The notes below the pieces were generated by a model. That model had not been told where the DNA came from. It was given only the letters and a program-made list of their open reading frames with translations, and did no database searches. 64,000 nucleotides of DNA, from positions 1 through 64,000 of the forward strand of contig JBBSVN010000012.1 of assembly GCA_038046765.1 (NCBI GenBank). Direction: 5' to 3'. Shown in pieces: positions 1 through 64,000 of this stretch. The position numbers and the translations under genes are program-made. This stretch comes from Candidatus Micrarchaeota archaeon. Its GTDB lineage: Archaea; Micrarchaeota; Micrarchaeia; Anstonellales; Bilamarchaeaceae. How positions within the stretch are numbered: the stretch's first letter is position 1; every line of letters starts with the position of its first letter.

Positions 1-209
1 GCTCATAGCCAGCCTAAGAAAAGCATTAGGATTTAAGTACTTTCGGAAGTACTGGGTACACCAAACAAGTTAGGTTCGAGCTTCTTAATCGATACAAAGA
101 TATTTTAGAAAAAGATAAAAAAGGTCAACCTGTTTCAGTACTTACACCGCATGCTTGCAATGCGGCACTTGCGATAACTCTTAGCCATCAGTTAGAGTCT
201 GAAAAAAAA

Positions 210-566
210 GTGTCTGCCTTTGGGTTAGCCCATTTGACTGTTCGGTTTACTCGCTTTTCTTTACTTGAACGCCTTGCAGGTACGTTTATACTAATTGGCA
301 TGGCAAATTTAGTTTTTGGCGTGGTACTTCCTTTTGTCCTTAATGATAAAATCGTGCCTGGGCGTGATTTGCTTTACTTAGACTTGGCTTTAGTTGGTCC
401 ATTAAGTATATTCGAACTGTTACTTGACCTAAGCGTCAAACGCAGTTTTTGTAAATATCTTGAAAAGAGCGGTGATTTAGTTGAAAAATATGTTGCTCTT
501 AAAATTAAACCTTATATGAATGACCCGACCCGCGATTTTTTACGGTCGGATGGTTTTGACCTGTAA
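210..566 (+). CDS. hypothetical membrane protein, 5' end uncertain
   Basis: ORF with two hydrophobic segments; frame is open from about position 30 without an ATG, so the 5' end may be frameshifted or truncated. Confidence 0.4.
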   Translation: MSAFGLAHLTVRFTRFSLLERLAGTFILIGMANLVFGVVLPFVLNDKIVPGRDLLYLDLALVGPLSIFELLLDLSVKRSFCKYLEKSGDLVEKYVALKIKPYMNDPTRDFLRSDGFDL

Positions 567-681
567 TTTATTAGATTCATTTTTCTTTTTTATCTTTACC
601 ATACTCTTAAAAATATTCAATGCACAAGTAATTTAAATTAAAAATATTTTTCAAAACACAAAACGTTTCAGGTGATAAATT

Positions 682-1749
682 ATGCTCTTAGCCCCCGGTC
701 CAGTTCCAGTTTTAAAAGAAATATCTGAAGCTCAAACAAAGGAAATGATTACTCACAGGAGTGCTGAATTTTCAAAAGTTTATTCTGACCTTTGCACACG
801 GTTAAAGGGATATTTTAACGCGGAAGTCGCGTACGTACTCACAGGTTCTGGTGCAGTCGGTTTAGAAACTCTTGTTCTAAATTTATGCGAGAAAAACGAC
901 AAAGTAGTTTGTTTTCCTAATGGGGAATTTGGTGAAAAACTTGTTGAAACGTTTAAAGTTTATGCAAACCCTGAAGTCCATGTATTGCCTAAAGGCGGAA
1001 TGGGTTGGAATTTAGCAAAAGCCAAACAAGCTATTGACAATAGTAACGCAAAAGTTTTCGCAATCGTTTATAACGAAACTAGTTACGGTGTACGTAATCA
1101 CATAAAAGAAATGTGTAAATACGCCAAATCCAAAGGAATGCTAACGATTATTGATGCGATTTCAGCTTGGCCAGGAACAGAAGTAGATATGAAAGAGTTT
1201 GATGTTGATGGGATTGTTACTGGAAGCCAAAAAGGAATTGGTGCGCCAGCTGGCATGGCATTAATTGGATTAAGTGCAAAAGCAGTTGAAGTCTTTAGTT
1301 CAAGAAAAGAAATTCCAAGCTATTGTTTTGATTTAAGAAAGCATAAAAAACGCTTTGAAAAAGATCAGCAAACTCCAAATACTCCAGCGGTTACTCTTTA
1401 TTGGGCATTACAAAAAGCATTTGATGTAATGGATGCTAAAGGCGGAACAACGCAAGCAGTAAAAAGGCATCATGATGCGAGCGTACATGTTCGAAAAAGA
1501 TTAGTTGAAATGGGTTTTGGCCTTATTGCTGAAAAAGAATTTGAATCGAATACTGTTACTGGATTTGTTTGTAATTCTCCAGAACAGGCTAAACTAATTA
1601 AATCCAAACTCCAAAGCGATTACAATATAAAAATTGTTGGAGCGAGGGGAGAATTCATTAATAATGGTTTACGTATTGCTCATATGGGTAACTTTGACAT
1701 AAAAGATTTGGATGCGGCTTTGGATGCAATTGGGAAGATAATGAAATAA
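682..1749 (+). CDS. class V PLP aminotransferase (alanine-glyoxylate / serine-pyruvate family)
   Basis: N-terminal PGP and HRS motifs, NETSYG, DAIS, PLP lysine in GSQKG, RIAHMG; GGTGA RBS upstream. Confidence 0.9.
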   Translation: MLLAPGPVPVLKEISEAQTKEMITHRSAEFSKVYSDLCTRLKGYFNAEVAYVLTGSGAVGLETLVLNLCEKNDKVVCFPNGEFGEKLVETFKVYANPEVHVLPKGGMGWNLAKAKQAIDNSNAKVFAIVYNETSYGVRNHIKEMCKYAKSKGMLTIIDAISAWPGTEVDMKEFDVDGIVTGSQKGIGAPAGMALIGLSAKAVEVFSSRKEIPSYCFDLRKHKKRFEKDQQTPNTPAVTLYWALQKAFDVMDAKGGTTQAVKRHHDASVHVRKRLVEMGFGLIAEKEFESNTVTGFVCNSPEQAKLIKSKLQSDYNIKIVGARGEFINNGLRIAHMGNFDIKDLDAALDAIGKIMK

Positions 1750-1757
1750 TTAGAAAG

Positions 1758-2942
1758 TTATTTGACTAACTTTGCGTGTATTTTTTCTAATTCTGATACG
1801 TCTACTACGGATGAAAAATCGACCCCGTACCTTCTCCTTGAAACTTCATCCAACATTTTTTTGGCAGCAGCATTGATTTTTGGCTGTGACACAAATAATA
1901 ACGATAATGGGTCAGAAACACCAACTTTAGTCATCAAATCATTAAGCATATCCAGGAAAACTTTATTTTGGCGCTCTGTGTTTGGATTCCCAATAAATAC
2001 GGAATATTCTGCCATGCCCTCATTCACATACGCAGTTTCTAAACTTGTGAATATATCTTTTAAACCATAGAATGGTACTCCATAAATTATTTTTGTCAAG
2101 TAAGCTAACGCTTCAGTGTCCAAATTTACTGGTAAGATGCTTCCATATCGTTTTATTTCATACCTAGTTGTAAGGACATGAACGACTTCATGGAAAGCTA
2201 TTCCATCAAAATTATCCTGAGCTAAAAAGCCAGAAAAAACGTATTGATAAAATAGTGCAAAACGCACTACGCGTTGAGCAAAAATATCGGCAACTATCTG
2301 GCTCTTCTTAGTTGCTATATCTCTGTACCATGATCCAAGAGGTACATTTGGATTAAAAATGCAGCTGGATTCCAATATTTCACTTACTAGGTTATTAATT
2401 GCTTGCGCGTTTTTTACTTTACCCACACTAACAATCTTATCTTGAATTTCCTTGCAGAAACTTGCCTTTAATGATTCTACCTTGTGTCGTTCATCTGAAA
2501 ATAATTCGTCTTTATCTATAAAAAATACAAATATTTTGTTTTTTTCCTCATTTGATAAACCAACAATTGTCACTGCCTTGAATCCATTGCTTAACATTGA
2601 GTGAATTGTTCTACGGTCAGAATCAACGGTTTTTAAAAAAGTTGAGCCTGGTTTAAGAAAAATGAATTTCCCATCTTTAGTATCGATTTCTTTTTTTATT
2701 TCTTCTTGAGGTATTTCCCTGCCTAAAATTTTTACTGTTTTTGGACTTTTCGATTTAATTTCTTGTTCTGGACCCACAATCACAGTTGTATTGGGACTTG
2801 GGGTTTCAACCATAGCCATCTCTTTGGTTTCCTTAGTATATAATAAAGCCGTTGCAGTAATTATGCCTGCAACAAGCGGAGCTAACAAGTATCTGCTCGA
2901 GCTGCTTTTTTTAGTTTGCTTGGGTTTTTTAATTTTGTGCAT
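1758..2942 (-). CDS. membrane-anchored putative zinc metallopeptidase (HExxH)
   Basis: basic N-terminus plus hydrophobic helix; FHEVVH followed by EALAYL. Confidence 0.55.
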   Translation of the reverse strand: MHKIKKPKQTKKSSSSRYLLAPLVAGIITATALLYTKETKEMAMVETPSPNTTVIVGPEQEIKSKSPKTVKILGREIPQEEIKKEIDTKDGKFIFLKPGSTFLKTVDSDRRTIHSMLSNGFKAVTIVGLSNEEKNKIFVFFIDKDELFSDERHKVESLKASFCKEIQDKIVSVGKVKNAQAINNLVSEILESSCIFNPNVPLGSWYRDIATKKSQIVADIFAQRVVRFALFYQYVFSGFLAQDNFDGIAFHEVVHVLTTRYEIKRYGSILPVNLDTEALAYLTKIIYGVPFYGLKDIFTSLETAYVNEGMAEYSVFIGNPNTERQNKVFLDMLNDLMTKVGVSDPLSLLFVSQPKINAAAKKMLDEVSRRRYGVDFSSVVDVSELEKIHAKLVK

Positions 2943-3134
2943 AATAATGTTTATGTATGTTAAGATTTTTAAATCGAACTGAAAGAGGTTGTGCGGGCAT
3001 TTTTGCTTATTTGCATTACATCTAGTTACCTAGACATAGAACACGTTCTACGTTCAATATAATGAACAAAATGCAAATCGTATCCTATTTAAACATTCAA
3101 AGCCTAATAAATAATGTTATTAGTGGTGTTATTT

Positions 3135-3290
3135 ATGACAAAACCATTTCATTCAACTTCAATTTTATCTGGTGAAGATGCAAAGAATTTCTTAGAACCA
3201 ATTGTAAAAGAACAAGAAAATCCTTCACCAACAAGGTTAGCTTTTATCCGAGAAGTTTTAGCTGATTCTAAAAAATACGTTAAAGGATAA
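3135..3290 (+). CDS. 51-aa small protein (not in ORF track)
   Basis: ATG 3135 to TAA 3290: MTKPFHSTSILSGEDAKNFLETIVKEQENPSPTRLAFIREVLADSKKYVKG; GGTG RBS and TTTAAA box upstream. Confidence 0.6.
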   Translation: MTKPFHSTSILSGEDAKNFLEPIVKEQENPSPTRLAFIREVLADSKKYVKG

Positions 3291-3309
3291 TTGTTTTCGC
3301 TATAGTTTA

Positions 3310-4020
3310 TTGAATATGCGAAGTGAAATTATGTCTCCAATCGAAACAAAGTTGTCAAAAGCAAATGCCAGAAAAACTATCTCTAATCCACAAGCAGAAA
3401 GTCTTAAAATAGTTCTAGAGCGGTGCGGTTATTTAGTCCAGTGCCATGATCAAAATTGGAAGGCAGTAAGAGGCACACCAGATGCAGTACTTACGCTCTA
3501 TGCTCCAAGGAGAAGTAAAAAAATCTGCGGATTAGTCGATAATATGGAGATGGCAGATATAGTTGTTGCCGGAGTACAAACACCTGATTTAGAACACACG
3601 CAAATAGCTGGCGCTATTAGAATCCCTCTAGAAACAGATATTCAAATACCAAATATATTCGGGATTTTTACAGAAAAAATTTCCCCTAATCTTAGCCATT
3701 ATGGAGAAATCCACAGTGCAACTAATGAGCGTTTTCCTCATCTAATCCGCGCAACTTACTATGCAAGGTTAAAATTGCCCGAAAGCTTAAGTCGAGAGGA
3801 TTTGTTGGAGTTTACTTTGGATGCGTCCGAATACCTATCTGAACTAGGAGCAAGAGTTTCGCATGTAATGCTATTAGCTAGAGATTTAGAGAATAGACTT
3901 TCGGTAGTTAATACTTATGCAGCAAATCTAGAATCAGAACTCGCAGCAGAAATCGGTTCGTTATGTGGTCATGTTTTTCGTGAGAGAGCGAATAGAATAA
4001 TTGCGCCATTAGTTCCTTAA
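3310..4020 (+). CDS. hypothetical protein
   Basis: 236-aa ORF, no recognised motif. Confidence 0.6.
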   Translation: MNMRSEIMSPIETKLSKANARKTISNPQAESLKIVLERCGYLVQCHDQNWKAVRGTPDAVLTLYAPRRSKKICGLVDNMEMADIVVAGVQTPDLEHTQIAGAIRIPLETDIQIPNIFGIFTEKISPNLSHYGEIHSATNERFPHLIRATYYARLKLPESLSREDLLEFTLDASEYLSELGARVSHVMLLARDLENRLSVVNTYAANLESELAAEIGSLCGHVFRERANRIIAPLVP

Positions 4021-4071
4021 AACCATCATGTTTCAACATTATTTATAAATCCTTTGCTACCTAATTAGTTT

Positions 4072-4743
4072 ATGTCAATAAGGATGTTTGAAAGAATGCC
4101 TAAGTCCAGAGAAGTTAAGCCACCTTCACTAAATAAATTTCATACGGATAGTCTTAGCCAGTTGATTGAAAGAACAAGAGAAGAAAATATGTGCGAAGTT
4201 TTAAGAATTACATCAACCTTGGGTTTAGAGATTGGCTATATCAGAAAACTCAAGTATGCAGACGACGTCTTTAATCAAGTTCTTTACTTAATGCGTCAAA
4301 AAGCATTAGCTGGAAATATTGAGTATGAATTAATGCTAAATGCTTTGCGTGATGATTTGGCTGCTTGGGATAAAGGCGCAAAAAAGCATAACCTACATAA
4401 GGAATACTGCGATTTCTATAATGAAGGCCGTAACTTGTATTTCGAAGTCACAATGGCAATTGCAGAGTTAAATATTCTAAAACGAACTCCAGAATCCATG
4501 AAAGAAGGATCACAGCAAATTCGTGATGCTGTATCAAATTTCAGAGAAATGTTTATCTGGCCAGACTTTGGTTTCGGAGGGGGTTTGGTGGCGGGAATCT
4601 TTCTAGAAGCATCTGAACTAGAATCTGATCCCAAAAGAAAAAACGGGTTTGAAGAAATTGCGTATTATCTTAGTGGATGTGGATACCCGTTTACTCTAAA
4701 TCGTAGAATCGAGGAGTGTTTCGGTATAAGAAGACTATACTAA
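4072..4743 (+). CDS. hypothetical protein
   Basis: 223-aa ORF with TTTATAAA box about 20 nt upstream. Confidence 0.65.
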   Translation: MSIRMFERMPKSREVKPPSLNKFHTDSLSQLIERTREENMCEVLRITSTLGLEIGYIRKLKYADDVFNQVLYLMRQKALAGNIEYELMLNALRDDLAAWDKGAKKHNLHKEYCDFYNEGRNLYFEVTMAIAELNILKRTPESMKEGSQQIRDAVSNFREMFIWPDFGFGGGLVAGIFLEASELESDPKRKNGFEEIAYYLSGCGYPFTLNRRIEECFGIRRLY

Positions 4744-4744
4744 T

Positions 4745-5221
4745 TTATTTTCTAATCCCTTCGGTTAATCCTGTTCTTAATTTAGGTCTTTTGCAGTAAT
4801 CGTCGTATTCTGTAATCGTAAATTCAAAACGTGGTTCTTGACCTTCACTAGTTTCTTTTGGTGTTGCCTTAAATGTTGCTAACACAAATTGATTTCCCCC
4901 GGGATTTCTAAAAAGTACCTCTGTTCGCTCTACGCTATAATCCGTACCATCTAGTCTAAGTTCTCTTTCTGATTTTATTTTTACTCCCTCTAAATCCAAG
5001 TCCATCTTTCCGACTTCGTACGTGAACATTACAAAGGTTCTAACTACTTCTTCTGCGGTCGTATCTATTCTTGAAAAACCATCTGTTCCTTTAACTTCCT
5101 TTACTAATAGATTTCCAGCTTTAGCTGTGCCGATTATAGCACTATGCAGTGCTTGCGCTCTGTTTTGAATTAGCTTAATCCTATCTGCTCTAGGTTCCTG
5201 CCTTGCTGATGCTGTTGACAT
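4745..5221 (-). CDS. hypothetical protein
   Basis: ORF; start moved to ATG 5221 because a TTTAAA box lies about 25 nt upstream. Confidence 0.6.
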   Translation of the reverse strand: MSTASARQEPRADRIKLIQNRAQALHSAIIGTAKAGNLLVKEVKGTDGFSRIDTTAEEVVRTFVMFTYEVGKMDLDLEGVKIKSERELRLDGTDYSVERTEVLFRNPGGNQFVLATFKATPKETSEGQEPRFEFTITEYDDYCKRPKLRTGLTEGIRK

Positions 5222-5281
5222 AATAATATATAATTCACAACAGTTTAAAAACCCCATGCACTCTTTGAATTTATCAAAAGT

Positions 5282-5980
5282 TTAATCAAAACTACCTATT
5301 CCACCTAATAATTCGACATTTACTTTTCCATTGGTTTGGTTTTCAACTAATTTCTTAAACTCGCTTTGCGCTTTCTTTTGATTTTCAATACTTCCCAAAG
5401 GAATGCAGTGCATTGGTACGACTATTTTGGGCATAATTATTTGTGTTGCTTTTGCTGCTTCATTTACATCCATCGTATAAGTTCCACCAATTGGTAAAAA
5501 TGCAAAATCTATTTTATTAGCAAGTGTTTTCATTTCAGGAATGTTGTCTGTATCCCCTGCATGATAAATCATTTTATTATTTGCAGTTAGAATGTATCCG
5601 ACAAATTCGTTTTGTTTTGGGTGAAATTTCAAGCTTTCTGGTTTGTTGTTGTACGATGCAATCGTACTTACTCTAATTCCCTTAACAATAAAATCTTCAT
5701 CTGGGTTCACAATTTTTATGTCTTCTTTTGCAACGATATTTGTAATTTCTTCACACCCTCTAGTTACAATAACAGTGCAGCCTTTTTTATAAAGTTTAGC
5801 AATACTTTCTAAGTGAAAATGGTCAAAGTGGGAGTGCGTAATTAAGATGATTTCTGTTTTTTCATCCTCTTGAGGTTTGTCGATCTTAAATGGATCAATA
5901 TAAATTATTTGATTCGTTTTACTATCATTTATCCTAAGCGTTGCGTGTGTTAATAATGAAAATCCTTCAATCATGTTCAT
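5282..5980 (-). CDS. MBL-fold metallo-hydrolase (UlaG-like)
   Basis: IYIDP, THSHFDH, YHAGDT, LPIGG, PMH motifs. Confidence 0.9.
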   Translation of the reverse strand: MNMIEGFSLLTHATLRINDSKTNQIIYIDPFKIDKPQEDEKTEIILITHSHFDHFHLESIAKLYKKGCTVIVTRGCEEITNIVAKEDIKIVNPDEDFIVKGIRVSTIASYNNKPESLKFHPKQNEFVGYILTANNKMIYHAGDTDNIPEMKTLANKIDFAFLPIGGTYTMDVNEAAKATQIIMPKIVVPMHCIPLGSIENQKKAQSEFKKLVENQTNGKVNVELLGGIGSFD

Positions 5981-6536
5981 CCCTATCTAATAGTAAGTTC
6001 AAAACCCTTTTATAACCAAAAGTATCTCCTAAATCTCCTGCATTAATGTGTTCTAACCCATGTTCAACAATTAATCTTGTGTTTAAATTTTCTGCCAATA
6101 ATTCTCCTTCTTCAATTGGTACAAAAGGATCGTTATCGCTATTAATTGCAAAAATTTTATTTGCTTTCTTTTGAATTTTCTTCCAGTTAAAAGGAGTTTT
6201 AAAGAAATTTTCTAATTCGCTAATGCTAAGCGCTCGGGTAAATCCGCTAACAAGAATTGCTTTATTGATTCGTTCGTTATCTGCTAAATTTTCCAAAATT
6301 CGAAGTATTGCTATCGAGCCTAAACTGTGCCCTATAATACTTAAATTCTCATCAAATTTTAGTCCATCTATTTTCCTTATTGCGTTTAACCATTCCTCTT
6401 GATCTGGATTATCTGTGTTTGGTAAATTCGGGCAATATACTTTATGGCCTAAGGTTTCAAGTTTTGTTTTTAGCCATGGAAACCAGTTACTTCTTCCGTT
6501 TGCGCCCCAACCGTGGAGGATAAGAAAATTAGCCAT
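5967..6536 (-). CDS. alpha/beta hydrolase, RBBP9/YdeN family
   Basis: ILHGW, NWFPWL, GHSLG nucleophile elbow, SDNDPFV, catalytic His. Confidence 0.9.
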   Translation of the reverse strand: MANFLILHGWGANGRSNWFPWLKTKLETLGHKVYCPNLPNTDNPDQEEWLNAIRKIDGLKFDENLSIIGHSLGSIAILRILENLADNERINKAILVSGFTRALSISELENFFKTPFNWKKIQKKANKIFAINSDNDPFVPIEEGELLAENLNTRLIVEHGLEHINAGDLGDTFGYKRVLNLLLDRDEHD

Positions 6537-6614
6537 ATAAGATATCCATGGTGACATAATCTTAAAAACCAAGACTAGCTAATTATTTAAAAAATATAAT
6601 TTAGGCTGATTAAG

Positions 6615-7466
6615 ATGAAACTATCTGAAAAAGCCAAAAAATATCTGGATTCTGTAAAACATATCCATCCATCCTATCCTAATTTTGGAAATAAAGAAAA
6701 TCCACTTTCCAATAAGCCCCCTCTTTTGGATCAGAATCCTTCTAAGGAACAAGTTTCAGTACCTCGTAAGTCTAATCCAAAAATTACTTCACTTGAACCA
6801 TTTGAATTAGTTAAAATCGCAGCTAAGCACAATTCTTTACCAGAAATCATTGGTCAACTTACGGAGCTTGCAACTTCAACACAAGTCGATGAAAATGAAC
6901 GGATAAAAGCAGCTCATGCAATTATTCGATGCGCAAATGCGTGCTTAAAAAAAGATTTAAATTTTGATGGTGCCGAAGCAATAGAAATGGCAAACCAGGT
7001 AAGTGAAATAAAAAATGCCCTTGCACTTGCCTTAGACGACCTTTCTTCCAATGCGCGTTTAAGGGCAGAAAATTCTGACTTGGATAGAGATGTGAAAACT
7101 AAAAACGATCTGCTAGTATATTCCCAAGACCTTCGTATCTTAAGCGAGCGCTTAGGTAACATTTCTTCTAAAGAAACTGCTTTACGAAAAGGTGCAAAAG
7201 ACCTCGCGGTTTTAGAATCCAGAGGAAAAAGAATTGCCAGTGAAGCCACGGGTCTTTTCCACGTATTTGCGTATGCCATATCATACCTGGATTTTAGTTC
7301 GGGGGGTCTTCTTGGTGCATCTCTATTCGGCTCTGGGATTGCTGGGTTAATGCTTTACTTAAAGTTTAAACGGCAAAAACGAGTTTTTGAATCATTTGCG
7401 TTAAGGGCAAAGGACGAAATCGGAATGAATCGTGAATTGCTTTTAAGAAAGCTGGAAGAATTTTAA
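6615..7466 (+). CDS. hypothetical protein with C-terminal TM helices
   Basis: 283-aa ORF, Pro-rich N-terminus, hydrophobic C-terminal segment. Confidence 0.6.
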   Translation: MKLSEKAKKYLDSVKHIHPSYPNFGNKENPLSNKPPLLDQNPSKEQVSVPRKSNPKITSLEPFELVKIAAKHNSLPEIIGQLTELATSTQVDENERIKAAHAIIRCANACLKKDLNFDGAEAIEMANQVSEIKNALALALDDLSSNARLRAENSDLDRDVKTKNDLLVYSQDLRILSERLGNISSKETALRKGAKDLAVLESRGKRIASEATGLFHVFAYAISYLDFSSGGLLGASLFGSGIAGLMLYLKFKRQKRVFESFALRAKDEIGMNRELLLRKLEEF

Positions 7467-7489
7467 ATTGTTGTATAAACAATATATTT

Positions 7490-8146
7490 ATGAGTAGTCA
7501 CTATAAATTAGCTAAATTTTCTCCTTCTAAACCAAGAGCTTATTCGCTAATGAAATACTTAACTAAAAGGCAAACTATTTTCCCAGTTTTAGTTGAACTC
7601 AGAAAAGATCAACCACTTCATCCTGCAAGTTTAAAACCAAAACAAAATGTTCCAATGCGTTCTCTTAAGCAAGAAGTTTGTGGGTTGCAACAATGCGTTA
7701 ATGCAAGAGATAGCGAGGGCGTACGTAAATCTGTTCGATCAATATCTAAATTACTTTGCGATCCAGATGTATTTAGAACTGGGGATTTTAGCCAGCTTGC
7801 GGTATTACTTTACGATTCGCAATACCGATTACGCAAACTGGATCCAAAGTTATCCGAACAAATTTTAAATTTTTTAGATGCTTTAAATGAACTTGCACAT
7901 TTGCGGATTGAGACAAATAATAAAAATGTAAAGGAAATGTTTGCGCTTGTCGCATCAAGCTATGTGGCCGAATACTTCGCTTCTGGCTTGGTGACATCAG
8001 CTAACTCTAGGATTATTTTTGCATTTCTATTTATGGCTGTACAAATTGCTGTTTTTTTAAAATTGTCCTTAAAATCCGCTCTGGAAAAACAACCAGGCTA
8101 TACGGACTTAGTGAAGAAATTAAAACATGCTGTTAAAAGCGAATAG
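7490..8146 (+). CDS. hypothetical protein with C-terminal TM helices
   Basis: 218-aa ORF. Confidence 0.6.
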   Translation: MSSHYKLAKFSPSKPRAYSLMKYLTKRQTIFPVLVELRKDQPLHPASLKPKQNVPMRSLKQEVCGLQQCVNARDSEGVRKSVRSISKLLCDPDVFRTGDFSQLAVLLYDSQYRLRKLDPKLSEQILNFLDALNELAHLRIETNNKNVKEMFALVASSYVAEYFASGLVTSANSRIIFAFLFMAVQIAVFLKLSLKSALEKQPGYTDLVKKLKHAVKSE

Positions 8147-8201
8147 TTATAAAAAATGAAAAAGAAAGGTTTATAAACTGTTTTTTGTCTAAATTAATTG
8201 T

Positions 8202-8669
8202 ATGCAAACACTATTTAGGCGACGAACTGATCCACACTTAGATGTAAAAACTTCTGCCATTGCTGCCAGATGGTCTAGTAAAAAACCCATTATCCAAACA
8301 CACCTGGAAGACCCAAATCCAGAATTATCTAGTTTTGCTGGAGAAATCTCTTTTACGGGTTCTGTTAAAATTATCTCTACACCAGAAATTTCTAAAAAAA
8401 GAAAACCTAGCCACAAAGACCGTTTGTCTCGTTTTTCTAATCTTTTTGACGAAGAAATCAATATCGAGCTTAGAGATATTGCAATAAAAACGATTCTTTT
8501 TCTCACAGTTATAAAATGCATTAACTTATTAACAGATATAAATATTATCTCAAATCACATAAATAAATTTTTAGTAAGCTACCCGTTACCATTTCTCTTA
8601 ATCTCCTCCTTATTTTCAAATATTTCTTTTTGTATTGGTCTAATTACACAACCTAAAGAAAAAGAATAA
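8202..8669 (+). CDS. hypothetical membrane protein
   Basis: 155-aa ORF, TTTATAAA box upstream, two hydrophobic C-terminal segments. Confidence 0.55.
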   Translation: MQTLFRRRTDPHLDVKTSAIAARWSSKKPIIQTHLEDPNPELSSFAGEISFTGSVKIISTPEISKKRKPSHKDRLSRFSNLFDEEINIELRDIAIKTILFLTVIKCINLLTDINIISNHINKFLVSYPLPFLLISSLFSNISFCIGLITQPKEKE

Positions 8670-8672
8670 AAC

Positions 8673-9023
8673 TCATAATAATTTCAACTTCCCCAAAATC
8701 TTATCAATTTCTTCTTCTTTAGCTGGGCCAATTCCAAATGCTGTCGGCGTGTTTGGTGTCAGTTGCGTTTTACCTGCATCATGAATTACATCTCCGATTA
8801 ATCCTGCTCGTTTACAAAGTTCGAAATATTCAAATAGTTCGCTTTCGCTGCCGACTTTAAGTACAATTTTCTTTTGACCTTGATTTAACCAAGCTCGTGC
8901 AATTTCGGGTTCTTTATGCTCAACTTTAACATATGCCGATACGCTTGCATGTGCCGTTTGTCCTGCCATCTTTCCCTTTGACATTTCCAAATCCGTTCGG
9001 ATTACAATTGCTTGTTTGTACAT
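8673..9023 (-). CDS. pth2: peptidyl-tRNA hydrolase, archaeal/eukaryotic type
   Basis: KQAIVIRTDL, MSKGK..Q.AHA, QKKIVLK, DAGKTQ, GIGP. Confidence 0.95.
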   Translation of the reverse strand: MYKQAIVIRTDLEMSKGKMAGQTAHASVSAYVKVEHKEPEIARAWLNQGQKKIVLKVGSESELFEYFELCKRAGLIGDVIHDAGKTQLTPNTPTAFGIGPAKEEEIDKILGKLKLL

Positions 9024-9038
9024 TGTCTTACCTTCTAT

Positions 9039-9668
9039 CTATATTATCTTAACACTAACTTTATCCCCTGTTTTTTTCTTTAATTTTTCCCTTAAATTTA
9101 CATCTGCAATTACTTCTAAAATATTCTGTCCATGATGCGTTCTAACTGGAATTATTATCGCGCATTCGTAAGAATTGATCTTGCACTTGTACGCAAAAAG
9201 ATCTCCAAAAGTTCTTTTATCTGTTTTCCAGCCTTCTATTATTGTTGGGTTTAGTGCTTTTAGCATCGATCGCTTTTCTAATCCTGTGCTATCGAGCATT
9301 ATATTTAAGGTTCCGGGGTAGCATCTAAATCCTAGTTTATCTAAAAATTGTTTTTGATATTCTTCTTGGGAAACATAATACGCCCCTTCGCCAAGACCAT
9401 CACAAATTTCCCCTTCGATCACAAGCGGACTCTCTTCAAACGCATGCTTAAGGCTCGCGTAAAGGTCGGATATCTCATCCATTCCGGAATCAGTTATTTT
9501 TATTCCATCCTTGGATCGCTCTATTTTACCAAGTTTTTCTAATCCGATTAATAATCTGGAAACATTCTGCTGGCTCATTTGGGTTTCTTCTGCGATTTGT
9601 GTTGTTGAAATATTAACTGCAGTTAAATGCGCTCGCTTTTTTAAAAGAAAGAAAAGTAACTTGTCCAT
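9039..9668 (-). CDS. ribK: CTP-dependent riboflavin kinase with N-terminal wHTH
   Basis: N-terminal HTH (SQQNVSR), GLGEGAYY, YPGTLN, PVRTHH..LEVIA. Confidence 0.9.
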   Translation of the reverse strand: MDKLLFFLLKKRAHLTAVNISTTQIAEETQMSQQNVSRLLIGLEKLGKIERSKDGIKITDSGMDEISDLYASLKHAFEESPLVIEGEICDGLGEGAYYVSQEEYQKQFLDKLGFRCYPGTLNIMLDSTGLEKRSMLKALNPTIIEGWKTDKRTFGDLFAYKCKINSYECAIIIPVRTHHGQNILEVIADVNLREKLKKKTGDKVSVKII

Positions 9669-9688
9669 GATCGTTCACAACAAGAAAA

Positions 9689-10222
9689 TTATTCGTATCG
9701 TATTATTATCTGGTCACCATCTCTTAAAAAGTAATTATTAAATTCAGTGTTTGGTTGACCGTTAACTGCCATCTTAACTGTCTTTCCATTATTATTGCAA
9801 ACATCTAGTATACATGTGCTGTTGAATGTTTTTCCCCATACTTTAAAGAAGTAACCTAGGGTAAGTGTCTCTGGTTTTTTACTTGGATTTAAGTTTTCTA
9901 CGTGTAATCGTCTTCCATTTGAACCATATTCGTCTGCGGCAGAATGTGTATGTATTGGGGATATCCCAGTTTCCATACCTAACGAAGTGTCAATTACATT
10001 GCCTATATTTACACCAATATTTTCCGGGATATATCTTTCCTGCCCGTTTACAAATATTTTCAAATCCGCGTGCCAGTGCGTTGGGGTTGTTGGTAACGGG
10101 TAAGGTGGCTTTAAATTAAAATTTGAATTATCTATTGTCTGTGGTTTGTTGAAAATAAAAAATACTGCTAAAATTGCAACTATTAAAACAACTAAGTATA
10201 TAAAATATTTATTTATGGACAT
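9689..10222 (-). CDS. membrane-anchored extracellular His-motif protein
   Basis: N-terminal TM helix; HWHAD, IHTH and LHVE motifs suggest metal binding. Confidence 0.6.
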   Translation of the reverse strand: MSINKYFIYLVVLIVAILAVFFIFNKPQTIDNSNFNLKPPYPLPTTPTHWHADLKIFVNGQERYIPENIGVNIGNVIDTSLGMETGISPIHTHSAADEYGSNGRRLHVENLNPSKKPETLTLGYFFKVWGKTFNSTCILDVCNNNGKTVKMAVNGQPNTEFNNYFLRDGDQIIIRYE

Positions 10223-10823
10223 AGTAACTAGTTTGAATAAACTTCATTATAAAGTTTGCGAAAGCGTATATGAGCCTGCGGAAGATAGTTTTTTACTAAT
10301 AAAATACACTAAAAATCTAAAAGGAAAAATCTTAGAAATTGGCTGCGGAAGTGGGGTTGTTTGCCTTACTAATGCGCTAAAAAATTCAAAAAATATTGTT
10401 TTTGCCTGCGATCGCAGTAAAGACGCCTTAAAATTAACTCGCGAGAACGCAAAATTAAACAAACTTACAAATGTTAAAATTTTCGAAAGTAATCTGTTCT
10501 CAAAAGTACCAAAAACAGAAAGGTTCGACTACATTCTATTCAATCCACCCTATTTGCCTACTATTAAGGAAGAAAAATTAGTTGGAAATATCAATTACGC
10601 TTATGATGGGGGCAAAGATGGTCGAATTGTTTTGGATAAATTTTTAGGTCAATTTAGTAAATTTCTAAAACCCGGTGGTGCTGTTTTTCTAATCCATAGT
10701 TCACTAAATAATTCAGAGAAAACGATTTCAATTCTATCCAAAAAAGGTTTTGTTGTAAGAACTCTTGAGCAGCAACGCTGTTTTTTTGAAAAACTGATGG
10801 TATTAAGAATTAAGAAAGCATAA
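10215..10823 (+). CDS. HemK2/MTQ2-family SAM methyltransferase
   Basis: VYEPAEDSFLL, LEIGCGSG, FNPPY, GGKDG; start ATG 10215 or a later TTG. Confidence 0.9.
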   Translation: MDIVTSLNKLHYKVCESVYEPAEDSFLLIKYTKNLKGKILEIGCGSGVVCLTNALKNSKNIVFACDRSKDALKLTRENAKLNKLTNVKIFESNLFSKVPKTERFDYILFNPPYLPTIKEEKLVGNINYAYDGGKDGRIVLDKFLGQFSKFLKPGGAVFLIHSSLNNSEKTISILSKKGFVVRTLEQQRCFFEKLMVLRIKKA

Positions 10824-10833
10824 TTATATTGAA

Positions 10834-10893
10834 ATGATGACATGAACAACCTCTGAGGGGCCTAACTCCTGTGAAGATGTCAACAGCGTCTGA
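10834..10893 (+). ncRNA. box C/D guide sRNA; D' guide predicted for 23S Um2552 (E. coli numbering)
   Basis: C ATGATGA 10834-40, 12-nt guide CATGAACAACCT, D' CTGA 10853-56, short hairpin, C' GTGAAGA 10871-77, 12-nt guide TGTCAACAGCGT, D CTGA 10890-93. Confidence 0.85.
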
Positions 10894-10960
10894 TCATATA
10901 TATTTACTATCTTTTTTAAAAATATCCTGGCTTTTTTTAAATTTATCCGAGGGTATTATT

Positions 10961-11506
10961 ATGCATGCGGAATTAAAATTGCCTGTTCGTAATATTCTTG
11001 AAATTTATACTAAAGGCGGCATTCGTGCTAGGCAATTGTTAAAATTAAGCACGTTATTAGCGGAAGGAGTTTTATATTATGGTTTAGCTTCTTCATCTGG
11101 ATCTGCAGTTCATATCTCCGAGCTACCAAAGAATGTTGTCCTAAAAATAATGTCTCCAAGTAACTTACCCCTTTCAGATAGTTCATTTGATGAAGTCCAT
11201 CTCTCTTTTCTAGGTAGGGAAAAAACACGCGAAAAAATAAATGCAGAAATCAAAGAATCTGCCCGTGTTCTTAAGCAAAACGGAGTCCTAATAATTAGCG
11301 GAGAAGTTGATGCAAGAACTCAAGATGGGCAAGATGTCTCACACGTTGTTATTGCTACACTTTCTAGTCTTGGTTTTGTTGTTAATGGCCCAGTTCCAAA
11401 AGAAGAACTTATTTCAACTCCTTTACTTGAAGACATACAAACGACTGTTGGCGATGAAAGTGAAAATGGAAAGTTTTTGATGTTTGCTATGCGAAGAATG
11501 GTTTGA
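10961..11506 (+). CDS. divergent class I SAM methyltransferase-like protein
   Basis: LPLSDSSFDEV and ESARVLKQNG motifs; glycine-rich motif I degenerate; start moved to ATG 10961 because the upstream GTG lies inside the C/D RNA. Confidence 0.55.
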   Translation: MHAELKLPVRNILEIYTKGGIRARQLLKLSTLLAEGVLYYGLASSSGSAVHISELPKNVVLKIMSPSNLPLSDSSFDEVHLSFLGREKTREKINAEIKESARVLKQNGVLIISGEVDARTQDGQDVSHVVIATLSSLGFVVNGPVPKEELISTPLLEDIQTTVGDESENGKFLMFAMRRMV

Positions 11507-11560
11507 CGTACGTTTACTGTTTTTCCCAAAACTTTATAACCTTAATCACGTATATTAATT

Positions 11561-12244
11561 ATGGCACAAAATCACACAACTAGTTCTACCCACAAATCTG
11601 CTACTCCTAATTTTGAAATTATTCCCGCAATCCTAGTTAAAACAAGAGACGAACTTCTAAAGCGAATCAATTTAGTTAAGTCATACGTTAAAACTGTTCA
11701 AATTGACGTTATGGATAACGAATTTGTACCAAATAAAACGATCGGGTTAGAAAGTTTGCATGATTTGCCTTCGGGTGTAAACTATGAATTTCATTGGATG
11801 GTAAATAATCCTGAAAATTACATTGAAAAAATCAAAGGAAATTACCTTCACATTGTTCATATCGAAGCGAAAATGGATTTTAATAAAGCAAAACAAATCG
11901 CAGAAAAAAATGGCGGAAAAATTGCGATTGCAATAAATCCACCAACGCAAGTTGAAAAAGTATTCGCTTACGAACAAAAAGTTTCACAAATTTTAGTAAT
12001 GAGCGTTAATCCTGGTTTCTCTGGCCAAATTTACATTAAAGAAGTTGAAGCGAAGGTTAAAATATTATCTGCACGCAATCCTAAATTAGACATTGAAATT
12101 GATGGTGGAATAAACCTAGAAACTATTAATTTAGCGTATAAAGCTGGAGCAAATAAATTATGTGCTGCAAGCGCAATTTACGAAAACGCAGACATAAAAA
12201 AAGCAATAGAAAATTTATGTCTTAGAGCAAAATCAGGCGTATAA
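11561..12244 (+). CDS. rpe: ribulose-phosphate 3-epimerase
   Basis: IDVMD.FVPN, HWMV, MSVNPGFSGQ, IDGGIN. Confidence 0.92.
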   Translation: MAQNHTTSSTHKSATPNFEIIPAILVKTRDELLKRINLVKSYVKTVQIDVMDNEFVPNKTIGLESLHDLPSGVNYEFHWMVNNPENYIEKIKGNYLHIVHIEAKMDFNKAKQIAEKNGGKIAIAINPPTQVEKVFAYEQKVSQILVMSVNPGFSGQIYIKEVEAKVKILSARNPKLDIEIDGGINLETINLAYKAGANKLCAASAIYENADIKKAIENLCLRAKSGV

Positions 12245-12260
12245 ATCCAAGGTTATACTT

Positions 12261-13121
12261 ATGGCAAAATCCGTTAAAATAACTAACATAAAACAGCTAA
12301 AACTAATGGCCAATACGATCAGGCAGGACATAATTAAAATGCTCCTTGAGTCAAAATCCGGTCACAGCGCTGGAAGTATCGGTCTGGCTGATATTTTTAC
12401 TGCACTCTACTTTAACGTATTAAATCATGATCCGAAAAATTCCGAATCACCAGATCGTGACCGTTTTCTTTTAAGTAATGCTCATGTCTGTCCTGCTCTT
12501 TACGCAGTTATGGCAAATGTTGGGTATTTTCCAAAAGAAGAACTTTTAACATTTAGAAAAATCGGTTCAAGATTACAAGGTCACCCTCATCGGGGTTCAA
12601 TTCCCGGAATTGAAAGTTCAGGTGGTCCACTTGGCCAAGGTTTAAGCCAGGCAGTCGGGATGGCAATAGTAGCAAAAACTGAAAAGAAAAGATGGAGAGT
12701 ATACTGCGTAATGAGCGATGGTGAACATAACGAAGGACAAACCTGGGAGGCAGCAATGTTATCTTCAAAATATAAATTAGGAAATTTAACTGCAATAATC
12801 GATCGAAATAATATCCAAATAGATGGATTTACAGAAGATGTTTTACCACTTGAGCCATTTGCTGATAAATATCGTGCGTTTGGTTGGCATGTTATCGAAG
12901 TTGATGGTCACAACATAAAAGAAATTATCGAAGCATGCGAGAAAAGCAGGGCGGTTTTTGAGCGTCCAACAGTAATAATTGCGCATACAATTCCTGGTAA
13001 AGGAATTCCCTATATGGAATTTTTAAGCGAGTGGCACGGTAAGACACCAACAAAAGAACAAGCAGATGATGCAATTAAAACTCTTGAAGAAGAGCGCGCA
13101 CTAATTGAGCAGGAAGGTTAA
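12261..13121 (+). CDS. transketolase N-terminal (TPP-binding) subunit
   Basis: SGH, DRDRFLLSNAH, LQGHP, GPLGQG, SDGE..EG..WEA, WHGK. Confidence 0.93.
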   Translation: MAKSVKITNIKQLKLMANTIRQDIIKMLLESKSGHSAGSIGLADIFTALYFNVLNHDPKNSESPDRDRFLLSNAHVCPALYAVMANVGYFPKEELLTFRKIGSRLQGHPHRGSIPGIESSGGPLGQGLSQAVGMAIVAKTEKKRWRVYCVMSDGEHNEGQTWEAAMLSSKYKLGNLTAIIDRNNIQIDGFTEDVLPLEPFADKYRAFGWHVIEVDGHNIKEIIEACEKSRAVFERPTVIIAHTIPGKGIPYMEFLSEWHGKTPTKEQADDAIKTLEEERALIEQEG

Positions 13122-13150
13122 AATAAATACAAAAATCATGGTTGAACTAT

Positions 13151-14149
13151 ATGGGAAAAATACTTACAAAAGAAATGTCTTTGGTTGATGATTTATTTGC
13201 GCCTGCACAGTCACTTGCTACTCGGGATGGCTTTGGAAAAGGCCTCTTAGAAGTTGGTGAAAAAAATGAAAATGTCTGGGCACTTACTGCTGATTTATCC
13301 GAGTCCACACGTACGCACTGGTTTAGTGAAAAATTCCCAAAGCGGTATGTACAAATTGGCGTTGCTGAACAGAATATGGCGGGTGTTGGGTCTGGAATTG
13401 CCGCTTGCGGTAAAACGGTTTTCATTTCCTCATTTGGTGCATTTTCTCCAGGAAGGAATTTTGATCAAATCAGGGTTAGTATTTGCTATAATAATGTAAA
13501 TGTAAAAATTCATGCTTCACATTGCGGTTTAACTGTCGGGGAAGATGGGGCAAGTCATCAGGCACTAGAAGATATCGCGATGACTAGGGTATTACCAAAT
13601 ATTATTGTTGTCGCGCCATCGGATTTTGAGCAGGCAAAAAAAGCAGTTATTGCAATCTCTGAAAAATTTGGTCCAGCATATATTAGAACTGAAAGGGAAA
13701 AAACTCCCGCATTTACTACTACTAATACTCCATTTGAAATTGGAAAAGCAAACGTTTATCGGGAAGGGAAGGATATCGCAATATTCGCAATCGGTACATG
13801 TGTTTACGAATCACTAAAGGCAGCGGATTTACTAGCTAAAGAAGACATTGATTGCGCGGTTATCGATTGTCACACTATTAAACCAATTGATAAAAAAACT
13901 GTTGTTGAATACGCTAAAAAAACAAACCTCATTCTTAGTGTTGAGCAGCATCAAGTTGACGGAGGTTTAGGTTCCGCCATTTGTGAAGTACTCTCTGAAG
14001 AATATCCTTGTACTGTAATTCGGCATGGCGTTTACAACCGGTTTTGTGAAAGTGGAAGAGGGTTTGATTTACTTAAAAAGTATAAACTCGATAGTGCTGG
14101 TATTGCTCAAAAAGTACGCGAAGCAATAAAGGACAGGGATAAAAAATAA
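13151..14149 (+). CDS. transketolase C-terminal subunit
   Basis: ADL..ST, GVAEQNM, GEDGASHQ, TIKPID, GGLGSA. Confidence 0.93.
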   Translation: MGKILTKEMSLVDDLFAPAQSLATRDGFGKGLLEVGEKNENVWALTADLSESTRTHWFSEKFPKRYVQIGVAEQNMAGVGSGIAACGKTVFISSFGAFSPGRNFDQIRVSICYNNVNVKIHASHCGLTVGEDGASHQALEDIAMTRVLPNIIVVAPSDFEQAKKAVIAISEKFGPAYIRTEREKTPAFTTTNTPFEIGKANVYREGKDIAIFAIGTCVYESLKAADLLAKEDIDCAVIDCHTIKPIDKKTVVEYAKKTNLILSVEQHQVDGGLGSAICEVLSEEYPCTVIRHGVYNRFCESGRGFDLLKKYKLDSAGIAQKVREAIKDRDKK

Positions 14150-14167
14150 TGTCTGTTTTGATTTTGT

Positions 14168-14623
14168 ATGGGTTTAACTGGTAAGGATTCTTTTGTAAAA
14201 CAAATTGTCCTATACTTAAAATCTGAAAATTATCCGGAAGCGCATAAGTTAGCCGAAGATTTTGTAAAACTTTTACCTGATGAATTAATCTCTCATTTCC
14301 TACTTGCTAAATCCTCATTTTGGGTTCATGAGTACGAAGAATGTGTTAGCGAGGGTAAGAAAGCATTCAATCTTGCTAATTCCAAGGATTTAACTGATTG
14401 CGCAATACTTGTTGCGAGCGCTTATTACCAGCTTAAAAAATACTCTGACGCGTATGTTCTCTTGTCCAAAACCAACATTAAGGATAATGTTGAGGCACAA
14501 AAACTGTTATTTATTCTATCTGTTACCCTAAACGATGAAAAAGCTGCTGTAAAACATATTGACGAATTGTTTAAGATAAATAAAAAGGTGGCGGAGGAGC
14601 TTTTGACTAGGTATTTGGTTTAA
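14168..14623 (+). CDS. TPR-like helical repeat protein
   Basis: TPR-like pattern (LLAKS..W...YEEC, ASAYYQLKKYSDA). Confidence 0.6.
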   Translation: MGLTGKDSFVKQIVLYLKSENYPEAHKLAEDFVKLLPDELISHFLLAKSSFWVHEYEECVSEGKKAFNLANSKDLTDCAILVASAYYQLKKYSDAYVLLSKTNIKDNVEAQKLLFILSVTLNDEKAAVKHIDELFKINKKVAEELLTRYLV

Positions 14624-14680
14624 TTGACTATTTTCTGTATTTGTGTGCTATTTTTAAATTGTTTTATATGCTGTTATATA

Positions 14681-15847
14681 ATGGTAAATATTAAAACTCA
14701 CATAGAACGTGCAAAAATTCCTAGTTCTAATCTTAATCATATTCTTAAACTAGGATATGTATGTCCTCAAATTGAGCATATTGCGAGTTCATTTAAAGAT
14801 TTATCAAAAGAAATCGGACCATTAAGACTCATGCTTGCTGTCGGTTACGGGATTATTTTTGATCCCTCTGGCTTATGGCCTAGTGCAACATTTGCAAAAG
14901 CATTTAGATATTTTAAGGCACGAAATCTAAGAACTGAAGGTTTGCGTTCTTTTGCACGTTCTTTGCAAAGAGAATCTGATTATTCGAATATGTTTGCATT
15001 ATCCTTAGCTTGTCCAGAAGTTTTAGATGAAAACTTAAAACAAGCTTTAGTTGCTAAAGAGTATTCTGTTCGAACTGATTTCGTTTTACCAAACAGAAGC
15101 TCAGCTGGAGATATTATAGCTGATGCTCGTTTAACTAGTTCCTACTTAACAATTGGCACACCATCTTTAGTTGATCCTGAAATGATTTCAAGTTACGTTA
15201 GTCTATTAAATGTTTTCTTAAGAGCTGAACTTAGGCATCGATCTTTGCTAGATAATTCCTCTAAGCGAACAGACACAAATAAAGTTGAAGTAGATCGTTT
15301 AACAAAAATTTGTAAAAAATTATTCGGAGATTCTTTTAATGTACCTTGGAGTTGTATGCCAGAAAAAGCAGTTAGGTTAAATTTTGAACTATCGCGTGAC
15401 ACATTACATCAAACGCTTAAACTTGCTTCTAGTCTTTTTGCAAATCTGCTAATTCAAGGTTATGCTATCTCTTTTAAATATACAATACCTGATCTAAAAA
15501 TTCCTGGTCGTTTCGGTTTTCGTTTAATGGCATATGTTCCAAGTGCGGCATTATCACTTTATTTAGAAATATTAAAAGCGAATGGTTTGGACGAACAAAA
15601 AATGCATCATGATTATGAAAATACGGTTGAACCTACAACTGGAGTTATGCTTCCAGGTTATGTTCATTTAAGAACAAGCGGTGAAGATGGAACATCCTAT
15701 TTACAAGGTACGGAATTAGTTCGTGCTGTTAGTTCGAATTTTACTAGTTACGTGATTGCTTCATTAAATCGATTTCACCAAGATGACGATTCGATTGTAT
15801 CTCTTTTAGATGGGGAAAAAGTAGATTTAGTTCGATTAGTAAGTTAA
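14681..15847 (+). CDS. hypothetical protein
   Basis: long ORF, no recognised motif; probable ATG at 14681. Confidence 0.6.
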   Translation: MVNIKTHIERAKIPSSNLNHILKLGYVCPQIEHIASSFKDLSKEIGPLRLMLAVGYGIIFDPSGLWPSATFAKAFRYFKARNLRTEGLRSFARSLQRESDYSNMFALSLACPEVLDENLKQALVAKEYSVRTDFVLPNRSSAGDIIADARLTSSYLTIGTPSLVDPEMISSYVSLLNVFLRAELRHRSLLDNSSKRTDTNKVEVDRLTKICKKLFGDSFNVPWSCMPEKAVRLNFELSRDTLHQTLKLASSLFANLLIQGYAISFKYTIPDLKIPGRFGFRLMAYVPSAALSLYLEILKANGLDEQKMHHDYENTVEPTTGVMLPGYVHLRTSGEDGTSYLQGTELVRAVSSNFTSYVIASLNRFHQDDDSIVSLLDGEKVDLVRLVS

Positions 15848-15874
15848 TAAAAAACAAACAAAGGTGTAAAAAAC

Positions 15875-18202
15875 ATGATTACTCAAAAAACAGAAGGAAC
15901 TGGAAAAAGATTATTTGCAAGAACAGTAGACCGAATTTCTGATAGCATTAAGCGTGCGATCCAAAAAACAAGAAAAGCAAGTTTAGTATTTGCTGCTACT
16001 GCTACAATTTATGGATGCTCTGCAGAAAACCCGTTAGGCGTACAGAAAGATGCTTCAGTAAATGCAGATGCGCCAGTAGTTTCTGATCGATTAATTTCTC
16101 AAGACAGGTTAGTTTCACAAGACCGACAAGCGATAGATGCGCAGGTTATTGACGCAGGAGTAAGTGACCGATCAATAATTGATGGATCATTTAATGATGG
16201 ATTAGTAACTGATTCTTCGATAGCTGATGCAATGCCTGACGCTTTAGTTTGCAGACCTTATACTACTCCAACACCCGTAACTTGTACGAATGGTTCAGTT
16301 ACTACAATTTCAACTTTAATTGGTGAAACTTTAGATTCACGTTTACTTGATAGACAATCAAATACTGGAACGTATTCATGGTCAACTCCAGAACCAATGT
16401 TAACTTCTCATCCGTTTGCAGATGGAATTGGTGGAATTTTGGAACAAACCCAAACAGATATGTATCTTTTAACTGGTAATGCTCTTGTTGCAGGTGCGCG
16501 TGTTGTTCCGGAATTTAATACTTGGAATGTTCTTGACACTAGTGCAGGAATTGTTTATAGCGAAATTCAGCGTTTGTTCGTGCGAGCGGAAAGCCAATAC
16601 CGCGAAGCAGCAGATACAATTCAAACAAGAAATCGTAATCTTATTTATCAACTTAAATTCTATTCAAACGTTCCACCAAATCCTTTTGCTGAAGCATTTG
16701 GTATTCCAGTTTGTACTACGCCAACAAACGGAAACTGGGCAAACTGCGCTTCAGATATTAAAAGCGAAAATCATAGTTTAAGAGTAAGAATTGGAAACAA
16801 TGATTGGTTCATTACTAATATGCAACCTCCGATTGTTACATTTACAAACGCACAAGAAGTAGTTCGCGGTGGACAGGTTGATTTAGGAAGAATTGCTGCT
16901 TCAAGTGTAATAAATCAAGGAGACATTTTAAGCTATAATAGATACAGATACGGAGTTCGATTAGATGATGTAACTCCAGATGGTCGAGCGATTGTTTCTG
17001 TAGTTGATGAATGCGGGCGGGTGTTAATCCCCGCAGTGACAATAACGAACAACGTTACGACTATAGGTAACCTAATAAAGGTAAAACTAAACGAAGTTTC
17101 ACCACAAAATCAATTCCCTGCAAAGTGGGCAAATCTATCTATTATAACTGACGAGTTGGAATTTATCGATAATGGAACCAATACTAGTGGTCTAAATAAT
17201 AATTTTGTCAGGTACAATGGAATTGTCGATTCACAAAGTAATATTGGAGCCGTTCTCGCATGGACAAATCGCGGCTTTAATTCCGGAAATCAAACTGCGG
17301 ATCATTTACGTTCAATAACATTTTTCCAAGATGGGTCAACCGACTTTATTAGTACTGGTCAATCTTTGTTTAGTTCATTAGTTGTTCCTGATTTAATGAG
17401 CTTTTCTTATAATGGACTTAATCTAAATCCAAACAATTCTGTAGATTACAATACGATGGGCATTAGTGCAAATGATGGCAGTTTCCAGTATACTCTAGAC
17501 GGGTCAAATACACCCAGTATTGCGAATGTTACATCCTACGTTGATATAAGACAAAATCAGCAAAATTTCTTCGTATCTGCGCAAGGTACTGGAAATCAAA
17601 TAAGACTTGGTTTTGACAACGCGGTTCCAAGAGGCATGAATCCAGACGCTGATCAGGTAATGTTAAGACTTGCTAATGGAAAGTATGTAATTTTAGGTTC
17701 AATCGCACAAGCTAGGAATCGATTAACTGTTTCAACTCCTTCAATTGGAACTAGCGGAAACATAAGTGCGGGCGGAGCAATAACATTTGCTTATGCTGAT
17801 TCAGCAGTTTCTTCAATTGGAAGAGGTAACATTGATTTTTCAGTAAGCAGTCAACCAACAAGTAGATATGTTTCAGTAATCGCTTCGGAAGATGCGGGAG
17901 TTTCAATAAGCGCTCAAAGACCGGGTGCATTAGCTTTCGTTTATGATAAAACTCTAAGAAGTCTTGACCAGAATATTGGGCAATACTCACGGGGCAGAGT
18001 ATTATACTCAACAACTACTGCGTTTAGTCCTGTGCCTAACGCAACAAGTACCGAAGGTAATCTTACCACTACTCGAGAAGTTAATTTCATTACAGAGCGA
18101 GGTTCGATCGTAATAAGTAAAAACGATAGTCAGATCGATTTAAAACTTGCAAATACACCTGCGTCTGTTCAATATTCGTTTACGATCAGAGATTGCAGGT
18201 AA
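15875..18202 (+). CDS. large secreted/lipoprotein surface protein, possibly S-layer related
   Basis: GGTG RBS; hydrophobic stretch ending IYGC; Asp-rich DA/DG repeat linker; Asn/Thr/Ser-rich beta-type body; C-terminal FITERGS. Confidence 0.6.
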   Translation: MITQKTEGTGKRLFARTVDRISDSIKRAIQKTRKASLVFAATATIYGCSAENPLGVQKDASVNADAPVVSDRLISQDRLVSQDRQAIDAQVIDAGVSDRSIIDGSFNDGLVTDSSIADAMPDALVCRPYTTPTPVTCTNGSVTTISTLIGETLDSRLLDRQSNTGTYSWSTPEPMLTSHPFADGIGGILEQTQTDMYLLTGNALVAGARVVPEFNTWNVLDTSAGIVYSEIQRLFVRAESQYREAADTIQTRNRNLIYQLKFYSNVPPNPFAEAFGIPVCTTPTNGNWANCASDIKSENHSLRVRIGNNDWFITNMQPPIVTFTNAQEVVRGGQVDLGRIAASSVINQGDILSYNRYRYGVRLDDVTPDGRAIVSVVDECGRVLIPAVTITNNVTTIGNLIKVKLNEVSPQNQFPAKWANLSIITDELEFIDNGTNTSGLNNNFVRYNGIVDSQSNIGAVLAWTNRGFNSGNQTADHLRSITFFQDGSTDFISTGQSLFSSLVVPDLMSFSYNGLNLNPNNSVDYNTMGISANDGSFQYTLDGSNTPSIANVTSYVDIRQNQQNFFVSAQGTGNQIRLGFDNAVPRGMNPDADQVMLRLANGKYVILGSIAQARNRLTVSTPSIGTSGNISAGGAITFAYADSAVSSIGRGNIDFSVSSQPTSRYVSVIASEDAGVSISAQRPGALAFVYDKTLRSLDQNIGQYSRGRVLYSTTTAFSPVPNATSTEGNLTTTREVNFITERGSIVISKNDSQIDLKLANTPASVQYSFTIRDCR

Positions 18203-18269
18203 AAGTAAAATATAAAACTTGTTTGCATTACAAGGGTATAATCAATTACAGTTAGCTTTAGGTGAAAAA

Positions 18270-18575
18270 ATGGTTTTATTAACTAGGGAAAAATTACGAT
18301 TGTCTGCATCAGCTGCTCGTTCTATGGGTTTAGTGCATTCTGCTGATAAAATCGAAGCAGTTGCAAACCAATTTGGTCGTTTCTTAGGAAAACCAATGGC
18401 GGATGTAAGCGAAATAAAATCTGGATTAAAAGGCGTGCGTAGTTTTGTTGGTCTTGAACTAAATGAAAAACTCCAACTTAATAGCATAGGTCAAAATCTG
18501 GAAAGTCGTAATATGGCTCATGAAAGAGCAGACCAAATTAGGGCAGAACTAGCGCGAATTCACGAACAATTGTAG
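18270..18575 (+). CDS. hypothetical protein
   Basis: GGTGA RBS before ATG 18270. Confidence 0.6.
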   Translation: MVLLTREKLRLSASAARSMGLVHSADKIEAVANQFGRFLGKPMADVSEIKSGLKGVRSFVGLELNEKLQLNSIGQNLESRNMAHERADQIRAELARIHEQL

Positions 18576-18656
18576 GGGTTATTTCCTTTTAAGTGAGTAT
18601 ATCCCCCTTAATCTGCCTTTTTGAGTGAATATGTTCACTTTCGTTTTTTAACAAAA

Positions 18657-19661
18657 TTACATTTTCCCCATTTTCTTAACAAAATCAACCAGTCTATTAG
18701 AGTAACCCCATTCATTATCGTACCATGCAGCTACTTTTACTAAGTTATCCATTGCCTTAGTTAGTTTTGAATCAACTATTGCCGAATGCGGATTTCCAAC
18801 AATATCGCTAGAAACTAATTGTTCATCAGTGTAAGCTAAAATTCCTTTTAATTCATGTTCGCTCGCTCGTTTTAATTCTGTATTAATTTCATCTGCCTTA
18901 ACTGGTTTTTTCAAAACAAGTGTCATATCATTAATACTTCCACAAGGAACTGGAACTCGATAAGCGCTTCCATCCATTTTACCAGCTAATTCAGGTATTA
19001 CTTCTCCGATTGCCATCGCTGCTCCAGTTTTTGTTGGAACTATATTTACTGCGCCAGCTCTAGCTCGTCTCCAGTCATCATGACTAGAATCAATAATCCT
19101 TTGATCGTTTGTATAAGCGTGCGCTGTAATTAGGAAACCACGTTCGATACCAAACTTCTTGTTAATCACATTTAGAACAGGCGCCAGACAGTTTGTCGTA
19201 CAACTTGCTAGTGAATAAATTTTGTTTTCTTTTGTCATTTTAGAATCGTTTACTCCTGGAACAATCGTCATCGGTGCGCCTTTACATGGAGCACTTACTA
19301 GAACATACTTTGCTCCTGCTTTTATGTGTTTTTCTGCAAATTCCTTTGTTGCAAATTCACCAGTACTTTCAAGTACAAGGTCAATATTCATATCTTTCCA
19401 AGGTAAGTTTTCTGGTTCTTTTTCTTGTATCCAATTAATTGTGTGGTTACCTACAACTAGTTTTCCATCTTTCACGCTTACGTTTGCGTTAACTTTGCCA
19501 AAAGTAGAATCGTACTTGAATAAATGAGCATGCATGTTAATGTCGCTTCGAGAATTAATAGCAACAACTTCAAACTCCTTGCCAAGTGCGTTTTGCTCGA
19601 GCGCGGCTCGAAGGAACATTTTTCCAATTCTTCCAAATCCGTTTATTGCTACGCGAAACAT
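18657..19661 (-). CDS. gap: type I glyceraldehyde-3-phosphate dehydrogenase
   Basis: INGFGRIG, ASCTTNCL, WYDNEWGY. Confidence 0.96.
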   Translation of the reverse strand: MFRVAINGFGRIGKMFLRAALEQNALGKEFEVVAINSRSDINMHAHLFKYDSTFGKVNANVSVKDGKLVVGNHTINWIQEKEPENLPWKDMNIDLVLESTGEFATKEFAEKHIKAGAKYVLVSAPCKGAPMTIVPGVNDSKMTKENKIYSLASCTTNCLAPVLNVINKKFGIERGFLITAHAYTNDQRIIDSSHDDWRRARAGAVNIVPTKTGAAMAIGEVIPELAGKMDGSAYRVPVPCGSINDMTLVLKKPVKADEINTELKRASEHELKGILAYTDEQLVSSDIVGNPHSAIVDSKLTKAMDNLVKVAAWYDNEWGYSNRLVDFVKKMGKM

Positions 19662-19753
19662 AATTTGATCACCTATAACTAGTTGATGTAAGTATTTACT
19701 TTACACAGGATAGATAAAAAAAGATGATGGTTTTTGACAAAATAAAACTGAAT

Positions 19754-20002
19754 TTATTTGGAAATTTGATCGGTTGCTTTAGCCATGATATAAACTCCAA
19801 CGCAGTCTTTCTGTTCTTTAGTTAACTTTAAATCTTCTAATAATTTGCCTAATTCCTTCTTAGCTTTAGCAGTTCGAACATTTTCGATAATTGAACCAGC
19901 TCTAGTCCTAATACCTCACTTTTCCATTCGGTCCATAATTGCATCAATTTTTCGTACTATTTGCTCTCCTAAAAATTCTCGTATTCTACGTAAAGAAATC
20001 AT
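19754..20002 (-). pseudogene. small ORF interrupted by an in-frame TGA
   Basis: ATG 20002, 28 codons, TGA 19916-19918, then 53 more sense codons to TAA 19754. Confidence 0.4.
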
Positions 20003-20078
20003 AATTACATCATCTAAAACTATTATCAAAAGTGTTTAAAAATGTATGTTTTGTGTAACGATTGACAAAAAGCACTAA

Positions 20079-20157
20079 GTGAAAGTATACTTTCACAGTA
20101 TTTAAATGAAACAAAGTTTTTCTTATTTTATTTATAAATAGTGAAACTATAGTTTCA
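20079..20157. repeat. cluster of TGAAA-N6-TTTCA palindromes
   Basis: perfect 18-bp GTGAAAGTATACTTTCAC (20079-96), perfect 16-bp TGAAACTATAGTTTCA (20142-57), degenerate copy near 20107. Confidence 0.7.
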
Positions 20158-20697
20158 TTTCTTCGCTTTCTCCAGCAATCTTACAATTTCGCAAGCTAGT
20201 TTATCTCCTTTTTTGCATAAATAATTCGCATCCTTCTTAGTTCTTTCCTTATCAGAATAAGTAATCGGTCCTTTTTGGGTTAAATTCTTTCGATCAAAAT
20301 CTTTAATCCTGTGAAACCTTATTGGAAATGGATAACCTTGCATGATTTTATTTATTATTTTGCCTCTCCAGTACTTGTTACTTGGTGATTTCCTAGTTAT
20401 TGTTCTACTTAATTTTTCATTAATTATGTTTATTCCCTGTGCATTCCAAATTGTTCTTAAGTAGTATAACGCACTATAAAGACCAAAATAATAGTTTTCA
20501 TTTCCAAGGTAAAGTCTTGCCGCCTTAAAAATTACTAAATGGGGGTTAGTAATATACCAGCCAGCTCTTTCAGTTTCATAAGGAACGTAGTATATTCCCT
20601 TAAACGGAGTTGGAAAAATCCTAAGTTCTCTGGACAGTTTATTTGAATCCGGAATGTCTTTGTGCTTGTAGACTAAACCCGAAATCAAAGGAGTCAT
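20155..20697 (-). CDS. putative AbiEi-like type IV antitoxin
   Basis: KGIYYVP and YFGLYSALYY resemble AbiEi motifs; ATGA-coupled to the AbiEii-like gene. Confidence 0.6.
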   Translation of the reverse strand: MTPLISGLVYKHKDIPDSNKLSRELRIFPTPFKGIYYVPYETERAGWYITNPHLVIFKAARLYLGNENYYFGLYSALYYLRTIWNAQGINIINEKLSRTITRKSPSNKYWRGKIINKIMQGYPFPIRFHRIKDFDRKNLTQKGPITYSDKERTKKDANYLCKKGDKLACEIVRLLEKAKK

Positions 20698-21374
20698 TTT
20701 AGTGCACCTTGAAGTTTTTTTATAAATCTAATTACTAAATCAATTTTGATCTGGTTTCTTAGGTAAGGCGTCATCGCGTCTTCAATCTGTTTCTTATTCG
20801 CTTCAAGAACTCCTAAATTATGGTCTAAACTTACAATGTTATTTTTTATATTTGTCTTAGCTTTTTTAGTTAATTCTAATGTAAAATGATATTTTTGTTC
20901 TATTGAAAATAAGTCGTAAGCATCACGCCCTAATCCAATTCTATCCTCTCTTGTAAAAAAACTAATTAATTTTTCAACAAAAAATTCTTCGATCTTTAAG
21001 GTTTTAACTAAAATACCATCTAATTCTTTGCCATCTGTTCCGTTGTATTTTTCCTCATAATGTAGAATGTCCATCTTTATTGTTGAACCTTGAAAAGATA
21101 TCGTGTACCTAAAGTTTTGTTCTTCCCGATTGACTACGTAACCTTGTTCAATTAGAAAAATAACTACTTCGTCCCTCTTTTCTTTCTTAAAATAAGCAAG
21201 GTCTAAATCCTCCGAATAACGATAATTTAGGTAAAATGCATTTAATGCAGTTCCACCTATAAAAACTAGGTCTAAACCTTTTCCAAACAAAAGTTTCGCG
21301 GTCGCAAGCGCAAATTGGTTCTTTGCCTCCAGTTCTTTCATAATTAGTTTTCTCACATAGGATTTATAAATCAT
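20694..21374 (-). CDS. AbiEii/AbiGii-family nucleotidyltransferase toxin
   Basis: FIGGTAL, RYSEDLD, EKL, RDAYDL. Confidence 0.88.
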   Translation of the reverse strand: MIYKSYVRKLIMKELEAKNQFALATAKLLFGKGLDLVFIGGTALNAFYLNYRYSEDLDLAYFKKEKRDEVVIFLIEQGYVVNREEQNFRYTISFQGSTIKMDILHYEEKYNGTDGKELDGILVKTLKIEEFFVEKLISFFTREDRIGLGRDAYDLFSIEQKYHFTLELTKKAKTNIKNNIVSLDHNLGVLEANKKQIEDAMTPYLRNQIKIDLVIRFIKKLQGALK

Positions 21375-21435
21375 TTCTTCTAGTTGCTATTTTCTAACAA
21401 TGCAGAAAAACGATAAAAATAAGGTCTTTTTGAAC

Positions 21436-21945
21436 TTATCTTGTAAATAATGCGCCCCTTCTGGAAGCGGCTTGATTTATACAAGGCTTAATTCCGCCTC
21501 CACTACTCATTTTACCTATCCCCTCGCTTTTAACTCCGTCACCAGCAAGCGGGTTTTGTATGGTTGCGTCCATTTCTTCAAGTCTTCGTGATGCGGCTGT
21601 TTTTACCGTATAACTCACATCAGCACGACTTAGTAATTCTTCGATCGCATCTCTGTATTGCGGTACTTTAGATGCTGCACGCATCGCTTCTAGCATAATC
21701 CAGTCGCTTAGTCCTTCGCGTCGTAATATATTTGCAACGTCGCCAAGTTCCCATTCGCCTCCATTCTTCCAACGCTTTTCACATGCATGAATTGCTTGAA
21801 TAACATACGATTCTATTAGTCCCTGCATTCGTTCAAATTCTTCTACTTCTTTAGGTAGTGTTATGTAAACATTTACAAGTTTTAGTAAATCATTTTGCGA
21901 ATGAAATCTTTCAATTCTTTCCCTAATCTCATCAATAAGTTTCAT
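21436..21945 (-). CDS. hypothetical protein
   Basis: 169-aa ORF with GGTGA RBS. Confidence 0.6.
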   Translation of the reverse strand: MKLIDEIRERIERFHSQNDLLKLVNVYITLPKEVEEFERMQGLIESYVIQAIHACEKRWKNGGEWELGDVANILRREGLSDWIMLEAMRAASKVPQYRDAIEELLSRADVSYTVKTAASRRLEEMDATIQNPLAGDGVKSEGIGKMSSGGGIKPCINQAASRRGALFTR

Positions 21946-21980
21946 GCGTTCACCAAAAAGTTTCGACTCGCTTGATAAAA

Positions 21981-22091
21981 CTAGCCTAATCTAGCTGCAA
22001 CCGCTTCGATTAAAACAACTGATAAAACAAAAGTAGTAGCTAGGATAAAGGCATATTGTAAATCACGATGCAATTGTTCGTTATCTGCCAT
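21981..22091 (-). CDS. 36-aa single-pass membrane peptide (not in ORF track)
   Basis: MADNEQLHRDLQYAFILATTFVLSVVLIEAVAARLG; TTTATAA box about 25 nt upstream. Confidence 0.45.
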   Translation of the reverse strand: MADNEQLHRDLQYAFILATTFVLSVVLIEAVAARLG

Positions 22092-22134
22092 GTACTTCTA
22101 TCGTTAAGAAAAATTATAAAGAAATGCTTTTATT

Positions 22135-22150
22135 TGTAACTCTAGTTACA
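22135..22150. promoter_or_regulatory. palindromic operator-like site upstream of Cas2-like gene
   Basis: TGTAACT-CT-AGTTACA inverted repeat. Confidence 0.45.
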
Positions 22151-22165
22151 TCTACGTGAAAGAAA

Positions 22166-22399
22166 ATGGATATAGTTTACATTTACGATGTTAAAGCCCC
22201 AAACAAGCGCGAATTCAATCGCGTTAAGCGTATGTTCTACTATTACTTAAACAAACTGGGGTTAAAAGACGCGTTTAGGACTAAAAGCGTTATTGCGGTT
22301 GAACCTAAAAAAGAAAAACTAATGGACGAATTCTTTAAACAGTTTGGAAAGAATATTGAAGTTTACAAAATATACGCACAAAGTATTGAAATGCTTTGA
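22166..22399 (+). CDS. stand-alone Cas2/VapD-like small protein
   Basis: 77 aa; hydrophobic strand ending YDV, basic helix, then KSV, resembling Cas2 YDI...Q.SV. Confidence 0.55.
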   Translation: MDIVYIYDVKAPNKREFNRVKRMFYYYLNKLGLKDAFRTKSVIAVEPKKEKLMDEFFKQFGKNIEVYKIYAQSIEML

Positions 22400-22417
22400 T
22401 AACATGAGCAATACAAT

Positions 22418-22477
22418 GCATTTTGTTAAGTTTAGTTTACAATCTGCATGTATCTTGTAAAGTTTAGTTTACAAAAT
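22418..22477 (+). repeat. 60-bp direct repeat, left copy
   Basis: 57/60 identical to 23718-23777; two 20-bp palindromic units TTGTWAA-GTTTAG-TTTACAA at 32-bp period. Confidence 0.9.
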
Positions 22478-22491
22478 GTATAAATTAGGCA

Positions 22492-23682
22492 CTAATACAA
22501 AAATCCTATTAGATACAACGGAATTATTCTGTCTGCGATAATTACCGCATCTTTTACAATAAAATCAGGGTTCTGATAAAATGATTTGCCCTCCCCACCA
22601 ATCTCCAGTACCTTGCCTGCTAAAAGAAAATCTGCAGTTATTTCTCCTCTTCCTCCTTTTAAGTAGCAAGTTTCTAGTACGTGATTTACAAAAAATTCTT
22701 CTCTAAGTGATCCGACATCGGATTTTTTTGAGAGTATATAATTAAAATATTCTCTAAATGGAAACGCAAGGTAGAGCTTTGGCTCCTTACGAACTAGGTC
22801 TTTACCGCAAGGAAGCGTTCTTTTAATTACGCCTATTTTTACCAAATCTTCGATTATCTTAATTACAGTTGGTTTTGAAATTCCTAACTTTGAAGAGAGG
22901 CTAGAGTAATTTACTTCCCCTGCGGGAGATATCGCAACCCACTCGAGAAGTCGGTAAATATTATTCTCCATATCCAGGTCAACAGAACGTAAATACTCTA
23001 AATCCGCATGAATTATTTTTTCAAGTGCATTTTCAAGAGATTTATAGAAGTAATTTTGGTCTTCGCTTGGGTACATTAACCCACCTGATTTGTAGTAATC
23101 TTGTAATAAACTATGAAACTTTGAAGTCTCAACGATTATTTTTTTTAATTTTTCACTATTAAAAAGATCAGTAGCAGCTATTGAATTTAACTCCGGAAAA
23201 CCTTTTTTTATTATCAGGTACTCCCTAAAAGAAAGAGGCTCAAGATGATAAATTATTGCCCGTCTTGATAAATCCGCACCCTTTTTTATCTCGATTGCAG
23301 AAGAACCTGAAAAGAAAATTCTTACTTCTTTTTCATCATATATTGTTTTAATATCTTGTTGCCAGTCTTTTTTGTAATGAATTTCATCAATGAATATATT
23401 TTTGTATCCTTTAGCTATTGCAATTTTTACTACTCCATAAGTCGTTTCACTTCTTAGGTTTGAAGAATCTGCTGAAAAATAAAGGCTGTTTTCGCTTTCG
23501 TTAGCTAATTGTAGCAGCATTGTTGTTTTACCAATACCTCTTAGTCCGCTTATACCTGTAAAATATCCCTTTGGGGTATTTTTGATCTCTTCGTATAAAT
23601 ATCTTTTTTTAGTAAATGCCAGTACTTCTTTCTTTCTTGTTTCGCTATTTATTTCTAGTTCCGAGAATATGTTTTCTTCCAT
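22492..23682 (-). CDS. COG1373-type AAA+ ATPase (AAA_14 with DUF4143-like C-terminus)
   Basis: GLRGIGKTT, IFIDEIH, SGSS, LSFREYL, HTH-like segment, PKLYL, ADF..EIG nuclease-like tail. Confidence 0.88.
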   Translation of the reverse strand: MEENIFSELEINSETRKKEVLAFTKKRYLYEEIKNTPKGYFTGISGLRGIGKTTMLLQLANESENSLYFSADSSNLRSETTYGVVKIAIAKGYKNIFIDEIHYKKDWQQDIKTIYDEKEVRIFFSGSSAIEIKKGADLSRRAIIYHLEPLSFREYLIIKKGFPELNSIAATDLFNSEKLKKIIVETSKFHSLLQDYYKSGGLMYPSEDQNYFYKSLENALEKIIHADLEYLRSVDLDMENNIYRLLEWVAISPAGEVNYSSLSSKLGISKPTVIKIIEDLVKIGVIKRTLPCGKDLVRKEPKLYLAFPFREYFNYILSKKSDVGSLREEFFVNHVLETCYLKGGRGEITADFLLAGKVLEIGGEGKSFYQNPDFIVKDAVIIADRIIPLYLIGFLY

Positions 23683-23717
23683 AACTAAGATTACATTGAT
23701 TTATTTTAAAAATCTTC

Positions 23718-23777
23718 GCATTTTGTCAATTCTAGTTTACAATCTGCATGTATCTTGTAAAGTTTAGTTTACAAAAT
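23718..23777 (+). repeat. 60-bp direct repeat, right copy
   Basis: exactly 1300 bp after the left copy; 35 bp upstream of the ATPase start. Confidence 0.9.
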
Positions 23778-23843
23778 ATTTCTCTTTTAAGAAGTTGTTT
23801 AAGAAAGGTAATCTTTAAATTCACCAAACAAGTTTACTATTTT

Positions 23844-24422
23844 ATGCTCGATTTCGTTTTAATTCTCCAACTATTTGTTCTTCTAAATCCGATTACTTCA
23901 TTTTCTGTATTAATGGACGCATACAAAAAGAAAATGAATGTTAAGAAAATCGCTATAAACGCAGTCTTACTTGCGTTTGCAATCGCAATCATTATGGTAT
24001 TTGTGGGTCCTCTTCTATTTACTGCATTTGGAGTAACTTTAGATTCATTTAAAGTTGCGGGCGGTGTTGTCCTATTTCTCTTGGGTTTAGATACAATACG
24101 CCACACAAAACATAGCGAAGAGGAAGTAAATGAAGTAGATGGACTAATCTCAATTATCGCAACTCCACTACTAACCGGACCAGCTACGATTTCTTTTATT
24201 ACGATTAAAACATACGAATTAGGTCAGATGCCCGTTGTTTTAAATCTTATTGCGACGTTCGTAATGATTATGGCTATTTTTGTAATATTTTCATCAGTAA
24301 TCTCAAAAATAAATACCAAAATACTTAGTATAAGTTCTAAGATATTTGGTTTGTTTTTAACTGCGATGGCAATTGACATGATGGCAAAAGGGCTAAGTGT
24401 CCTATTGCTTGGAGCAAAATAA
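23844..24422 (+). CDS. MarC family membrane protein
   Basis: LNPI, FKVAGG, TPLLTGPATI, FGLFL.AMA; probable ATG 23844. Confidence 0.88.
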   Translation: MLDFVLILQLFVLLNPITSFSVLMDAYKKKMNVKKIAINAVLLAFAIAIIMVFVGPLLFTAFGVTLDSFKVAGGVVLFLLGLDTIRHTKHSEEEVNEVDGLISIIATPLLTGPATISFITIKTYELGQMPVVLNLIATFVMIMAIFVIFSSVISKINTKILSISSKIFGLFLTAMAIDMMAKGLSVLLLGAK

Positions 24423-24466
24423 TTTCGTGACTATTCTTTATATACTGTTTTAATTAAACTATTTTC

Positions 24467-25465
24467 ATGGTTCAAATGCTTGCACGCTTAGTTGTAGAAA
24501 AAGAACATAAATTAGCACCAATTATACGCGCCCATCCTCTGCTTAGGTGTTTACCTTATAATCAGGCAGTTTATGTCGCAAAACTAATAGGGGAGTTAAC
24601 CGACAGGCAGAATATTCTTGATACAATTAAGATTCCTCAATTATTTACCTCTCGGGAACAAGTTAAGCGAGAATTAAATTTTGCGTTTGAATTTCCTAAT
24701 GATTACAATATTCGTAAATTTATCGAAGCTGCGATGCCAAGATGTCAAGAAGTTCGAGGCTATTTTGACCTTACTAAAGACCAAATTCGAACAATATCCT
24801 CTAAAATTAAGTGCGGAAAAACTTGCGCTTCCATGAATCTTCTATTAACTTCGATACTACAAGATAATGGTTTAGTTTTGCATAGCTATGCTACGTTGTC
24901 CTATGCTGGAAAACCGATCATTGTCACTGTAGAAGCAGAGGTCTTATCTACATTTGGAGAGCCACACATGCCATTTGGGTATTTACTTGACCCTTCGAAT
25001 TATTTTGCATACGATGCTAAAAGTAAAGCGTCAGTAATGCCGCACTTAGGCTGGGCAGAATCAAACTGTTTTTTTGCTTTTGCAGCCAAAACCACAGGCG
25101 AAACTAATAATCTTATTCAGCATGAACTAGATCACGTTTTAGGGATAAGATTAGGGCTTAAATTTGAAAATGTAGAATATAGCGCCCAATTATCTGAAGG
25201 CATTTTTGGCGACCTTTATCTTTTAACAAATCGTTTAGGTATGGTCTATCCTTATGTTACAAGTTTAGACCCACATCATATTGCTGATATAAAAATACTT
25301 GATGAAATTTACGATCAATTTGGATCAGATGTTTTTTATTTCCCATATTTATACGGCGGACCAGATATAAGATCCTTTTTACATGAACGATTAAATTCGG
25401 TTTATTCTCAAGCTAGTGCTATGACTTATGATGAACTTATTGAACCTTTTAAATCTCTCCAATAA
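24467..25465 (+). CDS. putative HExxH metalloprotein
   Basis: QHELDH...EYSAQL; C-terminus TYDELIEPF. Confidence 0.55.
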   Translation: MVQMLARLVVEKEHKLAPIIRAHPLLRCLPYNQAVYVAKLIGELTDRQNILDTIKIPQLFTSREQVKRELNFAFEFPNDYNIRKFIEAAMPRCQEVRGYFDLTKDQIRTISSKIKCGKTCASMNLLLTSILQDNGLVLHSYATLSYAGKPIIVTVEAEVLSTFGEPHMPFGYLLDPSNYFAYDAKSKASVMPHLGWAESNCFFAFAAKTTGETNNLIQHELDHVLGIRLGLKFENVEYSAQLSEGIFGDLYLLTNRLGMVYPYVTSLDPHHIADIKILDEIYDQFGSDVFYFPYLYGGPDIRSFLHERLNSVYSQASAMTYDELIEPFKSLQ

Positions 25466-25547
25466 TCTTAAGGTAAAAGCCATTTAAACCTTAAGTGCGT
25501 AAGCAAAAATAGCTAATTTTAAGTAAATCTTTTAAGAGGTAATTTTT

Positions 25548-27200
25548 ATGACTACACCAAGCGAACTTACCGAAGAAGAAAAGAAAGTTCTAACTCCGTT
25601 TATGACAAATACTGACAAAAATATATTTGTCCTAATTAACCTTCCCGAAGTCGTAAAAGGAGCGATGTTTTCTAGATATTCTAGGAGTACAAAAAGTTTA
25701 AGACGCGTTCTACTTGATGAGTTTATTCTCAAACCTGAAACTGGATTTAAAGAAATAGTTAATATGCAAGAAACGAAGAATACTGGCGCGAATCAGTTTG
25801 TTGCGATTAAAAAAGCCGAAGAGTTTTATGATCGAGTTTTAGTTGGTTATGGCGATGATTCGGTTGCTGAACTAGCTGGTGCACATGTTGCAATCGAAGA
25901 TGTTTCAATTATCGCTACTAAATTTTTAGAAGATTCGCGTATTGGATTATCGCCATTAGAAAAATCAACTCGTTATGTTTACTTCGATCAGAAAAGAAAC
26001 GGAAAATGGTTATATTTAGAAGAACAAAAAATTATGGCTAGTGAGTTTGCATCTTTGTACAAAGAAACTTGCGATATGCTATTTCAAATGTATGCCGATT
26101 TGATCCCAAAAATATCTGATTACATTACAAAAAAATATCCAAAAGAAGCCGGAGTTAGCGACCGCGCTTATGCTTCAACTGTTCGAGCGAAAGTTTGCGA
26201 CATTATTCGTGGGTTACTTCCCGCTTCAACAATTACAAACATGGGATTCTTTGGTGATGGGCGAGCGTATGAATATCTTTTAACTAAACTTTATGCTAAT
26301 GAACTAAGCGAAGCTAAAACAATTGCAAGCACGCTTGGCGACGAACTAAAAAAAGTAATTCCTAGTTTTGTTAAACGGGCAGAAGAAAAATATGGACGAG
26401 AACAACAAGCTTATTTGGCTGGAATTGAATCCAAGATGTTTGAAATTTCTAAAAAGTATGAAAACGTAAATACAAACCATGTTGGTGCTGTTTCAGTCCC
26501 ACATTCAGTTAAACTAGTCGAATACGAACAGAACGCAGAAACTAAAGTTGTTGAATATATTTTGTATTCGTATCTATCTCTTTCGATCGAACAAATTAGA
26601 GAAATAGTTCAGAAAATGTCTAGCGAAGAAAAATCTGATCTAATTAATAAATATGCTGGGACTCGTGCTAATCGAAGACATAAACCAGGCAGAGCCTTAG
26701 AAAATATTTTCTATACCTTTGATGTTTTAGCAAACTATGGTGCATTTAGAGATTTGCATCGGCACCGGATTTTGACGCAACAACGCCAGCTTTTATCCTG
26801 CGATCATGGCTACACAATGCCAAAAGAAATTATTGAAGCAGGTTTTGAAAAAGAATTTAGAACAGCGATGGAAAAGGCTAAAACTGCGTACGATAAAATT
26901 GCAAAAGTTATGCCACAAGAAGCGCAATATGTTGTCCCGCTCGCCTACAATATTCGTTATTACATGAAAATGAACCTAAGAGAAGCAATTCATTTCTGTG
27001 AACTTAGAAGCATGGCGCAGGGGCATATTGATTATCGATTAGTTGCACAAGATACTTACAAAGAAATTGCAAAAATTCATCCGATATTCGCAAACTACTT
27101 TAACTTTATGGACATGAAAGAGTATGGCTTAGAAAGACTTGAAGCTGAAAAGAAAATTGATAAGAAACTTGAGGAGATTGATAAGAAGTATGCGAATTAG
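25548..27200 (+). CDS. thyX: FAD-dependent thymidylate synthase, tandem-domain ThyX
   Basis: YGDDSVAEL, LEKSTRY, DLHRHR, NLRE..H..ELR..QGH. Confidence 0.9.
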   Translation: MTTPSELTEEEKKVLTPFMTNTDKNIFVLINLPEVVKGAMFSRYSRSTKSLRRVLLDEFILKPETGFKEIVNMQETKNTGANQFVAIKKAEEFYDRVLVGYGDDSVAELAGAHVAIEDVSIIATKFLEDSRIGLSPLEKSTRYVYFDQKRNGKWLYLEEQKIMASEFASLYKETCDMLFQMYADLIPKISDYITKKYPKEAGVSDRAYASTVRAKVCDIIRGLLPASTITNMGFFGDGRAYEYLLTKLYANELSEAKTIASTLGDELKKVIPSFVKRAEEKYGREQQAYLAGIESKMFEISKKYENVNTNHVGAVSVPHSVKLVEYEQNAETKVVEYILYSYLSLSIEQIREIVQKMSSEEKSDLINKYAGTRANRRHKPGRALENIFYTFDVLANYGAFRDLHRHRILTQQRQLLSCDHGYTMPKEIIEAGFEKEFRTAMEKAKTAYDKIAKVMPQEAQYVVPLAYNIRYYMKMNLREAIHFCELRSMAQGHIDYRLVAQDTYKEIAKIHPIFANYFNFMDMKEYGLERLEAEKKIDKKLEEIDKKYAN

Positions 27201-27203
27201 CCT

Positions 27204-27644
27204 TTATTCAAACGGATTTGTTGCCTTTATTAATGGAACTTTTTTGAAATCAGCTAAGTTTTCCGTATATATTTCATGAACTCCATTTTCAATCATATCT
27301 GCCGCGATTAAAGCATCCCAATAGTGGATTCCATACTCTTTATTTATGGTCATTGCCAAAAGAAGTGATTTTGATGTCGGGATTATCTTACGAAATGAAT
27401 TTAATACGAAAATTTTTTCACAAATTCTACTTGCTTCTTCCAAAGGAAGTGGTTTTTGGATTTTTGTAGTTACGATATTATAAAATTCAGAAATATTTTG
27501 AAAAGAAACGGAAAAACTTTGTTTTCCTTCGATGCAATCGTTAAGTAATATTTTTGCTTTTTTATGTTTGTCACCCTCAGATGTATCAAAAGCATAAACA
27601 AGGATATTTGAATCTAGCAATCTATTTTCTTGCATGCAGTTCAT
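27204..27644 (-). CDS. vapC: PIN-domain toxin (VapC family)
   Basis: LDSNILVYA, SEF, YWDALI, YTEN..DF. Confidence 0.88.
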   Translation of the reverse strand: MNCMQENRLLDSNILVYAFDTSEGDKHKKAKILLNDCIEGKQSFSVSFQNISEFYNIVTTKIQKPLPLEEASRICEKIFVLNSFRKIIPTSKSLLLAMTINKEYGIHYWDALIAADMIENGVHEIYTENLADFKKVPLIKATNPFE

Positions 27645-27864
27645 CCCTAGTTTTATAAGTTATTTTGCCCATGTCGTAGCCTTTATTTAATATTTCTTTT
27701 AATTCTTTTGCAGTATCTTCTTGTTTTTTAGTTTCGATCCATAATTCCATCGCTTCAGTTATTGCCTTACTTAAAGTACCCTTTCCCTTGCCTATATGTT
27801 CTTCTACTTCTTCTCTGAAAATTCGATCAACATCATCGTTTATGCTTATTGTTATTGTTGCCAT
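27622..27864 (-). CDS. RHH-type antitoxin (VapB-like)
   Basis: N-terminal beta strand ATITISI, two helices, RDELH tail; overlaps the PIN gene. Confidence 0.75.
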   Translation of the reverse strand: MATITISINDDVDRIFREEVEEHIGKGKGTLSKAITEAMELWIETKKQEDTAKELKEILNKGYDMGKITYKTRDELHARK

Positions 27865-27923
27865 TATCTATTTAGATAGCCTATTTATTTAAATGTTTGT
27901 ATTTTATATTTAGAACTAGAATA

Positions 27924-29168
27924 CTACACTAAAAATGGTTCTACTATCTGATCAAAAGTCAAACCAATTCGTGAACCGCCGGTTAGTCTTGCATATTCTT
28001 CATTCATGAGTTTTTTTGCAAAATTCTGGATTCTTTGACCTTCTGGTCTTTTCGATAGTTCTTTTGTTAATCTTACATTCGCGTAATAATGTGCTTTGAT
28101 TGATTCGATATAATCCCTTTCTTCTGGGTCTTCTTCAACTTCTTTTACCAAATCTTTGTTCATATCCCCCCATTCTTCGGTTATTTCTTTTGCATCCCGA
28201 GAACTTTCCGCATCAATTAGTTGTCTTAATTTAGCTAGGTATTCAATTCTTGAGATGTTAAATGGATTTATAATGCCTGATATGCCATCGAAACCGTGCT
28301 GTAATTCATGGCTCGTAACTGTTGTTGCTTTTGTGTCTCCTATCCATAACATTAAGTTACTAAGATAAAACCGGCCGTGAAATCCAGTTTGCCTTAAAAC
28401 TACTTCAGGCAAATCTCCAAAAAGTTTTAGGTTGCCATAACTTGAAACGTGATCAAACGGAATTAGAATTAATTGTCCAGTGGCTAACTTTGAGCGAGAA
28501 CAAAAGAAATATCTTTCAAGTAGTTTGTCTGCAAAAATCTCAAGTTCATAAAGCATTTTAGAATCTACTGTCTTCCATAAGTTTTGAAAAGCCTTTAAAA
28601 TTCTAAAGTCATTTTGAGTTAGAATTCCCTCGGTTGCAGTTCTTATATAATAGCTTAAATCCTGCCGATCAAAGACATTATCCCGGAGCTTGAAAATTTT
28701 ACATGTTAAAATTGCACTTTCCATTAAGAAAGAGTCATAATCAAATGTGCCTGATTCTGTTTTCATCGAATGATAAACTAAATTTAATAAGTGAGTTAAG
28801 GCTTCGAGCTTATGCTCGGCATATATCATTCTATATTTTCTGTCTTCTAATAGTTCTATCAATCCTTTTCTTTGCTCTACTAATTCAGTTGGTGCACTTC
28901 TCCAGTCTACTTTAGATTTTTGAGCAAATACTTTTGTAGTAGTATCAAATTCATGAATACTTGGTACAGTTCTTAGAAAACGTGCGTATTTTTCTCTTTG
29001 ACTTGATCTTGAAAGGATTCTGTCCCTCAAATCCTGAGCGTATGTTTCATTATCAACTTCTATTGGAGCTAATCCTGCTGCAAGTCTTTCTGCAAGTACA
29101 GGTGGCAAAGTAGGTCTAAGTTTAACTAAGGTTTTTCTTTGTTCTACTGCCAATAATGCTTTTTTCAT
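27924..29168 (-). CDS. putative HExxH metalloprotein
   Basis: SHELQH...EYLAKL; C-terminus TFDQIVEPF. Confidence 0.55.
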   Translation of the reverse strand: MKKALLAVEQRKTLVKLRPTLPPVLAERLAAGLAPIEVDNETYAQDLRDRILSRSSQREKYARFLRTVPSIHEFDTTTKVFAQKSKVDWRSAPTELVEQRKGLIELLEDRKYRMIYAEHKLEALTHLLNLVYHSMKTESGTFDYDSFLMESAILTCKIFKLRDNVFDRQDLSYYIRTATEGILTQNDFRILKAFQNLWKTVDSKMLYELEIFADKLLERYFFCSRSKLATGQLILIPFDHVSSYGNLKLFGDLPEVVLRQTGFHGRFYLSNLMLWIGDTKATTVTSHELQHGFDGISGIINPFNISRIEYLAKLRQLIDAESSRDAKEITEEWGDMNKDLVKEVEEDPEERDYIESIKAHYYANVRLTKELSKRPEGQRIQNFAKKLMNEEYARLTGGSRIGLTFDQIVEPFLV

Positions 29169-29234
29169 TATTATAAATGGCCTAGAACTCCTTTTAAATG
29201 TTTCTATTTATGGTAAAGATTGTAAATCCTAGAC

Positions 29235-29975
29235 TTATCTCTCATGAAGTTCTTTTACAGCTTCGTTTTGTCTTAATCCTTCGTTTATCCTAGATAATTC
29301 ATAGCAATAATACCAATACCTTGAACTATACTTAACTATAGATTTTTTCCTCAACTCTTTTCTTCTAAATATGTTTTCTTTAATCAAACTTTTTAAGTAG
29401 TTTAAATCCCCAGAGTCTCCAAAGAAAATCAATATTTTTCCCTTAGGTTTTAGGTATTCTTTTACTTCTTTAAAAAATTTAGTAAGCGTCTGGTAGTTTT
29501 CATCAGCAATACTACGCTCAAGCATATCTCTTGGTTTAAACCATCTAAAAGGAGGGTTAAATATTATCCAGTCGAACTTCCCTCTAACCTTTGCAAATAA
29601 ATCGCTTTTTAAGAATTTTATCTTATCAGCCAAGTTATTTATTTTGGCATTGTTTTTTGCACATTTTATGGCTAACAGATTTATGTCCGTTCCTATTACT
29701 TTACTAGATTTGTTTGCTGCCAAAATTGCATTTATTCCGCTTCCTGTGCCTAAGTCAAGTACTCTATCTGTCTTTTTTACTTTTCTTAAAATTGCTCTTC
29801 CAATTAGTTCTGCATCTAGTTCGTGAGGAATAAAAACTTCTGACGGCACGATTAGCTCTCTTCCTAAAATTTTTAATGAGTTTGTTTTTCTAGTTTTCAT
29901 ATTTTCGTACGCAGAATTTGCCCACTCTTTTCTTAGTTTAATTTCTTCTTTTGACATCATTGGTTTATGGACCAT
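29235..29975 (-). CDS. HemK-like class I SAM methyltransferase
   Basis: VFIP, LDLGTGSG, SDLF, FNPPF. Confidence 0.85.
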   Translation of the reverse strand: MVHKPMMSKEEIKLRKEWANSAYENMKTRKTNSLKILGRELIVPSEVFIPHELDAELIGRAILRKVKKTDRVLDLGTGSGINAILAANKSSKVIGTDINLLAIKCAKNNAKINNLADKIKFLKSDLFAKVRGKFDWIIFNPPFRWFKPRDMLERSIADENYQTLTKFFKEVKEYLKPKGKILIFFGDSGDLNYLKSLIKENIFRRKELRKKSIVKYSSRYWYYCYELSRINEGLRQNEAVKELHER

Positions 29976-30005
29976 ATTATTAATTCTAGAATCAATATTA
30001 TATAT

Positions 30006-30511
30006 ATGACCTATGCAATCAAAAAGTAGAACTTAAAAATGCAAAAGAAGTTCTGCATATTCTTTCTTCTTGTACAAAATGGCTTTTAGATCAAGGAATG
30101 AACCATTGGACTAATGCGCACGATCTAGAAAAAATAAAGTCACGAATTAAAGAGAAAGAAGTCTATTTGTTATATAAAAAGGAAGAACCAATCGGAACTA
30201 TAACGCTATGTCTTTGCTCTTCTTATTATTACAAAGACGAAGATAAAACATTCTGGAAAGAACCAAATGCGCAAGCGTTTTATCTAAGCGGCCTTGCCGT
30301 ATTGTCAAAATATTAAAAACAAAGGTTTGCAACTAAATTTCTAGCTTTTGCAGAAAAAATTGCAATTGAAAGAAAAATAATCTATGTTCGATTTGATGCG
30401 ATTTGTGAGTATAAAAATTTGATCGATTTCTATATTAAACGCGGTTATCAAATAAAAGGTCAAAGATTAACTGGAACGAAGCAAAGCCATTTCTTTGAAA
30501 AAGAGGTTTAA
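30006..30511 (+). pseudogene. disrupted GNAT acetyltransferase
   Basis: one-base frameshift in the A-run at 30021-25 and in-frame TAA at 30314-16 within motif A; frame continues to VRFD...LIDFY.KRGY. Confidence 0.75.
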
Positions 30512-31143
30512 CCTTTTAGTCCATTCCTAATCATTTCCTCTTCAACCCCCAATTCTTCAGCCGCTGCAATTGCTAAACCCGCATCGATTGCGTCATGCGC
30601 TTTCTTGCTTTTAATTTCTAAATTCAAATAGAAACTTTCACCGATATAGTCAAAGATTATTCTTCCTCTTTGCAAATGTTTTACTTTTATAAAGAATTTT
30701 TCATCCAGTGTCTTTAATCTAATATCTTTTTGTTTTGTTCTTTTCTTTATTTCCTGCAAGTCTTTACCCGTGCAGTTTGTAATAACAATTCCTTTGTCAT
30801 TTCTTATCTGACTTATTCCCTTTGAATTAGTTATAATTGCAATATCTTCAACTATCCCCTTAGGTAATACATGAATACTTGGATCAATGATAAAATAATC
30901 ATAATTTTTCGCTATAATCAAGTCTGTTTTCTTGTTGTAAATTTTTATCTTGTATCCCGCCTGATTTAGTATGTCGCATAGATATTGGGATGCTAGGTTG
31001 TCATTATGTACTGCAATATACCTTATCCCTCCTTTTTCGTTTATTATTTTTACTTTTAATTTTTCTAGTACTTTAACTACCTTCTCAATTTTGTTTTCGT
31101 TTATTTTTATTTTAATTTCAACTTCCTGGTTTGTAATAATCAT
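30508..31143 (-). CDS. degenerate Mur-ligase central-domain-like protein
   Basis: C-terminus LAIAAAEELGVEEEMIRNGL resembles the end of the Mur ligase middle domain; no P-loop seen. Confidence 0.45.
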   Translation of the reverse strand: MIITNQEVEIKIKINENKIEKVVKVLEKLKVKIINEKGGIRYIAVHNDNLASQYLCDILNQAGYKIKIYNKKTDLIIAKNYDYFIIDPSIHVLPKGIVEDIAIITNSKGISQIRNDKGIVITNCTGKDLQEIKKRTKQKDIRLKTLDEKFFIKVKHLQRGRIIFDYIGESFYLNLEIKSKKAHDAIDAGLAIAAAEELGVEEEMIRNGLKG

Positions 31144-31310
31144 CCCTCCTTAGAAATTCCTACATTTGCTTTTTTAACAAAGAAAAATTCTTTGCAATAC
31201 TCGCATAAATGCCTTGAATGGTTAAAAGTAGCCCACTTACCTTTATCAATATGTGCTTTGCTACATTTATCGTGAATTATGATTGTTTTTACTAAAGGTT
31301 TCTTTTCCAT
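31140..31310 (-). CDS. 56-aa His/Cys-rich putative zinc-binding protein (not in ORF track)
   Basis: HDKC..HID.G.WAT.NHSRHLCEYC; starts just after the 5-FCL stop and is ATGA-coupled to the next gene. Confidence 0.65.
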   Translation of the reverse strand: MEKKPLVKTIIIHDKCSKAHIDKGKWATFNHSRHLCEYCKEFFFVKKANVGISKEG

Positions 31311-31312
31311 TT

Positions 31313-31870
31313 TTATTTCCTCTTATTTTCAAGTATTCTATTATCTGTAATTACTAAATTCATCGGCTCATCGTGTTCATGGCGTGGAAGAATCTTTACT
31401 ATCGCAAAATCGTAAGCAATCCCAATTCGCATTGCCTTAGTCGTTTTTAAGAATTTGTCATAATATCCTTTGCCATAGCCTAAGCGATGACAATCTGAAT
31501 CAAAAGCTAATGCTGGAACAATAATTATATCTGGTTCTGTGTTTGGTTTGTTTCTAGTTTTGGGTTCTAGTACTCCAAACGCGCCGGGTGCAAGGTCTTC
31601 AAAAGAAGTAAATTCTACTAATTCGATATGGTGATTTGTTACCGGAACTAAAACTTTTTTGCCTAGTTCAATCGTGTTTTTGATCATTTGCTTCGTTGCA
31701 ACTTCCTGGTCTTTTGATACGTAAAAACAAATCGTTTTTGCTACTTGAAATTCCTTTAAAGAAAAAAGTTTCTCCATTATACTATCTCTTGCAAGTCTTT
31801 GTTCTATCGGATTAAGTTTTGCTCTTTGTTTGAGTATTTGTTTTCTAAGTTCAGGCTTGGACGGTTGCAT
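31313..31870 (-). CDS. 5-formyltetrahydrofolate cyclo-ligase
   Basis: K.ELRK, EV.T, GVLEP, VPALAFD...RLGYGKGYYD, HD. Confidence 0.92.
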   Translation of the reverse strand: MQPSKPELRKQILKQRAKLNPIEQRLARDSIMEKLFSLKEFQVAKTICFYVSKDQEVATKQMIKNTIELGKKVLVPVTNHHIELVEFTSFEDLAPGAFGVLEPKTRNKPNTEPDIIIVPALAFDSDCHRLGYGKGYYDKFLKTTKAMRIGIAYDFAIVKILPRHEHDEPMNLVITDNRILENKRK

Positions 31871-32135
31871 TAATTATCGCCTCGCTTAATTGTTCGCTAG
31901 TAAATCCATGAACTTCTAAAGAATTAGTTGTGATTAGATTGGTTATTCTTCCAATAAGTTGATCTTTCTTAAGACTTGTTCCTTTAAGTCCTTCCTCAAT
32001 TTTCTCTCTTCCATCTTCTGGATGTAAAAAGAAATCTCCTTCTATTTTTATTGAATTTATTGTTCTATCTTGCTCGTTGTAATCAAGCGTAATCTTAAGT
32101 AATTTTCCAGCTTTGAAAATACTTTTACCAATCAT
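31851..32135 (-). CDS. lipoate-protein ligase C-terminal domain protein (LplB-like)
   Basis: K.GKLLK, IKIEGDFF.HPE..IE..L.G; directly downstream of lipA. Confidence 0.8.
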   Translation of the reverse strand: MIGKSIFKAGKLLKITLDYNEQDRTINSIKIEGDFFLHPEDGREKIEEGLKGTSLKKDQLIGRITNLITTNSLEVHGFTSEQLSEAIINATVQA

Positions 32136-33103
32136 TATTTTGCCTCTTTACGTGAATTTATTACATTCTTCAGGAAAAATTCTCCTGCTCTGTAACTACT
32201 TCTGACAAATGGCCCAGAAGCTACATACAAAAATCCTTTTTCTTTTCCAATTTTTCCATATTCTGTATATTTTTCTGGAGCTACGTAATTTTGGATTGCT
32301 ATATGTTTTTTACTTGGTCTTAGATATTGCCCAATTGTTAAAATATCGCAGTCAATCGCTCGCAAATCGTCCATTGTTTTTAGTATCTGTTCGTCCCCTT
32401 CGCCTAAACCAAGCATAAGAGCGCTTTTTGTAAAAATTTTTGGGTTTATTTTTTTTGCAGTAACTAAAACACCTAATGATTGGTCATAGTTCGCTCGTAA
32501 ATCCCGAACAGTTGCTTGAAGTTCTCTAACAGTTTCAACATTATGCGAAATAACTTCAGGTCCAGAATCAACAATTGTTTTTATGCAATTAACATCTCCA
32601 CGAAAATCAGGGATTAATACCTCGATTATAACTTCGGGGGTTAATTCCTTTACTGCTTTTATGCACGCTGCAAAGTGTCCAGCACCTTGATCTGGTAAAT
32701 CGTCCCGATCTACGCTTGTTAATACAATATAATCTAATTTTAGCTCCTTAACCGCTTGCGCAAGGTTGTGTGGTTCATCTGCCAATTCCAGCATCGAAAC
32801 TCCTTGCCGAGCGCTTTTGGTTGAACAGAATCTGCAATATCTTGTGCAAATATCTCCCATTAGTAAAAATGTCGCAGTTCCAACGCTCCAGCATTCTAAA
32901 ATATTCGGGCATTTTGCTTCTACGCAAATTGTATGGAGCTTCTTTGATTTTGTCAAAGCCTTTACATGTTCAAACTGCGCTGCTCCTTCTAAATTGGGCG
33001 CTCTTGTTCGTAACCAGTCTGGTTTTGGTAAGACTGGCACGGTGAATGGATTAACTGGAGTTGAAGTATTTGCATTCGTTTGATTAGTGTTGGAATTAGA
33101 CAT
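32135..33103 (-). CDS. lipA: lipoyl synthase
   Basis: KPDWL, CVEAKCPNILEC, CTRYCRFC, TSVDRDDL, RSSY. Confidence 0.96.
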   Translation of the reverse strand: MSNSNTNQTNANTSTPVNPFTVPVLPKPDWLRTRAPNLEGAAQFEHVKALTKSKKLHTICVEAKCPNILECWSVGTATFLLMGDICTRYCRFCSTKSARQGVSMLELADEPHNLAQAVKELKLDYIVLTSVDRDDLPDQGAGHFAACIKAVKELTPEVIIEVLIPDFRGDVNCIKTIVDSGPEVISHNVETVRELQATVRDLRANYDQSLGVLVTAKKINPKIFTKSALMLGLGEGDEQILKTMDDLRAIDCDILTIGQYLRPSKKHIAIQNYVAPEKYTEYGKIGKEKGFLYVASGPFVRSSYRAGEFFLKNVINSRKEAK

Positions 33104-33178
33104 AGGAATCTTAGAACTAATTTGCTTCGTAGCATTTAAAATAATGTTAGAAATAGGTTTGACGGATGACGAATACTA

Positions 33179-34057
33179 TTAAACCGCCGTTTGTTGATCG
33201 GATACGGACTTACCCAGATGTTTGACATAATTTCCGGTAGCTTCCTCTAATTTAAAACCCGAACGTTTGGCGGTAACATCGTACAATAATTTACCTGTGG
33301 TGGTTTGCCTTACCAAACTCCACATACTATTTTCTGCACTTTGAATTTCTATTGTTGGAATCCCATGTTCCTTTGCAAAAGCAACTGCGTGAGCAACTAA
33401 TGCTCGTTCCCATTTTAACGACCTAATCTTTTCATGTTGTCCATTTACTCCTTGGATTTGACAAATCGATAATCTGCCTTCGTTGACTTCAAAACCAAGA
33501 GATGCAACAATTTTTCCTTCATAAAGTAAACAGAATTGATATGGTACGTCCCAAAATTTATCCTCATAATCAAAATTAGTATGATTTCCAATACCATAAT
33601 CTAAGGCAAGAGAATATCTTTCGATCATATCAGTTGAAACAACATTTCCTTGTTTTACATATTGACTAAGTACGCGAGTTCCAAAATCAGGATCAACCGT
33701 ATGTTTATCAAATTCTTCAAGAGCAGTAGTTAACCGATCACTTTCTCTACCTAATAACATTTGAGCATCATGTTTAAATAATTCGCGTGTAACGATTGTT
33801 GTTTTTACTTCAACTGCTCCTAGATACTTTATGACTTTAGGTTTTTCTGGGGGAATTTCGGGTATATAACTTTTAACTAATTGTTCTAACCCTGAATTAT
33901 AAATTCCCAAATGCCCGGGGGTTAATTTTTCAACATCAGTATAAGAATGGGATCGGAATTTATAATCTTTATCGTCTCTTATTTCCCATTTTTGAGTAAA
34001 TTTCGGTTTTAGTTTGGAGAAAGAATTAGCTGGGTCTTTCTTGGTAATTACAGTCAT
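33179..34057 (-). CDS. hypothetical protein with DUF535 (VirK/YbjX)-like region
   Basis: VASLGF...SICQIQG...LYD....GF pattern. Confidence 0.45.
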   Translation of the reverse strand: MTVITKKDPANSFSKLKPKFTQKWEIRDDKDYKFRSHSYTDVEKLTPGHLGIYNSGLEQLVKSYIPEIPPEKPKVIKYLGAVEVKTTIVTRELFKHDAQMLLGRESDRLTTALEEFDKHTVDPDFGTRVLSQYVKQGNVVSTDMIERYSLALDYGIGNHTNFDYEDKFWDVPYQFCLLYEGKIVASLGFEVNEGRLSICQIQGVNGQHEKIRSLKWERALVAHAVAFAKEHGIPTIEIQSAENSMWSLVRQTTTGKLLYDVTAKRSGFKLEEATGNYVKHLGKSVSDQQTAV

Positions 34058-34181
34058 ACACTAATAAACATTCAAACTATTTAAAAACCTACGTTTTATT
34101 ACATAAAAAGTAACAATATTAAAAACAACTAAAAAACTCGAAATCAGTCAAAACCCAAAACGCTAGACAGGAAACGCATTA

Positions 34182-34253
34182 TGGACTCAGAGGGAATCGC
34201 ACCCTCGGCCTCTCGCGTGCAAGGCGAGCGCTATACTGCTTAGCTATGAGCCC
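34182..34253 (-). tRNA. tRNA-Ala(UGC)
   Basis: cloverleaf GGGCTCA/TGAGTCC with G3:U70, anticodon arm CTCGC-CTTGCAC-GCGAG; T-loop reads TGCGATT; no encoded CCA. Confidence 0.92.
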
Positions 34254-34259
34254 TTGTAT

Positions 34260-34415
34260 AAACTTGGGTTGTTCTGCTTACTTAGAAAAAAGAGGCTTCT
34301 CTAAGTATTGACTGGTAGGGCAACGCACCATAATCTTTCAAATGGCGTTGCCAGAAAACCACGTGAATTTTATCAGATATTTGCTACCTGCTACAAGCCA
34401 CCAGCTACATGCTAG
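34260..34415 (-). ncRNA. structured 5' leader RNA upstream of tRNA-Ala
   Basis: stems 34311-18/34398-405, 34319-26/34345-52, 34279-86/34300-07; G:U pairs favour the minus strand; TATA box at 34441-49. Confidence 0.55.
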
Positions 34416-34469
34416 TAATTAATATACTATTAATGTAATAATTTATAAGCGATGATGTTAAAGGTATTT

Positions 34470-34627
34470 GGCCCACTTATGGCCGCAAGAGGATCAACTG
34501 AGCTAACCTTAACTATTTATTCTTAGGTAGGTTGCCGGGCTAGTCTAACATTTGCTTCTAGACGCCCTTGTGGATGCAGATTTAACTAATAATATATATT
34601 TCAATCTGCATCAGAAATTTTGGCTAC
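34470..34627 (+). ncRNA. structured ncRNA with element antisense to the 16S rRNA 5' end
   Basis: TTTATAAG about 25 nt upstream; several hairpins; AGGATCAACTG at 34490-34500. Confidence 0.55.
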
Positions 34628-34648
34628 TCCTAGAAAATATTTTAGAAA

Positions 34649-34906
34649 TTAAAATACAAACGTAAGTAATCCAGAAGATATTTCCTGTATTTTCGGAGCT
34701 GCAACTGCTATTGCTGCAATTATTACTCCTCCTATAAGTATTGCTATTGAAGTATTTTGCCATTTACCTCGTACTTCTGGTGGCTGAGCCTGTGCTAAAC
34801 CATAAACTATTCCTGCTAAAGTAATCAAAATGATTGAAAGTGTCGGAGCTACGGTTCTTAAAAATAGTGCAATATTAGAAAGTGTTGTTTCTATTCCTAG
34901 TGTCAT
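34649..34906 (-). CDS. small two-TM protein, VirB2/TrbC pilin-like
   Basis: 85 aa, two hydrophobic helices joined by a short loop (AGIVY...RGKW...IGG). Confidence 0.55.
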   Translation of the reverse strand: MTLGIETTLSNIALFLRTVAPTLSIILITLAGIVYGLAQAQPPEVRGKWQNTSIAILIGGVIIAAIAVAAPKIQEISSGLLTFVF

Positions 34907-34979
34907 TAATAGTAAACTATAAGAAAAACTATTTAAATATAGCCGTTTACCTAAAAATCCTTTATTTTATTAAGCAATT

Positions 34980-35202
34980 TGGGCCCGTGGAGATTCTCAA
35001 GTTTTGCTTTCTGGGTTTCGTGTCTTAGGAAATACCTAGAAGGCTTTTGGATAAGACCTAGCCTTTTGCCATTAGAATATGCAAAATCAAAAGGCTTGGT
35101 TTTTGAACTCCAGACCTCCGGCTAACTCAGTCGTATACCTATAACCTGTATTAGAGGTGGACATATAAGACCGGCGCTCTAACCGAGCTGAGCTACGGGC
35201 CC
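34980..35202 (-). tRNA. tRNA-Ile(UAU) with two introns (37/38 and 59/60)
   Basis: GGGCCCG acceptor; anticodon TAT 35167-65; 40-nt intron 35124-35163 and 108-nt intron 34994-35101, both with BHB-type junctions; mature length 75 nt. Confidence 0.88.
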
Positions 35203-35330
35203 AATAGCAGTATGAAGCTAAGAAATAGGTACTTCTTAGAAATATAAATAAATATTTTTATTTTTTAATTGGAGTTATAAATAAAATATGAAAAAAATAA
35301 AAATTCATTTAGGATTTAGAAAAGACCTGG

Positions 35331-35426
35331 TTAACCATCTTCTGCTTCTCCTTCCTCGTCCCATTCTTCCTCGTCAAAGTCGTCGTCTTCCCATTCTTCT
35401 TCGTCATCCATTCTCATTGGTATCAT
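35331..35426 (-). CDS. 31-aa hyperacidic peptide (not in ORF track)
   Basis: MIPMRMDDEEEWEDDDFDEEEWDEEGEAEDG; GGTGA RBS upstream. Confidence 0.6.
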   Translation of the reverse strand: MIPMRMDDEEEWEDDDFDEEEWDEEGEAEDG

Positions 35427-35561
35427 AGTTTCACCGCTATACGTTAAAATAAAATTAAAGAGTTTTAAGCTAAATAAATATGCAAAGGAATTAAAAGCTA
35501 ACTGTGGTGGGTTATGTAATTATCTTTAAACTTTTTCCCCCACATTTATATTTATACTATT

Positions 35562-36749
35562 TTACTTTATTAATTGTAGCTCCTTTCCGATCTTTTCTAT
35601 TTTTTCAATTGCAAAATCCAGATCTTCTTTACTATGTTCCGCAGTAATCATTGTCCGTATTCTTGCCTTATCTTTAGCGACCATCGGAAAAACAATCGGT
35701 AGCGCGTAAACTCCTTCTTCGAATAATCGCAAACTCATTACCCTTGCTTTACCAGAATCATACGTCATTATTGGTGTAATTGGTGTTTCGCTTTGCCCTA
35801 AATCAAATCCTAATTCAAGCAATCTCTTCTTATAATATTTCGTATTCTTCCAGAGTTTTTTGACTAATTTATCACTACTTTCTAGAAGTTCTAACGAAGC
35901 AATTGAAGCAGCAACAGTAGCTGGACCATGAGAACCAGTAAGTAGCCATGTTCGAGATTTATTTAGTAAATACTCCCTTCCAATTTTAGATGTTCCGATA
36001 TAGCCACCCATTGTTCCAAATGCTTTTGAAAAGGTTCCCATATCAAAATCTACTTTTCCGTCTAATTTGAAATGATTTGTAATCCCTCTGCCATTTTCCC
36101 CTAGAACTCCGTCCCCATGCGCGTCATCAATGTATGTTACTGCTTCGTATTGTTCTGATAGTTTTACGATTTGGTCTAAGGGTGCGATGTCACCATCCAT
36201 CGAAAATACGCCATCGCTTACAATAAGAATTCTTTTTGCGTTTTTAGTTTTCGCTTCTTTCAATTTTGCTTCTAAATCTTGCATGTTCTTGTGTTCGTAA
36301 ACTAATCGATCTGCTTTACTTAATCGTAGTCCATCTATTATCGATCCGTGATTTAGCGAATCTGAAATTACTGCATCGCCTTCTCTTAACAATGCGGGTA
36401 ACGCTCCGCTATTAGCTGTAAAACCTGTATTATAATATAGTGCTGCTTCTGTATGTTTAAATTTCGCGATTAATTCTTCTAGTTTTAAGTGTATGTCCAT
36501 TGTTCCAGCAATTGGCCTTACTGAACCGCTTCCAGCCCCATGCGTTCTTATTGCGTTTATTGCTGCTTTTCTAAGTGCTTTATGATTTGCTAATCCTAAG
36601 TAATTGTTTGAGCATAACATGACTACTTTCTTTCCGTCAATTGTGGATTGTGCCACTGATGGCCCGCCTAGTGTTCGTGGTTTCCACAATAAGTTATCTT
36701 TATCTAATAAATCGAGTTCGGATTTTAGTTCTTCTAATAATCGAGACAT
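35562..36749 (-). CDS. kbl: glycine C-acetyltransferase (AON synthase class II aminotransferase)
   Basis: SNNYLGL, LNHGSIIDG, DGVFSMDG, DDAH, TFSKAFG, ARIR; tdh nearby. Confidence 0.88.
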   Translation of the reverse strand: MSRLLEELKSELDLLDKDNLLWKPRTLGGPSVAQSTIDGKKVVMLCSNNYLGLANHKALRKAAINAIRTHGAGSGSVRPIAGTMDIHLKLEELIAKFKHTEAALYYNTGFTANSGALPALLREGDAVISDSLNHGSIIDGLRLSKADRLVYEHKNMQDLEAKLKEAKTKNAKRILIVSDGVFSMDGDIAPLDQIVKLSEQYEAVTYIDDAHGDGVLGENGRGITNHFKLDGKVDFDMGTFSKAFGTMGGYIGTSKIGREYLLNKSRTWLLTGSHGPATVAASIASLELLESSDKLVKKLWKNTKYYKKRLLELGFDLGQSETPITPIMTYDSGKARVMSLRLFEEGVYALPIVFPMVAKDKARIRTMITAEHSKEDLDFAIEKIEKIGKELQLIK

Positions 36750-36906
36750 TTAGAATCACCGTTAACATATAATCTATTCATTTTGATGTTTTAAATATCC
36801 TATTAAATTATTAAATCTGTTCGTGTAGAAAAATTCACATAAATATAAACTTATTGTTAATTTGACACTTTAGTATACTTTTAAATCTTGGTAGATTAAT
36901 TTAATT

Positions 36907-39078
36907 ATGGTAAATATTCCTTCATCACCAGATTTGCCTGATTTTATTCCAAAACTAAAGATACGCGACTTAAAGGGCGAACTACGAAGCGAAGCAGAAG
37001 ATATTCTCGAACAATTTTCAGAAGTTTCTACTGCAACTTTATCTAAAAATAGCACGATTGAATCAATGGTTAAACTATCAGCTAAACTTAACAAGAAGAG
37101 TAAAGGACATAAGAAACTAAAAAACAAGGTTGAAAACTTTGTCATGATGGCTAATGCGCTTAAAAGAGAAAACGTAGTTGTTGCTGTTGCAACTACAAGA
37201 AACGAAGAACGAAGATTTAGACCACCGACACAAGAAATTGAAGCAAGACGAATGTTATTAGGAAGATTTGAAATTCACGAAATACTTAAAGATAATGGGC
37301 AGATGGGGACAACTTATAAAGTTTGGGACAATGAAAAAAATCAGTTTGCAGTAGTTAAAGAAGTTTTAGAAAGAAATAGGGATGCAACTATAATTGCAAA
37401 AAGAGAATACAAACTTGGTAAAAGATTAAATCATTCTGGAATTTCGAGTTATTCTGAATTTATTGAAGATAAATCCGAGGGTATGATTTACGTTGTAAGA
37501 GAATGGGTTGAAGGAACTAATCTTAAGGATATTGGAACACAAAGCGAGCAGAAAATAAAACAATTCTTGGAGCAAATAATTGAAATCGTCAAATATGTAC
37601 ATTCCGAGGACATAATTTTGCGTGATTTAAAAATAAGTAATTTTGTTCTAACTAGTGATGGCAGACTTAAACTAATTGAAGTATGTGGTGCACTTGAAGA
37701 AGGTGAAGCTAAAATTCAGGAACGAAATCACGAATCAACAATGTTTCATGTAGGAAGTCCATTTTCAACTGCTCCTGAACTATTTAGTCCTTGTAAACAG
37801 TCTGATATTTGGTCAATCGGTTCGATTATTGCTGATTTGTACTTAGGTGATGGAAAGAAATGCCAAATCTCTTCAGATGAATATGATTTTAGTATAATTG
37901 AAAATAAAAAACTTAGAACAATCGTAGAAAAAGCCATGCAGTACAGGGTAAAATATCGATATCAATCTGTTGAAGAACTCGCTCAAGCGATTAGCGTAAA
38001 AGACGAATCGGTTGCTTTAAATAATGTGGAAAGACCTGGTGTTTTTGCTAGGATTAGGGCAAGTGTTATTTCATTTTTCAGTTACTCTGAAGCTACTATA
38101 ATTAAAAATTTAAAAGAATCAATCGAAACTAATTCGCTTCGTGCCAATGATCAAAGACTTCAAAATCTTACTCCTGAAGAAGCAGATAAACTTTTACAAT
38201 CCTTAGATGCTAAAAAAATTAGCAAAGGGGCGGATGTAAATGTTGTACTTTACATAATTTGTGAAAAAATTACTCAACTTCGTTCATTAGAAGTTGTTGC
38301 GGCTATAAAAAAATTACTTGAAATTGAAAGTTTTGGTGCTAAAATCATTAGTAATTCTGTTTTTGATTTTTTAATTGAGAACCTAAATTCCAAATCTGCT
38401 TCCCAGGGAATACTCGAATTTTCAAAGTTTGATTATTTTGCTGATCAGATACATGCCTTAATGAAAAAAATCGATAAAGAAATAGATGCATGTAATGCGT
38501 TAATCACAATTAAAAAAATGAAGAATAGAAACGAACTTGATCAAAAAGGCATTTTTAGACTCGCAGGAACGATTATTTCATCCGCAAATGCAGCTGATGT
38601 CATGGAAGCCGAAGGAGCTGATTTTGATGAAGCAACGATGGATACTTTGGCAAGAACAATTGCTAATGCGGGTAATCAAAATGATGCAAAGCGAGCGCTA
38701 TGGAAAAGAACAATTACTAAATATTATCCATGGATAGATGTTCTGGCAAAAACTATTGGGGCTGATTCGGCTAGTGCTTCACAAGTTCTAAGTACTATCG
38801 AAATAAACATTGGTGTTGGGTATTTTGAACCAAAATTAAGGACTTCTCTAAGTAATCTCGCAGAAAAAGTAAGCGAATCAGCACATGCGAAAAATGTTAT
38901 AATGAAATTCGGCGATGCTGAAAGAAGTCTTAGATGGATAAATACATGGTTAACTCCCGGATCTATTGGTACCTTAGTTGCTCAAGTAAATGTTCCACAG
39001 CACATACAGGAAATTTTGGCATATAGCCAAGCTCCCGAATCGATAAAAACCGAATTACGAAAAAAACTTAGAGAATAA
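36907..39078 (+). CDS. Hanks-type Ser/Thr kinase-like protein with long helical C-terminus
   Basis: G.MGTTY, VVK, LRDLKISN, APE, SDIWSIG; DFG position reads EVC. Confidence 0.8.
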   Translation: MVNIPSSPDLPDFIPKLKIRDLKGELRSEAEDILEQFSEVSTATLSKNSTIESMVKLSAKLNKKSKGHKKLKNKVENFVMMANALKRENVVVAVATTRNEERRFRPPTQEIEARRMLLGRFEIHEILKDNGQMGTTYKVWDNEKNQFAVVKEVLERNRDATIIAKREYKLGKRLNHSGISSYSEFIEDKSEGMIYVVREWVEGTNLKDIGTQSEQKIKQFLEQIIEIVKYVHSEDIILRDLKISNFVLTSDGRLKLIEVCGALEEGEAKIQERNHESTMFHVGSPFSTAPELFSPCKQSDIWSIGSIIADLYLGDGKKCQISSDEYDFSIIENKKLRTIVEKAMQYRVKYRYQSVEELAQAISVKDESVALNNVERPGVFARIRASVISFFSYSEATIIKNLKESIETNSLRANDQRLQNLTPEEADKLLQSLDAKKISKGADVNVVLYIICEKITQLRSLEVVAAIKKLLEIESFGAKIISNSVFDFLIENLNSKSASQGILEFSKFDYFADQIHALMKKIDKEIDACNALITIKKMKNRNELDQKGIFRLAGTIISSANAADVMEAEGADFDEATMDTLARTIANAGNQNDAKRALWKRTITKYYPWIDVLAKTIGADSASASQVLSTIEINIGVGYFEPKLRTSLSNLAEKVSESAHAKNVIMKFGDAERSLRWINTWLTPGSIGTLVAQVNVPQHIQEILAYSQAPESIKTELRKKLRE

Positions 39079-39105
39079 ACAAATCAACAAACGAGGCGTT
39101 TAATT

Positions 39106-40140
39106 ATGTTGTCAGTTTGGAAAACAAAACCAGAAGAAGGACTTATAGTAAAAGAAACAGATGTCCCTAAAATCAAAGAAGACCAAGTTCTAATCAAAGT
39201 CAAAGCAACTTCAATATGCGGCACAGATATGCATATTTACAAATGGGATGAATGGGCGCAAAAACGAATCGGGAAAAATATTCCATATATTTTTGGTCAT
39301 GAAGTAGCTGGGGAAATTGCAGAAATGGGTAAAAGCGTAAAAGGCTTATCTATAGGAGATCACGTATCAGCTGAAACGCATATCTCATGCGGATATTGTT
39401 TCCAGTGTAAAACTGGAAATGAACATATTTGTCAGAATGTTAAAATTTTAGGAGTTGATACAAACGGAACTTTTGCAGAATATTTAGCACTACCCTATCG
39501 AAATGCATGGGTAAATGACAAGAAAATTCCTCATTCTGTTGCAACAGCACAAGAACCATTAGGAAACGCAGTCCATACTGTTTTTGATGGCGAAATTGTT
39601 GGAAAAACAGTTACGATATTTGGTATGGGCCCAATCGGAATTTGTGCAGTTGGACTATGCAAACTAGGTGGAGCAGAAAAGATAATTGCAATTGATAACC
39701 ATGGTAGCAGATTAAAAATGGCAAAAGATTTTGGCGCAGATGTACTAATTAATCCAAAGGAAAGCAATACACAAAAAGAAATAATGGATGCAACAAATGG
39801 ACTAGGCGCAGATGTATTTTTAGAAATCGCAGGAAGCGAAGCAGCAATGACTGATGGATTAGCAACAATTAAGGCAGGTGGGAGAGCTTCAATTCTGGGA
39901 GTTTTCTCGAAACCATTTACTGTTGATGTCACTAGAGACATTGTGTTTAAAGGCATCAAACTCACAGGGATTAACGGAAGAAAAATGTTTGATACTTGGT
40001 ATAAAACAAGATCTATTTTAGCTAGCGGAAAACTAGACCTAGCAAAACTCGTTACGCACAAGTTTAAACTAAAAGATATTGAAAAAGGATTCCAGGTTAT
40101 GAAAAAAAGAGAAGGAATGAAGATTGTTTTGGAGCCTTAA
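39106..40140 (+). CDS. tdh: L-threonine 3-dehydrogenase
   Basis: SICGTD.HIY.WD.W, GHE, ETHISCGYCFQC, EPLGNAVHT, GR.MF.TW. Confidence 0.93.
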   Translation: MLSVWKTKPEEGLIVKETDVPKIKEDQVLIKVKATSICGTDMHIYKWDEWAQKRIGKNIPYIFGHEVAGEIAEMGKSVKGLSIGDHVSAETHISCGYCFQCKTGNEHICQNVKILGVDTNGTFAEYLALPYRNAWVNDKKIPHSVATAQEPLGNAVHTVFDGEIVGKTVTIFGMGPIGICAVGLCKLGGAEKIIAIDNHGSRLKMAKDFGADVLINPKESNTQKEIMDATNGLGADVFLEIAGSEAAMTDGLATIKAGGRASILGVFSKPFTVDVTRDIVFKGIKLTGINGRKMFDTWYKTRSILASGKLDLAKLVTHKFKLKDIEKGFQVMKKREGMKIVLEP

Positions 40141-40151
40141 TCGTCATTTAT

Positions 40152-40235
40152 CACACAAAATTCTAAAAAATGTGTGGTAAGTTTTTCTCTCGTAATTTTT
40201 AGGCACACATTTAATAGTTAAAATGTGTGGTAAGT
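40152..40235. repeat. tandem pair of CACACA...TGTGTGGTAAGT palindromic units
   Basis: AAAATGTGTGGTAAGT twice, 53 bp apart, each preceded by CACACA; between convergent tdh and rad50. Confidence 0.7.
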
Positions 40236-40261
40236 AAATATATAAAATAAAAAGAAACTAC

Positions 40262-42562
40262 CTAAACCCTTTGCGCAATCGTCGGTCCCAAATTAGATTT
40301 GTCCCTGGTTAGTACATAATTCGTTGCAAAATCACTTCCAGTTAATCCTTCTTCATGGCTAATTATTAACGTCTGTTCGATAACGCTTGGAACTTTAAAT
40401 TGCAAAGTATTTGAAAGAAGTTCAATCGCTTCGCTATCTAAATTGTGTGTTGGTTCATCTAAAATTAACCAACTTAAATTTGGTGTTAAAACTGTCGCTA
40501 ATGCAACGCGCAAAGTTAATGCAACACAAGCTCTTTCTCCTCCGCTAGCAACTGTTTCTAATTCCTTCCAGCCATTTTCAAGTATTTCTACATTGTAATC
40601 TTTTTCAGTTACATTTATCCTAATTGCCTTGTAGTTTCTATGCGGGTAAAATATATTCCAAATCTCGTTCATCGCATTATTTATTGCTTCAATTAAATTT
40701 GTTCTAAGTGAAATCTGCGTTTCTAATAATGCGTCCTTGTAGATACTCAATTCATTTTCAAGCTTTGATAAGTACTTAATTTCTAAGTCTATTTCCTTAA
40801 GGTGAATTAGTTCTTTATCCGTAATCTCATATATCTGTTGATAATCACCAACTTGTTTTTTTAATACTGCTAATGATCCAAAAATCTTTTCATAGTTAAT
40901 CTTTACATTTTCAAGTAAAACTCTTTTTTCCTCAAATACCTTATCGTCAAATTTAACCAGAGCAAGTTTCGTATTTATTTCTTCTAAATTTTTAGTTGTA
41001 TTTTCTATTTCCTTTTTCTTCTTAATTTCTGACTCCATTTTATTTTGTTCTAAAATAAGTTTTTCAATCTGGCTAGTTAGCTCGCTTAGATTTTTTTGCA
41101 TCTGTAATTTATTGTCTTCAATTATTTTTTGGTTTTCTGTCTTTGTAGTTGTTTCTTTTATGACTAAAGCCTCATCTATGAGTCCTTCTTTAAGCGCTTT
41201 TATCCGATCTGTTAAAAGTTCAGCTGATTTTAAATCTTTTTCAATTGTTTCAATGCTACTTCTAATTTGGCTAATCTTTAGTTCGATTTTCGGTAAAATT
41301 TCGTTATTCTCCCTAACAATTTTTTCTCTTTCATTTTTTATGTGTGATATTTTATCTGGATTTAATTCGCAGTTACATACTGGGCATACTGCGGCACTAT
41401 CCTGTAATTGTATTTTATTTGCTATGTCCTGTAACTCCTTGATTTTAGCTTTTCTTACTCCAAGTTCGGCTGTTAGTTCTGATGACTCTTTTGAAAGGGG
41501 ATCTTTTTTCAACTTTAGATCTGGGATACTGGCATTTTTTAATATAAGTTTTAACGAACTATCATATTTTGCTATCAGTTCGACTGAATTTTTGTTATTC
41601 TTTATTTTCTGTTCATTTGCAGCGATTTGTTTACTTATTTCTAATGATGCCTGATCTAGTGGTTTAATTTTTTCCATTACTTCTAGTCTATTTTTCTGTG
41701 TCTCTGTTCTTCTTGTTTTTAGTTCTTCCAAAACTACCTCTTGAACTTCTACATATCCTTTTTTCAAATTTTCAATTATAGCAGTTAATTTTATCTGCTG
41801 GTTTTTCAAGATTTCAAAACTATCTTTTAGTAACTTTAATTGGTCATACTCATCTTGAAAGTCTTTTCTTTTTACGCTCAATTCCCCAATCTCTTTTTCT
41901 AGTTCAGTTGCCCTCTGTTTTCCCTTATCCATTTCTAAGATTATTGTTTGTTTCTTTTCTTCTAATTCCTTTATTCTTAAGCTACTAAATTTTTCTGATA
42001 ATGTTTTGTTGCCAGATTTTATTCTGTTTATTACAGAAATAAGGTTTGTTCTAGCTGTTTCAAACTTATCTAAACCCAGTAGGTTATCAAGTTCCTGCTT
42101 TCTTCTTCTTGGTTCAACAGATAAAAAATAATCTATGTTGTTCTGGTCGCTGTAAATTGCTCTTGTAAATAAATCGTAGTCCACTTGTAATAATTGTTCA
42201 ATATATTCATTTACTGCTACTGGACCCTTATCCATTAACTGATCTTTCTTGTATACATAAGCATCAGTACTGGTTCCTCTTTTATCTTTCTTTATAATTC
42301 GTTCTACCTTGTAATTTTCTCCCCTGCAGTTAAAATTAAGTTCGATTTGTGCAGAATTTTCATTTAGTCGCAGTGTGTTTTCTAAGTTTAATTTTCTTTT
42401 TTCTAAACTAGGAAAAGTTCCAAATAATGCAAAACAGATCGCATCAAGTACGCTTGATTTTCCACTCCCCATACTTCCAATTAAAAGATTAGTTCCTTTG
42501 CTAAACGCTAAGTTGCTGTTTGCATGCGATCGCCAGTTTGTAAGTTTGATGGAAGTAAGCAT
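40262..42562 (-). CDS. rad50: Rad50/SbcC-type SMC ATPase
   Basis: GSMGSGKSS, coiled coils with CPVC zinc hook, SGGE signature, LILDEPT; no mre11 in window. Confidence 0.88.
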   Translation of the reverse strand: MLTSIKLTNWRSHANSNLAFSKGTNLLIGSMGSGKSSVLDAICFALFGTFPSLEKRKLNLENTLRLNENSAQIELNFNCRGENYKVERIIKKDKRGTSTDAYVYKKDQLMDKGPVAVNEYIEQLLQVDYDLFTRAIYSDQNNIDYFLSVEPRRRKQELDNLLGLDKFETARTNLISVINRIKSGNKTLSEKFSSLRIKELEEKKQTIILEMDKGKQRATELEKEIGELSVKRKDFQDEYDQLKLLKDSFEILKNQQIKLTAIIENLKKGYVEVQEVVLEELKTRRTETQKNRLEVMEKIKPLDQASLEISKQIAANEQKIKNNKNSVELIAKYDSSLKLILKNASIPDLKLKKDPLSKESSELTAELGVRKAKIKELQDIANKIQLQDSAAVCPVCNCELNPDKISHIKNEREKIVRENNEILPKIELKISQIRSSIETIEKDLKSAELLTDRIKALKEGLIDEALVIKETTTKTENQKIIEDNKLQMQKNLSELTSQIEKLILEQNKMESEIKKKKEIENTTKNLEEINTKLALVKFDDKVFEEKRVLLENVKINYEKIFGSLAVLKKQVGDYQQIYEITDKELIHLKEIDLEIKYLSKLENELSIYKDALLETQISLRTNLIEAINNAMNEIWNIFYPHRNYKAIRINVTEKDYNVEILENGWKELETVASGGERACVALTLRVALATVLTPNLSWLILDEPTHNLDSEAIELLSNTLQFKVPSVIEQTLIISHEEGLTGSDFATNYVLTRDKSNLGPTIAQRV

Positions 42563-42618
42563 ACATCAAGTAATTTATATGGTTAAAAATAAAGAGACAT
42601 CTGTTCTGCTGGTTTTTA

Positions 42619-43496
42619 CTATCTAAAAACAGTATATCTGCAAACTTCAGGGTCGTTTACCTTTGCAATAATTTCAGCGTTTCCTTCGTTTACAAGGCGT
42701 TCGTAATACGTATTTGTTGAAGCAAGGTCTAAACCAACTATGAAACTATTTTTATCTTTTAGTAATCCGCGTAACTTTGTTAAAAATTGTTTTACGAGTA
42801 CGGATCCGGTTTCGGGATTATGGAATTCTTTAATAAAGTGCATTACATTTGCGAGGAATATTCGGTCGAACTTACGACTTTTTAATTTTTCTAATCCTTC
42901 GGGTAATGTTGTCTGGATTATGTTATATCTGTCTGCAAGTATCTTCGCCCGAGTTTTTGCATAAATTTCTTCATTTTTTAAGTGTGGAAAGAAATGCGTT
43001 CCTATATCTTGTTCTTCTAAGGTGATGTTACAACTATCACTTACACGGTGATGTTCATTATTAACATCTAATCCCGCCTGATTGAAAATATCAATTAAGA
43101 TATCTCGTTCATGACTTGATAAACAATCTTTAAGAAACAGGATTGAATTGCTACGCAAGTAGTCATATGCTTGATTAAGATTTACTATAAACCTACTTGC
43201 TAACAATAATTTTAATAATTCGAGAAATTCCGCTCTGCTAAATTCAGTTGTAGCCATTCTTGTTAATCTGTTATAAATAATCTGCTCTTTACTTGCATCT
43301 ATCGCAACAACTTCCCTTACCTTTGGAAGCATAGCTAGTCCCAACCATAAGCTGCGATCGTTAGGACACTATGGTGTGGTTGTAAATCCATAATCTCGAG
43401 CGTTTTAGGAACTCGTGTTAGTGGGCAGCCCCAGCTGAGTCTGCCTTTGGCAATGTTTAATGGTTTAACTGGTTTAATTATCGGTTCTGCTACCAT
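42619..43496 (-). pseudogene. frameshifted DUF3419/BtaA-like SAM-binding protein
   Basis: SVLTIAAYG in one frame continues as GLAMLPKVREVVAIDASKEQI in another near 43340; FDRIFLANV later. Confidence 0.55.
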
Positions 43497-43570
43497 AAAT
43501 ATACTCCACAATATTAATCTAAACAACACTTTATAAATTCTTCTTACCTTATTATAATTGGTGAGATTAA

Positions 43571-44212
43571 ATGCAAGCACAACATTTACTAATTCCAGGT
43601 CAAAGAAGAATCAATAAAATGGAATATCCTGGTTTTAAGAATGACTTAAAAAAAGCTGGGTTTCGTGTTGAAGTTGGGTTAAATGAATTTAGTTATGGTC
43701 TAAAAACAAATCATTTTTTTCATGATCCTGGTTTTAATTTAGCTGTTAATGCCCTACATACTCCTGATAAAAAAGAAACAATTGTAAGCGCCGAATTGAC
43801 AATGGTGTGGAGACCAGCTCTCCAACTTAATAGTGTCATAATTGAAGGTTTTCAGGAAAAAGCACATACTGTAGATTTACCTAATGGATATCAATACGCT
43901 GCTTTTCTAGTCGTTCCAAAAACAGTTGAATTATTAGTTGAAAATGCCTTAAAATTAGGTAAATTTATTGCTGGACTAGAGGAACATCCATTAATTGAAG
44001 GTATTGAAGACAATCCGAAGGAAATTGTCTATAATAATCGTTGGTATAGTCAACGGATCCAAAACGCTTCAATTCCAGCTGAGGCTAAATCAATTGAGTT
44101 AGAGTGGGCTAGGGTACGAGATTTTATATGCGCTAGTATAGCTCATAAAGTCGGAGTTCTGCGACTCGACCAAAATTTAATTGAAGTTATGGCGTTTGTC
44201 ACAAATAAATAA
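43571..44212 (+). CDS. hypothetical protein
   Basis: 213-aa ORF with GGTGA RBS. Confidence 0.6.
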   Translation: MQAQHLLIPGQRRINKMEYPGFKNDLKKAGFRVEVGLNEFSYGLKTNHFFHDPGFNLAVNALHTPDKKETIVSAELTMVWRPALQLNSVIIEGFQEKAHTVDLPNGYQYAAFLVVPKTVELLVENALKLGKFIAGLEEHPLIEGIEDNPKEIVYNNRWYSQRIQNASIPAEAKSIELEWARVRDFICASIAHKVGVLRLDQNLIEVMAFVTNK

Positions 44213-44226
44213 TTTTTGGTATTTTT

Positions 44227-45054
44227 ATGTCACAAACAAAATCACAAACATTTGCTCCTCACGTAAAACGAGAAGACGTTTATTCAAGACTTGGAGGGCC
44301 TACTTTAAGGTTGCTACAAAGACTTAAGGCGATTCCTGAGGAGAACGGTGCGGTTTCAAGATTCAAAGAAACTAAACTTGATCAATTGAATCTAGATGCA
44401 ATATCTCGTATTTGGTCAAGTGATCCAAATGAATTAGCAACAATTCATGAAAGAGTTTATAGCGAATTGGCTGATTCTAGAAGGTGCAAATCTTCCAGAA
44501 TGGATGAAGAAATTAAACGCGGAGTTTTAGAACTAACCGCGTTTCCATTTATCGTAGCTGATGTCGTCCTAGATCTAGCTTTAATGGACGAAGAAGAAAT
44601 AAAACGAAAATTTCCTTGTCCAAAATTCTTCACTCAAGATGAAAGAAATGTTTTTGCAGTTGCAATGCACTCTGCTATAGAAGCGACTGCTAAAGAAGAC
44701 CTTAAAAATTTCTTGAAAACTCATGTAAGCAGTTTTTACCCTCACAACTTCCCAGAAGTAGGGGTATTAAAGACCAGGATTGCTTTTCTTGAAAGTGTTG
44801 CTAATGATTTTACTGATCAAAAAACGCGCTACTTAATGCAAGACCGATATGATATGTGTAATCGTTTTCATATTAAGACCAAATCTACAGAAGATTTATA
44901 TGCCGACCTTAGTATGTATCCGCGAGGTGGAAGGCTAGCTTTAATAGAAGTTCTAAGTTGGAATGGGGGGCTTGACCGTGAATCTAGAATTAAGTTGGAA
45001 GCACTCGATCTTGAGTATCAGGTTCTTGGTCTAGGTCTTTCAAACAGTGATTAA
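44227..45054 (+). CDS. hypothetical protein
   Basis: 275-aa ORF. Confidence 0.6.
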   Translation: MSQTKSQTFAPHVKREDVYSRLGGPTLRLLQRLKAIPEENGAVSRFKETKLDQLNLDAISRIWSSDPNELATIHERVYSELADSRRCKSSRMDEEIKRGVLELTAFPFIVADVVLDLALMDEEEIKRKFPCPKFFTQDERNVFAVAMHSAIEATAKEDLKNFLKTHVSSFYPHNFPEVGVLKTRIAFLESVANDFTDQKTRYLMQDRYDMCNRFHIKTKSTEDLYADLSMYPRGGRLALIEVLSWNGGLDRESRIKLEALDLEYQVLGLGLSNSD

Positions 45055-45179
45055 TTTAGTTACTAGACAAAATTCTTCTTACATATGTTAACTATATCAT
45101 TTCGTCTTTCGTCGTATCTTCCAGCGTCAATCAACAATCTTTTTAAACCAATCTTAGCACATAAATACTGTTGATTTCT

Positions 45180-46274
45180 ATGCGCTTAGTCGTAAAACTC
45201 GGCAGTTCCTTAGTTACTGCAAAAAACGGAATAGATTCTCATTTAATAAAGAAAATCGCTGATGAAATCTGTTCTTTAAGCGAACACGATTTTGTCATTG
45301 TTACTTCTGGAGCAATATCTACTGGGATGCGTAAACTTGGGATAAAAGAAAAACCAAGAGACATTGCATTACATCAAGCACTGGCCGCAGTAGGCCAAGG
45401 TTCACTCATGCGAGCTTACGAGAGAATATTCGCAGATCGAAAAATTTTAGCCCAAGTTCTTTTAACAAATAATGACTTCTGTAACCGTTTACAATACCTA
45501 AACATTCAACACACATTAAACATGCTAATTTCAAAACATGTAGTTCCAATAATAAACGAAAACGATACGGTAACTGCCCAAGATATAAAGAAAGTCGCCT
45601 TTGGAGATAACGATTCGCTAGCAGCTCAAGTCGCAGTTGCTATAGATGCGGATATGCTAATTATCTTAACGGATGTTGATGGGTTATACGATCGAAATCC
45701 AAAAGATTCGCAAGCAAAATTAATTCGTGAAGTTAATGATTTTGACGATGCTTTTTTAGAATCTGCTTGTAGCACCTGTGGTGAACTAGGTCGAGGAGGA
45801 ATGTCTGCAAAAGTTAAAGCTGCAAAAATGGCAACATTAGGAGATGTAAAAGTTATTGTAGCTAAAGGAACAGAAATTAATGTGATTAAAAAAACAATTA
45901 ACCATGAAGTTGGTACTGCATTCTATCCACCTAAAAATAATGATCAATTATCTGCTCATAAAAACTGGATTGCGTTTGCTAGTGAAATAAAGGGGAAAAT
46001 ATTTGTAAAAGGAAGTACAGAAACAACTTGCAATTTAACTAGCGTAGTTTTGCCAAGCGAAGTAGTTTCTGCTGAAGGAGATTTTGAGAAAGGAGATGTA
46101 GTTGAAGTAATTTGTAATGAAAAGCGAATTGCAAGAGGAATGAGTAACTATTCCGTTTACGATCTAAACCGGGTTAAAGGATTGGAAGAAAATGATATTT
46201 TTAAAATCTTAGGCTATGCTTATAGGGAAGTAATTTCACAAAGTAATCTGGTGAAAACCAATGGAAAACATTAA
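45180..46274 (+). CDS. proB: glutamate 5-kinase with PUA domain
   Basis: VVKLGSS, VTSGAI, AAVGQ, INENDTV, FGDND, GGM.AK. Confidence 0.95.
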   Translation: MRLVVKLGSSLVTAKNGIDSHLIKKIADEICSLSEHDFVIVTSGAISTGMRKLGIKEKPRDIALHQALAAVGQGSLMRAYERIFADRKILAQVLLTNNDFCNRLQYLNIQHTLNMLISKHVVPIINENDTVTAQDIKKVAFGDNDSLAAQVAVAIDADMLIILTDVDGLYDRNPKDSQAKLIREVNDFDDAFLESACSTCGELGRGGMSAKVKAAKMATLGDVKVIVAKGTEINVIKKTINHEVGTAFYPPKNNDQLSAHKNWIAFASEIKGKIFVKGSTETTCNLTSVVLPSEVVSAEGDFEKGDVVEVICNEKRIARGMSNYSVYDLNRVKGLEENDIFKILGYAYREVISQSNLVKTNGKH

Positions 46275-47523
46275 CCAAGTCGATTCTTACGTAATTGATC
46301 TTCTTAAGCGAAGTAAATCTGCTAGTTCTTCCCTTGCATTACTTAGTACAAAAGAAAAAAATGAGTACTTAATGAAAATGGCCGATTCCTTAGAAAAAAA
46401 TAGCGAACAAATTCTAAAAGCAAATAGAATTGATGTAGAAAATGCAGTAAAAGAAAAAACTTCAGAAAGCTTAATTGATAGATTACGATTAACAAAAGAA
46501 CGTATATATTCAATTGCAAAAGATGTCCGATTTGTTGCGAGTTTAGCTGATCCTATTGGCGAAGGCGAAGTATGGAAAGTACCAAATGGATTGGAAATTA
46601 AACGATTACGCGTTCCACTTGGAGTTGTTGCGATTATTTATGAATCTAGGCCCAACGTAACAGTCGATGTTGCCTCGTTATGTTTAAAAACAGGTAATTC
46701 CTGCGTATTAAGAGGGAGTTCGAGTGCGCTTAATTCTAATCGAGCGATCGTTTCTGCGATTTCTAAAGTACTCCCATCTGATGCAGCACTTTTAATTGAT
46801 AGCGAAGATCGAAAAGTAGTCGATACGTTAATGCATGCCAGAGGCTATGTTGACGTTTTAATTCCGAGGGGCGGAGCGAATTTAATTAAACATGTAACAG
46901 AAAACGCAACTGTTCCAGTTATTGAAACAGGGAGCGGTAATTGTCATATATTTATTGATGAATCAGCAGATTTAGAAAAAGCAGAAAAGATTGTTCTTAA
47001 CGCTAAAACACAACGACCCGGAGTTTGCAATGCTGCTGAAAAATTATTAATTCATAAAAATGTTGTTAAAGAATTTTTACCTAAAGTTGCAAAAGCGTTA
47101 AACGACAAAAAGGTCGAGCTAAGAGCGGATAAAGAATGTAAAACGATTCTCGATTCGCAAAAAATCCCATGCAAGTTCGCAACAGAAGAAGATTGGCCAA
47201 AGGAATATTTAGATTTAATCATCGGCATAAAAGTTGTAAATAGTCTAGATGAAGCAATTGCTCATATTAACAAATATAACACAAAACATACCGAAGCAAT
47301 TCTAACGAACAACGTAACAAATGCGAATAAGTTTGCAAAAGAAATCGATGCTTCAACCGTAATGATTAATGCTTCAACAAGATTTACCGATGGCGGAGAA
47401 TTTGGTTTTGGTGCTGAAGTAGGAATTAGCACACAAAAAATGCATGCAAGGGGCCCAATGGGACTAAAGGAATTGACTACTTATAAATATGTTGTAACTG
47501 GAGAAGGACAAGTTAGGGGATAA
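46261..47523 (+). CDS. proA: gamma-glutamyl phosphate reductase
   Basis: IYESRPNVT, IPRGG, CNA.E, NASTRFTDG, HARGPMGL. Confidence 0.96.
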   Translation: MENINQVDSYVIDLLKRSKSASSSLALLSTKEKNEYLMKMADSLEKNSEQILKANRIDVENAVKEKTSESLIDRLRLTKERIYSIAKDVRFVASLADPIGEGEVWKVPNGLEIKRLRVPLGVVAIIYESRPNVTVDVASLCLKTGNSCVLRGSSSALNSNRAIVSAISKVLPSDAALLIDSEDRKVVDTLMHARGYVDVLIPRGGANLIKHVTENATVPVIETGSGNCHIFIDESADLEKAEKIVLNAKTQRPGVCNAAEKLLIHKNVVKEFLPKVAKALNDKKVELRADKECKTILDSQKIPCKFATEEDWPKEYLDLIIGIKVVNSLDEAIAHINKYNTKHTEAILTNNVTNANKFAKEIDASTVMINASTRFTDGGEFGFGAEVGISTQKMHARGPMGLKELTTYKYVVTGEGQVRG

Positions 47524-47525
47524 CA

Positions 47526-48392
47526 TTAATACAAATATCCCTTATACTGTCCTACAAAAACTTCAAACAGATACCTGATAAATGGTCTATACTTTTTATC
47601 GTAATCAAACTTCTGCAGCATCAAATAGTAAATTGTTTTTTGATCGTTAAAAATATTTAACAACGGATAGTTTGCTTTAAACAAAACAAAATTCATAAGT
47701 AGTCTTGCCATTCTTCCGTTTCCATCTCTAAATGGGTGAATCCGGACAAATTTTAAATGAACTAGAGAAGCTAGTTCAAAAGGATGAAGCTGACTCTTAG
47801 CTTGATTATGCCAGGAAATAAATTGCTGCATTAAAACAGGTACATCTGCAAAATTTGGACAAACGTAGTTTCCAACACGAACGTTTACATTTCTGTATTT
47901 TCCAGCATCATTCATTATTTCTTTTTGTTCGATGTAATGCAATTTTAAAATCATTTCCTCTGTCATTTCTCCTTGATAATCAAAAAGAAAATCAATACAT
48001 TCGCGCATATTTTCTACTTCTTTGATATCTCGTTCTTTCCCTTTAGTATTAATCTTCTTGCCAAGTAAAATTGTTTCTGTTTCCTCGATTGTAAGTGTAT
48101 TGCCTTCAATTGCATTTGTGTTGTAGATAAAACTCACAATACGTTCTCGCTCTTCCTTCCAAAGATTTTTGCTTATCGAATGTTTTTTTGAGTAATTGCT
48201 AGCTACTATTTTCAATATTTCTGTTTCTTTTTTTGTAAGTTTCGATTGAGCGATCTTTTTGGTTGGCAGTTGATTTGGTGGATGTGTTCCAATATATTTT
48301 CTTATTTTTTTAAATTTCCCGTCAACTCTTTTAGTTTCTGTTAAATAGTAATATGGCTTTCCTTTGATAATTTTCTTTTCCAAATATGTCAT
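47526..48392 (-). CDS. Fic-family protein with basic N-terminal domain
   Basis: canonical HPFRDGNGR..R; TNAIEGN inhibitory-type motif; N-terminal YYYL..T.RVDGK. Confidence 0.9.
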   Translation of the reverse strand: MTYLEKKIIKGKPYYYLTETKRVDGKFKKIRKYIGTHPPNQLPTKKIAQSKLTKKETEILKIVASNYSKKHSISKNLWKEERERIVSFIYNTNAIEGNTLTIEETETILLGKKINTKGKERDIKEVENMRECIDFLFDYQGEMTEEMILKLHYIEQKEIMNDAGKYRNVNVRVGNYVCPNFADVPVLMQQFISWHNQAKSQLHPFELASLVHLKFVRIHPFRDGNGRMARLLMNFVLFKANYPLLNIFNDQKTIYYLMLQKFDYDKKYRPFIRYLFEVFVGQYKGYLY

Positions 48393-48401
48393 GAATAGTT
48401 A

Positions 48402-48437
48402 GGGGGCACAAGTATTTTAAATAGAATTGGGGGCACA
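48402..48437. promoter_or_regulatory. GGGGGCACA direct repeats flanking the Fic promoter
   Basis: two copies 27 bp apart bracketing TTTAAAAT on the minus strand, 10 bp upstream of the Fic start. Confidence 0.55.
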
Positions 48438-48506
48438 GAAGTGGATAACTGATCGTTCCCAGTTTTGGGTTTAATGTTTTGGAATTTAGAAAGAATAAGA
48501 AAAAAT

Positions 48507-48890
48507 TTAAGATTTCATAAATTTAGGGTGCTCAGTCAAAAATTTCTGAACGATCGGATCCCCTATATCTGAAACATACAATCTAACTGAGGAAACTAAT
48601 AATTGATCTGCTGGATATATTGAATCTCCATCGAAGATGAGTCTAAATCCAAGTTCGGGGGTCCATTCAATTCCGTTCGTGCGACCTTCTGTTTTTTTAG
48701 GATCAGGGGTTATCCGCGTTACGCTAATTTTATTTTCTTCTATTTGAACAGAATAACTTATGGATTTGGGTTCTCCATCTGTTTTAGGAAGCCTAGTTCT
48801 CTTTGAAGGTGTACCTAACAAATAAGGTTGCTCTGGTGATTTAAGTTTTTCAAGTTTTTTAGGTCTGTGGTTTCTACCCATAGAAGTCAT
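48507..48890 (-). CDS. hypothetical protein
   Basis: 127-aa ORF with basic Pro-rich N-terminus. Confidence 0.55.
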   Translation of the reverse strand: MTSMGRNHRPKKLEKLKSPEQPYLLGTPSKRTRLPKTDGEPKSISYSVQIEENKISVTRITPDPKKTEGRTNGIEWTPELGFRLIFDGDSIYPADQLLVSSVRLYVSDIGDPIVQKFLTEHPKFMKS

Positions 48891-49069
48891 CTATTACATA
48901 ACTTGGTTGAATCTGTTTTTAAACCCTTATTTTTCATAAAAAGAAACATAAAATATTCTTTGACACGAAATAAAAGCTTTCATTAGTAATGAATACTAGT
49001 TTGCAGCGGCAGTACACACTTTCGATAATGCTTAAAGTGCTATCTATCAATCTAATATCGCTGATATTT

Positions 49070-49846
49070 ATGTCAACAATCGGGATTATCGGAGCTGGAA
49101 GATTGGGAAGCGCATTTGCAGAAGCTTTTGCTAAAAGCTATAAAATAATTGTTAGTGATCCAAATAAAGAAAATCTTGAGCGATTTAAGAAAATCAAAAA
49201 CATACAAACAACTACTGATAATATCGAACTCGCTACTAAAAGTGATTTTGTACTAATTGCAGTCAAACCAAAAGATTTTGATTTAGTTGTTGCACCAATA
49301 GCAAAAGCACTAGAAAATAAACTACTTATTTCATTCGCTGCTGCAGTAAACATAAATCGAATCGAGTCCTTAGGAATAAAAAATGTTATTCGAGTTATGC
49401 CAAATATTTGCGTTTCTGTAGATGAAGGATTACTTGCTTATTCGCTTGGTAAACATGCGAGTACCTACGAAAAACAATTCTTAGACTCTTTTTCTAAAAT
49501 AGGAAAATGTCTAAAGATGGACGAAAAACTAATCGATCCAATAACTGTGTGTTCGGGTTCTGGCCCAGCTTTTATTGCATATTTTGCTGATGCAATCGCA
49601 GAAGAAGCGAAATCGAACGGATTAGATTACGAATTAGCGATGCAAGCAGTTGCCCAGACTTTAGTTGGAACCGGGAAACTTCTTCTATCTGGCAAGCGTG
49701 CGCAAGAAATAATTACACAAGTGGCTTCGCCAGGAGGAGTAACTGAAGAAGGATTAAAAATTCTTGATAAAAATCAGGTAAAAGAAAAAATTAAGGAATC
49801 AATTCGCTTTGCGATGAAAAAGACGATTGAGATGGGAAAGAAATAA
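49070..49846 (+). CDS. proC: pyrroline-5-carboxylate reductase
   Basis: IGIIGAG, AVKP, RVMPN, SGSGPA, VASPGG.T; ATG 49070. Confidence 0.94.
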   Translation: MSTIGIIGAGRLGSAFAEAFAKSYKIIVSDPNKENLERFKKIKNIQTTTDNIELATKSDFVLIAVKPKDFDLVVAPIAKALENKLLISFAAAVNINRIESLGIKNVIRVMPNICVSVDEGLLAYSLGKHASTYEKQFLDSFSKIGKCLKMDEKLIDPITVCSGSGPAFIAYFADAIAEEAKSNGLDYELAMQAVAQTLVGTGKLLLSGKRAQEIITQVASPGGVTEEGLKILDKNQVKEKIKESIRFAMKKTIEMGKK

Positions 49847-50401
49847 TTAACTAGGTAATCTTTTGGCAGCTAATCTAGGTACGCGTATATTCGCTTCTGA
49901 TCTACTGCGATAACCCCTTATTATTATTTCAAAATTCGATCTTTTACTGTAAAGTTCGTCTAATGGAATTTTACCTTTCATAAAATCAGCACATTTTTCA
50001 TAAACTCCGTACTCTTTTAGTTTTGGTGCGTATAATTTCAATACTTCTTGCTTAGATAAATAGGCTGAAACTGCTCTAACTAAAGCGTTTAAATCTACTA
50101 TGGTAAAAACACGTCCATCAGCTACTTCGGTATTTACATATCTTAAAAATTCGGTAATCTTGGCTAATTGGTTCTGTTCGCTTATATTTGATTTATCGCA
50201 CGCGATTATGTGGTCTGGATTTACAATTCTGATTCCATGCTGATTGGATAATACTATTGACCATTTTTTGTTTGCTACATCATAACTCGATGCATCTACT
50301 CTATAAATATATTTTGAAATTTCCACTGGTTCTGCATCATCTACTACTGCCTGAACTATATTGAAAACCAGAGTACCAATACTAAACGGAGGGAAATTCA
50401 T
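49847..50401 (-). CDS. hypothetical protein
   Basis: ORF; probable ATG 50401. Confidence 0.5.
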   Translation of the reverse strand: MNFPPFSIGTLVFNIVQAVVDDAEPVEISKYIYRVDASSYDVANKKWSIVLSNQHGIRIVNPDHIIACDKSNISEQNQLAKITEFLRYVNTEVADGRVFTIVDLNALVRAVSAYLSKQEVLKLYAPKLKEYGVYEKCADFMKGKIPLDELYSKRSNFEIIIRGYRSRSEANIRVPRLAAKRLPS

Positions 50402-50515
50402 TATAAATAAATGTTTAAAAGTGTTTTTAAATGCTAAGGAAAATCTATAAACGTGCGGATTCCAGACGAATCTTTTTAAAGTCAAAGTGAATAAACCTTC
50501 ACATAGGTAACTTTT

Positions 50516-51208
50516 ATGTTTAAAACTTGGTTAAAGTCATTTGGGTTTGTTCTGTTAGTTATGATTTCACTTCTTTTACTATATACTGCATACGATAAAC
50601 AAACAAAAACATTACAGTTTGAAAAAGTAATTACTGTACTTTCATTTAGTGATACGAAACTCTCTTTAAACGAATTAAATAAAATCACTGCGCTTGGTGC
50701 GATTGGAATCATTGCAATCGTATTCATGCTGGGTCCTTTATCCAAGTTTTTTCCAAAAATATTTGCGCATTATTTAATTTATAGAAAACCAGTCGGTCTA
50801 ATCGGGTTTGCATTTGCATTAATTCATAGCGTTTATTCTGCTTATGTTTTCTATAGTTTTAATCTAGATAAAATAATCTCGGGAGGAAGAATTATCCCAT
50901 TTACAGCAGGATTACTTTCTCTGTTTATATTTTTCCTTATGGCAGTAACTTCTACAGAGTCAGCAGTTAAAAAACTTGGATATAAAAACTGGAAAGTACT
51001 ACAAACATTCGGTTACATCGGTTTACTGTTCGCAGTTGTACATTTTTTTGTAATCGAAACAAAGCCAGTTATCGGGTTTGATGTCCGGCCTTATGGAGTT
51101 GCATTTTTTGTTATTGCGGTTGTCGCACTTTTACTAAGACTATTTTTGGTATTCGTGCAGGTAAAAGAAAGAAAAGCTTATCATGAACACTTTGGGCAGA
51201 AGAAATAA
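50516..51208 (+). CDS. ferric reductase-like transmembrane protein (MsrQ-like)
   Basis: RK.VGL..F...LIH, MAVTS....K.LG..W..LQ...Y.......H. Confidence 0.8.
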   Translation: MFKTWLKSFGFVLLVMISLLLLYTAYDKQTKTLQFEKVITVLSFSDTKLSLNELNKITALGAIGIIAIVFMLGPLSKFFPKIFAHYLIYRKPVGLIGFAFALIHSVYSAYVFYSFNLDKIISGGRIIPFTAGLLSLFIFFLMAVTSTESAVKKLGYKNWKVLQTFGYIGLLFAVVHFFVIETKPVIGFDVRPYGVAFFVIAVVALLLRLFLVFVQVKERKAYHEHFGQKK

Positions 51209-51213
51209 TCGAA

Positions 51214-51744
51214 TTATCCTTTTTCTTCTAATCTGTTTACGGCGTCATGTAAAAATGAATGAAGATTTTCCGATTTTTGGTGTGCGCTAGTATAAGCTAC
51301 GTAAATTGAAAAAGGCAAAAATACACAGATGCTTACAGCAATCATATAGTTCCAACTGGAATTTGTTTGAGAATCCGAAAGGCCACTATGGGACAAAGAC
51401 GCAAAAGCACTAAATAGAAAAGGAGAAGCTGCCGCACAGGCAACCATGAGTGGACCAGAAGTATCTTGTTTGTTACTATTGCTTAGTTTCATATCAAGTG
51501 CAATTGAATATAATTTACCTTGTTCACCATTACTTAATTCCATTAAGCGAAGTACCGTTCTTCGTTTGCTCGCTCTTAGATTTTGCCTAAGCGCTTGATC
51601 CTTTAAACCACATAAGCTCTTGTAGTAAATTTCTCCAAAATACATAAATTCTCTTCGAATCGAATCTCGTTTCGCTTCGCTAACTATCGATCGCGTAAGT
51701 AGTACATCTACCTGTCTTTTTGAAAATGCATTTTTAGTTCGCAT
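51214..51744 (-). CDS. hypothetical membrane protein
   Basis: 176-aa ORF with two C-terminal hydrophobic segments. Confidence 0.55.
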   Translation of the reverse strand: MRTKNAFSKRQVDVLLTRSIVSEAKRDSIRREFMYFGEIYYKSLCGLKDQALRQNLRASKRRTVLRLMELSNGEQGKLYSIALDMKLSNSNKQDTSGPLMVACAAASPFLFSAFASLSHSGLSDSQTNSSWNYMIAVSICVFLPFSIYVAYTSAHQKSENLHSFLHDAVNRLEEKG

Positions 51745-51751
51745 TAAGAAT

Positions 51752-52057
51752 TCACTTCTTAACTACTTTTTCCTCCTTTAGAACTACTTTGGCAATCATG
51801 AAAACTACGAATGCAATTATGACAAAGTTAATTAGTGCGCTTAAGAAAGCTCCCCACTTTAATGCAATTGGGCCAATATCTAATGTTGCTAGTTCCCAAC
51901 CTCCTTTTGGCATGAATCCCGTTATCGTTGGCATTATGATGTTGTTAACTAATGACTGAATTAGGTTTGTAGATGCAATTCCCATAATAACAGCAATAGA
52001 TAGTCCAATTACTTTGTACTCCATTAAAAATTCTTTAAATTCAGCAAATATTTTCAT
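51752..52057 (-). CDS. mscL: large-conductance mechanosensitive channel (short form)
   Basis: EFKEFL, AVIMG, SLVNNIIMP, GAFL..LINF; GGTGA RBS. Confidence 0.9.
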   Translation of the reverse strand: MKIFAEFKEFLMEYKVIGLSIAVIMGIASTNLIQSLVNNIIMPTITGFMPKGGWELATLDIGPIALKWGAFLSALINFVIIAFVVFMIAKVVLKEEKVVKK

Positions 52058-52278
52058 CGTTTTTCACCTAATTTATTTTTTAGTAACCTAAACTTTTGTA
52101 AATCGTTTTCGATTATTTCGAAAGAAAAACTTTTTTCACTACATTCTCGTAGATACGATTAACACTAATATTATTATCGACGCAAGCGAAAATCGCTTAC
52201 GAGCAAGTGTAAGTTTGAAGTTTGCGAGATTTGTTTTCTAGTAACAAATAAAATAACAAGTGTATATAAATTTATTAG

Positions 52279-52401
52279 ATGATGACCAAGGTGATCGCTG
52301 AGCCAAGCCCTAAGCTAGTGCTTGATTTCGTGTCAAACGAGATTGAGACAGGAGTAATCCGGCCACGGCCCCATGGCAGTGAAGATTGACGTGCGGTCTG
52401 A
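52279..52401 (+). ncRNA. long box C/D RNA; D guide predicted for 16S Cm1402; 77-nt structured insert
   Basis: C ATGATGA 52279-85, guide CCAAGGTGATCG, D' CTGA 52298-301, insert, C' GTGAAGA 52379-85, guide TTGACGTGCGGT, D CTGA 52398-401. Confidence 0.85.
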
Positions 52402-52419
52402 TAATATTTTTGTTTCGAG

Positions 52420-52506
52420 TTTTGGGTCTAGTGTCTCGACGAAAAAGGTAGCGAGTTCTGTGTCCTGTGCGGGTAGTGACGAAAATAATCACTTGCAGAC
52501 CCAAAA
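52420..52506. ncRNA. putative multibranch structured RNA element
   Basis: 10-bp closing stem TTTTGGGTCT/AGACCCAAAA; internal hairpins, two carrying GACGAAAA. Confidence 0.45.
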
Positions 52507-52554
52507 GTTAAGTGTCATAAGTTTTAGAGTCTAATAATTTTATTGTGCCTTAAA

Positions 52555-53385
52555 TTAATACTTGGCATTTAATCTTATCAGTCTTTTATACTGCCACACT
52601 CTTTCTTTAGCAATCTTAACATTGATATCTGCAGAATTTGTAGATCTATAAATGGCTTGCAATGCATAATTAGCCGCAGCAATTGAATGAGTTTTAACAT
52701 GCGCAGTTGCCATAGCTTGACCAGCTGCACGCGCAGCAGAACGAGCTGCGTTCTCTTCGCCTACCTCTCTAGCTGCAGCATGAGCATCAAGTGAAGCTTT
52801 GCGTACATCTGCCATTTTGAAGTTGCCAGTTTTTATCCATTTTTGCAGTGTTTCAATAGCATTTCTAGGTCGTTTGTCTTTTTGGTGGCTATCTTCAAAA
52901 TAATGTAAAATTCTCTTAACACAAGTAATTGCCCATATTGCTAAAGTTTTCTTTTCTGTTTTTTTGACAAGATCTAAAAGATAAGGGTCTATTTGTGCAA
53001 GTGAAAACTTTGGTTTGTCCTTAGTTTTATTTTGGTCTACCCTGAATTTTACAATTCTTTTAACAAGTTCATATGGGATCGGTTTATTAATCGGAAACTG
53101 AATAGAACCCTTTGCTTGTTTATAACTTGTTAGTTCTTTTTTAAAAGTAATTATTGCAGATGGAGTTGGATAAAATCCAACATGATTTTTGAATGCAGCA
53201 AAATGTACCAGATTCCCATTTAACTTAAATGTCGGAATCCCGTAGCTTATGGTTTCTTGCGATTCTGGTGCTAAATGTCGTATTACTTTACGCAATTTTT
53301 GTAAAATTAATTGAACATTTTTTGGTAATGTAAATATATAACTTTCTATATCCTTGAAAACTCTTTTTCGAAGGGCATTTTTCAT
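52555..53385 (-). CDS. DUF1801 (YdhG-like) and Imm5-like fusion protein
   Basis: ETISYGIPTF..HFAAFKNHVGFYP..KGSIQFP, then D.RPRNAIE...AHAAAR..AARAAGQA.ATAH; probable ATG 53385. Confidence 0.75.
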   Translation of the reverse strand: MKNALRKRVFKDIESYIFTLPKNVQLILQKLRKVIRHLAPESQETISYGIPTFKLNGNLVHFAAFKNHVGFYPTPSAIITFKKELTSYKQAKGSIQFPINKPIPYELVKRIVKFRVDQNKTKDKPKFSLAQIDPYLLDLVKKTEKKTLAIWAITCVKRILHYFEDSHQKDKRPRNAIETLQKWIKTGNFKMADVRKASLDAHAAAREVGEENAARSAARAAGQAMATAHVKTHSIAAANYALQAIYRSTNSADINVKIAKERVWQYKRLIRLNAKY

Positions 53386-53479
53386 ATGCTTAGAACAACC
53401 TAAAGCCTTAAAAAAGAAAGTAAAATTATTATTGGGGGTTTGATAAAGAATATAAATACTAACGCTCGAAAGAATTAAT

Positions 53480-53929
53480 ATGTCAAACAACAGCGTAACA
53501 TTGCATAGAGTCCTTAAGGCAACACCTGAAAAGGTTTATCGCGCCTTTACCGATCCTAATGCGCTTGCTTCTTGGATACCTCCCTACGGGTTTGTGTGTA
53601 TTATCCATAGTATGGAAGTAAAACCAGGCGGAGCTTACAAATCATCATTCATCAATTTTTCTACTGGAAAAAAACATTCTTTTGGCGGAAAATATCTTGA
53701 AATTAAACCAAATGAATTCTTAAAATACACTGATAAATTTGATGACCTTAACTTGCCTGGAGAAATGATTACTTCGGTTTGGCTTAAGAAAGTTTCAACT
53801 GGAACAGAACTTAAAATAATCCAAGAAGGTATTCCAGCAGTTATACCAACTGAAATGTGCTATTTAGGGTGGCAGGAGTCATTAGAAAAATTAAAAAAGT
53901 TAGTTGAACCAGAGATTTCAGATTCCTAA
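53480..53929 (+). CDS. SRPBCC/AHSA1-like START-fold protein
   Basis: LHRVLKATPEKVYRAF.DP, GG.Y, GW.ESL.KL. Confidence 0.88.
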   Translation: MSNNSVTLHRVLKATPEKVYRAFTDPNALASWIPPYGFVCIIHSMEVKPGGAYKSSFINFSTGKKHSFGGKYLEIKPNEFLKYTDKFDDLNLPGEMITSVWLKKVSTGTELKIIQEGIPAVIPTEMCYLGWQESLEKLKKLVEPEISDS

Positions 53930-54029
53930 TTTTGTTATAAATAATATCGATGGAATTATAGGGCAATAACGCCTTAAGACCAATCGTAATAATTATAAAT
54001 CTTATACAAATATATGAACGGGGGAGAAT

Positions 54030-54905
54030 ATGGCAAAACAAAAAATAGTTCCATGTTTATGGTTTGATAAGGAAGCAGTGGAAGCTGCCGAATTCTACAC
54101 TTTAGTCTTTAATGACGCAAAAATAATACACAAGTCAATAATACGTAATACTCCATCGGGCGATTGCGATATTGTTGGTTTTCAGATCATGGGTTATAAT
54201 TTTATGGCCATAAGCGCAGGTCCACTCTTCAAGACTAATCCTTCAATATCCTTTCATATTAAATGCAAGAGCGTTGATGAAGTAGATAAAATTTGGGCAA
54301 TGCTTTCTACTCAAGGAAAGATCATGATGGAACTTGGAGAATATCCATTTAGTAAGCGGTATGGCTGGGTAGAAGATAAATACGGGGTCTCATGGCAGGT
54401 TATTTACATGGAAGGTAATTTTAAGCAAAGAATAATGCCTGCGCTTATGTTTACCAAAGATTTATCTGGAAAAGCACAAGATGCGATTAGTTTCTACGAA
54501 TCCGTTTTCCCTGAATCAAAATCTCACGTCTTTATGCGCTACGCTAAAGGCGAGGAGCCAGATAAAGAGGGTACGGTGAAATATGCACAGTTGATTCTTG
54601 CAGGTCAGGAATTTGGTGTTATGGATTCTGCTCATGCACACAAATTCAAATTTAACGAAGCGGTTTCCCTTATGGTCAACTGTAACGATCAAAAAGAAAT
54701 CGATTATTTTTGGAACAAACTTTCTGCAGTTGCGGAATTCGAACAATGTGGTTGGGTAAGAGATAAATTTGGCGTCTATTGGCAGATAATGCCAGAAAAT
54801 ATGGCTGAACTGATGGGGAAAAATCCAGATAAAACGACTCCCGCAATGCTTAACATGAAGAAAATTATTATTGCAGACCTAATACAAGCTGGGGAAGAAA
54901 AATAA
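54030..54905 (+). CDS. tandem PhnB-like VOC protein
   Basis: IVPCLWF, GWVEDKYGVSWQ, FNEAVS, CGWVRDKFGVYWQ. Confidence 0.88.
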   Translation: MAKQKIVPCLWFDKEAVEAAEFYTLVFNDAKIIHKSIIRNTPSGDCDIVGFQIMGYNFMAISAGPLFKTNPSISFHIKCKSVDEVDKIWAMLSTQGKIMMELGEYPFSKRYGWVEDKYGVSWQVIYMEGNFKQRIMPALMFTKDLSGKAQDAISFYESVFPESKSHVFMRYAKGEEPDKEGTVKYAQLILAGQEFGVMDSAHAHKFKFNEAVSLMVNCNDQKEIDYFWNKLSAVAEFEQCGWVRDKFGVYWQIMPENMAELMGKNPDKTTPAMLNMKKIIIADLIQAGEEK

Positions 54906-54925
54906 AAATAAAACGGTGAATAAAC

Positions 54926-55381
54926 ATGCAACAAAATGAAGTTGAATCAACTGGTCACAATCGACAAATCTTCGTTAATCTGGCCGTAAAAGATCTTAAG
55001 AAAACAATCGAGTTTTTTACAAAATTAGGTTTCAAATTTAATCCTCAATTTACTAATGAAAATGCAACCTGTATGATTATTGGAAAAGATTCTTATGTAA
55101 TGCTACTAGTTGAAAAATTCTTCAAAGGATTTATTCCAAATAAACAAATTTGTGATGCAAAAAAGAATACTGAAGTTCTTGTTGCACTATCCGCTGCAAG
55201 CAAAGAAGAAGTTGATCAAATGATAAACATAGCTATTGCAGCTGGTGGAAAAGAATATCGCGAAACCCAAGACTACGGATGGATGTATGGACGCGCTTTT
55301 GAAGATCTTGATGGCCACATTTGGGAACTAGGGTATATGGACATGGATAACCTTCCAGAAGAAATGAAAAATAAAAAGTAA
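54926..55381 (+). CDS. VOC family (glyoxalase/bleomycin resistance) protein
   Basis: IFVNLAVKDL, FNPQFT, MYGRAFEDLDGHIWE. Confidence 0.9.
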   Translation: MQQNEVESTGHNRQIFVNLAVKDLKKTIEFFTKLGFKFNPQFTNENATCMIIGKDSYVMLLVEKFFKGFIPNKQICDAKKNTEVLVALSAASKEEVDQMINIAIAAGGKEYRETQDYGWMYGRAFEDLDGHIWELGYMDMDNLPEEMKNKK

Positions 55382-55413
55382 AAAACTTAAGAAAATAAAT
55401 AAGGACATTTGAG

Positions 55414-55827
55414 GTGAAAAATATGGTTATGAATCCAGTAGTACATTTTGAATTACCAGCAGAAGATAGAAAGCGATCAAGTAAATTTTATACCGAAGCT
55501 TTTGGTTGGCAGATGAATCATCTAGGAAAAGATATGGGAGAGTACATAATCGCCATGACAACTGAGTCTGATGAAAAAGGGCCAAAAAAATTAGGTGTAA
55601 TTAACGGCGGAATTTATCAAAAAACAAAAGAAATGCCACCTCAATATCCATCGGTTGTAATTTCAGTTGACAATATTCAAGAGTCAATGAAAAAAGTAAT
55701 CTTGGCTGGGGGTAAATTACAAGGGGAACCAATGGAAATTCCAGGTGTCGGACAATACGTTTCCTTTGTCGATACTGAAGGTAATAGGTTAAGTATGCTT
55801 CAGCCTGCACCAATGATGCAAAAATAA
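55414..55827 (+). CDS. VOC family protein
   Basis: VVHFEL..D..R...FY...FGW, INGG, DTEGN. Confidence 0.9.
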   Translation: MKNMVMNPVVHFELPAEDRKRSSKFYTEAFGWQMNHLGKDMGEYIIAMTTESDEKGPKKLGVINGGIYQKTKEMPPQYPSVVISVDNIQESMKKVILAGGKLQGEPMEIPGVGQYVSFVDTEGNRLSMLQPAPMMQK

Positions 55828-55831
55828 AAAA

Positions 55832-56617
55832 TTAAATATTAATTTTTTCTAGTACAATCTTAAGTCCGTTTGCTGATAAAAAACCAAGTGAAAATGCGTG
55901 GAACGGATTTAGAATGAACATTGAATAAATAATGCCTAGCACCCATGCAGCAACCCCAAATATAATCTGGTGTTTTGTCTTAGTTGGGCTGGTTCTAGGT
56001 TCAGTTACCATAAAAAATGCTCCAAAAAACGGAAAGTATGCTAAACCTGCAGTTCCGGCCATTAAGAAGATCGTGATCGTATAAGTAATAAGATATGTCA
56101 CGCTCGCTGTAATTCTTTTTATTTTTATCGCAACAAGTAATCCCAGAATTACTAATGCTCCAGTTCCAATTAAATTCTGCAAGCTACTATTGCCCCAGCC
56201 TAGTAAAAATTGCTCTCCAGTTGTTAATACACCTGTTGCTGATAATAAAATAATTGCGCTAAACATTCCTAAAGAAGCTGGATTAAATATGGGTTTTTTT
56301 TCAAAGCGAATAATATGTTTTAGTAACATCGATATTGCTGAAACTGCGCCTATTAATAAGTACTGGCCAGGCATGATTATATTTGCAATTATTAATGCAG
56401 CGATAGTCGCTGAATCCCCATATATAATTTTCTTTGTCTTTATGTACGTAATCCCTATGTCAAATGCTTGGGCGATTATTACTGCCAAAATTCCTGAAAG
56501 TATGACTCTATCGTATCCGAAACTCGAAGCGTTTAGTAACGCAGTAACAATCAATGCTATTATAATTAACTTATACGCATCTGGTAATTTTTTTTCAATA
56601 TCTCTAAGTAATTTCAT
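55832..56617 (-). CDS. RnfD/NqrB-like membrane protein
   Basis: polytopic; IFNPASLG and FFMVTEPRTSP motifs. Confidence 0.75.
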   Translation of the reverse strand: MKLLRDIEKKLPDAYKLIIIALIVTALLNASSFGYDRVILSGILAVIIAQAFDIGITYIKTKKIIYGDSATIAALIIANIIMPGQYLLIGAVSAISMLLKHIIRFEKKPIFNPASLGMFSAIILLSATGVLTTGEQFLLGWGNSSLQNLIGTGALVILGLLVAIKIKRITASVTYLITYTITIFLMAGTAGLAYFPFFGAFFMVTEPRTSPTKTKHQIIFGVAAWVLGIIYSMFILNPFHAFSLGFLSANGLKIVLEKINI

Positions 56618-56688
56618 TTTATCTACCTACAAATAGTTTGTTGATTTCTATTATTCTTATATAATCGTACTTTAGTTTAATTTAAAAA

Positions 56689-58683
56689 TCATCTATAAAA
56701 ATTCAAATCCTTCTTCTTTATTACAATGTATCCAATTATGATTGCTAAAACTACAAAGTATGACGATAGCGCGGCAAAGTCTGCAATCGGGTCTCCATTT
56801 GTTATCAAAACTACTTTGAATATGTTCGTTACGTGAGCTAGCGGAAGCAACTGCTGCAGGACTTGCGTATAATTTGGTAATAAATCAGGAGAAAATAAAA
56901 TATTTCCAAGGAAAAGCATTGGTATTGCGAGCATAAGAGCTCCTTGAATTGCTGCTGATTCTGTTTTAGCATAAAAACCAATCAAAAGTCCTATCGAAGC
57001 TAGTACTAATCCAGATATAATTATTCCAGTTAAAAGTAGTGATATATCATTTGGCATGCTTACACCAAATAGTCCGACTGCAATAATTATTATCAAAAAT
57101 ATCTGCCCTATTGAAAGCAATACTATTGTGATTAATTTTCCAAATATTAAACTTCCAAGAGAGCCTGGTGCCATTAACGCTCTGATTATTGTTCCGTTTG
57201 TTTTTTCCTTTACTAAGCTAATTGATGCTAGTAGGAAACAAGAAAGTAGTAGCGAAATTGATATTACCTGCGGCATTAGAAAATCAACAAAACTCGAACG
57301 AGTATACTGGTTTTCAAGTTTTACTGAAAGCGGTTCTGCAATCTGATCTGGATTTTTTCCTGTTTGTGTTGCGACTGTTTTTTGCAGTGATCCTATAAGT
57401 TTATCTACTGAACCTGTCTGATCAAGTATCTGGTCAAATACTTCATTTATATCTCCTATTGTGGAATTTATTCTTTCTAATACTGTTCGTAATTTGCTGA
57501 TTTGAAGTTGTGCGCTTGCAAATGAGCTGTTCAAGTTAGTCAGGCTTTGATCTGCTTTACCCAGCGTAGCTATTAGTTTTGCCTGTTCATTGCCGTTTAT
57601 TTGTTTTGTTAGGCTAATTTGTGTTGCGTAATTACTTATCTCTAGTTTAATTGATTGTAATGTTACATTTAACTGTTCTAATTGTATTGTTTCGTTTAGT
57701 GCATCCTTTCTTTGTTGCTCTGTACTATTTCTAAGTGCTTCTAATGAAAATATTTGGATGTCAAGTGCGGTCACAGTTATATTTGCCGAACTGCTGTTAG
57801 AATTTTGTACTTGCGCCCTTAGGAACTTAAGCGCACTAATCGATGTATTGAGGTTAGCGATATTCGTGTTTAAGTTTTTAGTTTGTTTTACTAATTTATC
57901 GTGACTATCTTCAAGTATTGTTATTGCCTGATTTACTGCCTTACTGGAATTATCTATAAAATTCTCGCTTTGATTAAATAATTGCTCGTTTTGCATCGAT
58001 GCATTTTGCAATTCTGCTTTTTGACTTGCTAATATCTCCTTAAGGTTAGTTGTCTGGTCTGCTGCACTTGTTATTGAGTTTTCAAGAGATCCGATATCCA
58101 GTGAACTGATGTTTTCCTTTATCTGATTTAAAATCAATTTAGTTTCCCTCATCCTAACCTGGCTTTGTGTTATTTGTGCTCCAAGCGATGCTGCAGTTGC
58201 ATTAAGAGATTTTAAGTCATTCCAAGCTGAACTTACATATGTTTTTGTTATGTTGACTGATGATGCTTGTACTACTGATGACATTGCTGAAATTATTGCC
58301 TGCTCAAGGGCAAGGTCGGAGTTATCAATTATAATTCTTATTTGGGATTTGTTTTCGGTTGATAGAGCATACTCAAAATTTTGAGGTATTACTATTAATG
58401 CTCTTAATTGCCCGTTTTTAAGTGTGTCCCGTGCCTCATCTTCCGTTGGAAATGATTTTACATTAAATGCCTTTGATTCATTTAACTCTTCTAAAAGTGC
58501 AGAACTAAATGTCGTATTTTCAGATGAAACTAATCCTATTGGCAATCCTTTTATATCGATTGAACGAAAAGAGCTGCCCATAAATAGCATTATAAAAATT
58601 GGAAAAATAATTAACGCAGTAAGCATAGTCTTGTCGTGCGATATTTCCCGAAATTCCTTTTTTATTGCCGATAAAAGCTTCAT
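56689..58683 (-). CDS. ABC-2 type permease with very long extracytoplasmic coiled coil
   Basis: KKEF..I..D, about 300-aa heptad-rich insert, KEKTNGT, LPL.H, multiple C-terminal TMs. Confidence 0.8.
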   Translation of the reverse strand: MKLLSAIKKEFREISHDKTMLTALIIFPIFIMLFMGSSFRSIDIKGLPIGLVSSENTTFSSALLEELNESKAFNVKSFPTEDEARDTLKNGQLRALIVIPQNFEYALSTENKSQIRIIIDNSDLALEQAIISAMSSVVQASSVNITKTYVSSAWNDLKSLNATAASLGAQITQSQVRMRETKLILNQIKENISSLDIGSLENSITSAADQTTNLKEILASQKAELQNASMQNEQLFNQSENFIDNSSKAVNQAITILEDSHDKLVKQTKNLNTNIANLNTSISALKFLRAQVQNSNSSSANITVTALDIQIFSLEALRNSTEQQRKDALNETIQLEQLNVTLQSIKLEISNYATQISLTKQINGNEQAKLIATLGKADQSLTNLNSSFASAQLQISKLRTVLERINSTIGDINEVFDQILDQTGSVDKLIGSLQKTVATQTGKNPDQIAEPLSVKLENQYTRSSFVDFLMPQVISISLLLSCFLLASISLVKEKTNGTIIRALMAPGSLGSLIFGKLITIVLLSIGQIFLIIIIAVGLFGVSMPNDISLLLTGIIISGLVLASIGLLIGFYAKTESAAIQGALMLAIPMLFLGNILFSPDLLPNYTQVLQQLLPLAHVTNIFKVVLITNGDPIADFAALSSYFVVLAIIIGYIVIKKKDLNFYR

Positions 58684-59420
58684 TTAGTCACCTTTGATAC
58701 TCCCTCGGGTTTTACTAAATGTGCAAAAACATCTTCCATTTGTTTTAGTTTGTATTTTGTTTTTAACTCGTTAGGCGTTCCACTTGCAACTATTCTTCCA
58801 GCAAACATTATTGCAACTCTGTCGCAAAGTTCTTCAATTTCTTCCATGTAATGTGATGTAATAACTATTGTTTTTTTCAATTTATGAAGTTCTTTAATAA
58901 TTAACCAGATCTCCCTTCTTACAACTGGGTCAAGTCCAACTGTCGGTTCATCAAGAAATATTATCTTAGGTTCATGTATTAGCGAACAAGCCATATTTAA
59001 TCTGCGTTTCATTCCACCTGATAGATTGCTTGCAATGACATTTTTTTTGTCTGTTAATTTCATATCCTGCAAAAGTTTGCTTATTCTTGTTTTTATGTCT
59101 TTACCATTGACACCAAATTGCTCCGCAAAAAATTCAAGATTTTCCAATACGCTTAAAGTTTCATAAAATGAGTTTTCTTGAGTTACAAATCCGATATCTA
59201 GAGATGAAATTTCTCCGATATTTTTCCCAAGTATTGTAATTGACCCTGACGAGGCTGGAATTAATTTTGATAGCATGTTAAATGTCGTAGTCTTTCCAGA
59301 ACCATTTGATCCTAGCATTCCAAATATTTCTCCTTCTTCAACTGTAAATGAAATATTGTCTACAATTATCTTTTCTTTGATAATTTTGACTAGTTCTGTT
59401 ACGTGGACTGCAACTACCAT
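58680..59420 (-). CDS. ABC transporter ATP-binding protein
   Basis: GSNGSGKTT, LSGGMKRR, LDEPTVGLDP, TSHY. Confidence 0.93.
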   Translation of the reverse strand: MVVAVHVTELVKIIKEKIIVDNISFTVEEGEIFGMLGSNGSGKTTTFNMLSKLIPASSGSITILGKNIGEISSLDIGFVTQENSFYETLSVLENLEFFAEQFGVNGKDIKTRISKLLQDMKLTDKKNVIASNLSGGMKRRLNMACSLIHEPKIIFLDEPTVGLDPVVRREIWLIIKELHKLKKTIVITSHYMEEIEELCDRVAIMFAGRIVASGTPNELKTKYKLKQMEDVFAHLVKPEGVSKVTK

Positions 59421-59501
59421 ATATCTTATGGTACTTTTAGGGTTTTTAAATACCTCTTTTTTATAATTCTTTTATTAATCTTTGGCATACAAAGTAAATC
59501 T

Positions 59502-59945
59502 ATGCAAATCAAAACAGTCAATTCTACAAAAGAAATTCAAAGAATCGTTCCTGTGTTTATCAAAATATTTGGCTCCACACCATTTAATGAAAAATGGTCG
59601 ATAGATCAGGCATACAAACGACTTTTGTTCTTACACTCGCTTGGAAAAAAATTCTGCTTTTATATTGTCGAGTCTAACGAAATTCTTGGTTTTATGTTTT
59701 GTCGCGTTATGGTGTGGCCCGAAGGCTATCGCATTTTTGTTGAGGATATGGGCGTACTTCCAGAACATCAACATAAAGGTTTAGGCAAATTATTAATCGA
59801 AGAACTTGAAAAACAGGCTAGTATTTTTGGAATTAAAACAATCGAACTAGAAATTCTTGATGAATCAACTGGTGCTTCGTTTTGGCCTAAATTTGGGTAC
59901 AAATATTCTAAACGAAAGGTATTTTCTAAAACTATTATCCAATAA
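59502..59945 (+). CDS. GNAT acetyltransferase
   Basis: PFNEKW, V.PEHQHKGLG, FW.KFGY; ATG 59502. Confidence 0.8.
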   Translation: MQIKTVNSTKEIQRIVPVFIKIFGSTPFNEKWSIDQAYKRLLFLHSLGKKFCFYIVESNEILGFMFCRVMVWPEGYRIFVEDMGVLPEHQHKGLGKLLIEELEKQASIFGIKTIELEILDESTGASFWPKFGYKYSKRKVFSKTIIQ

Positions 59946-59952
59946 GGATTAA

Positions 59953-60930
59953 CTAGCAGTAATCGCTCGTTTTACCTGCTGTACCATCTGCTCCTGGTAA
60001 GTTCCTTATAACTTTTTGGTCTTCAATGGGTAAGTTGTCAAACCAACATATCGCATGAAATGCGAACCATCTAATTGGCCAATGTTTTTGTCTGTAACTT
60101 GGATTCTTAGACGCCTGATTTTCTTTTCTTAGGTCATAAACGCCCCAATCGAAAAATACATTGTTTGGTAAACCCACTTTAATTGCAATAAGATCCCCCT
60201 TCTTAATCTGAATTGGAGGGGTGCTCGTAGTTCTAGAGTCCTGTTCTTTAGCTTCTGGAAAATCATTTGCTAATTTATTAAATTCTGCAGATAGTTCAAG
60301 AAGATGTCCTAAACGGTACATTATTCCACATGAATTAACTATATCAAAAGCGTATTGGATAGTTCCACCTTCTAAGTATCTAGCACCTCGCCAAACATAA
60401 CCATCAAAAGGTGCGCGAACCTCAATTTCATTATTTTTTTGGTTATCAAATCTAAATCCACCATGAGGTTTGTAATCATCCCCTGTGTTTACATTTTGTC
60501 CTCTATACTGACCCGGGTATAACATTGATGTTACTTTGCTTAGATCAGTTGGATTTTGAAATAGGACAGGCCCACAATCTGGCGGGTTTCCAGTTGGTAT
60601 CCAATTATTTCCAGAATAGTTATAATCCCATTCTACATTTTGATTCGTTATTTGTCCGATTATATTTTGTAGTTTAGGGATAAATTCTGGAAATATCATT
60701 TCTTGTGGCACGTTACTATTGCTTTGATTAATCTGGGATTTATTATCAGAACCATTTTGTGAGTAATTTTGAAAACTATTTTGCTCAATTGGGGAGCCCG
60801 TAATCGCCGATGTATTATTTGGTGCAATAAATTTGTCATTGTAATTATTTTGTTTAGGTACTGCTGCACAACCCATAAATAAAGTAGCTACAAGAAGCAA
60901 AATCAAAGTAACTGTAAAATTTCTTTTCAT
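59953..60930 (-). CDS. lipoprotein with degenerate M23-peptidase-like region
   Basis: lipobox-like FMGC; HGGFRFD, VRAPFDG, LGHL; Zn ligands non-canonical. Confidence 0.5.
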   Translation of the reverse strand: MKRNFTVTLILLLVATLFMGCAAVPKQNNYNDKFIAPNNTSAITGSPIEQNSFQNYSQNGSDNKSQINQSNSNVPQEMIFPEFIPKLQNIIGQITNQNVEWDYNYSGNNWIPTGNPPDCGPVLFQNPTDLSKVTSMLYPGQYRGQNVNTGDDYKPHGGFRFDNQKNNEIEVRAPFDGYVWRGARYLEGGTIQYAFDIVNSCGIMYRLGHLLELSAEFNKLANDFPEAKEQDSRTTSTPPIQIKKGDLIAIKVGLPNNVFFDWGVYDLRKENQASKNPSYRQKHWPIRWFAFHAICWFDNLPIEDQKVIRNLPGADGTAGKTSDYC

Positions 60931-60932
60931 GT

Positions 60933-63449
60933 TTATCCCTGCTTATTTTGACTAGTTTTTTTATTGTATAAAAATAAACCAATACCTAAAAATAAAAATA
61001 CATAAAGTAACGGACAAATTGTATTATTAAAAACTCTTTTAACTGGTGGTTTTGTCTCTGTTGTTTCATTTGTATCTGGATCATTTATTTCATTTGTAGT
61101 TCCAGTTTCTTTTTTACCTTCTGTTTGTAATCCTTTAGCCATAAATTTAACTGTACAAGCATCTCCAACAAAATCCCCATTTGAATCTTTTTGATCACTG
61201 TTTGAAATTTTAGGGCAGTTATCTAGTGTATCAACAATGCCATCTTTGTCAATATCGCTGCATCCTTCATCAATTAATCCATCGCCATCATTATCTTGCC
61301 CATCGCAAGCTTCGCCTAAAAATGGAACTAATGGTGGATATCTTTCATCAGTATCTTCGCTTATTTTTCCTAAATTATTTCTTATTGCGTTTAATTCCGG
61401 ACAGCTATTTTTAAGACTAGATAATCCAATCACATCATTTTCTGTCATAGTTCCGTTAATTCCATAATACGGGCAGCCGATAGGAAGTATGGCGTTTTTC
61501 CAGTCATTAGTTCCATTTAATTTAGTTAATGAACCATTTGCAGTGTCATATTCATTATCTCTATTTCCGTTTACGTTTACAGTCTGGCTTCCTGCAAAAT
61601 TACTATCGCAATTCCAGTCAACTGCTGAACCATTTAATCCAAACATAATCATTAAACTGGAATTTGTACGAGTGCGTCCAATTACACCATTTCCAAAAGC
61701 TGCGCTTCGTCCGTTGTTTGTACAAGTATAATAAGAAAGCGCCAGCGGATTAGATGAAATAATTCCATTTGTTTCACTTAAACCTGCATTCTCGTCAAGC
61801 GTGCTAAGTTTTTCATCTGAATAATCTAAATCATAAATAATTCCTAAAGGCGTATTTCGTGGAATCCCGCTAAATTGGAAATAGTAATTCATGATGCTTC
61901 GATAATTTGGTTTAAAGTGCGTGTTATCAAATGCAAGTTCTTTTTCTAACCTGCCGCCATGACCTAGCATCAATGTGTGCCCAAATTCATGCATTAACGT
62001 TCCTGCTACTGCAGTAGTATTTGAACCGTTGCGCATTGCAACAAAGAAATTTCCACCTACTGTTGCCTGGCCAGTTGTATTTTCCTTTTCATGCGTAAAT
62101 ATTCCGTAACGAAATATTCCCGCTCGATTTATATCAAAATTATCTTTTTTTATGTCAAACAAATATTTACTATTATTTGTATAAAATGCGCGCGCTTCGT
62201 TACTGTCATTTAAAGAAAACTGGTCCCATTCTGCCTGCGGTTGTTCTGTGATTGCATTTCCTTCGCCCCATTGTCCAATATCAATATGCAAAGTTATATC
62301 TCTATTAGCAAATGCGTTAACTACCATCTGTAACGATTCATTTGTTGGTTTATGTGTGTGAGAGCCATCTTCCATCCAATCAAGTTCTAAAAACAAATCC
62401 TTCTTTAGTGGGTTAGCCCCCATTGCGGGTAAATCTACCAGCGTTCGTCCATTTTTAACTAATCCATAAACTTCTAAACCATCGCTTAAGCCATCTGCAT
62501 CTGTATCTGCGTTCTTCGGGTCTGTTCCAAAAACGCTTTCATTTATATCGACAATTCCATCTTTATCACTATCAATTTTCATCCATGCGTCGGGGTCAGG
62601 AATTTCTATATTCCAGGAAACGCTCCAGGGTGTGCTGCCGTAAACTGATATTGGGCCTGCATATGTCAGTCCTCCAAAATCTACATTTGAATATCCTGAA
62701 ATTATACTCGCTTTCATCTGGTTTCCAGTTGGTTCAAGTGCTTTAAATGATCCGGAATAGGAAAACTGGTTTTCAGGATTTGCGTCAAACAATGTAATTG
62801 GGACGGAAAAAGTACCTGCAGTTAATCGTGAAAATGTTGTTGTTTGCCTCGCACCACTACAAACTGGATTTATATTTGGGGAAGTTTTAGTTACCTGCGT
62901 AATGTCTGTTTTAGTTACTGGAATTATTAATTTTCCAGCTAAAGAAAGTTCGGGATTTCCACTTAAGCCTGTTTTTTTGTAAATTAATTTTAAATCATAA
63001 CCTTTTAGGTGAATCAAATTCCCGTTTGAGTCTTTGCCGTTACCTGTGCTATATGGGACATTTAAGTTTGAAATTTTGTCGGACCCAGTAGCATTAACTT
63101 CTGTTATATATGCGCATTCCTTGCCCCCCGTATTAGTCTGCTGGTCAATACTCCACTCTACTGCCTCGTTCTGAAATTTAAAAGCCCGATCAGAATATCT
63201 AGTAAGGGAGTCAGAGTTCGGATCAATTTCTAAAAGATACCCAGAAATCTTAAAATTTAATTTTTGCTTTACTGAACCTGTGTTTGTTTGAACATTGTAT
63301 GGCCCAGTATAATCATAAACAAGCGTAATCGTGGTTAACTTATCTGAAACAGAATAATTTTTCGATGTATCGTTCTCAATTGCATAAGCAAAGTTCAATA
63401 TTAATAAAACAAAAACTCCAAAATAAGTCAATTTAGTTAAAAATCTCAT
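60933..63449 (-). CDS. large surface zinc metalloprotease (metzincin motif) with Ca-binding repeats and C-terminal TM anchor
   Basis: signal peptide; HEFGHTLMLGH plus SIMNY Met-turn; DxDxDG repeats; CDGQDNDGDGLIDEGC; DNCP TSP3-like motif. Confidence 0.8.
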   Translation of the reverse strand: MRFLTKLTYFGVFVLLILNFAYAIENDTSKNYSVSDKLTTITLVYDYTGPYNVQTNTGSVKQKLNFKISGYLLEIDPNSDSLTRYSDRAFKFQNEAVEWSIDQQTNTGGKECAYITEVNATGSDKISNLNVPYSTGNGKDSNGNLIHLKGYDLKLIYKKTGLSGNPELSLAGKLIIPVTKTDITQVTKTSPNINPVCSGARQTTTFSRLTAGTFSVPITLFDANPENQFSYSGSFKALEPTGNQMKASIISGYSNVDFGGLTYAGPISVYGSTPWSVSWNIEIPDPDAWMKIDSDKDGIVDINESVFGTDPKNADTDADGLSDGLEVYGLVKNGRTLVDLPAMGANPLKKDLFLELDWMEDGSHTHKPTNESLQMVVNAFANRDITLHIDIGQWGEGNAITEQPQAEWDQFSLNDSNEARAFYTNNSKYLFDIKKDNFDINRAGIFRYGIFTHEKENTTGQATVGGNFFVAMRNGSNTTAVAGTLMHEFGHTLMLGHGGRLEKELAFDNTHFKPNYRSIMNYYFQFSGIPRNTPLGIIYDLDYSDEKLSTLDENAGLSETNGIISSNPLALSYYTCTNNGRSAAFGNGVIGRTRTNSSLMIMFGLNGSAVDWNCDSNFAGSQTVNVNGNRDNEYDTANGSLTKLNGTNDWKNAILPIGCPYYGINGTMTENDVIGLSSLKNSCPELNAIRNNLGKISEDTDERYPPLVPFLGEACDGQDNDGDGLIDEGCSDIDKDGIVDTLDNCPKISNSDQKDSNGDFVGDACTVKFMAKGLQTEGKKETGTTNEINDPDTNETTETKPPVKRVFNNTICPLLYVFLFLGIGLFLYNKKTSQNKQG

Positions 63450-63500
63450 AAAAATCTAGGACATCTGTAATTAAAATATCTTACTGCCTCTAGTTGTACT

Positions 63501-64000
63501 ATGGCAAAAAAGAAAAAAGGAATAATTTACTATGTTATTGCTTTTCTTGGACTAATTTTTAGTGCAGTCAAATTCCTTCTGACTGGAACTTTTAAAATTA
63601 TTAAATTTCTTGCTATTGCTACTTACAATTTTCTAAATTTTTTATTTAAATTTGCTCAAAATTCAATCCAAAAGTCAAATGAACTAAGAAAAGAAGTCGC
63701 AAAAGAAGTTATTCGTCCTATAATTACTGCAACATACTCTGCGTTTGTAGAATTAGAGGAAAAAGCAGGAAATTTACAAGATTTTGAAAATCACATCTAT
63801 TCTGATAAAAGTTCGGTTGGTTTGATTCTAGGCGCCCGGGGGTCGGGTAAAAGTGCAATTGGTTTACGCATTCTTGAAAATATTGTCGCAAAATCAAAGC
63901 GCAAGGCTTACGCTATGGGCTTTAATAAAGAAGATTTGCCAAAGTGGATCGAATCTATTAATTCTATTGAAGAAGTCAAAAATAACTCATTCTTGCTTGT
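63501..64000 (+). CDS. membrane-anchored P-loop ATPase (truncated by window end)
   Basis: ATG 63501, N-terminal hydrophobic helix, Walker A GARGSGKS; frame open to the end (not in ORF track). Confidence 0.75.
   Translation, partial: MAKKKKGIIYYVIAFLGLIFSAVKFLLTGTFKIIKFLAIATYNFLNFLFKFAQNSIQKSNELRKEVAKEVIRPIITATYSAFVELEEKAGNLQDFENHIYSDKSSVGLILGARGSGKSAIGLRILENIVAKSKRKAYAMGFNKEDLPKWIESINSIEEVKNNSFLL

Follow-up and report, generated by a model that had tools for sequence, protein, structure and literature searches.

The analysed stretch of DNA, referred to here as the window, is 64,000 nt long and belongs to an archaeal assembly of 1.52 Mb that is 89.7% complete (G000). On the forward strand of the window, a gene for a HemK2/MTQ2-family methyltransferase occupies 10215..10823 (open reading frame with an in-frame ATG at 10215; TIGR00537 score of 167.6 bits versus a cut-off of 87). 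Its stop codon (10821-10823) is followed, after the 10-nt gap described in the first-pass annotation, by a candidate box C/D RNA on the same strand at 10834-10893, in which the C, D', C' and D boxes and the two 12-nt guides were all found where that annotation had placed them. As read from the sequence, box C ATGATGA (10834..10840) precedes the D' guide CATGAACAACCT (10841..10852) and box D' CTGA (10853..10856); a spacer that can form a 4-bp hairpin (10857..10869) leads to box C' GTGAAGA, which deviates from the consensus at one position (10871..10877), and the D guide TGTCAACAGCGT (10878..10889) and box D CTGA (10890..10893) complete the RNA. Bases 10830..10832 pair with 10894..10896 as the 5' and 3' arms of a short terminal stem, and two T runs (six T at 10912-10917 and seven T at 10932-10938; 10912..10938 overall) likely represent a putative archaeal-type terminator.

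The box order, the near-consensus boxes and the guide length of about 12 nt agree with the criteria for archaeal box C/D sRNAs. A search of the window for all four boxes with a 12-nt D guide gave a single match, and none of 100 shuffles contained one. A looser box pattern gave two real matches in the whole genome versus zero to three in each of four simulated genomes, which is the chance level; because this pattern is no rarer than chance, the argument for the RNA is built on target pairing and conservation. None of the curated Rfam C/D families (sR1-sR60, snoPyro_CD, SNORD) matched the RNA at the gathering threshold, the best score being 18 bits versus 48, and across the window only a tRNA reached that threshold; several sub-threshold matches of the RNA, all weak, were mostly to C/D families. 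The free folding of the RNA was not better than that of its shuffles (z = −0.72), as is expected where proteins shape the guide RNA. Among relatives, the D'-C' spacer is free to vary in length and sequence: the homologues, among them L138, L147 and L169, have spacers that may be only a few bases or far more than 100 nt long and that often form a hairpin. In 9 of 30 loci, the present one included, the RNA and a hemK2 homologue are separated by no more than about 1.5 kb, and in three of these the RNA follows the homologue immediately and in the same orientation. Archaeal C/D genes usually have no promoter of their own and stand at most 25 nt from the next gene, according to the accessible part of PMC7994747, and co-transcription of the RNA with hemK2, followed by trimming, is likely.

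The 23S gene of the same assembly lies at C15:22669-25819, where the A-loop reads GGGUUGUUCAUC (C15:25484-25495) within the arm GGGUUGUUCAUCC. The D' guide pairs with C15:25484-25494 over 11 positions, comprising ten Watson-Crick pairs and one G-U pair, and its position +5 falls on C15:25488, which we take by established numbering to be U2552 of E. coli. The assignment agrees with its distance of 48 nt from U2504, as measured along the E. coli sequence in the Dennis alignment. The target proposed in the first-pass annotation is thereby upheld, and the 23S sequence assumed for it, AGGUUGUUCG, is not: it is absent from the cognate 23S, which differs at the first base, so that the situation named there as a refutation literally obtains, with a true pairing of 11 positions rather than nine. 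The assumption of a euryarchaeal A-loop also fails, the host being likely a member of Micrarchaeota and not a euryarchaeon. The pairing run of 11 at the A-loop compares with seven at the next-best site in the 23S and 16S of the organism, and the calculated duplex energy is −14.8 kcal mol−1. The ten continuous Watson-Crick pairs, with a Watson-Crick pair at +5, exceed the nine that are demanded of archaeal sRNAs. When the 10-nt guide core was shuffled, a perfect site in the assembled rRNA was obtained for 915 of 200,000 shuffles (0.46%).

The D guide, for which no target had been assigned in the first-pass annotation, does fit a site in the same 23S. It pairs with positions 2501-2510 (C15:25437-25446), 48 nt upstream of the D'-guide site, and places its +5 base on C15:25440, that is, U2504, with one mismatch, an A-C opposition at +8. 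Opposite the guide G at +4 is C2503, a base shared by 79 of the 80 phylum genomes in which this stretch was matched; E. coli and the seven archaea of the Dennis alignment have A at 2503. With a score tolerating one mismatch, 2500-2511 ranked first, alone or jointly, among the 23S sites of five relatives, namely G014, G076, G005, G104 and G032, where the scans of the last three used two common guide variants as the query instead of their own guides. In the 23S of the organism itself, the 2504 site ranks joint third by pair score (6.5 versus 8.0 at C15:25239), and the duplex energy favours the 2504 site (−12.8 versus −10.1 at C15:25239), which is the best of the three sites compared. The D guide passes only the relaxed rule for second guides given by Lui et al. 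in the accessible part of PMC6009581, with 48 nt between the sites, one mismatch and a combined score of 36 versus the 32 needed.

No variation was seen in the target at 2500-2510 across the 103 order genomes matched. Among the matches listed for the order, the D guide is conserved as well as the D' guide, and the guide A opposite C2507, the A-C at +8, is kept in nearly all of them; the looser search pattern used for the D guide also yields chance matches. Two other placements of the D guide were rejected. The anticodon loop of tRNA-Asn pairs in this organism through a 5-base core only, with +5 on U33, and as a second A-loop guide the D guide would reach −5.9 kcal mol−1, and it does not change in genomes with A2555. 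The catalytic centre is divergent here (C15:25436-25495) and in relatives, with A2505 in six families, A2555 in one clade and U2550 in two groups, and the main text of bioRxiv 10.1101/2024.11.12.623245, on divergent archaeal catalytic centres, leaves Micrarchaeota unmentioned in the part available.

The distribution of the guide was determined in relatives. The A-loop guide is present in 144 of the 176 genomes of the order, as the union of a strict pattern (101 genomes) and a one-mismatch pattern (137 genomes) from which one off-pattern match (G111) was removed; reversed patterns, as the control, matched in one and two genomes. In 80 further genomes of the class, which are a subset of 121 and include the unpublished genome G195 as a no-match row on which no conclusion depends, 23 of the 37 that lie outside families f13 and f14 were found to carry the guide, as against none of the 43 members of these two families. 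Five pattern matches in these 43 genomes were dropped as they sit in long open frames; the guide was not found in f13 and f14 with the pattern used, and the A-loops of these families differ. A scan of 42 of the 64 parts of the named-genome set, with the first half of the RNA as the query, returned 119 loci, 70 of which also carry the D-guide core: 64 are labelled Micrarchaeota or one of its subgroups, three are unlabelled archaea, two are labelled 'Ca. ainarchaeum' and one a bacterium. Four records labelled Altiarchaeota share the A-loop guide and have a different D guide. Viral contigs gave three first-half matches, none of which showed the second guide by eye.

Guide and target change together at several positions. 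The A-loop is assembled in 99 of the 176 order genomes, and both the guide and the A-loop are assembled in 80. At position 2555, 11 of these genomes have A2555 with a guide U, 65 have U2555 with a guide A, and two have U2555 with a guide G, giving a concordance of 78/80; the discordance of the remaining two (G135 and G159) possibly results from misbinned rRNA. The 11 genomes with A2555 belong to three genera of a single family, and the U2555A covariation is probably one clade event. Position 2550 is U in three genomes of genus g43, of which G156 has a fully compensated guide and G158 is accommodated through G-U pairing; in G157, a U-U mismatch results. For the D guide, genomes outside the order with A2505 have a guide U opposite 2505 and a guide G opposite C2507 (19/19), and those with G2505 have a guide C opposite 2505 and a guide A opposite C2507 (4/4), so that the concordance at G2505A is 23/23; this covariation is likewise likely one clade event. 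Since each covariation probably reflects a single clade event, the Fisher p-value that was calculated overstates the evidence. Across the D guides, a G-C pair at +6 goes with the mismatch at +8 and an A-U pair at +6 with a G-C pair at +8, as if the duplex strength were held level.

A copy of this dual guide lies inside the 23S gene in seven of 401 phylum genomes (G187, G252, G255, G262, G269, G290 and G363; loci L313-L319), which represent four families. The intron pattern matched 19 times in metagenomes; ten of these matches show the same arrangement (L294, L295, L297-L299, L301, L304, L306, L308 and L311), and nine were discarded as chance matches. The inserts are 100-181 nt long and occupy a single site, presumably near positions 1758/1759 of E. 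coli. Of the 12 distinct inserts, 11 could be parsed, and in each of these 11 a fully paired central helix of 4 bp separates two 3-nt bulges, as the bulge-helix-bulge criteria require; excising the insert in silico restores the motif of insert-free relatives. The flanking helix on the exon side appears weak by eye and corresponds to a relaxed motif. The inserts with the guide are likely bulge-helix-bulge introns whose splicing is predicted. In the six insert genomes that were searched for other copies, the copy within the 23S is the sole match to the guide pattern. A search that lay largely outside the subscription literature found no paper on a C/D guide within an rRNA intron or on C/D RNAs of Micrarchaeota.

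The guide copy in the present window is free-standing and not carried by an intron. The rRNA genes of the organism nevertheless have AT-rich inserts of their own, which are likely introns: two in the 23S (C15 at about 24738-24875 and 25308-25410) and two in the 16S (C3 at about 176-226 and 432-481). C boxes were looked for in these inserts and none was found.

The proteins on which a box C/D RNA depends were to be checked according to the first-pass annotation, and all three are encoded in the assembly, with fibrillarin on C7, Nop5 on C4 and L7Ae on C19. The same check extended to rlmE, and its model TIGR00438 has no match in the organism. Across the 176 order genomes, the best score was 29.7 bits and only partial matches to the SAM motif were obtained; in a further 37 genomes, from sister families or other families with the guide, no match reached E ≤ 1e-8, a level attained by three control archaea and by no guide-bearing genome. 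The curated cut-off of this model is strict, as 2 of 14 controls pass it. No RlmE-grade match was found among 256 related genomes. Because the assembly is 89.7% complete, the absence of an enzyme gene from it falls short of proof. The proposal that Um2552 is made by an RNA guide in place of RlmE holds when it is set against the 23S of the organism, its protein machinery and the 175 other genomes of the order.

A real guide could nonetheless be accompanied by an unrecognised stand-alone enzyme that makes Um2552 redundantly. Redundancy is known in yeast and Thermus uses a SPOUT enzyme, according to the accessible parts of PMC2584109 and PMC12123411, and weak partial rrmJ-like matches of at most 45 bits occur in five genomes of f13 and f14. 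These matches, the only ones in the 80 class genomes, are confined to families in which no guide was found; in the organism itself, the FtsJ-like match is below the cut-off and resembles generic class I methyltransferases, and the SpoU family, which is the third known route to Um2552, has no match, so that we consider redundancy very improbable. In f13 and f14, the loci L240-L243, with partial matches to RrmJ/RlmM/TlyA-like methyltransferases, may represent a protein replacement. It can also be asked whether the locus holds a guide at all, since loose box patterns arise by chance and an open reading frame (10871-11506) that would start from the GTG in box C' overlaps the 3' half of the RNA. 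Chance words or a gene start would leave unexplained that 144 of 176 genomes conserve the RNA while the spacer length varies freely; stops occur within the RNA in all three forward frames, and a likelier start of the downstream gene is the ATG at 10961, with GAGGG upstream. Conservation and covariation refute this explanation, to which we assign almost no probability.

The remaining alternatives concern the D guide. It may be aimed elsewhere, at C15:25239 in the 23S, at a tRNA or at an RNA missing from the assembly: the A at +8 is retained despite its mismatch with C2507, C15:25239 offers nine consecutive pairs, and a 12/12 genomic match exists at C5:14831. In G014 and G076, however, the site at C15:25239 does not rank with the best, and by arithmetic, chance alone would give about 0.2 matches to a 12-mer in 3 Mb. 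The 14 tRNA candidates of the organism and the 26 of 35 tRNA loci of G014 that could be oriented score at most 5 versus 6.5-8.5 at 2504; 16S loci of G032 gave comparable D-guide scores (8.0), the only such case. About 500 nt of the 16S and most tRNAs are unassembled or were undetected in the target set of the organism, and given this incompleteness, another target in its own genome is possible; as a replacement for the 2504 site, we regard a different target as improbable. Alternatively, only U2552 is methylated, and the D guide at 2501-2510 serves as an anchor or folding aid without Um2504. The conserved mismatch at +8 is in accord with such a role, Um2504 was not met in the literature search, and dual guides have been proposed as rRNA chaperones in the accessible parts of PMC7994747 and PMC6009581. 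Against it, the A-U2504 pair at +5 is Watson-Crick in every D guide among the matches listed, for which the search patterns fixed that base; hemi-complex activity in vitro is not lowered by mismatches beyond positions 3-5 (PMC1635284); and the A2505 clade has no mismatch at +8. An anchor without methylation appears unlikely to us, although it deserves more weight than a different target.

We thus favour, with strong confidence, a dual-guide archaeal box C/D RNA that is complementary to the 23S of its own organism and likely directs 2'-O-methylation of U2552 and probably of U2504. Taken part by part, we have little doubt that the RNA would work as a guide for Um2552, and we regard methylation of U2504 as probable too. 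In the proposed mechanism, the RNA would be trimmed out of the 3' end of the hemK2 transcript, its C/D and C'/D' kink motifs would be bound by L7Ae, and Nop5-fibrillarin would then be recruited. Pairing of both guides with the nascent 23S would precede the closure of helices 89-92, and fibrillarin would methylate the ribose opposite the fifth guide base upstream of each D or D' box.

A second box C/D RNA, in which 78 nt are inserted between D' and C', was observed in the window at 52279-52401 on the forward strand. The D guide of this RNA fits the 16S with one U-C mismatch at +6, and its +5 base faces what is presumably the equivalent of C1402. Full-looking homologues occur in four of the five relatives searched, and the match in the fifth looks like chance. 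The D guides of the two RNAs (10878-10889 and 52386-52397) each have one conserved mismatch to the target. These two RNAs were the only convincing intergenic C/D candidates that the scans of the 1.5-Mb assembly gave, and both are aimed at core functional sites. In the whole assembly, 11-12 tRNA candidates were detected, and the tRNA genes at C5:82848-82940, C7:5251-5347 and C5:35680-35814 have, by eye, apparent D-loop or double introns.

RNA-guided formation of Um2552 has already been described or predicted for Pyrococcus, Methanopyrus, Nanoarchaeum and yeast. In the accessible part of Dennis et al. 2015 (PMC4644070), U2552 is a predicted guide target in five of seven archaeal species, and Methanopyrus kandleri sR17 and Nanoarchaeum equitans sR10 are expressed box C/D sRNAs whose D' guide matches the A-loop of their own host in the register of the present RNA. 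Their D guides are unrelated to the present one, their hosts are hyperthermophiles, and no intron-borne form of them is described in that part of the paper. Pyrococcus abyssi sR25 and yeast snR52 share with the present RNA a route to Um2552 through fibrillarin/Nop1 (accessible parts of PMC2584109 and PMC12123411), whereas RlmE/RrmJ/MRM2 and RlmR give the same product as protein-only stand-alone methyltransferases, for which neither the organism nor the order has a credible match. A guide within an intron of the RNA that it modifies has a precedent in sR50 of the archaeal pre-tRNA-Trp intron, as given in the accessible part of PMC7994747; there the host is a tRNA, whereas in the intron-bearing relatives it is the 23S rRNA. 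At the sequence level, the present RNA has every feature expected of an archaeal box C/D sRNA, and it lies outside every curated family.

At the level of the phylum, the evidence leans towards one guide family that would mark U2552 and an apparently undescribed Um2504 in a divergent catalytic centre (C2503, A2505, A2555). This family would exist in two forms, a free gene and a spliced 23S intron, and in the latter each rRNA precursor would release its own guide. The locus itself holds an ordinary kind of RNA, and it shows a likely way in which archaea with reduced genomes that lack RlmE keep a near-universal mark of the A-loop. The guide family offers a natural series of compensatory changes in which guide-target pairing can be followed, and a modification at U2504 is predicted from it. 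If it is spliced and active, the 23S-intron form would extend the self-guide principle of tRNA-Trp to ribosomal RNA.

Follow-up and report, generated by a model that had tools for sequence, protein, structure and literature searches.

A box C/D sRNA of Micrarchaeota with predicted guides for C1402 and C1533 of 16S rRNA, weak guide duplexes and a conserved accessory insert

In eukaryotes, 2'-O-methylation at the equivalent of C1402 of 16S rRNA is guided by a snoRNA, and the h44-h45 end of the small-subunit rRNA is served by the structured C/D RNAs U13/snR45 and SNORD43/snR70, of which U13/snR45 bring in Nat10. Archaeal C/D sRNAs, which have been described as minimal and fast-changing in target, are given as 50-70 nt (PMC4644070, PMC7994747); the sRNA described here has 123 nt, and its pair of 16S targets is kept across much of a phylum. 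The closest described system is sR13 of Nanoarchaeum equitans, a single C/D sRNA with two guides that joins h44 (Am1408) to the anti-SD region (Am1534), and that was proposed to set the timing of 3'-end folding and to substitute for RsmA, in a text that describes no accessory domain for it (PMC5389701). Our sRNA likewise addresses h44 and the anti-SD region with the two guides of one RNA, but the nucleotides at issue are C1402 and C1533. The sR13 report also gives Cm1533 in I. hospitalis and Cm1402 in N. equitans, each without a guide. Guides for Cm1402 are represented by Iho sR11 (PMC5389701) and, among the pattern-selected matches listed, by RNAs of ~50 nt in Thermoproteota, Aenigmatarchaeota, Undinarchaeota and Thermoplasmata; these too place the +5 position of the D guide on C1402, but they have G at guide position 6, other second guides and no insert. 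Pairs of targets that are more than 100 nt apart and near each other in the folded subunit are described for Neq sR15 and sR17 (PMC4644070, PMC7994747), at other sites than the two considered here, which are 120 nt apart. The coupling of h44 to the anti-SD region thus has a precedent in sR13, and what is new is, above all, the insert, together with the kept weakness of the pairing. The searched literature gave no description of this RNA family or of sRNAs from Micrarchaeota; supplementary sRNA tables and receptor drawings could include comparable long sRNAs or variant receptors.

The window, the whole 64,000-nt stretch of Micrarchaeota DNA that was analysed (from a genome referred to below as G000), carries the element at 52279-52401, flanked by an MscL gene and a DUF1801/Imm5-like gene that both lie on the minus strand. 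Canonical boxes C, D', C' and D follow each other there in order, near consensus and with canonical spacing. Read on the plus strand, the element consists of box C (52279..52285, conserved in homolog alignments), a 12-nt D' guide (52286..52297, its core invariant in alignments), box D' (52298..52301), an insert of 77 nt (52302-52378), box C' (52379..52385), a 12-nt D guide (52386..52397) and box D (52398..52401). The boxes, the guides and the length of the insert are as drawn in the earlier note made from the DNA letters, which had also seen, correctly, that the box pattern is that of a second RNA at 10834. The strict four-box pattern occurs at these two places in the 1.5-Mb genome and in none of 30 shuffles of the window; because of this rarity the C/D RNA at 52279-52401 cannot be put down to chance. 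It is a real box C/D RNA, single-copy in G000 and unannotated; no Rfam family reached its gathering threshold, the best being sR14 with 11.2 bits against 38 (E 1.1). A TATA-like element at 52246..52253 on the plus strand, assigned to this copy from the flanks of homologs, is a candidate for the RNA's own promoter, with another AT-rich candidate at 52263-52270. In the 70 flanks of homologs that are long enough, TATA-like words are most frequent 29-34 nt upstream of box C, and from these positions the RNA is probably a transcript of its own.

For 16S positions we use what we take to be the E. coli numbering, which agrees with that of PMC5389701. The D guide pairs at 11 of its 12 positions with 1398-1409 of the cognate 16S rRNA, leaving U at guide position 6 opposite C1403 and placing +5 exactly on C1402, as the earlier note had predicted. 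Its other prediction, that the D' guide is antisense to the 3' end of 16S rRNA, is borne out by eight contiguous base pairs between guide positions 2-9 and 1530-1537, with +5 on C1533. The two +5 targets are nucleotides G000:C3:977 and 1097, and both form G-C pairs with the guides. Matches of 11 of 12 and of eight contiguous pairs fall below the usual prediction rule of at least nine contiguous Watson-Crick pairs. The sRNA fits the single-mismatch relaxation for double guides as it stands in the text of PMC4644070, while the relaxed rule in that of PMC6009581 does not apply in the strict sense, since the two 16S sites are more than 100 nt apart. A search for rivals of these targets found no perfect genomic match to either guide outside the RNA's own gene and nothing better in the cognate 23S rRNA or in 12 predicted tRNAs; the unweighted top scores of the D' guide (8.5 and 8.0) are chance-level tRNA matches. 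The 16S gene of G000 is partly assembled (model positions 497-1467, with nt 1-496 missing), and for that reason a better target within nt 1-496 is excluded only in relatives. An additional GATCAC, which may lie upstream of the 16S gene, is present in one of the 30 16S loci.

Guides and cognate 16S rRNAs could be compared in 44 of the 52 genomes tried (seven RNAs and one 16S were unparsed), two of the 44 (G044 and G096) having another D' guide. Guide-16S covariation in these aligned pairs supports the D target: guide position 9 is G in 10/10 pairs with C1406 and A in 34/34 with U1406, which perhaps reflects one event, and position 3 is A in five of the seven pairs with U1400 (G:U in the other two) and never with C1400. 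Covariation at position 7 is unclean, with A in 9/9 pairs with U1404 but also in seven with C1404. The normally fixed stretch 1398-1409 is changed (U1400, U1404, C1406) in families f13, f14 and f18 (L298-L319). All 44 share one D' target sequence, so the D' guide, whose core is conserved throughout, has no 16S covariation to offer. The earlier note had taken the mismatch in the D duplex to mean A at 1403, but the organism's own 16S has C there, as do 30/30 loci and 44/44 cognate 16S sequences (overlapping sets), and the U:C mismatch is consequently a kept feature. Its idea that the D' guide extends into the trailer fails as well, guide positions 10-12 being unpaired. Cognate pairing and covariation thus uphold a dual guide that joins the decoding strand of h44 to the 16S 3' end, without A1403, the trailer or the insert fold proposed along with it. 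Cm1533 would be a plainer reading of the pairing at C1533 than masking or processing of the 3' end.

A perfect 10-bp core was found at neither guide in any of the 44 homologs. Internal mismatches of the D duplex are present in 33 of them, at position 6 (18), 7 (8), 5 (6) and, in the rest, 2 or 3. The +5 pair is Watson-Crick at D in 38/44, at D' in 35/44 and at one or both of them in 44/44; it has been lost at D in six genomes and at D' in seven family-type guides, and nowhere at both. In G000 the D core duplex is estimated at -13.0 kcal/mol, against -20.2 for a perfect guide (7.2 weaker), and the D' core duplex at -11.7 against -15.5 (3.8 weaker). Judged by its sequences, imperfect pairing is a trait of the family. 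In the hemi-complex assay described in the text of PMC1635284, mismatches at positions 3-5 lower activity and those further out do not, and since a mismatch at position 6 was thus tolerated, Cm1402 stays likely in this organism.

Homologs of the RNA were matched by DNA search in 27 of 61 genomes, and by a covariance model built from 19 long forms in 93 of 151 Micrarchaeota genomes and in 86 of the 99 genomes of its own family (f1), with one copy in each of the latter. Among the 90 of 93 phylum matches that were inspected, 63 come from outside that family, mostly with 48-70 nt and none with the CUAA/CAC motif described below. Homologs of 49-70 nt with the same guides occur, and the motif-bearing forms have 79-185 nt. 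The mismatched D guide together with this D' guide was found, among the GTDB matches listed, mostly in Micrarchaeota, including Anstonellales and Bilamarchaeaceae, about half of the at least 119 loci being chance bacterial matches; the pattern search of metagenomes covered short forms only. The homologs make up a natural series, bare at 49-60 nt, with the loop only at ~80 nt and with the loop plus two hairpins at ~123 nt, which suits tests of h44/h45 chaperoning and of the origin of accessory domains of the eukaryotic kind. Four 48-nt forms (L254, L260, L054 and L088) have the same mismatched D guide and a D' guide against 16S 1493-1499, which is the opposite strand of h44.

RNAalifold, applied to the 19 long forms, folds the insert into a stem that rises from the C'/D' k-turn, a CUAA/CAC internal loop, which the program finds unaided, and a three-way junction with hairpins P3 and P4. 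In this copy the closing stem of the k-turn pairs 52302..52305 with 52374-52377; the internal-loop domain has its 5' strand at 52307..52316 (unpaired CUAA at 52310-52313) and its 3' strand at 52361..52369 (unpaired CAC at 52364-52366); P3, of near-constant length, spans 52318..52349 with a GUCAA loop at 52332-52336, and the short P4, whose cap is variable, spans 52351..52360. Across the 19 sequences 92.5% of cells are paired, both partners vary in 15 of 20 pairs and the covariation score is 0.614, against 0.248 for shuffled alignments and at most 0.183 for slid partners, values that are favoured by scoring the fold on the alignment from which it was derived and that come from non-independent kin. 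The first two pairs of the closing stem are paired in 100% of the 19 sequences, one of them with compensatory change, and P3 has two-sided changes in 10/10 pairs. The minimum free energy fold of this single sequence prefers another arrangement, the conserved register costing 2.2 kcal/mol. The multibranch insert of the earlier note is right in its ATTTCGT/ACGAGAT stem, its GGA-GTAA-TCC hairpin and its closing stem, but it missed the internal loop at the conserved core, and the CAAGC/GCTTG helix that it proposed keeps all five pairs in one of 44 long forms and is absent from the minimum free energy fold.

The collection comprises 122 distinct RNAs. Inserts of at least 30 nt are present in 82 of them, of which 75 contain CUAAGC and GCCAC exactly and seven contain neither, with no near-misses; the seven are unrelated hairpins of 30-108 nt. 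The pair beside the CUAA/CAC loop is C-G in 63, U-A in 11 and unpaired in one of the 75, the next pair outward is C-G in 73 and U-G or G-C in one each, and the third is paired in 74. The distance from D' to the start of the loop is 8 or 9 nt in the 70 copies whose guide has 12 nt, and a hairpin loop of the form GUCA or GUCC follows 15-18 nt beyond the internal loop in 43 of 46 long forms. Pairing between the P3 loop and either the D guide of the RNA itself or the h44 strand that is displaced, assessed by eye, is inconsistent in GUCC forms and in those with five-nt loops. The ~80-nt forms keep the internal loop under a bare tetraloop, so that the partner of the motif is neither P3 nor P4. The motif does not extend beyond one family, and several lineages of that family lack it: of the 86 family copies, about 64 have it (two judged by score and length only) and about 22 do not, copies without it occurring inside genera g3, g7, g11 and g19. 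In a 16S tree of 34 rows, which has modest support, the two states are interleaved. This pattern would fit a motif that was already present in the ancestor of the family and was lost several times. Outside the sRNA, the short-gap form of the motif has two matches in 99 genomes, against ten for controls.

The internal loop resembles, at the level of its letters and pairs, the receptors of GNRA tetraloops, in that tandem C-G pairs (outer in 73/75, inner in 63/75) are followed by an asymmetric loop with a UAA strand. In the numbering of PMC10243134, the motif differs from the 11-nt receptor by the 2.1C insertion of the IC3/Vc2 path (given in the text of PMC11571812), by U7C and U9C and by one extra C. 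The text of PMC2275092 describes class II/IC3 receptors as CCC..GGG with an asymmetric loop, C7.34/R2 favouring GGAA. With the receptors 11ntR, IC3R and C7.34/R2 our motif shares the tandem C-G pairs, the inserted C, the UAA, the G and a short A-containing opposite strand, but it has an extra nucleotide in the 3' strand. It also departs from the receptor consensus in its length (13 nt against 11 or 12), in admitting U-A at 2-10 (11/75) and in its G-C pair at 6-7, where a non-Watson-Crick step is expected. A change from CC:GG to CU:AG is the switch that distinguishes receptors of GNAA from those of GNGA loops; h45 stays GGAA although the loop-adjacent pair switches to U-A. Two other motifs, UAA/GAN and the C-loop, were set aside, their registers differing from the one that covaries. 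No cognate tetraloop for the motif was identified, and the literature searched reports no such receptor in a C/D sRNA.

We consider it likely that the RNA is a dual-guide C/D sRNA for C1402 and C1533 in which weak duplexes are combined with an accessory insert that contacts an outside partner. G000 encodes fibrillarin, Nop5 and L7Ae, and the stand-alone sRNA would be expected to assemble with them. The sRNP would then bind the 3' minor domain of pre-16S rRNA at two places, 1398-1409 in the top strand of h44 and 1530-1537 at the GAUCACCU end, and would most likely 2'-O-methylate C1402 and C1533 in this organism. As the bound sRNA would keep the upper part of h44 open and cover the beginning of the anti-SD, it would also be a transient chaperone or timer; this chaperone side is supported by the sequences of lineages that keep the pairing and lose one +5 pair, and both duplexes are probably kept weak for release. 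The insert is probably an accessory domain, and an optional one, at the C'/D' k-turn. Given antiparallel pairing, nt 1529 would lie by D' and nt 1409-1410 by C', and we infer from this geometry that h45 and the body of h44 leave the complex where the insert projects. The CUAA/CAC loop would most likely be the surface touched by a partner that is not part of the sRNA, which might be a protein or else a loop or helix of rRNA, and such a contact could strengthen or time binding.

The identity of the partner is where the readings diverge. That the insert recruits a protein, be it a second modifying enzyme or a factor for assembly, in the manner of U13/snR45-type RNAs in acetylation, is a possibility that we hold to be rather unlikely. 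The all-or-none conservation of the two loops suits a protein site, and the motif's patchy presence within genera would suit a patchy partner gene, but the candidate proteins do not oblige. U13/snR45 bring in Nat10, whereas our sRNA has canonical +5 geometry at both boxes and the Nat10/TmcA helicase domain stayed below the cut-off in G000 (89.7% complete); RsmH, like RsmI, was not found in the five genomes tested, G000 among them; RsmB/F was rejected as a partner, nine motif-bearing genomes lacking it and eight motif-less genomes having it; and no gene is a conserved neighbour of the sRNA in 40 loci, where the largest cluster comprises six. If the partner were instead RNA, it might be the GGAA loop of h45, the site of KsgA, which is situated between the two guide sites; docking of the CUAA/CAC loop there, with the sRNP clamping h44, h45 and the 3' end and so gating KsgA and 3'-end maturation, is a reading we think unlikely. 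It would draw on the likeness to a variant 11-nt receptor, on the preference of some class II/IC3 receptors for GGAA (in the text of PMC2275092) and on the fixed distance of the loop from D'. Insertions in the h45 loop occur in four family genomes, all without the motif (4/17 motif-less against 0/47 motif-bearing genomes that have this part of the 16S), a correlation that is weak because the four, from three genera, are non-independent kin and their insertions look like introns and would probably be spliced. Against docking also stand the U-A pairs in 11/75 copies with an unchanged GGAA, the Watson-Crick pair at 6-7, which weakens the 11-nt receptor according to the text of PMC10243134, and the 13 motif-less genomes with intact h45. 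No 16S column follows the change from CC:GG to CU:AG (6 against up to 25 genomes), and the strands of the motif have no conserved antisense target in 16S or 23S rRNA. The wider proposal that the sRNP uses tertiary docking in addition to base pairing to find its substrate, with the insert as a natural receptor for the h45 GGAA or another pre-30S loop that sets the order of Cm1402, Cm1533, KsgA action and 3'-end trimming, strikes us as similarly unlikely. If docking were true, the RNA would give prokaryotes a counterpart to the specialised snoRNAs of eukaryotes, and a loop that binds GGAA would be a natural receptor of a class called rare in nature in the text of PMC2275092.

Two further readings deny part of the predicted function. 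In one, the mismatch beside the target blocks methylation, and the RNA is mainly a non-methylating chaperone at C1402 for which the pairing, perhaps with Cm1533, is what matters. The homologs lend this something, since six of the 44 mismatch at +5 itself and keep the other pairing and seven others lose the D' +5 pair, and conserved +5 mismatches in Pyrobaculum, for which pairing without methylation was argued to be a chaperone role, are described in the text of PMC6009581; but the G-C pairs at both +5 positions of this copy, the tolerance of position-6 mismatches in vitro (PMC1635284) and the failure to find a protein-only route to Cm1402 (RsmI, five genomes) make it, to our minds, a decidedly unlikely account. 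The other takes the insert for a neutral remnant, such as one left by a mobile element, that is tolerated in the C'/D' loop, as the seven unrelated hairpins evidently are; repeat-like hairpins beside some copies and the frequent absence of the motif point the same way. Conservation in the alignments makes such a remnant unlikely, and with eleven invariant letters between covarying flanks across the observed 16S distances, one copy per genome and matches outside the sRNA that stay below those of controls, we regard it as highly improbable. A substitute for RsmA, the role proposed for sR13, was rejected for this sRNA: KsgA is encoded at G000:C4:77509 (E 2e-52) and is full-length in 56 of 61 genomes, G000 included.

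The window contains other elements of C/D type, one of which, the 34470 element, the earlier note had joined with this RNA in a small-subunit maturation system. The 60-nt C/D sRNA at 10834-10893 is a large-subunit guide and not a small-subunit one, to judge from its pairing: its D' guide forms 10 bp with the organism's own 23S rRNA, with +5 on what is presumably the equivalent of U2552, and its D guide pairs, with one mismatch, ~48 nt upstream in the 23S, at what we take to be the equivalent of U2504. The element at 34450-34501 (the 34470 element of the note) is C/D-like, and its C box is weak. In relatives, the 5' end of 16S, a part that is missing from G000, is complementary to the 8 nt that precede the CUGA of the element, whose 5' part is similar to sense 16S around 910-922. 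In 60 relatives it has two weak partial matches only. With one RNA pointing at 23S and the other so poorly matched, the proposed system finds no support.

Several features of the surrounding DNA and of the 16S genes might be of use to others. Intron-like insertions at ~1494, at 1501 and within the h45 loop occur in the 16S of L169, L374, L375, L376 and L377. In the window, a 30-nt stretch upstream of the sRNA gene (52174-52203) is repeated exactly at G000:C8:57330-57359, and a GT-rich tract 3' of box D (52410-52510), unrepeated in G000, is common to L008, L009, L010, L011, L274 and L282-L284. In one relative the 3' part of the sRNA gene is present again ~1.4 kb downstream (L011:3030-3050). Upstream of the gene in L276 (209-266), L277 (181-240), L274, L128, L118 and L057 are hairpins with a short inner stem, around which the arms reproduce box C together with the D' guide and its complement, and these look like small insertions that duplicate the 5' end of the gene.
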